Shown: in pieces, positions 1-10,695 of the stretch
Layout of the letters: each line of letters starts with the position of its first letter
How positions within the stretch are numbered: the first letter of the stretch is position 1
Virus record (IMG/VR): IMGVR_UViG_2695420597_000017
Origin: a virus
Lineage: Duplodnaviria > Heunggongvirae > Uroviricota > Caudoviricetes
Strand: one strand, 5' to 3'
Length of the DNA: 10,695 bases
Made by a program: the position numbers and the translations under genes
The notes under the pieces: generated by a model
What the model was told of the DNA's origin: nothing
The model's database searches: none
Seen by the model: only the letters and a program-made list of their open reading frames with translations

Positions 1-1119
1 TCAAATAACCAACTTAACCCATTCCTGACCTCGAGTATCGTTATAGCGATCGGTGGTTGCCTGGACTTTATGTCCTAGTAATGTTTTTGTATCGATACCC
101 TGTGCACGGTACAGCCGTTCTGATAGAGAGCGTTGTTCATGAAATGTTGGCGGAGTTTTTCCTGCTGGTGGAATTATCCCAGCCAGATCCCGTGCTTTGG
201 CAAAGTAGTCGCTCAGGTTGTCTTTACTCATCGGCTTCGGTTGTTTCTGGTGCCGACTATGGATTAGATATGGACTTAATATTCTGTCTCGGCACCCATC
301 AATAACTTCTTTTAACGTTATCCCAATGGCATCACAGCGTAGTGTAAGCGGTAACGCCAGACGCATTCCGGTTTTTCCCTGGGTGATATGCAAGTGTTCG
401 TTCCACACATCTGAAAAACGCATGTGGCAAATGTCATCACGGCGCTGACCAGTAACAATCGCAAGAAGCATTGCGTTACGGATAAAGTGTTTTTCAGGCG
501 TTGCATTGTAAATTTTTTGCCAGTCTTCCATGGTGAGCCTGGCTCTGGTTACTTTAGGGATCGGTTTACGGGTAGCCTCCGGAGGATTCCATCCAGGAGG
601 AACTTCCCCTGCATGCTGTGCTTCTTTATAAATATCAACCCATAATCCACGATTTACTCTCGCTGTGCTGACCATGTCTTTATCCAGCCACTCATCCAGT
701 ATTAATGCAAAGTCTCTTACTTCCAGTTCTTTCAATGGGTGGTTTCCCAGACAGGAAACCAGGTATGCAGCCATTCGAGTTTTTTCTTTGTGAGTTGTAG
801 CTGCAATATCTCCATTTTTCAGTCGCGTGTCCTGTATTTTCAGATATCGACCAACCCATGCCTTTAATCTGATACCCCGACGTTTTGTTGCTGACGGACT
901 TTCATCAATTTTGCGCATGAAATATTCAGCTTCTGCTGCAGCTATTCGCTGATTGGCTGTGGAAGCGATTTTTTCTGCCTTACCTTTGTCTGTTCCGAGT
1001 CCGTGAAATTTTCCAGTCACAGGATTTTTATACTGGTAGTAAACTCTGCCAGTTCTGCGATCAAACTTTTCGTAAAGACCGGCTACGTCAGTGCTGTTTT
1101 TTCGTGGCCTCGGTGACAT
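1..1119 (-). CDS. int: Tyrosine site-specific integrase, lambda Int family (372 aa). ATG at 1119..1117, stop TGA at 3..1
   Basis: Full-length ORF in the six-frame track. C-terminal catalytic region HEQRSLSERLY...LLGHK...TDRYNDTRGQEW aligns by eye with the lambda Int R-H-R-Y region (HELRSLSARLY...LLGHK...YRDDRGREW). Its position beside an excisionase at the prophage end fits. No search run. Confidence 0.9.
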   Translation of the reverse strand: MSPRPRKNSTDVAGLYEKFDRRTGRVYYQYKNPVTGKFHGLGTDKGKAEKIASTANQRIAAAEAEYFMRKIDESPSATKRRGIRLKAWVGRYLKIQDTRLKNGDIAATTHKEKTRMAAYLVSCLGNHPLKELEVRDFALILDEWLDKDMVSTARVNRGLWVDIYKEAQHAGEVPPGWNPPEATRKPIPKVTRARLTMEDWQKIYNATPEKHFIRNAMLLAIVTGQRRDDICHMRFSDVWNEHLHITQGKTGMRLALPLTLRCDAIGITLKEVIDGCRDRILSPYLIHSRHQKQPKPMSKDNLSDYFAKARDLAGIIPPAGKTPPTFHEQRSLSERLYRAQGIDTKTLLGHKVQATTDRYNDTRGQEWVKLVI

Positions 1120-1357
1120 GAGTTAAAATCTCCTTCAGTGCATCATCATCGCCAGTATGAATTTCCGGCGCAATTCCCGTTTCACCAGGCCCAACAAATA
1201 CTGCTCGGCGATCTATCAGCCAACGCCCACGAATTTTTTGTGGTCTTGGAACGATGTATCCTAGTTTTCCGTATTTCACCAGGGTAGTGTTTGTTATTGG
1301 GAGACTGAACCGTTTTGGTTTCCACTCGTCGAGCGTTATCAGGTACTGTTCGCTCAT
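1088..1357 (-). CDS. xis: Excisionase (Xis-like), 89 aa from ATG at 1357..1355; the track ORF extends to a GTG at 1366
   Basis: Small basic ORF immediately upstream of int, overlapping it by 32 nt (typical xis-int overlap). Motif YLITLDEW...RRAVFV resembles the lambda Xis N-terminus (YLTLQEW). GGAG Shine-Dalgarno 9 nt upstream of the ATG. Confidence 0.7.
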   Translation of the reverse strand: MSEQYLITLDEWKPKRFSLPITNTTLVKYGKLGYIVPRPQKIRGRWLIDRRAVFVGPGETGIAPEIHTGDDDALKEILTHVTEATKKQH

Positions 1358-1418
1358 GGCTATCACTCCGGAACGCGCCAGTTGCAGAATATCAACGACA
1401 ACTGGCGACGGTTGAACA

Positions 1419-3890
1419 TTAAAAATCAGCCTGACTCGGGATCAGTTTTTGCCAGATAACTGAAACGTATTTTGCCTGGTAACGGGCGTCATCAAGTGCA
1501 TTATGGCGCTCACCTTCGAATGGAATAGCCGTTCTGGCATCGAAGTCTATGGCTTTCCCCAGCTCAACGATTGTGCGTACATCGCGATCGTTGTAGTAAC
1601 GCCACGGGCAGGGGATCCCCTGCCGTTCGTATGAACGGCGCAAAATCGTGTTGTCGAAGTTGGCTCCATTTCCCCAGACCTGAACAAAAAATTCACCGGA
1701 GTTTTCGTCGATAAATTCCCGCAATTGTAACAGTGCATCATCTAACGGGATTTCATCGGTCATAATGGCAGATTGCGCTTCGCGTGATTGCTTAAGCCAC
1801 CATTTAATGGTGTCCCGATCAATGACTCCGCCAGCAGTTTCCAGATCGATAGTCTTACTAAATTCCGGTCCCATATCTCCGGTTTGCGGATCGAAAAATA
1901 TTGCACCTATTGAGATGATCGGGGCATCAGGATTTTTTCCCATGGTTTCAAGGTCTATCATTAGATGGTCACACGTCCTGCTGGTGGATGTGATTACGTG
2001 ATGACCGTTCACCTTAATTGAGTGATCTGCCGTCTCGCCAGTTTCATTATCGCTATCGTGATGCTGATTGCCGCCAGTGTTCTCCTTGTGTGGATGTTCA
2101 GCGCCTTCCATTTCCTCCGGATCATCTTCCTGAACTTCAACCTGATACTCTTCATCGAATGTTTCCTGGTATGTTGCGTCGCCCATCACCGCGCCACAAT
2201 CAGGGCAGTTGCCGCCGCCGGTCTGACCGCAGGCGGTGCAGACTTTTTCCACTTCCTGTTGCGCCACTGGTTCAGGCTGTTTCGTTTCTGGCTCGTTTTG
2301 TAACGCATTTGGGCTGTTTTGTTCCGCTTTTTGGTAGTTCCGTTCCGATTCATGCTGGTTCTGGTTTACAGAATCGCGGGTCTGGATCCCCTTAACCCAT
2401 TTCGGATCATTCGGGTCGCTAATCCCTGCAACAAATTCTCCGCGAGAGGCAGCAAGCAACTTATCGGCGTCAGGCTGGCTGATATTGGCTGCCTGCATAA
2501 TTTTGTTTACTTCGTCAGCGGTAACTTTTACCGGCTCTGGTTGTGCGGTCGTGTCAGATGCACCAGTATTTTGTTGTGAACCTGAGTATGTACCGTTTTT
2601 GCGGGCGAAATATTCTTCTTTCGTGATTTCAGTAGCCCCTGCAGCCAGTGCCTTATCCAGACCAGAAAGTTTGTTTGCGCGACCGTATTTTTCGCTATCC
2701 TTGTCGGTGAAGAGGAAGTAGAACGGCCCTTCACGCTCTACAGATGGTTCGACTTCCACTTTGCATTCGGTTTTTTCGTTGTCCGGAATTGCCGTTTCCA
2801 CTGCATCAGTTTCTGGTACTGGCGACGAGAGAGTATCAGTTGCGCTCTGATTTCTTCCTTCATCTTCAAACACGCCCTTTGTAGTCAGGTATTCAGTAAT
2901 GTATTTGTTCAGTGCCACAGGGTCTTTGTGAATGTCGATCGGACGTTCACGGACAAGGCCAAAAATAGTCTGGCGGTCGTAGCGAAGGGCATCAGGCTGT
3001 TTGCGCATTGATGCCGAGATACGCTTCCAGTCTTCGCGGTCGTTGTCGATAACTTCATTTTTTGCCCAGCGATGGATGCTGCCGTCAATGTTTCCGGCAT
3101 CCACATCACCAGGCCAGAGAGCGTAGGCCAGTTCGTCATCCAGTGTTTTCCATGTCTGCTTGTATTCGCGATGAGTGGCAGCAATGACCGGGCTGATTTT
3201 TCCTGTTGAATTTTCAGTGTTCTGTTGATTGGCTCTGGCGCGGGCGAGATCAACAACAGACGTGTATTTTCCAGTCTCTTTGCGCTCTGCGTCCTGCCGT
3301 TTTTTCCAGTTACGTAATTCAGCCTGAATTTCGGGCCATTTGGCACCCGGATTACATTTGTGTTTAACCCATCCGATAGCGAACAGTTTGCGTTCCGGAT
3401 ACATAGCGTTAATTTCAGGCGTTTTCATCAGTGCTTCAACGATATGCCCGTCAAAGGTAGCAACGTCTTCCTGCAGTAATTCCTGCGCGTCAATCGCCAT
3501 ATCAACGGTGATGTTTTCACATGTACCGAACTTAACCAGGACCGCGTTCTGTACTTCAAGGGACAGCTTGTCAAAATTGACGTTCATCGGATCGGATTCT
3601 GGTTCGACCGGAATAAAGGAAGCGGATTCCTCATCCCAGCGGTTTTCCTGCATATATTCAGCATCCCAGGAATCGAGGGCAGGGCGGGGTATACCGGGTT
3701 TATCCTCGCAGACAAGAAATTTATAAGCGCAGTCCTGAGCAGCCGGATAATGTTCCAGGAATTGCCAGTGAAATTTTGCGCGGGCGCGACGTTCATCACC
3801 GGCTTCAATGGCAGTGGCTACAGCGACGGCACCTTCTTCCTTTATTGCCTGTTCGTCCGGAATGGCGGCGCAAATAAAGACTTTACTCAT
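1419..3890 (-). CDS. Large multidomain protein (823 aa) with C-terminal DnaQ-like DEDDh 3'-5' exonuclease domain; proteins of this kind are often annotated as exodeoxyribonuclease VIII-like in lambdoid prophages
   Basis: Long uninterrupted ORF with ATG at 3890 and a GAGGT Shine-Dalgarno upstream. The C-terminal ~190 aa carry exonuclease motifs Exo I (MIDLETMG), Exo II (VWGNGANFD) and Exo III (HNALDDARYQ). The central acidic/Q-rich linker contains a CxxC-x9-CxxC zinc-ribbon-like motif (CTACGQTGGGNCPDCG). The N-terminal ~330 aa are of unrecognised function. The gene sits where lambdoid phages carry recombination functions (between xis and the pL-operon genes). Confidence 0.8.
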   Translation of the reverse strand: MSKVFICAAIPDEQAIKEEGAVAVATAIEAGDERRARAKFHWQFLEHYPAAQDCAYKFLVCEDKPGIPRPALDSWDAEYMQENRWDEESASFIPVEPESDPMNVNFDKLSLEVQNAVLVKFGTCENITVDMAIDAQELLQEDVATFDGHIVEALMKTPEINAMYPERKLFAIGWVKHKCNPGAKWPEIQAELRNWKKRQDAERKETGKYTSVVDLARARANQQNTENSTGKISPVIAATHREYKQTWKTLDDELAYALWPGDVDAGNIDGSIHRWAKNEVIDNDREDWKRISASMRKQPDALRYDRQTIFGLVRERPIDIHKDPVALNKYITEYLTTKGVFEDEGRNQSATDTLSSPVPETDAVETAIPDNEKTECKVEVEPSVEREGPFYFLFTDKDSEKYGRANKLSGLDKALAAGATEITKEEYFARKNGTYSGSQQNTGASDTTAQPEPVKVTADEVNKIMQAANISQPDADKLLAASRGEFVAGISDPNDPKWVKGIQTRDSVNQNQHESERNYQKAEQNSPNALQNEPETKQPEPVAQQEVEKVCTACGQTGGGNCPDCGAVMGDATYQETFDEEYQVEVQEDDPEEMEGAEHPHKENTGGNQHHDSDNETGETADHSIKVNGHHVITSTSRTCDHLMIDLETMGKNPDAPIISIGAIFFDPQTGDMGPEFSKTIDLETAGGVIDRDTIKWWLKQSREAQSAIMTDEIPLDDALLQLREFIDENSGEFFVQVWGNGANFDNTILRRSYERQGIPCPWRYYNDRDVRTIVELGKAIDFDARTAIPFEGERHNALDDARYQAKYVSVIWQKLIPSQADF

Positions 3891-3985
3891 TTTGTTTTAA
3901 CCTCATTACAGATTTCAGGGTGAACGAATCCCTGCCATTGCTGGCATTTTTAATCCGTTGGTATGGCGTTAATATGGCTGGCGGG

Positions 3986-4174
3986 TTATCCAGCCGGTAT
4001 TTCGTTATTCAGGTTCAGCGATACTTTTTTTAACGGGAGGCATTCACCGGGGATTTTTTGTTCGTCCCTTACCTGAATGCAGGATGACTTACTGTCATAA
4101 ATTCCGGTAATCACATTTTGTGGCTCACCCGTTATAAGAAAAACGGTCATCACCAGTGCAAATGCTGAAGTCAC
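3986..4174 (-). CDS. ydfD: YdfD-like small protein with N-terminal hydrophobic segment (62 aa, GTG start)
   Basis: ORF directly downstream of dicB with a GTGA start/stop overlap, suggesting translational coupling. GGAG Shine-Dalgarno 7 nt upstream of the GTG. The N-terminus (SAFALVMTVFLITGEP) is hydrophobic and the C-terminus ends EIPAG, which resembles my recollection of Qin prophage YdfD. Not verifiable here. Confidence 0.5.
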   Translation of the reverse strand: MTSAFALVMTVFLITGEPQNVITGIYDSKSSCIQVRDEQKIPGECLPLKKVSLNLNNEIPAG

Positions 4175-4359
4175 TGCTGTTCTCCGATAATACCAAGTTC
4201 AAGAAGGGCAATTCTGGAAAGTATGGAATTATCATTGAGAAGATAAGGTTCATATTTTCTCATCTTAATGGCATCTTCCGTAAACTCCCGGTTACTGAGC
4301 AGAACACCAATATCAAAACAACCTTCAGACGTATTAACGTTTGGTAATAACGTTTCCAT
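4171..4359 (-). CDS. dicB: Cell division inhibitor DicB homologue (62 aa)
   Basis: ATG at 4359..4357 with a GAGGA Shine-Dalgarno 7 nt upstream. Protein METLLPNVNTSEGCFDIGVLLSNREFTEDAI... closely matches my recollection of Qin prophage DicB (MKTLLPNVNTSEGCFEIGV...). It lies immediately downstream of a DicF-like sRNA, as in the Qin dicB operon. The track ORF 4171..4464 is an upstream GTG extension that I consider unlikely. Confidence 0.75.
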   Translation of the reverse strand: METLLPNVNTSEGCFDIGVLLSNREFTEDAIKMRKYEPYLLNDNSILSRIALLELGIIGEQQ

Positions 4360-4528
4360 TATCGCGTCCTCAACAATGAATTTTGTGATGCAGTGCCTGG
4401 TGCCTCCAGGTGACGTTAACCAGTTAACAATTAACGCCGGATACAGAGAGTCCACCCATAACACTGTTTTTGGTTTTAACTGTTCCGCGTGCGCTGAGCC
4501 GCATTCACCGCATCACAAAATTCACTTT

Positions 4529-4571
4529 AAAAACGGCGGCAGAGCAGTCACGGAGTAAAACTGATACCGCC
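4529..4571 (-). terminator. Intrinsic terminator hairpin forming the 3' end of DicF
   Basis: On the minus strand, GGCGG (complement of 4571..4567) pairs with CCGCC (complement of 4539..4535), with an inner CAGU/ACUG helix, followed by a U5 tract (complement of 4533..4529). Confidence 0.5.
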
Positions 4572-4586
4572 AAACGTCACCAGAAA
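4534..4586 (-). ncRNA. dicF: DicF small regulatory RNA (about 53 nt; antisense regulator of ftsZ and other mRNAs in E. coli)
   Basis: The minus strand reads UUUCUGGUGACGUUUGGCGGUAUCAGUUUUACUCCGUGACUGCUCUGCCGCCG followed by UUUUU, which matches my recollection of K-12 DicF almost base for base. It sits between ydfC-like and dicB-like genes as in the Qin prophage. Exact ends are processing sites and cannot be fixed from sequence. Confidence 0.75.
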
Positions 4587-4926
4587 ATTGATAACAGAGG
4601 GCGTTGCAGCGGGGTTGTCACTTAAGCGTATGGTCAACCTGACAACTCGGTGTCCTCAACGGGGAAGGAATAACCCCGCCATACTTACCGCCGCGCCATT
4701 TCGCGGGTTGCCACAACCGGAAGCGCACGGTCGACGAAAATTTAACGACAGGCTATCTATGAACCAGCTACCTCGCCGTGCGCTTTCGCGTTATGGTCTG
4801 ACTTTTCAGGGAAATATCCTTTCAGTAAACTGTCAGTGCCGGATGCTCACCCGTGTCCGGCGCACGCACTCCACCTCACCCGTGGAGAATTCCTTAATTA
4901 CCAACCTTAGCTTCGTTGGTTAGCTA

Positions 4927-5145
4927 TTAACGCGGGTATGTAATCATTCTGGCAATGCTTAATGCCGCTGCTTTTTCCAGATTGGTGATATCCTGCTCCA
5001 GAGCGGACAGATTTTCAGCCTGCTTAGCCCTGGCTTCATTAGCCCATTTCAGATCCTGCGCTGCATTAATTTTCTGGCGCATCCACTCATAAAGTTCATC
5101 ATCGGTATAGTCTGGCGCGATTATGACGGGTTCTCGTTTCTGCAT
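4927..5145 (-). CDS. ydfC: YdfC-like small protein (72 aa)
   Basis: ATG at 5145..5143 with a GAGGA Shine-Dalgarno 7 nt upstream. Size and position (third gene of a ydfA-ydfB-ydfC-dicF-dicB array) match Qin prophage YdfC. Sequence identity is not verified. Confidence 0.6.
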   Translation of the reverse strand: MQKREPVIIAPDYTDDELYEWMRQKINAAQDLKWANEARAKQAENLSALEQDITNLEKAAALSIARMITYPR

Positions 5146-5174
5146 ACTGATTCCTCGCGGTGCTACTTCGCTTA

Positions 5175-5303
5175 TCAGCCGTTAGATTTTGCCGAGCTGG
5201 AAAGCGCCTGTTTAAACTCACTGAAGCTGAGAGCTTCTTCGCCTTCGGCAAGGTCTTCGAAGTATTCTTCGTAAGCCTTTTCCATGATTGTGTCGAAATC
5301 CAT
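5175..5303 (-). CDS. ydfB: YdfB-like small protein (42 aa); not in the supplied ORF track because it is below the length cutoff
   Basis: My own translation of the minus strand from ATG 5303..5301 gives MDFDTIMEKAYEEYFEDLAEGEEALSFSEFKQALSSSAKSNG with stop TGA at 5177..5175. An AGGTGA Shine-Dalgarno lies about 6 nt upstream. The ATG is 1 nt after the ydfA stop (tight coupling). Acidic small protein of YdfB size and position. Confidence 0.6.
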   Translation of the reverse strand: MDFDTIMEKAYEEYFEDLAEGEEALSFSEFKQALSSSAKSNG

Positions 5304-5304
5304 A

Positions 5305-5460
5305 TCACTCACCTGAGTTTCTTTCCAGCCAGCGACGGGCACCATTTTCGGTTTTAAACGTTTTGCTTTTGGTATACGTCATCGCGGTGAACGTACCGTC
5401 CTGGTTGGGGAACACGCCACATACCAGAGATTCGCTGTTGCCAAGATCGATAGTATCCAT
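5305..5460 (-). CDS. ydfA: YdfA-like small protein (51 aa, DUF1391-like); the track ORF 5305..5547 is a possible 80-aa N-terminally extended form
   Basis: Internal ATG at 5460..5458 has a GAGG Shine-Dalgarno at 6-nt spacing and gives MDTIDLGNSESLVCGVFPNQDGTFTAMTYTKSKTFKTENGARRWLERNSGE (51 aa, the K-12 YdfA size). The upstream ATG at 5547 has its GAGG only 3 nt away. Confidence 0.6.
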   Translation of the reverse strand: MDTIDLGNSESLVCGVFPNQDGTFTAMTYTKSKTFKTENGARRWLERNSGE

Positions 5461-5644
5461 GCTGACCTCATTTCCCCTTAACGCTGGGGTAGCGGAACTA
5501 AAAACCTGCTGCGCTGTTATACAAAGTGTTCCCGCCGTCATGTTCATACGCCTCGGGCTGGCTACTTACCCCCTGACCACTGCTTGGTAACTCGAAGTAT
5601 TGCCCGGCGTTCTGTGGGGCGGGGTGGGTTGGTATGTTGTTAAG

Positions 5645-5681
5645 GTAACAAGAGTTACCTTTCGAGTCAATACAATGTTGC
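5645..5681. promoter_or_regulatory. Predicted left operator/promoter region (OL/pL-like): one perfect-armed GTAAC-N4-GTTAC site (5645..5658) and a degenerate site 23 bp away (5668..5681, sharing CAATGTTnC with the OR site at 6408..6421)
   Basis: The same inverted-repeat motif recurs twice between cI and cro. A TTGACT -35-like hexamer on the minus strand (complement of 5669..5664) sits next to the operator. No convincing -10 could be assigned, so the promoter call is tentative. Confidence 0.4.
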
Positions 5682-5702
5682 AAAAGGTACGTTTGAGGGC
5701 AT

Positions 5703-5725
5703 AAAAAACCCGCAATGAATGCGGG
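5703..5725 (-). terminator. Rho-independent terminator downstream of cI
   Basis: On the minus strand, a stem CCCGCA/UGCGGG with a 6-nt loop (plus-strand 5709..5725) is followed by a U6 run (complement of the A6 at 5703..5708). It lies 8 bp past the cI stop codon (5735..5733). Confidence 0.6.
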
Positions 5726-5732
5726 TTCTGAC

Positions 5733-6407
5733 TCAGTCTAAGTATTGATGTATTTGTGAAACTTTACCTTTAATGGTGTAACCACCATTCAGTTCGATGG
5801 GTTTGTAAAGCGGATTCAGTGACAACAGATAGATGTTTGGTCCGTCAATCGCAACTTTTTTTAGTGTTACGTTTGGCGTTCCTTCCAATTGGATTAAGAT
5901 TATTTTTCCCACCAGTTCTCTAATGTTACTTGAGCATGGTGTGATCAGCACGGTAGATCCGTCGGGGATGGTTGGGAGGCCGTTAGAGTTTGTCATCGCA
6001 TCTCCCTCAACATGCAATAAAAAAGAGTTTTCAGCGGTTTTTGTCATGACATCAACCCAATTCTTAATACCAGGAATCTCGGTTACTGGACAACTCATAT
6101 CCCAATAACCAGCCTGTTCCCACGTTAAAACGGGCAACCGGGCGATGTTGTCACTAATGTAAGGGTACTGATTCAGACGCAGATCATCGGCTTTATCGTG
6201 ACCGTCCTTTCCATAAAGAATCCATTCAGGAGATTTGGAAAGCAATTTTGACAGTAGATACAAATTCTCACCGTCAGGTTTTGAAGAGCCATTTTCCCAT
6301 TTTGTTACGGATACACGAGATATGCCGATTGCTTTCGCAACCTGCTGTTGGGTTAATCCAACGTCTTTTCGACGATTCCGAATACGTTCGCTGATAGTGT
6401 TTTTCAT
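5733..6407 (-). CDS. cI: CI-type prophage repressor: N-terminal XRE-family HTH plus C-terminal S24 (LexA-like) peptidase domain, 224 aa from ATG 6407..6405. The catalytic-serine position is Ala
   Basis: HTH region LTQQQVAKAIGISRVSVTKWENG. Ala-Gly candidate cleavage site in EQAGYW. The S24 motif reads LLHVEGDAMT...VTLKKV, where lambda CI has EGNSM and LexA has GMSM; the conserved Lys is present in LKK. The gene is divergent from cro with an operator-bearing intergenic region. The track ORF starts at an upstream TTG (6506) that would overlap the cro Shine-Dalgarno; ATG 6449 or 6407 is more plausible, and I chose 6407 so that the operators fall outside the CDS. Confidence 0.85.
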   Translation of the reverse strand: MKNTISERIRNRRKDVGLTQQQVAKAIGISRVSVTKWENGSSKPDGENLYLLSKLLSKSPEWILYGKDGHDKADDLRLNQYPYISDNIARLPVLTWEQAGYWDMSCPVTEIPGIKNWVDVMTKTAENSFLLHVEGDAMTNSNGLPTIPDGSTVLITPCSSNIRELVGKIILIQLEGTPNVTLKKVAIDGPNIYLLSLNPLYKPIELNGGYTIKGKVSQIHQYLD

Positions 6408-6498
6408 GTAACCAATGTTACTACCAAGTGATGTTGCTATGGTTGACATTGTTATGTAACTATTGTTACCCTTCTGCTCGAAATAACAGGAGAGTTTT
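6408..6498. promoter_or_regulatory. Divergent cI/cro promoter-operator region (OR/pR/pRM-like) with GTAAC-N4-GTTAC operator sites at 6408..6421 and 6456..6469, 48 bp centre to centre, and a possible weak middle site near 6432..6446
   Basis: Two near-identical imperfect palindromes (GTAACCAATGTTAC and GTAACTATTGTTAC). The spacing is twice the ~24-bp operator period typical of lambdoid OR. A TTGACA -35-like hexamer sits at 6443..6448. The cro Shine-Dalgarno AGGAG is at 6489..6493. Confidence 0.5.
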
Positions 6499-6714
6499 AT
6501 GTTCAAAGATGATGTTCTGCGCTATTTCAAAAAAAAGCGACTAGTAGCTGAGGCTCTTGGAATTTCACATGTGGCTGTTGTGCGGTGGAAAGCAGTTATT
6601 CCCAAACTTCGCGCAATGGAACTGGATGAAATTACTAACGGTGAATTGAAATACAACCCAGAACTTTACAAGAAGCAGGATAGCACCTCAAACGAAGGAA
6701 AGAATGATTCATGA
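6499..6714 (+). CDS. cro: Cro-like repressor (71 aa), P22 Cro-like HTH
   Basis: ATG at 6499 preceded by AGGAG at 5-nt spacing. Protein MFKDDVLRYFKKKRLVAEALGISHVAVVRWKAVIP... resembles my recollection of P22 Cro (MYKKDVIDHFGTQRAVAKALGISDAAVSQWKEVIP...). Divergent from cI. Confidence 0.85.
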   Translation: MFKDDVLRYFKKKRLVAEALGISHVAVVRWKAVIPKLRAMELDEITNGELKYNPELYKKQDSTSNEGKNDS

Positions 6715-7136
6715 AAATCAAGCATGAACACATCCGCATGGCGATGAATGTCTGGGCGCATCCGGACGGCGAAAAAGTGCCGGCTGCGAAAATTACCAAA
6801 GCGTATTTCGAGCTGGGAATGACGTTCCCGGAACTGTATGACGACAGCCATCCGGAAGCCCTGGCCCGTAATACCCAGAAAATTTTCCGTTGGCTGGATA
6901 AAGACACCCCTGATGCTGTTGAAAAAATGCAGGCTCTGTTACCGGCGATCGAAAAGGCGATGCCGCCTTTGCTGGTGGCCCGTATGCGCAGCCACAGTTC
7001 TGAATATTACCGTGAGATCGTCGAACGGAGGGATCGGCTGGTGAAGGATGTCGATGATTTTGTTGCGTCAGCGGTTGTTTTGTATGACCAGATGAATCGC
7101 GGCGGCCCGGCAGGGAATGCTGTGGTGATGCACTAA
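6711..7136 (+). CDS. ydaT: YdaT-like protein (141 aa), occupying the cII position; YdaT-family proteins are reported as CII functional analogues in Rac/CP-933P-type prophages
   Basis: ATG overlaps the cro stop (ATGA at 6711..6714). The N-terminus MKIKHEHI... and the ~140-aa size match my recollection of the YdaT family. The position directly after cro in the pR operon fits. Not verified by search. Confidence 0.65.
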   Translation: MKIKHEHIRMAMNVWAHPDGEKVPAAKITKAYFELGMTFPELYDDSHPEALARNTQKIFRWLDKDTPDAVEKMQALLPAIEKAMPPLLVARMRSHSSEYYREIVERRDRLVKDVDDFVASAVVLYDQMNRGGPAGNAVVMH

Positions 7137-7158
7137 AAGCACGGTGTTCGGGGGTTTT

Positions 7159-8121
7159 ATGAGCAGCAAGCTTCATGGTCTTGTCTGGGAAGGGTGCGCC
7201 TTCACCGGCATGATCTTATCCAGGGTGGCGGTTATGGCCCGTCTTGCAGACTACAGCAATGACGAGGGTGTGTCATGGCCTGCCATTGAAACTATCCGGC
7301 GTCAGATCGGTGCAAGAAGTGAATCCACAGTGAAATCGGCTATTGCAGAACTGGCGAAAGAGGGCTGGCTGACGAAGGAAGAGCGTAAGGTCGGTGGGCG
7401 TAATGTAAGCAATATCTATCGGCTTAATGTGGAAAAACTCGAAGCAGCTGCGGCGGCGGCGCGTGAGTCATATAAACCGAAAAGAAAAATTAGCCCGGCA
7501 AAAAATGACCCGTTAACAGTTGACCCGTCAAATATTGACCCCTCAACGGTTGACCCGTCAAATTTTGATGGATCAACTGTTGATAAAAAACTGCCGATTA
7601 GGGGGGCGATGATTGACCCCGATCCGTCAGTATTAAAACCTGATCCGTCAGATAAAAGATCTTCTTGTCCGGACGCTTCGCAACCGGACCCGCAGACGGC
7701 TGAACAGGATTTTTTAACCCGACACCCTGACGCGGTTGTGTTCAGTGCGAAAAAACGCCAGTGGGGAAGTCAGGAAGATTTGGTGTGCGCACAGTGGATC
7801 TGGGGACGAATCGTGAGTCTTTACGAGCAGGCGGCCAGCTATGATGGCGAGATCACTAGACCGAAAGAACCCAACTGGACAGCATGGGCCAATGACGTTC
7901 GCACAATGCGGATGCTGGATGGCAGAACTCACAGACAAATTTGTGAAATGTTTGGGCGTCTCCAGCGGGATTCGTTCTGGGTAAAAAACATCATGAGTCC
8001 GGCAAAACTCCGGGAAAAATGGGATGAACTGGTTATCCGCCTGGGGCGTTCGCCTGCGCAGCGTTGCGTGAATCACATTTCTGAACCGGACACTGAAATA
8101 CCGCCGGGATTCAGGGGGTGA
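7159..8121 (+). CDS. Replication initiator / replisome organiser (lambda O-like), 320 aa from ATG 7159; an alternative GTG start lies at 7144
   Basis: N-terminal winged-helix-like region (AVMARLADYSNDEGVSWPAIETIRRQIGARSESTVKSAIAELAKEGWL). The internal peptide repeat TVDPSNIDPSTVDPSNFDGSTVD is encoded by 15-bp DNA iterons, as for lambda ori inside gene O. A DnaC-type helicase loader follows directly. GGGGG Shine-Dalgarno before ATG 7159. Confidence 0.8.
   Translation: MSSKLHGLVWEGCAFTGMILSRVAVMARLADYSNDEGVSWPAIETIRRQIGARSESTVKSAIAELAKEGWLTKEERKVGGRNVSNIYRLNVEKLEAAAAAARESYKPKRKISPAKNDPLTVDPSNIDPSTVDPSNFDGSTVDKKLPIRGAMIDPDPSVLKPDPSDKRSSCPDASQPDPQTAEQDFLTRHPDAVVFSAKKRQWGSQEDLVCAQWIWGRIVSLYEQAASYDGEITRPKEPNWTAWANDVRTMRMLDGRTHRQICEMFGRLQRDSFWVKNIMSPAKLREKWDELVIRLGRSPAQRCVNHISEPDTEIPPGFRG
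7506..7580. repeat. Iteron array (putative replication origin): five direct repeats with 15-bp period, followed by an A-rich tract (7585..7590) and degenerate further copies to about 7650
   Basis: The motif TGACCC(G/C)T recurs at 7506, 7521, 7536 and 7551, with a degenerate unit at 7566. The units at 7520..7531 and 7550..7561 are small palindromes (TTGACCCGTCAA). The array is embedded in the O-like gene. Confidence 0.6.
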
Positions 8122-8127
8122 CGTGTC

Positions 8128-8802
8128 ATGAAAAACATTGCGGCAGTTGGGGTTCTTGAACGTATTCGCAGACTTGCACCACAGGGGTCGGTTCCACCGT
8201 ACCGGACGGTGGAGGAGTGGCGGGAATGGCAACTTGCTGAAGGACGAAAACGCAGCGAGGAGATTAACCGCCAGAATCGCCAGTTGCGGGTGGAAAAAAT
8301 CCTGAATCGTTCGGGCATCCAGCCTCTGCACAGCAAATGCTCGTTTGCGAATTATCAGGTGCAGAACGACGGGCAAAAATACGCGCTGAGCCAGGCCAAA
8401 TCCATAGCTGACGAACTGATGACCGGGTGCACGAATTTTGTGTTCAGCGGTAAAACCGGCACCGGGAAAAATCACCTTGCAGCGGCGATGGGCAACCGGC
8501 TGATGGTGAAGGGGCGCAGCGTGATTATCGTCACCGTGTCTGACGTCATGAGCGTGTTGCATGACAGCTACGACAACGGCAAATCCGGGGAAAAATTTTT
8601 ACAGGAGCTTTGCGGGGTTGATTTGCTGGTCCTGGATGAAATAGGCGTTCAGCGGGAGACGAAAAACGAGCAGGTGGTATTGCACCAGATAATTGATCGC
8701 CGGACAGCATCACTGTGCAGTGTCGGGATGTTAACAAACCTGAATCATGACGGTTCCACCGTACCGGACGGTGGAGGAGTGGCGGGAATGGCAACTTGCT
8801 GA
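8128..8802 (+). CDS. DnaC-type (IstB-like AAA+) replicative helicase loader, 5' fragment (224 aa): reads through duplication copy 1, then runs out of frame into copy 2 and ends after 17 aberrant residues
   Basis: Walker A GKTGTGKNHL and Walker B LLVLDEIG. ATG 8128 with GGGGGTG Shine-Dalgarno, 6 nt after the O-like stop. The C-terminal 17 aa (DGSTVPDGGGVAGMATC) are a frameshifted read of the duplicated N-terminal DNA. Confidence 0.7.
   Translation: MKNIAAVGVLERIRRLAPQGSVPPYRTVEEWREWQLAEGRKRSEEINRQNRQLRVEKILNRSGIQPLHSKCSFANYQVQNDGQKYALSQAKSIADELMTGCTNFVFSGKTGTGKNHLAAAMGNRLMVKGRSVIIVTVSDVMSVLHDSYDNGKSGEKFLQELCGVDLLVLDEIGVQRETKNEQVVLHQIIDRRTASLCSVGMLTNLNHDGSTVPDGGGVAGMATC
8189..8750 (+). repeat. 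Tandem direct duplication, copy 1 (562 bp)
   Basis: Sequence 8189..8749 is repeated at 8751..9311 (offset 562). I saw about 6 substitutions in the stretches compared (e.g. GGC/GGT, GTG/GCG, GTG/GAG, GAC/GAT, GGG/GGT, GTT/ATT). Confidence 0.85.
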
Positions 8803-9436
8803 AGGACGAAAACGCAGCGAGGAGATTAACCGCCAGAATCGCCAGTTGCGGGTGGAAAAAATCCTGAATCGTTCGGGCATCCAGCCTCTGCACAGCAAAT
8901 GCTCGTTTGCGAATTATCAGGTGCAGAACGACGGGCAAAAATACGCGCTGAGCCAGGCCAAATCCATAGCTGACGAACTGATGACCGGGTGCACGAATTT
9001 TGTGTTCAGCGGTAAAACCGGCACCGGGAAAAATCACCTTGCAGCGGCGATGGGTAACCGGCTGATGGCGAAGGGGCGCAGCGTGATTATCGTCACCGAG
9101 TCTGATGTCATGAGCGTGTTGCATGACAGCTACGACAACGGCAAATCCGGTGAAAAATTTTTACAGGAGCTTTGCGGGGTTGATTTGCTGGTCCTGGATG
9201 AAATAGGCATTCAGCGGGAGACGAAAAACGAGCAGGTGGTATTGCACCAGATAATTGATCGCCGGACAGCATCACTGTGCAGTGTCGGGATGTTAACAAA
9301 CCTGAATCATGCCGCAATGAGCACGCTTCTTGGTGAGAGGATTATGGACCGCATGACCATGAACGGTTGTCGGTGGGTGACGTTTAACTGGGATAGCTGG
9401 CGTTCAAATGTCAGCTTTCCGGGAGTTGTGAAGTAA
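8747..9436 (+). CDS. DnaC-type helicase loader, 3' fragment (229 aa): starts at an ATG at the duplication junction and lacks the first ~20 codons of the gene; carries the authentic C-terminus
   Basis: 95% of its length is near-identical to ORF 8128..8802 (3 amino-acid differences across the repeat). It then continues with NHAAMSTLLGERIMDRMTMNGCRWV..., giving the DnaC/YdaV-size protein once a single copy is assumed. No Shine-Dalgarno precedes ATG 8747. Confidence 0.6.
   Translation: MTVPPYRTVEEWREWQLAEGRKRSEEINRQNRQLRVEKILNRSGIQPLHSKCSFANYQVQNDGQKYALSQAKSIADELMTGCTNFVFSGKTGTGKNHLAAAMGNRLMAKGRSVIIVTESDVMSVLHDSYDNGKSGEKFLQELCGVDLLVLDEIGIQRETKNEQVVLHQIIDRRTASLCSVGMLTNLNHAAMSTLLGERIMDRMTMNGCRWVTFNWDSWRSNVSFPGVVK
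8751..9312 (+). repeat. Tandem direct duplication, copy 2 (562 bp)
   Basis: See copy 1. The unit length is not a multiple of 3, so the duplication shifts the reading frame by +1. Confidence 0.85.
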
Positions 9437-9457
9437 TTTTTGTTGGAGGATGTTTTA

Positions 9458-10183
9458 ATGGAAACTGTATTTGACGCACTGAAAGCACTGAAAAGAGCCT
9501 CTTCACATGTGGTGGCGTCCCGCCTTGGAATCAGCCGTGAAGATGCGGTCAACGAACTGTGGAAACTGAAGCGCCGTGGTGAAGCGGATAACAAGGGTTC
9601 GATGTGGTGGCTGATTCAGGCTGGTGAAAGTGAACCAGTGTCACCGGTACCGAAAGTGACAGCGCAAATGCTGACTGAGGCGATTGAACAACATGGCCCA
9701 CAAACGGCGGATGAGCTGGCACTGATGTTCGGGATTACCTCCCGCCGGGCGAATTCATCGCTGGCCATGGCAATCAGCAAAGGGCGTCTGATTCGCGTGA
9801 ATCAGGGCGGTAAATTTCGGTACTGCATACCGGGCGCTGATTTACCGGCAGAGCCGAAAGCCGCATCCATAGCGGAAACGGATGGTAAAGTCTTTCCTCA
9901 GCCAGCAGGTGTTGCGTTACCGGTACAGGAAGCTGCAACACAGGAAGAAATTAAAACAGAAACTGTGGCGGACATTGTGCAGTCGTTGCCATCGTTCACC
10001 GAAACGCAAGCGGATGACCTGGTTTTACCATCGCTGCATATGGCAAACCGCGAACTGCGTCGGGCGAAAAGTCATGTCCAGAAGTGGGAGCGTGTCTGCG
10101 CCGCGTTGCGGGAGCTGAACAAGCACCGGGATATTGTTCGACAGATTGTCGATTCCTCCGTTCGTATTGTGTCGGAAAAGTGA
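9458..10183 (+). CDS. Hypothetical protein (241 aa from ATG 9458) with two tandem winged-helix-like segments
   Basis: GGAGGA Shine-Dalgarno 7 nt upstream of ATG 9458; the track ORF starts at an upstream TTG (9440). Segments [25 protein letters not shown] and [29 protein letters not shown] look like wHTH recognition units. In-operon position downstream of the helicase loader. Confidence 0.6.
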
Positions 10184-10198
10184 TTGCCGGGGGCGCTT

Positions 10199-10621
10199 AT
10201 GGCAAAAGTATTTACACAGGAAGAGCGGGAAAAAATTAAGGGGCAGGTTGTTGAACTCGTACGCCAGAGTGGGCGCGAGACGTTACGACAACTGGAAGCT
10301 AAAACCGGGGCGACAAGATATTTAATAAGCGTTCTCGCCAGAGAGCTGGTTGCCAGTGGGGATGTATACAACTCTGGCTACGGGTTATTCCCGTCTGAAC
10401 AGGCTCGTAAGGACTGGCAAAACGCCCGCAAAAAACTCTCGAGGGCAAAGCTGAAGAAACCATCTGTGGTTGATCCGGACCTTATCTGGTCATTACCGGA
10501 CGGAGAAATACGCCGCTACGACAGACATCAGAACATAATCTGTCGCGAGTGCCGGAAGAGTGAAGTTATGCAGCGTGTACCGGCTTTCTATCAGGGTGAT
10601 TTTCAGGAGGCGGTACTGTGA
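10199..10621 (+). CDS. Hypothetical protein (140 aa from ATG 10199), N-terminally similar to the preceding protein (wHTH-like), C-terminal CxxC motif
   Basis: GGGGG upstream of ATG 10199. N-terminus MAKVFTQEE...RETLRQLEAKTGATRYLISVLARELVASGDV parallels METVFDAL...[20 protein letters not shown] of the upstream gene. C-terminal CRECRK. Confidence 0.55.
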   Translation: MAKVFTQEEREKIKGQVVELVRQSGRETLRQLEAKTGATRYLISVLARELVASGDVYNSGYGLFPSEQARKDWQNARKKLSRAKLKKPSVVDPDLIWSLPDGEIRRYDRHQNIICRECRKSEVMQRVPAFYQGDFQEAVL

Positions 10622-10678
10622 GTGAAATTAGCTATCAGGCTTCAATTACCGCTGGCATTCGCATCAAAGGAGAGGAGC

Positions 10679-10695
10679 ATGGAAATAAAACCAGA
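10679..10695 (+). CDS. 5' end of a further rightward gene (truncated by the window edge)
   Basis: ATG at 10679 preceded by AAGGAG at 6-nt spacing. Only 5 codons (MEIKP) are visible. Confidence 0.25.

Follow-up and report, generated by a model that had tools for sequence, protein, structure and literature searches.

What kind of nuclease fills the recombination slot of a prophage when no annealing protein stands beside it, and how might such a phage recombine? The question is raised by a virus sequence of 10,695 nucleotides (IMG/VR record IMGVR_UViG_2695420597_000017, Caudoviricetes; hereafter the window), in which one large gene lies between the excisionase and the leftward early genes. The open reading frame runs from 1419 to 3890 on the minus strand, starts with ATG and encodes 823 amino acids (aa), with a ribosome-binding site (GAGG, 3901..3904, minus strand) 10 nt 5' of the start codon. 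It had been singled out by an earlier reading of the bare nucleotides (the sequence-only reading), and the motifs cited there are all found in the translation. PHROG 2082 covers the protein end to end (1–823 of 823 aa), the best genome matches carry the RefSeq labels 'exonuclease' or '3'-5' exonuclease', and K-12 YdfE is 90% identical over aa 1–256. The K-12 counterpart of the gene is the Qin pseudogene ydfE, of which the window holds an intact orthologue.

The surroundings leave little room for a partner. Directly 3' of the gene lies the excisionase gene (1088..1366, minus strand; Pfam Exc and RefSeq annotation of the syntenic locus), followed by the integrase gene (1–1119; open reading frames and RefSeq annotation of the same locus). 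The stop codon of the exonuclease gene (1419) and the start of xis (1366) are only 52 bp apart, too little for an annealing-protein gene, which bears out the claim that no RecT-, Bet- or Erf-like gene lies between the two. Upstream in the same leftward operon, all on the minus strand, are a ydfD-like DUF1482 gene (3986–4174, Pfam DUF1482), dicB (4171–4464, Pfam DicB) and the DicF sRNA (4534–4585, Rfam DicF, 72.5 bits), in an order matching the K-12 Qin annotation dicF-dicB-ydfD-ydfE. A promoter scan of positions 1000–6700 returned zero sites, even where the operon promoters must lie, and therefore carries no weight as regards a promoter of the gene itself.

The identity of the nuclease is clear from its C-terminus. 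Pfam PF16473 (Rv2179c-like 3'-5' exonuclease) matches aa 642–813 (1452..1967, minus strand) at E 2.2e-67 and 226.6 bits against a cutoff of 27, spanning model positions 2–177 of 177. The motifs DLET (aa 646), WGNGANFD (739) and HNALDDARYQ (796) supply the full DEDDh set, with D646/E648 in Exo I, D746 in Exo II and H796/D801 in Exo III (H-x4-D), and the catalytic columns are invariant or almost so in an alignment of relatives; in P0238, a representative of the DEDDh type, two of the catalytic residues have been lost. The sole match of a phmmer search against PDB sequences was T4 DexA (8KEL, E 1.5e-6), with about 22% identity to the exonuclease domain. An AlphaFold model of the protein has a pLDDT of about 80–90 over aa 640–819, and its best Foldseek matches were T4 DexA, RNase T and Orn (probability 1.0, target TM 0.63–0.73). 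The C-terminal DEDDh (DnaQ-like) 3'-5' exonuclease proposed by the sequence-only reading is thereby confirmed as a member of the DexA/Rv2179c family; its catalytic residues are intact and activity is predicted. A nuclease of the RecE or lambda Exo type was sought as the opposite outcome, but neither a PD-(D/E)XK nor a YqaJ domain was detected with Pfam at E<=1, and BLAST against RecE 612–1048 gave no similarity. Hence, the protein does differ from these enzymes as had been claimed, and identity with standard RecE or lambda Exo is ruled out.

Which nucleic acid the domain degrades is less certain from the fold. The namesake of PF16473 is a 3'-5' exoribonuclease, and the fold also agrees strongly with those of RNase T and oligoribonuclease, so the protein could conceivably trim the 3' ends of phage or host RNA in the manner of Rv2179c, RNase T and Orn, acting on transcripts of the operon or on sRNAs such as DicF, which is produced from this very operon. 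We regard this as very improbable, given that the closest relative in both sequence and structure is the DNA exonuclease DexA, that the domain takes the place of a DNase in a RecE-homologous protein, and that the sibling effectors described below work on DNA. We therefore infer a DNA substrate.

The remaining three-quarters of the protein consist of folded modules and disordered tethers. The sequence-only reading had left the N-terminus unassigned; Pfam names do exist, YdfE_N (PF27430) and YdfE_C (PF27432), and these names carry no function, so that only the functional half of the statement stands. Both families are precomputed on homologues that are 83–98% identical over aa 1–344, and membership of the YdfE-type scaffold is assigned through these annotated homologues together with K-12 YdfE orthology. 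Three modules are predicted with high confidence (pLDDT >90 for aa 1–220, 241–345 and 385–435). The first, in the YdfE_N region (aa 1–225; 3216..3890, minus strand), is an alpha/beta fold followed by a helical subdomain. The second, in the YdfE_C region (aa 240–345; 2856..3173, minus strand), is helical, common to RecE-family proteins and the most widely shared module among relatives, with weak similarity to RecE 295–368. The third (aa 385–435; 2586..2738, minus strand) is a small beta/alpha module between disordered segments that is also found in several relatives. For aa 1–440, Foldseek found no BFVD match at E<=1e-3, a profile search against PDB sequences was empty, and the N-terminal Exonuc_VIII domain (PF06630) had no match at E<=1 in the window protein; that domain is present in other DEDDh-type relatives (P0135, P0230 and P0256). 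No conserved polar residues were found in the N-terminal modules among relatives, which argues for a non-catalytic scaffold.

Between these modules and the nuclease lies a linker (aa 474–621; 2028..2471, minus strand) that is mostly disordered, with a pLDDT <50 over most of its length, and as acidic and Q-rich as had been described (20% acidic and 16% Q+N over aa 474–640). It contains a cysteine motif, C551/C554/C562/C565 (2196..2240, minus strand; regular expression on the translation), with a pLDDT of about 67. The sequence-only reading had noted this zinc-ribbon-like motif correctly in the linker but with a spacing of x9; the spacing is CxxC-x7-CxxC, and the knuckle is kept in Rac-SA53 RecE, with a putative role in metal binding. 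The suggested likeness of the linker to the middle of Rac RecE proved to be strong, with 74% identity of aa 474–621 to Rac-SA53 RecE 471–611 (BLASTP, 148 aa, E 1e-65). The linker is, however, only part of the shared region: homology to RecE begins already near aa 238–262, and RecE 295–611 is 42% identical to the window protein over 361 aa. The NCBIfam exoVIII model NF007259 aligns with aa 238–625 only (model positions 261–602 of 877) and scores 285 bits against an equivalog cutoff of 1269, which places the protein outside full-length RecE.

Relatives demonstrate directly that these parts are exchanged, as the idea of a domain-swapped RecE-like scaffold had implied. The same N-terminus occurs with a RecE-type nuclease, and the RecE N-terminus occurs with a DEDDh domain. 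Overall, the N-terminal modules are found with four C-termini, namely PD-(D/E)XK, DEDDh, a third group that is probably Rad52-like and one of unassigned type, and some whole sub-families of the scaffold carry no nuclease at all. The C-terminus goes together with the neighbouring gene. In all three PD-(D/E)XK versions on the same scaffold (P0127, P0222 and P0248) recT is directly next, whereas in all seven DEDDh lineages (the window, mEp460, PPompW, Tritos, P0135, P0230 and P0256) the next genes are xis/int, with no annealing protein. The common scaffold bearing interchangeable C-termini and this recT pairing rule are what is new in the present analysis.

The gene is far from rare. Of 5426 complete Escherichia coli genomes, 3511 (about 65%) contain at least 80% of its length, in up to 10 places per genome, and it is often retained in defective prophages. 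The architecture was called unusual by the sequence-only reading, a description that does not survive this prevalence or the published nuclease-without-SAP module type (PMC12315714). Both the gene and its lack of a partner had been catalogued before, and in this respect the present work mainly confirms and tidies. In the folded modules dN/dS is 0.0–0.18, comprising 0.09–0.15 for the N-terminal modules, 0.07–0.18 for aa 385–435 and 0–0.15 for the DEDDh domain, which is the part of the gene under strongest constraint, against 0.2–0.85 in the linker. The values for the folded modules indicate a gene under selection and not a chance open reading frame, and together with the prevalence they rule out a decaying pseudogene. 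Some copies are frameshifted, for example that of PPompW_EH1846.

The swapping of C-termini raises the possibility that the core function resides in the scaffold, to which the nuclease is a replaceable accessory, with the N-terminal and middle modules binding a host or phage factor and either targeting the effector or acting alone. The catalytic loss in P0238, the one DEDDh variant that appears dead, and the nuclease-less sub-families suggest that the scaffold may be the essential part; 'RecE-2' proteins lacking a nuclease domain are described by Zheng et al. (PMC12315714). The purifying selection on the N-terminal modules, their occurrence with four C-termini and the long acidic disordered tether, typical of recruitment proteins, point the same way, and candidate partners would be DNA-end machinery, the replisome or SSB. 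Against this, there is no known partner, and an intact, most constrained DEDDh domain means that the nuclease matters in the window lineage. We consider a scaffold-centred function doubtful, and it complements rather than excludes the explanation that we prefer, in which the nuclease acts on phage DNA ends.

That explanation starts from what accompanies the nuclease. No RecT or Bet was detected by tblastn (E<=1) in the window or in whole related phages, and Exo and Gam were likewise missing from the window, with only weak, non-significant hits (E 0.005–0.58) in related or flanking loci. RecT, Bet, Exo and Gam were found in 0 of 80 IMG/VR loci and in neither of the complete phages mEp460 and PPompW, and Pfam searches of unannotated open reading frames and neighbours revealed no annealing protein. 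The absence of Erf, Sak4, Abc2 and SSB is taken from annotation and the published Tritos classification. These searches of the window, the IMG/VR loci and the two phages therefore brought no hidden annealing protein to light. The check for a RecT-like gene elsewhere was negative for the window and the related phages in full, the prophage itself extending beyond the window.

Chi sites are abundant in the same sequences. By pattern count, one copy of Chi (GCTGGTGG) lies inside the exonuclease gene (1980..1987, plus strand), and the window has three on the plus strand (164, 1980 and 6971) and none on the minus strand, with 0.2 expected per strand. The corresponding counts are 7 and 2 in mEp460, and 193 and 17 in 79 related loci (7.2 expected per strand), which are closely related, non-independent and in some cases include host flank. 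Zheng et al. (Genome Res 2025, PMC12315714) describe a lambdoid 'Tritos' type of Rec module that has a nuclease, lacks SAP and anti-RecBCD functions and is Chi-rich. The window shows this combination, with an early-left nuclease, no SAP, SSB or anti-RecBCD gene, and Chi abundant in the active (top-strand) orientation.

Taken together, we propose, as a plausible but tentative reading, that the 3'-5' exonuclease trims DNA ends for phages that recombine via host RecBCD, Chi and RecA. As the last gene of the leftward early (dicBF/pL-type) operon, it would be produced on induction or infection, judging from position only. The protein is modular: three folded modules and a long tether, acidic and disordered and bearing the Cys4 knuckle, make up a scaffold that on this reading is largely non-enzymatic, and a catalytically intact DexA/DnaQ-type 3'-5' exonuclease stands where RecE has its 5'-3' PD-(D/E)XK nuclease. 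The exonuclease would trim 3'-ended strands at phage DNA ends, and such blunting of 3' tails could keep the ends loadable for host RecBCD in phages with no annealing protein, no RecBCD inhibitor and many correctly oriented Chi sites; RecBCD would then recombine the ends through Chi and RecA. In a variant, 3'-5' resection may bare 5' tails able to anneal with no annealing protein to help, as with host XthA in in-vivo cloning. In favour of the proposal, 3' tails at DNA ends impede helicase reloading and are cleared by host 3'-5' ssDNA exonucleases (PMC5592934), and other C-termini on the scaffold, PD-(D/E)XK and probably Rad52-like, are also recombination effectors. Against it, the usual effect of a 3'-5' exonuclease is to inhibit recombination, since the 3' end needed for invasion is destroyed, a point also made by Zheng et al. 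(2025, PMC12315714), and our literature search on ydfE found no functional study.

The resemblance to DexA also suggests a different role, in superinfection exclusion of the HREX type, in which a DexA-like domain destroys incoming modified (5hmC-type) T-even DNA as EcD does. Among solved structures T4 DexA is the nearest relative, and Kang et al. (2025, PMC12153337) report both that EcD supplied on a plasmid protects E. coli from T4 and that Escherichia abounds in DexA homologues. The product of dicB, in the same operon, is reported to be phage-protective (PMC6832061), and a gene that about 65% of the complete E. coli genomes have kept, often within prophages that are defective, would suit a defence role. 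However, EcD is a stand-alone protein that, according to its primers, begins right at MIDTET without a 640-aa scaffold, and the window gene ends a repressor-controlled early operon and is not a separately expressed moron. The 5hmC-recognition residues W152 and D169 are replaced here by Y and A, tentative calls from a low-identity alignment, and the tetramer residue D90, which EcD lacks, is matched by a D in the window protein, in a region of uncertain alignment. The sibling architectures on the scaffold are recombination proteins with recT, and PADLOC (2023 library) gave no match to this or any other known defence system. On balance, we think an exclusion function unlikely. Separately, a 20-mer from the EcD primers matched IMG/VR by chance, at a place that has no corresponding open reading frame.

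A wider reading also suggests itself. The N-terminal and middle parts of YdfE and RecE might form a delivery platform for swappable DNA-end effectors, its DEDDh version being a distinct RecBCD/Chi-coupled, annealing-protein-free recombination strategy; this generalization is possible, and we hold it with considerable doubt. The effectors would include a 5'-3' exonuclease with RecT, a lone 3'-5' exonuclease, a Rad52-like annealase in fused form, and one or more further domains. The scaffold would then bind some host or DNA-end factor, and the N-terminal 600 residues of RecE would be explained too. The gene is among the commonest prophage genes in E. coli, and its frequent label 'exodeoxyribonuclease VIII' is wrong, given the opposite polarity and different fold. 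Its function bears on how Chi-rich lambdoid phages without Red or RecET recombine and form concatemers, and on the purpose of the non-catalytic two-thirds of RecE, a recombineering workhorse. The pairing rule, PD-(D/E)XK with recT and DEDDh without, offers a simple testable handle.

Among known systems, the closest are Tritos and mEp460, whose 'exonuclease VIII' genes are the same gene (nucleotide identity 92.5% and 93.8%, both 823 aa) with the same neighbours, xis-int downstream and ydfD-dicB-DicF upstream, no annealing protein, no Gam and abundant Chi. The window copy differs in belonging to a prophage beside potC with another immunity and replication region, and there is no essential difference; the main text of PMC12315714 classifies the Tritos module and does not dissect the protein domains. 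K-12 Qin ydfE (b1577) lies in an identical operon order (dicF-dicB-ydfD-ydfE-int) but is interrupted by IS2E after about residue 256 and so lacks the RecE-like middle and the exonuclease that the window copy retains. T4 DexA (8KEL/8KEN) and EcD belong to the same DEDDh sub-family as the window domain but are stand-alone proteins of about 190–227 aa, whereas the window domain is the C-terminal quarter of 823 aa. The host DnaQ-fold enzymes ExoI, ExoX and RNase T share the catalytic fold and polarity and are only distantly similar in sequence; they serve the host in housekeeping, lack a RecE-like scaffold, and provide a precedent for 3'-tail trimming that controls RecBCD access. Rac RecE, which acts with RecT, has a homologous middle, occupies the same slot between kil/dicB-type genes and xis-int, and has a similar total size and the same beads-on-a-string build. 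It differs from the window protein in its unrelated N-terminus (the first ~240 aa of the window protein), in the recT that the window locus lacks, and in a 5'-3' PD-(D/E)XK (DUF3799-like) nuclease where the window protein carries a 3'-5' DEDDh domain.

The 823-aa ORF at 1419-3890 (-) ends in a DEDDh (DnaQ-like) 3'-5' exonuclease, as a sequence-only reading had proposed. Residues 642-813 match the Rv2179c-like 3'-5' exonuclease family in Pfam (E 2.2e-67), the sole PDB sequence match is T4 DexA (8KEL, E 1.5e-6), and DexA, RNase T and oligoribonuclease head the Foldseek list when the AlphaFold model is the query. The DEDDh set consists of D646, E648, D746, H796 and D801. All three motifs quoted in that reading are present in the ORF, and as a whole its observation and interpretation hold up except in minor points, such as the spacing of the zinc-ribbon-like cysteines, which is CxxC-x7-CxxC (residues 551-565) and not CxxC-x9-CxxC. 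AlphaFold2, given a 63-sequence alignment, confidently predicts a module with an alpha/beta and then a helical part (aa 1-220), a helical module (aa 241-345), a small beta/alpha module (aa 385-435) and the exonuclease module (aa 640-819). Residues 347-383, 436-548 and 570-636 are predicted to be disordered, the zinc knuckle has a pLDDT of ~67, and the low pTM (0.34-0.45) is consistent with a beads-on-a-string build. Measured against eight homologues, dN/dS comes to 0.09-0.15 in the first module, 0.07-0.18 in the aa 385-435 module, 0-0.15 in the exonuclease and 0.2-0.85 in the linkers. For the same gene pairs (the window versus L010, L019, L065 and other IMG/VR loci), dS is 0.4-0.6 in aa 1-225 versus 0.02-0.1 in the exonuclease domain. 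Because dS varies several-fold between modules, the exonuclease gene is itself a recombination mosaic, with breakpoints inside it.

The suggested resemblance of the linker to the middle of Rac RecE is real: aa 474-621, the acidic linker plus Cys4 knuckle, are 74% identical to Rac-SA53 RecE 471-611 by BLASTP, and tblastn widens the likeness to RecE 295-611 (42%, aa 262-621). The NCBIfam exoVIII equivalog covers aa 238-625 only, at 285 bits versus a cutoff of 1269, and no likeness to the RecE PD-(D/E)XK C-terminus or PF06630 N-terminus was detected in the 823-aa protein. As judged from these alignments, the protein shares the non-catalytic middle of RecE and differs at both ends, which together with the equivalog score rules out RecE family membership in the equivalog sense.

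The architecture had been called unusual, but the gene is an ordinary one, already represented in PHROG, RefSeq, the Pfam YdfE_N/C and Rv2179c-like families, K-12 ydfE and a published Tritos-type module. Its PHROG 2082 match spans 823/823 positions, genes 92-98% identical occur in EHEC PPompW prophages and in phages mEp460, Tritos, HannyBb and PhiR42_1, and of 5426 complete E. coli genomes 3511 carry at least 80% of the gene; among genomes with any match, the median is two places. The RefSeq name is either '3'-5' exonuclease' or plain 'exonuclease', many phage depositors write 'exodeoxyribonuclease VIII', and precomputed Pfam matches of close homologues are PF27430 (YdfE_N) and PF27432 (YdfE_C). 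Over aa 1-256 the protein shares 90% identity with the K-12 Qin pseudogene ydfE, which is then interrupted by IS2E and has the same gene order around it (dicF-dicB-ydfD-ydfE-intQ); the gene in the window is thus ydfE in intact form. A literature search found no functional study of ydfE. In PPompW_EH1846 and its EHEC relatives a 97.7%-identical copy (LC567839.1, 1632-4099) carries an annotated frameshift caused by a deletion, so intact and decayed copies coexist within the species.

Used as the query of an exhaustive HMMER search, aa 1-344 returned only 181 representatives among 1.84 billion, and module mapping of the longer ones yielded four groups. The window N-terminus is joined to a RecE-type nuclease in P0127, P0222 and P0248, and a RecE N-terminus to the DEDDh domain in P0135, P0229, P0230, P0238, P0251, P0256 and P0269; the P0128 group (~18 members) combines the YdfE-type scaffold with a conserved ~300-aa C-terminus without Pfam assignment in place of a nuclease, and the P0126 group a second C-terminus of unassigned kind. 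The scaffold thus carries interchangeable effectors. Nuclease type is strictly associated with recT: recT comes directly after the PD-(D/E)XK version in 3/3 examined (P0127, P0222 and P0248), whereas all DEDDh versions (window, mEp460, PPompW, Tritos, P0135, P0230 and P0256) have xis/int downstream, with no annealing protein. The P0126 type likewise lacks recT. One DEDDh-type relative, P0238 (752 aa), has a K (DLKTMG) for the glutamate of Exo I and an A (SFAN) for the aspartate of Exo II and is probably catalytically dead; its scaffold is kept despite these changes.

The P0128-type C-terminus may be a Rad52-like third effector. Sub-threshold Rad52_Rad22 Pfam matches recur in 7/18 members (best E 0.017), hhalign against RAD52 N-terminal motifs gives E 0.044 with an approximate RAD52 sequence, and some depositors label stand-alone phage homologues RAD52-like or single-strand-annealing. 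The PHROGs label is 'exonuclease', and a PDB profile search with this C-terminus was negative. These matches suggest that scaffold-annealase fusions may account for the 'RecE-2' proteins described by Zheng et al. 2025. Pectobacterium phage ZF40 (JQ177065.1, 2738-3595) provides an example of the group.

The window covers the left arm of a lambdoid prophage. Integrase (1-1119), xis (1088-1366) and the exonuclease gene, which has a GAGG ribosome-binding site and comes last in the leftward early operon, are all on (-). The operon at 3986-5547 (-) copies the K-12 Qin dicBF operon: the DUF1482/ydfD-like gene (3986-4174), dicB (4171-4464), DicF sRNA (4534-4585, 72.5 bits), and ydfC- and ydfA/DUF1391-like genes. 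The dicB ORF as called has 97 aa and a GTG start; its true start is probably internal, because the Pfam DicB model spans only aa 36-97. A LexA-type repressor (5733-6506, -) is followed by cro, a YdaT-like gene and replication genes on (+). A sigma-70 consensus scan of 1000-6700 found 0 promoter-like sites versus 7.7 expected from shuffles, although the divergent repressor/cro promoters have to lie near 6500, probably a limit of the scan criteria. Inside the DnaC/IstB-like replication-loader gene, 562 bp are duplicated in tandem (8189-8750 and 8751-9312, +; ~99% identical). The upstream copy (ORF 8128-8802) runs out of frame at its end, the downstream one (8747-9436) is missing the first ~20 residues, and the syntenic reference locus has one 248-aa gene. 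The duplication is either real or an assembly artefact. After the replication genes of mEp460 (33822-35171, -) and Tritos (13359-14472, -) lies a conserved ~449-aa ORF without Pfam match, possibly a moron or another accessory gene.

The exonuclease stop codon lies only 52 bp from xis, leaving no annealing-protein gene between them, as had been noted. When Rac RecT and the lambda proteins Bet, Exo and Gam served as tblastn queries, neither the window nor the syntenic genome locus gave a significant match, nor did PPompW_EH1846 (complete prophage) or mEp460 (complete genome); 80 IMG/VR loci bearing the same exonuclease domain were likewise negative. Annotations of PPompW_EH1846 and mEp460 list RusA only, and Pfam found no annealing-protein family among unannotated mEp460 ORFs. 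Three Chi sites (GCTGGTGG) lie at 164, 1980 (inside the exonuclease gene) and 6971, all on (+), the orientation of the lambda top strand, with 0 on (-) and ~0.2 expected per strand. Across 79 related loci, which are akin and not independent, the count is 193/17 versus 7.2 expected per strand; mEp460 has 7/2.

Lambdoid phages that lack a RecBCD inhibitor are rich in Chi, and recombination-dependent growth by way of RecBCD has been proposed for them (PMC12315714). Helicases reload less readily on DNA ends with 3' tails, a hindrance that 3'-5' ssDNA exonucleases remove (PMC5592934). Because an intact DEDDh exonuclease under selection sits on a RecE-homologous scaffold in an early operon, with oriented Chi and neither annealing protein nor Gam alongside, we tentatively propose that the protein would trim 3'-ended strands at phage DNA ends and thereby let host RecBCD/Chi/RecA act, or would expose 5' tails able to anneal with no annealing protein present, by analogy with XthA, which is reported to do so during in-vivo cloning (PMC6379578). 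A function centred on the scaffold, with the nuclease as accessory, is rather doubtful and would be compatible with trimming. An exclusion nuclease like HREX is unlikely: such a role is reported for the stand-alone DexA homologue EcD (PMC12153337), but the exonuclease here is fused to a scaffold, its operon position also speaks against exclusion, the 5hmC residues are not conserved in a low-identity alignment and PADLOC gives no match, none of which is decisive. RNA as the substrate is very unlikely.

Compared with known systems, the partner-less arrangement is not new. DnaQ-like 3'-5' nucleases in lambdoid Rec modules were described by Zheng et al. (Genome Res 2025, PMC12315714), whose Table 1 defines a 'Tritos' functional type of four phages with a nuclease and without SAP, SSB or anti-RecBCD, and Chi counts of 21/6 to 7/2; the Tritos gene is 92.5% identical to ours, with the same neighbours. 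To this the present work adds the identification of the gene as ydfE, the interchangeable effectors, the association of nuclease type with recT and the lead to a Rad52-like third effector.

Follow-up and report, generated by a model that had tools for sequence, protein, structure and literature searches.

A dicBF-type cell-division-inhibition operon that lies downstream of a CI-type repressor gene, on the same strand, raises the question of whether this position represents new regulatory wiring or the ordinary setting of the operon. The question is posed here by a stretch of 10,695 nucleotides from a virus of the Caudoviricetes (IMG/VR record IMGVR_UViG_2695420597_000017), called the window in the following. 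Its minus-strand region 3986-5547 is a standard dicBF operon with the order ydfA-ydfB-ydfC-DicF-dicB-ydfD-like. We consider it highly probable that the operon is the promoter-proximal part of a PL-type early-left unit, in a lambdoid prophage of the type inserted adjacent to ompW. The operon and the remainder of the early-left arm, which consists of the exonuclease gene, xis and int on the same strand, comprise these features:

5461-5636, minus strand: untranslated leader of about 175 nt, with an in-frame ATG at 5547
5305-5460, minus strand: ydfA, 51 aa, DUF1391
5175-5303, minus strand: ydfB, 42 aa
4927-5145, minus strand: ydfC, 72 aa
4587-4926, minus strand: spacer upstream of DicF, 340 nt
4534-4586, minus strand: DicF sRNA, Rfam RF00039, including the 3' stem-loop and U-run (intrinsic terminator)
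4360-4533, minus strand: DicF-dicB intergenic region, the 5' UTR of dicB, 98.3% identical to K-12
4171-4359, minus strand: dicB, 62 aa, Pfam DicB PF05358
3986-4174, minus strand: ydfD-like DUF1482 gene, 62 aa, GTG start, Pfam PF07358
1419-3890, minus strand: exonuclease gene, 823 aa, with a Pfam Rv2179c-like 3'-5' exoribonuclease domain (226.6 bits)
about 1088-1366, minus strand: xis, after the exonuclease gene
1-1119, minus strand: int, after xis

The sequence-only reading had assigned the three small minus-strand ORFs of 51, 42 and 72 aa to ydfA, ydfB and ydfC. The comparison with K-12 bears this out, with 49/51, 41/42 and 72/72 identical residues, respectively, and YdfA scores 96.2 bits against Pfam DUF1391 (cutoff 27.3). 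Translation of ydfA would start at an ATG preceded by a GAGG Shine-Dalgarno sequence with a 6-nt spacer, and the ATG of ydfB follows 1 nt past the ydfA stop. Position 5547, where the operon had been said to end, is not the start of the 51-aa ydfA; a longer ORF of 80 aa in the same frame has its ATG there.

For the sRNA, comparison with Rfam, which had been proposed as a check of this region, gives RF00039 with 72.5 bits (gathering score 48, E=8e-15), and the alignment covers the whole model (positions 1-52 of 52). The near-identity to K-12 DicF stated earlier is correct: 52 of 53 nucleotides agree, nucleotides 1-52 are unchanged, and the sole difference is at the base that directly precedes the U-run. 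With its UUUUU tail, the hairpin GGCGGUAUCAG...CUGCCGCC takes the fold of the Rfam consensus. DicF pairs with ftsZ through its 3' part and with xylR through its 5' part (PMC5069750). Both target-pairing regions are unchanged in the window, as compared by sequence, the host ftsZ mRNA being outside the window. The best match to any other Rfam family is sub-threshold, STnc100 at 4382-4522 with 33 bits against a gathering score of 47, and two further matches weaker than this one were judged to be chance.

The spacer upstream of DicF, described beforehand as approximately 340 nt long, has exactly this length, the same as in K-12, and is indel-free relative to it at 97.6% identity. Its fold has a z-score of -2.35 and contains a predicted long imperfect duplex of 4771-4796 with 4711-4736. 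In K-12, DicF occurs as 190-nt and 53-nt species that depend on RNase III and RNase E (PMC10448788). Length arithmetic from K-12 places the 5' end of the 190-nt species at about 4723, inside the spacer duplex, and by homology an RNase III site would be expected at this position.

DicB matches Pfam PF05358 over residues 1-62 of 62 with 129.5 bits (cutoff 27), in line with the earlier assignment of 4171-4359 as a DicB homologue; an in-frame extension of the ORF upstream reaches a GTG at 4464 and gives a 97-aa ORF. The downstream gene, likewise named correctly as YdfD-like, scores 56.4 bits against DUF1482 (cutoff 25), and in the sequence its GTG start overlaps the dicB stop as GTGA. Each of the five small ORFs is intact and has its start and a Shine-Dalgarno sequence.

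The position of the operon had been set against Qin, where the operon was believed to run from the dicC (cro-side) promoter. If this were correct, the position behind cI would be a rearrangement and hence new regulatory wiring. The annotated K-12 order is dicC(-) / dicA(+) ydfA ydfB ydfC dicF dicB ydfD ydfE intQ, so that dicA lies upstream on the operon strand and dicC is divergent. DicA represses the promoter dicBp, which is similar to lambda PL; deletion of dicA induces dicBp 22-fold and deletion of dicC has no effect (PMC10448788). The PL-like nature of dicBp and its repression by DicA are also described in PMC6832061. The layout of the window is therefore canonical, and the contrast with Qin disappears, as the K-12 layout equals that of the window. 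The same layout, a cro-like gene (-) and a repressor gene (+) followed by ydfA through dicB, a DUF1482 gene and an exonuclease gene, is found in all eight loci inspected (K-12, C11, Tritos, Nord1, BEC1-S17, O157:H7 493/89, TUM18781 and UTI89). A rearrangement, in favour of which we found no evidence, is thus refuted and retains virtually no probability. The operon has a match in 4759 of 5426 complete E. coli genomes (about 87%). In strain C11 and in phage Tritos, the gene order through exonuclease, xis and int is as in the window.

Control of a canonical dicBF operon would be exerted at the promoter behind the repressor gene. The immunity region of the window contains the following features:

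6499-6714, plus strand: Cro-type gene, divergent from the repressor gene; Pfam P22_Cro, 59.4 bits
6443-6448 and 6464-6472, plus strand: PR-like promoter, with -35 TTGACA and TGt-TACCCT, respectively
6408-6469, no strand: cI/cro intergenic control region with two perfect GTAAC-N4-GTTAC operators at 6408-6421 and 6456-6469
5733-6407, minus strand: CI-type repressor gene, HTH_3 and Peptidase_S24, 224 aa from the ATG at 6407
5701-5729, minus strand: intrinsic terminator just after the repressor stop, a 10-bp GC-rich hairpin followed by a U-run
5642-5670, minus strand: putative PL-type promoter, the equivalent of dicBp

The repressor gene is indeed upstream of the operon and on its strand, as had been stated. 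RefSeq-style calls start the repressor at 6449 (238 aa), while remote homologues begin at the position of the 6407 ATG; Pfam HTH_3 and Peptidase_S24 are matched with 62.5 and 61 bits. The terminator (-15.8 kcal/mol, z = -4.1, with 0 of 200 shuffles as stable) probably divides the repressor transcript from the operon. We defined the promoters by hand from -35, TGn and -10 elements together with operator geometry. The candidate PL-type promoter has a -35 TTGACT at 5670-5665, a 17-nt spacer and an extended -10 TGt-TACCTT at 5650-5642, of which the hexamer TACCTT is weak. The predicted operator GGTAACTCTTGTTACC at 5659-5644 spans its spacer and -10. Perfect GTAAC-N4-GTTAC occurs at three sites in the window against 0.17 expected in the pattern search; one operator overlaps each of the PL-like and PR-like promoters, and the -35/operator/-10 geometry is identical at both. 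A generic sigma-70 consensus scan of 3800-6800 reported no promoter, and it is uninformative because even PR was missed. Between about 5600 and 5730, a search with two mismatches allowed revealed no further operators, so that a single PL operator is evident; in Qin, three operators are described at the PL-like promoter (PMC10448788). Phage Tritos, whose immunity region is different, is homologous to the window from just downstream of the predicted -10 onward, as expected if transcription starts there. The terminator after cI, the palindrome over the promoter and its twofold recurrence between cI and cro support that the PL-type promoter would be gated by the adjacent CI-type repressor. The repressor control proposed earlier gains its support from these sequence features.

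Gating at this promoter would be partial or irrelevant if DicF or DicB, or both, were produced mainly from an internal promoter, located either ahead of dicB or within the ydfC-dicF spacer. A promoter ahead of dicB was proposed in one earlier study, as noted in PMC10448788, and K-12 DicF accumulates in stationary phase despite DicA (PMC10448788). Against this, the same work detected transcripts spanning ydfA to dicF and reported no evidence of another promoter (PMC10448788), and the scan of 3800-6800, though insensitive, contained no promoter-like site. We regard a mainly internal origin as improbable and retain the PL-type promoter as the probable source of the operon transcript.

The first part of this transcript would be the leader. 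It is 88-92% similar in five of eight compared loci of differing immunity types; K-12, BEC1 and O157 have just its last 28-57 nt. The ORF upstream of ydfA that begins at ATG 5547 is open in six loci and could encode the long form of YdfA. As a candidate for a structured put-like or nut-like antitermination RNA the leader was rejected: its z-score against shuffles is +0.88, and it matches no Rfam family.

For the operon as a whole, the sequence establishes what each part is, the layout, the operator repeats and the terminators. The following sequence of events is suggested by analogy with K-12, from transcription start and repression to RNA processing and protein activities. In a lysogen, the CI-type repressor would bind GTAAC-N4-GTTAC over the PL spacer and -10 (5670-5642) and keep the operon off, with its own transcript ending at the terminator 5729-5701. 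Upon loss of repression, a single polycistronic RNA would start near 5636 and run through ydfA, ydfB and ydfC; in K-12, DicF is processed from a transcript beginning at dicBp (PMC10448788). RNase III would cut the long duplex in the 340-nt spacer and RNase E the 5' end of DicF, and termination at the DicF hairpin would free the 53-nt DicF. Its 3' part would then repress ftsZ translation and its 5' part xylR and other mRNAs. Readthrough of the DicF terminator would yield DicB and the YdfD-like protein, presumably translationally coupled by the GTGA overlap. Following the K-12 model, DicB would send MinC to the septum, thereby blocking division, and would inhibit ManYZ-dependent entry of phage DNA, and the lysis effect of YdfD would be blocked while division is blocked.

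K-12 Qin agrees with the window in gene order, in the strand of the operon relative to the repressor and cro-like genes and in the length of the 340-nt spacer. The individual segments from upstream of ydfA to about codon 18 of dicB are 95-99% identical at the DNA level, and K-12 homology picks up again at the 823-aa exonuclease gene, which is intact in the window and corresponds to the ydfE pseudogene of K-12. In contrast, the immunity regions are unrelated: the window has a repressor of 224/238 aa with an S24 domain, Qin the 135-aa DicA. The leader of the window is mostly missing in K-12, and exonuclease, xis and int are intact in the window, whereas those of K-12 are pseudogenes or interrupted by IS2. 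The window represents an apparently intact ancestral setting, in which the operon is promoter-proximal and the early-left arm runs into exonuclease, xis and int, and this explains the layout of the Qin remnant.

In phage lambda, the PL early-left operon lies downstream of cI on the same strand, with operators shared with PR/PRM, and host-manipulation genes including a cell-division inhibitor precede the recombination, xis and int functions. The window operon shares the position behind cI, the strand, the common operators and a division inhibitor ahead of xis and int. The lambda inhibitor, the product of kil, is directed at FtsZ (PMC6206680). Unlike lambda, the window has no N gene or recognisable nut site and begins with ydfABC, contains an sRNA with its own terminator inside the operon, and would block division through DicF and DicB-MinC rather than through Kil.

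Published work already covers the dicBF operon with its PL-like promoter, its repression by the repressor encoded next to it and its wide spread in E. coli prophages. The exact proteins of the window are likewise in RefSeq, with at least 1000 public contigs carrying each of them, and nothing here is new in kind. The serine-less repressor and the dicB/ydfD allele described below are modest leads on when and how toxic prophage genes switch on.

DicB of the window is a mosaic. Only 38 of 62 residues are identical to K-12 DicB; the N-terminal 20 residues are K-12-like, the C-terminal two thirds (residues 20-62) are a divergent allele, and the breakpoint is near 4305. The N-terminal 14 residues, METLLPNVNTSEGC versus MKTLLPNVNTSEGC, are identical at 13 positions, with the one change K2E and Leu5 retained. 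These approximately 14 residues are essential for DicB activity, and position 2 tolerates substitution (PMC4967827). The YdfD-like protein shares 30 of 63 positions with K-12 YdfD if its GTG start is counted as Met (29/63 if Val); its N-terminus is hydrophobic (hydropathy 2.0, residues 1-15), and Cys32 and Cys45 align with K-12 YdfD, so that both Cys are conserved. We observe that the C-terminal part of dicB and ydfD form a linked divergent allele. Since both proteins belong to it, DicB homologue and YdfD-like are the right terms.

The statements made earlier on DicB and ManXYZ and on lysis by YdfD agree with the literature (PMC6832061, PMC8835842). In K-12, YdfD is a lysis protein that acts through inhibition of IspG (PMC8835842). 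The experimentally tested alleles differ from the window in the C-terminal two thirds of DicB and in most of YdfD. The activities of the window proteins are extrapolated: both the MinC-dependent division block and ManYZ inhibition by DicB and lysis by the YdfD-like protein through IspG inhibition would be carried over from K-12. The linked allele could have a partner specificity other than that of the K-12 pair. Besides Qin, dicBF copies are known from prophages of O157:H7 and UTI89, from phage Tritos and from PPompW-type prophages. Most characterised dicBF copies (K-12, UTI89 and O157) carry the K-12-type dicB/ydfD allele, unlike the window; DicB and the YdfD-like protein of strain C11 are identical to those of the window, and the BEC1-S17 versions are close.

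The operon could also be an inert remnant, kept by linkage in a decaying prophage and inactive in its host. A 562-bp tandem duplication at 8189-9312 splits a DnaC-like replication gene and the repressor has lost its catalytic Ser, both compatible with a prophage that no longer finishes the lytic cycle. These signs are opposed by the intact five small ORFs with their starts and Shine-Dalgarno sequences, by a DicF that differs from the active K-12 RNA at one of 53 positions, and by the recurrence of exactly the same proteins on so many contigs. The related prophage of C11 has head, tail, lysis and Q genes and looks complete, and the far more decayed Qin still has an active operon (PMC10448788). 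We consider an inert remnant very improbable and favour a functional, repressor-gated operon.

The repressor itself departs from lambda CI at one residue. In the HMMER alignment to the lambda repressor (3bdn), Ala137 of the motif VEGDAMT (codon GCG, 5997-5999) is opposite Ser149, so that vegdAmt pairs with lambda VEGNSMT and the G-(D/E/N)-S-M signature of the Ser nucleophile is absent. The Ala-Gly cleavage site (EQAG versus lambda VQAG) and the general-base Lys (LKKV versus FKKL) are kept. Ala occupies this position in each of the 14 members listed for the 90% cluster, in two further close representatives (P0001 and P0004) and in relatives of 89% and 70% identity; Ser is present in relatives of 88% and 66% and in all remoter relatives showing the motif. 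The 90% cluster spans E. coli and E. albertii, and the 70% relative is from Salmonella. The exact repressor is found on at least 1000 contigs, and the ompW-adjoining C11 prophage has the same Ala-for-Ser repressor, not fully identical to that of the window. Among 50,697 deposited phage genomes, none has a repressor that exceeds 60% identity to that of the window.

With its catalytic Ser replaced by Ala, the repressor may be blind to SOS induction. That the dicBF gate in a widespread immunity type is a CI repressor missing only the catalytic Ser (GDAM versus GDSM) is a tentative proposal that may well prove wrong. If the repressor is truly non-self-cleaving, the SOS response would no longer control these prophages or their module for division inhibition and lysis, and the switch would be made by an antirepressor, by stochastic switching or by in-trans cleavage through another S24 protein. 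This would parallel the independent solution of Qin, in which DicA is without the whole domain. Like the Gifsy phages (PMC3121763) and Qin DicA/Rem (PMC10448788), the predicted non-cleaving repressor would need another route of derepression. Unlike the Gifsy and DicA/Rem repressors, it retains the S24 domain in full, together with the Ala-Gly site and the Lys, and the Ser alone is replaced. On serine-less S24 phage repressors, our literature search returned nothing specific.

We identified no antirepressor. As candidates for a LexA-controlled antirepressor, the ash and Rha-family genes at the far end of the complete C11 relative were rejected, with no LexA box before them. In the 47-kb C11 locus, CTGT-N8-ACAG occurs at one site only, within the tail tape measure gene (locus positions 16446-19019), and sites with one mismatch are as frequent in the window as expected by chance.

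The duplication in the DnaC-like gene was also considered as a common variant. This was rejected: among the best matches, the junction hits complete genomes only as two pieces in a single-copy gene.

The minus strand from 5460 to 3986 carries exactly the gene content that the sequence-only reading had listed for a dicBF operon, as judged from protein identities to E. coli K-12, Rfam and Pfam. The surrounding prophage is lambdoid, and its early region makes up the window.

Features of the operon and its prophage setting (identities are to K-12)
1-1119, minus strand: int
between int and the exonuclease gene in the listed order, minus strand: xis
1419-3890, minus strand: exonuclease gene, 823 aa
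3986-4174, minus strand: ydfD-like gene; DUF1482 (YdfD family), 56.4 bits; 30/63 identical
4171-4359, minus strand: dicB; Pfam DicB, 129.5 bits, full length; 38/62 identical
4534-4586, minus strand: DicF; Rfam RF00039, full model, 72.5 bits (gathering score 48)
between DicF and ydfC, minus strand: spacer, 340 nt as in K-12; 97.6% identical
4927-5145, minus strand: ydfC, 72 aa; 72/72 identical
5175-5303, minus strand: ydfB, 42 aa; 41/42 identical
5305-5460, minus strand: ydfA, 51 aa; 49/51 identical
5733-6407/6449, minus strand: CI-type repressor gene
6499-6714, plus strand: P22-Cro-type gene
after the Cro-type gene in the listed order, plus strand: YdaT-like gene, O-like replication gene, DnaC-like gene

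DicF is borne out by its Rfam score and is identical to the K-12 RNA in 52/53 positions, the sole change being the base directly before the U-run. The small proteins are confirmed as YdfA, YdfB, YdfC, DicB and YdfD-like by the K-12 comparison and by the matches to Pfam DicB and DUF1482; the ydfD-like gene starts with GTG and overlaps the dicB stop in GTGA. The extent proposed for the operon, 3986-5547, holds at its 3986 end, while at 5547 a longer in-frame ORF begins with ATG, upstream of the start of the 51-aa ydfA.

The placement of the operon behind cI had been taken as a departure from the Qin prophage of K-12, where the dicC side was thought to drive it. This contrast is wrong, as the K-12 annotation and the literature show (PMC10448788; PMC6832061). 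The annotated K-12 order is dicC on the minus strand, then dicA, ydfA, ydfB, ydfC, dicF, dicB, ydfD, ydfE and intQ on the plus strand, so that gene order and the strand relation of operon to repressor are identical in Qin and in the window. The promoter dicBp is lambda PL-like and repressed by DicA, the dicAC locus directly upstream being an immunity region; deletion of dicA raises dicBp 22-fold, and deletion of dicC is without effect (PMC10448788, with which PMC6832061 agrees on dicBp regulation). We inspected eight loci with at least five different repressors (K-12, C11, phage Tritos, Nord1, BEC1-S17, O157:H7 493/89, TUM18781 and UTI89). All eight, K-12 among them, show a cro-like gene on one strand and the repressor on the other, followed on the repressor strand by ydfA-type genes, dicB, DUF1482 and the exonuclease gene, and the window layout is therefore canonical. 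The close relative C11 is 97% identical across the operon query in the same arrangement, within an apparently complete prophage of ~51 kb that adjoins ompW. The dicBF operon is already known and very common. Balasubramanian et al. described the locus in multiple prophages, with multiple copies in O157:H7. Matches to the operon region were found in 4759 of 5426 complete E. coli genomes, at a median of two places per genome, and at least 80% of the exact variant occurs in 679 genomes. Public records already contain DicB, the YdfD-like protein, YdfA and the repressor in exactly this form and under these annotations, with at least 1000 contigs for each.

The sequence supports the claim that a PL-type promoter drives the operon under repressor control. 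A strong intrinsic terminator directly follows the repressor gene (5729-5701, -15.8 kcal/mol, z = -4.1), and 30 bases past it lies a predicted PL-like promoter, with TTGACT (5670-5665), 17 nt and TGt-TACCTT (5650-5642). The perfect palindrome GGTAACTCTTGTTACC at 5659-5644 spans the promoter spacer and the -10 element. Its core, GTAAC-N4-GTTAC, is found at exactly three sites in the whole window, where 0.17 would be expected; the remaining two lie between cI and cro, where one overlaps a PR-like promoter (TTGACA-N17-TACCCT) in a geometry equal to that at the PL-like one. Homology to phage Tritos, which has an unrelated immunity region, starts just downstream of the predicted -10, which fits a transcription start near 5636.

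The leader that would follow (5636-5461, minus strand, ~175 nt) is common to 5/8 loci of different immunity at 88-92% identity. In contrast to the window, K-12 lacks most of it; as in BEC1 and O157, only the last 28-57 nt remain. No unusual predicted fold was found in the leader. The in-frame ATG at 5547 would give a YdfA form of 78 to 80 aa. Six loci keep this frame open, the window by way of two compensating indels.

The further steps are mapped by homology from work on K-12. There, RNase III releases a 190-nt species from the polycistronic RNA and RNase E the 53-nt DicF, whose 3' end is set by the DicF terminator; transcripts of 1,146 nt and 1,608 nt are known (PMC10448788). By analogy, an RNA from the PL-like promoter would be cut by both enzymes to DicF, and read-through of the DicF terminator would allow dicB and ydfD expression. 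The window spacer folds moderately better than its shuffles (z = -2.35), with a predicted imperfect duplex of 23 bp (4771-4796 with 4711-4736); a count of 190 nt back from the 3' end of DicF leads to ~4723, inside this duplex. DicF pairs with ftsZ through its 3' part and with xylR through its 5' part (PMC5069750), and both regions are unchanged. DicB activity needs the N-terminal 14 residues, of which position 2 tolerates substitution (PMC4967827); 13/14 are identical to K-12, the lone change being K2E. K-12 YdfD lyses dividing cells through IspG, and DicB counteracts this (PMC8835842).

The dicB and ydfD alleles differ from those of K-12. Identity is 95-99% from 5499 to ~4305 (dicB codon ~18); beyond that point it drops, and it rises again near 3945. 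The divergent cassette between these points (~3945-4305, minus strand) takes in the C-terminal two thirds of dicB, all of the ydfD-like gene and the intergenic stretch behind it. Both alleles are strictly linked across nine copies, the window, C11 and BEC1 carrying one type and six the K-12 type. To our knowledge, experiments to date all concern the K-12-type allele.

The dicB frame extends without a stop up to a GTG at 4464 (4171-4464, minus strand; 97 aa), a form annotated in some public entries. The DicF-dicB intergenic region shows a sub-threshold match to STnc100 (RF02076; 4382-4522, minus strand; 33 bits, gathering score 47; E=6e-5; positions 21-154 of the 206 in the model), and STnc100 may be a dicB-type 5' UTR of Salmonella prophages. 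Some dicBF copies carry additional annotated hypothetical ORFs, on either strand, between ydfC (or ydfA) and dicF (L006:2557-2931; L007:2742-3149 and 3127-3360; L008:2165-2530 and 2499-2699, each handle denoting one dicBF locus). Neither the window nor K-12 has these ORFs, and cassette content in the spacer region therefore varies between copies.

The repressor has HTH and S24 domains, and its Ala-Gly site and Lys align with lambda CI. In contrast to lambda CI, the position of the nucleophile Ser is Ala137 (GCG, 5997-5999; VEGDAMT against VEGNSMT). Ala is present in 14/14 listed members of its 90% cluster, in the close representatives P0001 and P0004, in an 89% relative and in a 70% Salmonella relative; Ser is present in an 88% relative, a 66% relative and every remoter relative showing the motif. 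LexA S119A and lambda CI S149A do not self-cleave, and no direct response to RecA is therefore expected. As a lead, the substitution predicts a repressor that would not undergo RecA-stimulated self-cleavage. With the protein of 5733-6407 as query, a search of 50,697 deposited phage records gave no repressor above 60% identity (best 43%); this absence, despite at least 1000 bacterial contigs with the exact protein, is compatible with poor inducibility of prophages of this immunity type but could also reflect sampling bias. No LexA-controlled antirepressor was found in the C11 relative. Upstream of another dicBF copy, the 214-aa Nord1 repressor (L005:1079-1723) reads, by eye, MPDDTMHNP opposite S24 G-D-S-M, with Thr at the nucleophile position and without an obvious Ala-Gly site; on this reading it is another dicBF-linked repressor whose S24 centre departs from the canonical form.

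On the plus strand, the DnaC-like ATP-binding gene contains a 562-bp tandem duplication (8189-8750 and 8751-9312) with six internal mismatches. As 562 is not divisible by 3, two ORFs now stand in place of the gene, each nearly full-length and overlapping the other (8128-8802 and 8747-9436). When the junction is placed on the complete E. coli genomes that match best, it falls into two pieces, both inside a single-copy gene; the duplication is therefore source-specific or an assembly artefact.

Follow-up and report, generated by a model that had tools for sequence, protein, structure and literature searches.

The window, the whole 10,695-nucleotide stretch of DNA that was analyzed (IMG/VR record IMGVR_UViG_2695420597_000017), represents the early region of a lambdoid prophage. 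Read from left to right, its genes and sites are int, xis, a gene for an 823-aa exonuclease, a DUF1482 (ydfD-like) gene, dicB, the DicF RNA, a ydfC-like gene and a DUF1391 (ydfA-like) gene, followed by O_L, cI, O_R, cro (P22_Cro), a ydaT-family gene, an O-like gene (HTH_36), a DnaC/IstB-like loader gene and two genes, DUF1627 and DUF977, which were named after the annotation in related loci. The left arm has the layout of the Qin dicBF operon. The gene of the cell-division inhibitor DicB (4171..4359, minus strand; Pfam DicB, E=3.7e-38) and the DicF small RNA (4534..4585, minus strand; Rfam RF00039, 72.5 bits) lie together in a leftward operon that is presumably controlled by the repressor. On the other side of cI, a Cro-like gene (6499..6714, plus strand; Pfam P22_Cro) is transcribed divergently from cI, and a YdaT-family gene (6711..7136, plus strand; Pfam) occupies the position of cII; in PMC8630535, YdaT is described as an analogue of CII. 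The locus thus displays the features of a lambdoid CI-type immunity region, with a Cro/C1 helix-turn-helix repressor, a divergent cro, genes at the cII, O and P positions, a left recombination/int operon and repeated O_R and O_L palindromes.

The immunity repressor is encoded on the minus strand at 5733..6407, as an open reading frame of 224 aa that starts with the ATG at 6407 and to which Pfam assigns HTH_3 and Peptidase_S24 domains. The RefSeq-style start lies at 6449 and yields a 238-aa form (WP_000103686-like 'LexA family protein'); a repressor of identical protein sequence is annotated in O111 11128. The HTH_3 (Cro/C1) DNA-binding domain (6219..6383, minus strand) comprises residues 9-63 (Pfam, E=3.5e-17). 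In a phmmer search of proteins of solved structure, the best relative of the repressor was full-length lambda CI (3bdn; E=4.4e-14), and the N-terminal domain of the repressor matched that of P22 C2 with E=1e-12. Blastp revealed 57% identity of the N-terminal domain with DicA of Qin, and the identity of the repressor to P22 C2 and phage 21 cI amounts to 36%. The Peptidase_S24-like C-terminal domain (5760..6134, minus strand), which is predicted to be catalytically dead and is presumed to serve as an oligomerisation module, is covered end to end by the Pfam profile PF00717 (residues 92-216, profile positions 1-115 of 116, E=9.5e-17). An AF2 model built with 43 homologues had a mean pLDDT of 78, and its top Foldseek match in the PDB was again full-length lambda CI. 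The C-terminal domain of the model matched that of lambda CI with TM values of 0.76-0.81, and a comparison with the C-terminal domains of lambda CI and LexA gave TM values of 0.6-0.8 at a probability of 1.00.

Three exact GTAAC-N4-GTTAC palindromes, for which no strand is assigned, are present in the window, two of them in the cI-cro interval and the third between the cI terminator and the leftward operon. The operator GTAACCAATGTTAC (6408..6421) belongs to O_R and directly abuts the cI ATG, a position that is the same in all members of the repressor clade described below. The cro-side operator of O_R, GTAACTATTGTTAC (6456..6469), is situated between a TTGACA -35 element, identified by eye, and the cro start. 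The O_L operator, GTAACAAGAGTTAC (5645..5658), is found in the spacer of a promoter-like site, TTGACT...TACCTT, directed toward the ydfA-dicF-dicB-exo-xis-int operon. From the length of the pattern and the size of the window, well below one exact match is estimated to occur by chance; the shuffle control (mean 2.9) applies only to matches with up to two mismatches. The operator positions are kept in eight related loci of E. coli, Salmonella and Enterobacter, in which the repressor carries either Ser or Ala at the position discussed below. Each of the lytic-side operators lies inside the spacer of a TTGAC(A/T)-17/18-TACCYT promoter-like site that was recognized by eye and that a consensus promoter scanner did not call. 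Just past the cI stop codon, an intrinsic-terminator-like hairpin, AACCCGC/GCGGGTT followed by a T run (5702..5727, minus strand), was likewise seen by eye and was not reported by a terminator scanner. Because the operators occupy the same positions in every member of the clade, its Ser and Ala alleles probably form one immunity group.

The repressor contains Ala at the position of the S24 nucleophile, which corresponds to Ser149 of lambda CI and Ser119 of LexA. The minus strand around the codon reads GTT GAG GGA GAT GCG ATG ACA, with GCG at 5999..5997 (5997..5999, minus strand), and encodes Ala137 of the 224-aa form, or Ala151 of the 238-aa form. In the phmmer alignment with lambda CI, 'vEGdAMt' of the repressor stands opposite 'vEGnSMt', which places Ala on lambda Ser149, as the original prediction had claimed from an alignment by eye. 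That alignment was correct, and it is not shifted, because sister alleles have Ser in exactly that column. The prediction further stated that the partner Lys and a candidate Ala-Gly cleavage site are retained, and this too is the case. The codons GCT GGT (6108..6113, minus strand) encode an Ala-Gly pair opposite the scissile bond Ala111-Gly112 of lambda CI ('eqAGyw' opposite 'vqAGmf'), and AAA (5859..5861, minus strand) encodes a Lys opposite the general base Lys192 of lambda CI ('tlKKv' opposite 'tfKKl') in an invariant column (K197); both assignments are based on the phmmer alignment. Ala-Gly is present in every Ser and Ala allele examined save one of the 15 members of the Salmonella cluster. 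The statement that GCG is one transition away from TCG requires correction since the change is a G-to-T transversion. The S24 fold is thus present and the Ser nucleophile is absent; because Ala occupies the lambda Ser149 column, the window protein is, as judged from its residues, a non-peptidase homologue within the S24 family and not a catalytic member. Among the Foldseek matches of the repressor model are the crystal entries 1jhh and 1jhc of LexA S119A, a protein stable enough to be crystallized in the uncleaved form, and the corresponding lambda CI S149A is non-cleavable. By analogy with these two mutants, the predicted loss of self-cleavage is sound.

The Ala codon is neither an error nor a private mutation and represents the majority state of a widespread allele. 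The repressor gene occurs in 702 of 5426 complete E. coli genomes (~13%). A 57-mer centered on the codon was found exactly in its GCG form in 681 of the 683 genomes that contain the 57-mer, whereas its TCG version had no exact match in the complete E. coli genomes; one of the two inexact matches was inspected and is likewise GCG. The remaining 19 carrier genomes comprise eight with an O55:H7-type allele (TCG, Ser), three with a C8-type allele (GCG, Ala) and eight with a P0003/ST130-type allele (TCA, Ser). Among the 702 carriers, therefore, ~686 Ala alleles (GCG) are opposed to 16 Ser alleles of the TCG and TCA types, a ratio of ~40:1 that is valid for the set of complete genomes only; the Ser cluster is less of a rarity in draft assemblies, its members being seen on hundreds of contigs. 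All of the best 80 IMG/VR loci contain GCG, Ala-Gly and Lys-Lys. The phage-isolate collection yielded only matches below 60% identity, for Ser and Ala alleles of the immunity group alike; since neither appears there, the collection is silent on Ala, and absence among phage isolates is no argument for Ala prophages being inert. Close relatives of the repressor were not found among the GTDB species representatives.

Within a collection of 5.8 billion proteins, the clade of the repressor consists of five clusters at 90% identity, and these differ in the residue at the nucleophile position. Ala is found in all 15 members read of the window-type cluster of E. coli, throughout the E. coli P0002 cluster and, encoded by GCA, throughout the Salmonella P0005 cluster; Ser is found throughout the E. 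coli P0003 cluster and the Enterobacter P0006 cluster. Relatives at 52% identity or less carry Ser, the sole exception being a degenerate Arsenophonus protein. The Ser allele of O55:H7 is 95.8% identical to the window allele in its nucleotides and differs in 13 of 238 residues, so that it is expected to fall inside the window-type 90% cluster; in the C-terminal domain the only differences are A151S (TCG) and G222V. The alternation hence spans six lineages, with Ala in the window-type, C8-type, P0002 and Salmonella alleles and Ser in the O55:H7-type and P0003 alleles, to which Ser in Enterobacter and in almost all outgroups is to be added. Ala-Gly, Lys and the fold remain intact in these lineages, apart from the one Salmonella member noted above.

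Relationships among the alleles were derived from a nucleotide neighbor-joining tree from which the catalytic codon was excluded, with a codon bootstrap and split-based support. The window-type Ala, C8-type Ala and O55:H7-type Ser alleles formed one group in 100% of the replicates, and in 78% the O55:H7 allele was nested with one or the other of the Ala sublineages. P0002 (Ala) was sister to this window group at 65%, and the P0003-type (Ser) and Salmonella (Ala) alleles branched outside the window group and P0002. The three deeper E. coli lineages approach a star, with 40, 39 and 31 supporting sites. Any of the neighbor-joining topologies would imply at least three changes of state between Ser and Ala, or short-patch recombination, and the most parsimonious set probably includes a reversion of GCG to TCG (Ala to Ser) in the O55:H7 lineage. 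Between the window and O55:H7 alleles, five differences are packed into nucleotides 438-486 around the codon, with identical stretches on either side. With the differences clustered at the codon in this way, the Ser could have come from an unsampled allele by short-patch recombination instead of point mutation. Simple gene conversion from one of the sampled Ser alleles was rejected as the origin of the O55:H7 Ser, since three of the five states are unique to the O55:H7 allele; any donor of such a conversion must for the same reason be unsampled. We tentatively raise the possibility, which we consider less probable than not, that the nucleophile codon acts as an evolutionary on/off switch for SOS inducibility in this immunity group. 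If so, selection at the level of the host would favor a locked prophage, with SOS-proof, trans-dominant immunity and silencing of dicB, and selection at the level of the phage would favor restored inducibility.

Comparison of the window allele with the P0002 allele, both of which encode Ala, provides a measure of the selection that acts on the gene. With a dS of 0.53 overall and 0.69 in the C-terminal domain, dN/dS was 0.11 overall and 0.053 in the C-terminal domain, and no stop codons or frameshifts were found in any repressor allele examined. The repressor gene is, by these measures, under strong purifying selection and is not decaying, which lends indirect support to the prediction that P_R and P_L are repressed in vivo by the Ala protein. 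Alleles of both types occur at various chromosomal sites, the Ala allele at two attachment sites at least. In FDAARGOS_1059 the Ala allele belongs to a prophage of ~52 kb between potB and potC that contains the complete complement of terminase, portal, capsid, tail and tail-fibre genes and, in addition, T3SS effectors. In O111:H- 11128 the Ala allele is located in a remnant at yccA that lacks structural genes; the Ser allele of ST130 is likewise at yccA, and that of O55:H7 CB9615 is at rspB, the Qin site. The variety of these sites indicates that the immunity module recombines among lambdoid backbones.

These observations are best accommodated by a functional lambda-type CI repressor that is a natural non-cleavable (Ind-) variant, in which the S24 domain serves oligomerisation only; on the analogy with the laboratory mutants we consider this likely. 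The HTH domain would bind the three predicted GTAAC-N4-GTTAC operators and keep both early operons off, and the C-terminal S24 fold would have been kept, presumably for dimerisation and cooperative binding. Lack of the Ser hydroxyl would make RecA-stimulated self-cleavage impossible, as in LexA S119A and lambda CI S149A, so that RecA* could not inactivate the repressor directly. The switch, including the dicF/dicB left operon, would thereby be uncoupled from RecA and the SOS response: P_R and P_L would stay repressed throughout SOS, and immunity to phages of the same operator type would persist and be trans-dominant over Ser-type repressors that act on the same operators. Any induction would have to proceed by spontaneous CI/Cro flipping or by a trans-acting factor. 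DicA/DicC flips spontaneously at ~1%, independently of RecA, and related dicBF prophages switch by RecA-independent routes (PMC10448788). A repressor that is blind to SOS does not prove that the prophage is non-inducible, because antirepressors encoded elsewhere or spontaneous CI/Cro switching could induce it, and the retained Ala-Gly and Lys may leave room for cleavage in trans or for reversion.

The latter point leads to an explanation in which the repressor is non-cleavable in cis and yet DNA damage reaches it by an indirect route, either because an antirepressor under SOS control is encoded elsewhere, in the manner of Gifsy/Rem, or because a co-resident Ser repressor cuts it in trans. It would agree with the retention of Ala-Gly and Lys in all Ala alleles and with the existence in E. 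coli of Ser alleles that have the same operators, and there are precedents for both routes: antirepressors, including those acting in trans from other prophages, control the non-cleavable Gifsy and DicA/Rem repressors (PMC10448788), and non-cleavable LexA and CI are known to serve as substrates of intermolecular cleavage (Kim & Little 1993, as cited in PMC8951638). However, neither a Rem-like nor an annotated antirepressor was present in cis in the two fully inspected prophages; the gene at the rem position, next to hokD, was considered as a Rem-type antirepressor and rejected as it is unrelated to Rem and lacks a LexA box. LexA boxes in the window were limited to one-mismatch matches at chance level, one of which (6474-6489, between O_R and cro) was discarded as it is absent from relatives. 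A scan of four prophage loci, in which the sulA box was recovered as positive control, revealed a single good box, located within a DNA methyltransferase gene at its 5' end, and no good one upstream of a small gene. Moreover, cleavage in trans is slow in vitro, and in a domain with 92% conservation, the retention of three residues is what chance would produce. We regard an indirect response as unlikely.

Of still lower probability is neutral decay, by which the Ser-to-Ala change would be an early lesion in the degenerating S24 domain of a dead prophage. Such a view could point to the disrupted loader gene of the window and to the O111 copy in a remnant without structural genes. It could also point to the wider family, which was surveyed by HMMER over 1.84 billion cluster representatives. 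Among the best 150 hits, the 106 representatives with full-length architecture had 89 Ser, 6 Thr, 5 Ala and 6 other residues in the nucleophile column, and the Ala-bearing clusters have also lost Ala-Gly. With ~16% (about one in six) of these family-level clusters lacking Ser, loss of the nucleophile is recurrent in the superfamily. Against decay stand the dN/dS values of 0.05-0.11 between Ala alleles, the reading frames free of lesions, the exactly conserved operators and the occurrence of the Ala allele in a prophage with a complete gene set, and this explanation is already disfavored. Self-cleavage by way of another nucleophile, the neighboring Thr or an activated water, is hardly credible: a Thr follows Met in GDAMT, and Thr occupies the nucleophile position itself in 6 of the 106 full-length representatives mentioned above, but lambda CI (GNSMT) has the same Thr and still needs Ser149, and LexA S119A crystallizes uncleaved (1jhh, 1jhc). 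To a sequencing error or a shifted alignment we assign virtually no probability, both having been ruled out by the phmmer alignment, the 57-mer census, the Ser-bearing sister alleles and the IMG/VR loci; GCG is genuine.

The non-cleavable Ind- repressor that we favor resembles most closely the laboratory mutants lambda CI S149A and LexA S119A and cI ind-, with which it shares the residue, the replacement, the G-x-S-M motif and the intact Ala-Gly and Lys, and the phenotype expected of it is the same, non-cleavable and trans-dominantly Ind-. It differs from S149A and S119A in that its Ala is natural, predominant, under purifying selection and in alternation with Ser; the classical ind1 mutation affects a different residue. 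The known mechanism remains unchanged, and the predicted phenotype is the textbook one for the substitution. With DicA (Qin, K-12) the window shares the leftward operon ydfA...dicF-dicB-ydfD-ydfE-int and the divergent cro-like gene. DicA is not cleavable by RecA, and dicBp is not induced by mitomycin C (PMC10448788). However, DicA consists of 135 aa without an S24 domain or Ala-Gly, both of which the window repressor has, and is antagonized by the antirepressor Rem, whereas no Rem homologue was found beside the window repressor.

SOS-insensitive repressors and non-inducibility by mitomycin C are not without precedent among lambdoid prophages (PMC2669165, PMC10448788, PMC8630535). The non-cleavable lambdoid repressors described in the literature searched, DicA, those of Gifsy, PaaR2 and those of Sakai Sp4/6/9/10, lack the domain (PMC10448788, PMC8630535, PMC2669165). 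GfoR/GfhR of Gifsy, PaaR2 of CP-933P and the Sakai Sp4/6/9/10 repressors resemble the window repressor in not being cleaved in response to SOS, which for the window repressor is a prediction, and their prophages are not directly inducible by mitomycin C (PMC2669165, PMC8630535, PMC10448788). In contrast to these proteins without a peptidase domain, the window repressor has the domain in full, together with its cleavage site and Lys. It represents a natural 'S149A' allele in which a single residue has been exchanged. The canonical S24 CI repressors of lambda, P22, phage 21 and the Stx phages have the same HTH_3 plus S24 architecture, immunity-region layout and operator logic, and the change relative to them is one at the atomic level: they have kept the Ser that in the window repressor is Ala. 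In the Stx-phage CI clades with an S24 domain Ser is kept in all (PMC8951638), and HK022 CI, which was considered as a natural Ser-less precedent, was ruled out by its motif GDSM. A literature search of incomplete coverage yielded nothing specific on natural Ser-to-Ala CI variants, on Ser-less S24 repressors or on the accessions of the protein.

The Ala allele is the majority form of a repressor that is carried by ~13% of complete E. coli genomes, including those with effector-carrying lambdoid prophages of EPEC/EHEC. Labels derived from domains ('LexA family protein', 'S24 peptidase', 'SOS-inducible') would lead to such prophages being scored, wrongly, as inducible. The alternation of Ser and Ala on shared operators offers a natural system for studying the interests of host and phage in inducibility, and is equally suited to the question of whether a resident non-cleavable repressor dominantly blocks related prophages in the SOS response triggered by antibiotics.

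The original prediction had seen in the Ala codon, together with the disrupted loader, signs of a domesticated prophage retained for its host-affecting genes. This proposal is supported only in part. Its elements are all there, since the window contains DicF, dicB and the ydfD-like gene as well as a DnaC-type loader gene that is disrupted. The reading of Ala as a sign of decay does not agree with a majority allele under purifying selection that is also carried by a prophage whose gene set is complete, and a non-cleavable repressor would keep dicB and dicF silent instead of placing them at the disposal of the host. The loader lesion is a different matter. In the best 8 of 1,223 matching complete-genome records the two halves of the junction are ~560 bp apart and not contiguous; as no copy of the junction was seen elsewhere among these, the lesion looks private to the source of the window, or like an artefact of assembly. 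It consists of a 562-bp tandem duplication, in which 8189-8750 is present again at 8751-9312 with 6 mismatches and a shifted frame, and is a separate event, unrelated to Ala.

Two starts were compared for the repressor (window 6407-6469). In the RefSeq-style annotation it starts at ATG 6449 and comprises 238 aa, such that its N-terminus would cross an operator. The conserved SNIGY of this longer form is the operator GTAACATTGGTTAC in translation, the stretch upstream of it is variable among relatives and contains indels, and the Enterobacter allele has GTG in place of the ATG. The true cI start is probably ATG 6407 (MKNTISERIR...), which the operator directly adjoins. Initiation at this codon would render the cI mRNA leaderless, a predicted feature that resembles the situation in lambda and PaaR2.

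The nucleophile column was also inspected in the wider family, sampled as proteins P0103-P0251, of which the 106 with a full-length HTH-S24 architecture were counted. Among these cluster representatives related to the repressor, 17 (16%) carry a residue other than Ser, namely Thr in six, Ala in five and other residues in six, and most of the 17 have lost the Ala-Gly site as well. Several of the top matches were proteins of great length in which the HTH recurs many times in tandem, with up to 30 matched stretches. The repressor is carried by 13% of complete E. coli genomes; in the 50,697 deposited phage genomes, no relative with >60% identity was found for either the Ser or the Ala alleles.

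Two LexA-box-like sequences were noted. A good one, TACTGTAAAAATATCCAGTT, matches the consensus at 16/20 positions and is kept in three related prophages (L013:37660-37679, L016:10773-10792 and L006:368-387), in each at the 5' terminus of their DNA methyltransferase gene and slightly inside the annotated coding sequence. The other, CTGCTCGAAATAACAG at window 6474-6489, is a LexA-box core with one mismatch, located between the operator on the cro side and the start of cro. Neither the P0002 (Ala) nor the P0003 (Ser) loci of E. coli conserve its second half-site, and the window contains three one-mismatch cores where 3.1 are expected, which is the chance frequency.

The DnaC/IstB-like helicase-loader gene contains a 562-bp direct tandem duplication (window 8189-9312), the copies of which (8189-8750 and 8751-9312) differ by 6 mismatches. 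Since 562 bp is not a multiple of 3, the gene is broken into the ORFs 8128-8802 and 8747-9436, which overlap. When the duplication junction is aligned with the best-matching complete genomes of E. coli among the matches listed, its halves are not contiguous but ~560 bp apart. The duplication may be confined to the source, or it may be an assembly artefact.

Related prophages encode a conserved protein of 86-92 aa and unknown function (MAHDTKL...HAFKSDWYQHPPCTEEQAEWLI...; L001:13974-14234, L013:34826-35098, L006:5173-5451), the gene of which is flanked by hokD and the DUF968 gene. The antirepressor gene rem of Qin holds the equivalent position, and the 86-92 aa protein has no similarity to Rem. 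In E. coli O55:H7 CB9615, a prophage adjoins rspB, the same chromosomal site as that of K-12 Qin. It carries a full-length Ser-bearing allele of the repressor (L019:12003-12719) in place of Qin's short DicA and has the same left arm, dicB/DUF1482/exonuclease. The Ser allele at the Qin site, next to the same left arm, suggests that immunity modules are swapped between Qin-type prophages and prophages of the present type.

Follow-up and report, generated by a model that had tools for sequence, protein, structure and literature searches.

The question raised by this locus is whether a phage helicase-loader gene that appears partly repeated and broken in two is a genuine lesion of a prophage or a product of genome assembly. 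A sequence-only reading of the window (the whole stretch of DNA analysed here, 10,695 nt) had described a 562-bp tandem duplication that splits a DnaC-type loader gene into two overlapping, frameshifted ORFs, and had taken it for a real inactivating lesion of the replication module or, as a fallback, for an assembly collapse of two alleles. Our analysis indicates that the tandem duplication is almost certainly a false duplication flanking an assembly gap, in which pieces of two different loci were butted against each other across a one-base N.

Two direct copies of 561 nt each are found at positions 8189–8749 and 8751–9311 (both on the + strand), with one spacer base between them at 8750. They lie where the sequence-only reading had placed them and, as it had noted, differ by six substitutions (copy 1 sites 8493, 8507, 8537, 8544, 8589 and 8647) with three amino-acid changes (V127A, V137E and V174I). 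All six sites fall inside 155 nt, leaving 304 nt at the start of the unit and 102 nt at its end without any difference; a seventh mismatch (8750/9312) is the spacer base itself and stands outside the 561-nt unit. The length of 562 nt given for the unit needs correction, since it is made up of 561 nt plus the spacer base; 561 is divisible by 3 (3 × 187), so that the frameshift is due to base 8750 only. When this base is deleted in silico, a single open frame of 435 aa is obtained. Both split ORFs are present as described: the 5' ORF (8128–8802) codes for 224 aa, i.e. 207 native residues followed by 17 out of frame, and the 3' ORF (8747–9436) codes for 229 aa. The ATG at 8747, supposed to have been made by the junction, is native sequence that recurs at 9309–9311; the spacer merely puts it in frame. 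The junction string reads ...CTGAATCATG, one base, then CGGTTCCACC..., the last letters to the left of the spacer being AATCATG and the sequence to its right beginning with CGGTTCCACC. A repeat of 561 nt cannot reasonably be a chance match of strings, yet it describes the assembly file and not demonstrably the genome.

The window corresponds to the last 10,695 nt of CXEY01000002.1, a record of 73,864 nt from a draft assembly of Shigella sonnei (GCA_001258915.1). Over these 10,695 nt, window and record differ at a single position, 8750, where the window has A and the record has N. Among the 19,277 nt of CXEY01000002.1 that were read, no other position is anything but A, C, G or T, and this N sits exactly between the two copies. 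Position 8750 is therefore a placeholder base, a one-base scaffold gap between two contigs, and the junction does not exist as determined sequence in the source record. A lone N located exactly where one direct repeat gives way to the next indicates a scaffold join and not a sequenced junction; from it we infer that no reads spanned the junction. The gene calls of CXEY01000002.1 carry the same pair of 224 aa and 229 aa, and these split genes are spurious. Exact-protein look-ups of the two split ORFs (224 aa and 229 aa) gave no match, probably because the record's own products would carry X at the N.

The locus changes at the N. To its left, positions 1–8749 constitute a first scaffold piece, which is a lambdoid (Rac-like) prophage adjoining potC (prophage P). 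Its gene order is integrase, excisionase, 823-aa exonuclease, DicB, LexA-like repressor, Cro, YdaT, replisome organizer and loader gene positions 1–622 (the annotated context was taken from L001, an E. coli prophage). Four sister assemblies in which the exonuclease allele and the chromosomal surroundings are the same (L021, whose accession series, CXEI, neighbours that of the source record, and L022, L023 and L024) match this piece with 1–4 mismatches (99.95–99.99% identity), and the alignment stops exactly at 8749. All four run on as ...AATCATG followed directly by TCGCAATG..., and have a single 747-nt loader gene (intact, 248 aa) and then a gene for a 256-aa DUF1627 protein. In a fifth sister, L026, the contig breaks off within the loader, which is the usual behaviour of assemblers where a sequence recurs elsewhere in the genome. 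Within the same piece, the DicB frame on the minus strand (4171–4464) extends over 97 aa, starting at a GTG; DicB is called as 97 aa in the source record and in L005 and as 62 aa in most relatives, which is probably a matter of start-codon choice and not a different protein.

To the right of the N, positions 8751–10695 (1,945 nt, up to the contig end) form a second scaffold piece, which contains loader positions 62–747, the gene for a 241-aa DUF1627 protein and a DUF977 gene, and which belongs to a cryptic prophage remnant of S. sonnei (remnant S). This piece shows 1 mismatch in 1,945 nt against L014, L016–L018 and L020, 1 mismatch in 1,902 nt against L019 (the contig of which ends earlier) and 2 mismatches against L012, whereas its identity to P-type prophages, L021–L024 among them, is only 96% and then falls to 85%. 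Remnant S assembles as a 5–10 kb contig in many S. sonnei assemblies; its genes are those for ParE/PaaA2, a repressor, YdaT, a different organizer, the loader, the 241-aa DUF1627 protein, DUF977 and a restriction-modification pair. Its loader is always single and intact (248 aa), with one copy in L014–L020. The exact DUF1627 protein of the window (9458–10183) is rare, being present in 3 contigs, CXEY01000002.1 among them. The two copies are not derived from one locus with continuous flanks: the left one is P, and the right one, together with everything downstream of it, is S.

Two further features of this side of the window can be mentioned. The restriction-modification pair (N6_Mtase/Eco57I-like and BsuBI/PstI-like) is located just downstream of the replication module of remnant S, at 6512–9423 in L012 and 6302–8735 in L014. 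The window closes, at the contig end, with 97 nt (10599–10695) that are 100% identical to segments of two E. coli prophages (L001 12489–12585 and L003 9832–9928), which lie ~1 kb further downstream there than in the window. A sister P prophage has 94% identity over the last 300 nt of the window and no exact match to the last 97. The possibility that the contig end at 10695 is another P/S repeat boundary was considered and not confirmed, the last 97 nt matching L001 and L003 and not the sister P prophage.

The boundaries of the copies were analysed by comparing the two alleles of the loader gene, with the L021 loader (potC prophage) as reference for allele P and the L014 loader (remnant) as reference for allele S. 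Over the 747 nt of the gene, P and S differ at 22 sites, namely positions 20, 21, 41, 61, 222, 366, 380, 410, 417, 462, 520, 623, 633, 679 and onward. The left piece of the gene (8128–8749, + strand; nt 1–622 of 747, codons 1–207), which is the genuine part of the 5' ORF, has the P state at every site save 222 and is otherwise the L021 loader. The right piece (8751–9436, + strand; nt 62–747), which is the 3' ORF minus its artificial start, has 0 differences from the S allele of L014. Both copies of the repeat cover gene positions 62–622, copy 1 in allele P and copy 2 in allele S, and P and S differ within this overlap at exactly the six substituted sites (366–520), apart from position 222, where the left piece has the S state. 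The overlap is bounded to the base by the P/S SNPs at 61 and 623: the left piece ends 1 base before SNP 623 and the right piece starts 1 base after SNP 61, so that the copies are the overlapping ends of separate pieces, cut at branch points between repeat copies. We estimate at roughly 1e-3 the probability that both ends would lie beside a P/S difference by chance (22 SNPs per 747 nt). Graph-based assembly or edge extension would be expected to end contigs at points of divergence, for which a biological duplication gives no reason. At the one discordant site, window position 8349 (gene position 222), the left P piece has G, the state of the S allele, in place of the A present in each of the 5 sister P prophages, which suggests consensus mixing of the two loci during assembly, gene conversion being less likely.

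An old duplication, the copies of which would have diverged afterwards, was also considered, and was rejected: the six differences cluster in 155 of the 561 nt (P of about 0.007 by our calculation, assuming uniform mutation), and they are exactly those that distinguish two existing alleles, P and S.

The distribution of the junction and of the two alleles was then examined in other genomes. The intact junction was present in 0 of 5,426 complete E. coli genomes, the loader gene itself being found in ~1,360 of them. A 1,351-nt query collapsed to 789 nt of the record, i.e. to one copy, in all of the matches listed, and a 181-nt junction probe gave, in complete E. coli genomes, only two-piece matches to both ends of single-copy genes. 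There was no match to the junction in phage, viral-contig and species-representative collections, with 0 occurrences of the exact pattern in the latter two; this pattern carried the A of the window and was blind to the N-bearing source record, so that it shows absence elsewhere only. The five S. sonnei sister assemblies retrieved are without the junction as well. Comparison with the loader of related prophages, a check proposed in the sequence-only reading, revealed one intact 747-nt gene in each, and the closest relatives of either piece (L021–L024 and L014–L020) are collinear with the window up to the gap and have the gene in single copy. In its variable segment, copy 1 shows 100% identity to the allele common in E. 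coli (679 E. coli records at 99% or above). For that of copy 2, no complete E. coli genome exceeds 98.5%, because this segment has the sequence of the S. sonnei-type allele.

A succession of ordinary assembly steps most likely generated this arrangement. The source genome holds two related loaders at two loci, P beside potC and S in the cryptic remnant, and the 561 nt that they share would not have been resolved by the assembler, the P contig entering the shared segment from the left and the S contig from the right. The P contig halts at gene position 622, and the 1.9-kb S piece begins at position 62. Read pairs within the shared segment probably linked the P and S pieces, a link that is presumably spurious, and a scaffolder or gap-filler probably abutted them without merging the overlap with its 6 mismatches. 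One N was left between them, and it appears in the window as A. This placeholder base accounts for the split ORFs, for the frameshift and for the ATG being in frame, and the real genome most likely has one intact 248-aa loader per locus. The claim of a real tandem duplication inactivating the loader, whether old or due to unequal recombination, is not supported, given the N at the junction in the record, the origin of the copies from two loci and the single-copy 747-nt gene of the relatives. The fallback, an assembly artefact involving two prophage alleles, was essentially right, although what took place was a scaffold join in which overlapping contig ends were not merged, and not a collapse.

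The behaviour of assembly software could account for several of these steps. Between contigs whose estimated gap is negative and for which it detects no overlap, SSPACE writes a single n. Velvet merges short bubbles (≤100 bp) and does not merge long ones; bubble merging of this type, if it took place here, would explain that the difference at 222 was flattened and that the 366–520 cluster was kept apart. Had extension been halted by allelic differences, the six that lie inside the overlap (366–520) would have had to be phased in another way, and plausibly they formed one bubble too long to merge. GapFiller, to take one gap-filling program, extends both edges of a gap base by base, with a majority rule at allelic differences, and accepts a closure only when the two extensions overlap and the resulting length agrees with the estimated one (PMC3446322). 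A literature search for the accessions yielded nothing on the assembly pipeline. The model predicts that the same assembly would contain the complementary contigs, with an S-type head and a P-type tail; a look-up of the S-type organizer protein gave, among the matches listed (at most 10 places), none from GCA_001258915.1.

It seems improbable that the join is a real rearrangement in the isolate, either as an exchange between P and the remnant within the loader, with a hybrid replication module as its outcome, or, with much lower probability, as a staggered 561-nt duplication that breaks the gene. With the former, the link between the pieces would be genuine, and recombination inside the shared 561 nt would have produced a locus with P on the left, the S tail and its DUF1627 gene on the right and a single chimeric loader, the overlap having simply been left unmerged. 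Short k-mers cannot phase positions 520 and 623, which are 103 nt apart, and a crossover in 521–622 is compatible with the S tail; the S-state base at 8349 in the P piece could be a trace of gene conversion, and the join itself implies some read-pair support. However, read pairs in a shared repeat of 561 nt make spurious links, and both alleles of the 366–520 segment are present in the assembly, so that two copies of this segment exist anyway. Moreover, the sister assemblies with prophage P (five by our count) run on with a P-type tail, L026 ending inside the loader. We consider such a hybrid locus unlikely and, if it were true, the loader would still be single copy and intact, so that the duplication would fail in this case too.

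A real 561/562-bp duplication, which would have arisen by an illegitimate join of two prophage alleles that broke the loader and left an uncallable base at the junction, has to be considered because the string is present in a public assembly and because its copies differ, which is not what a simple software copy-paste of one contig would give. It would nevertheless require three coincidences, namely that the junction is exactly where the sole N of 19.3 kb lies, that both copy boundaries coincide to the base with inter-locus SNPs (roughly 1e-3 by chance, as estimated above) and that the locus changes at the junction, everything to the right being the other locus up to the contig end 1.9 kb on. 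In addition, homologous exchange between alleles would yield one hybrid gene and not a duplication, and the junction is in no other assembly. We regard this explanation as extremely improbable.

The false duplication at an assembly gap, which we favour, belongs with a documented class of error described by Ko et al. 2022 (PMC9516828), that of duplications 'separated by an assembly gap', which arise when overlapping contig ends are left unmerged or when gap filling extends too far. It has in common with these the near-identical copies on either side of a gap character, the allelic differences between them, a junction unsupported by sequence, the single copy in close relatives and the spurious gene gain or frameshift in the annotation. 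It differs from them in that the copies are paralogues in two prophage-derived loci of one haploid genome and not diploid alleles, and in that the gap is a single N, hidden as a normal base by the preparation of the window. Genuine bacterial tandem duplications (by slipped misalignment or unequal crossing-over) also present as a head-to-tail repeat inside one gene, but they have a sequenced junction, usually with microhomology, and copies from one locus, whereas here there are an N, no microhomology and two loci. The case is a lesson in quality control only: a single-N gap silently made into a normal base mimics a frameshifting duplication with 'diverged' copies. In scans of draft assemblies, N positions should be kept or flagged, and direct repeats abutting them should be treated as artefacts.

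The identification of the gene as a DnaC-type loader was borne out. The reconstructed 248-aa protein matches Pfam PF01695 (IstB_IS21) with 70.3 bits (cut-off 24.1) and NCBIfam PRK12377 'ATP-binding protein' (NF009043) with 500.8 bits (cut-off 389) over residues 1–248 of 248; its translation contains a Walker A (GKTGTGKN) and a Walker B (LLVLDEIG) motif, as found in IstB/DnaC-type AAA+ proteins. With the DnaC equivalog NF005931, its score (300.7 bits) is under the cut-off of 357, in which it differs from host DnaC; the loader is a DnaC-like phage paralogue and not the DnaC orthologue of the host. It resembles the loader paralogues of Rac-like lambdoid prophages in being a single-copy 248-aa gene directly downstream of an iteron-bearing organizer, with Walker A and B motifs and a full-length PRK12377 match; YdaV of the E. 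coli K-12 Rac prophage presumably belongs with the same DnaC/IstB-type loader paralogues (PRK12377). The replisome-organizer gene upstream of the loader (7159–8121, + strand) is lambda-O-like, and its relatives are named 'phage replisome organizer'. Within it, at 7485–7583, there are approximately six 15-nt iterons, TTGACCCGTCAA-like and partly palindromic; by analogy with lambda O/ori, this array is probably the replication origin of the prophage.

Other states of the loader were encountered among the relatives. Two complete E. coli genomes have a damaged gene: in L005 (6970–7712; CP162059.1) a 4-nt deletion in an A5T5 run causes a frameshift, and in L011 (6970–7760; CP164482.1) the stop codon TAA is changed to AAA. 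These could be cases of real decay or of long-read homopolymer error. In two related E. coli prophages (L004 6001–7414 and L007 6001–7426), DUF977 comes immediately after the organizer, and there is neither a loader nor a DUF1627 gene; natural variants of the replication module without the loader exist.
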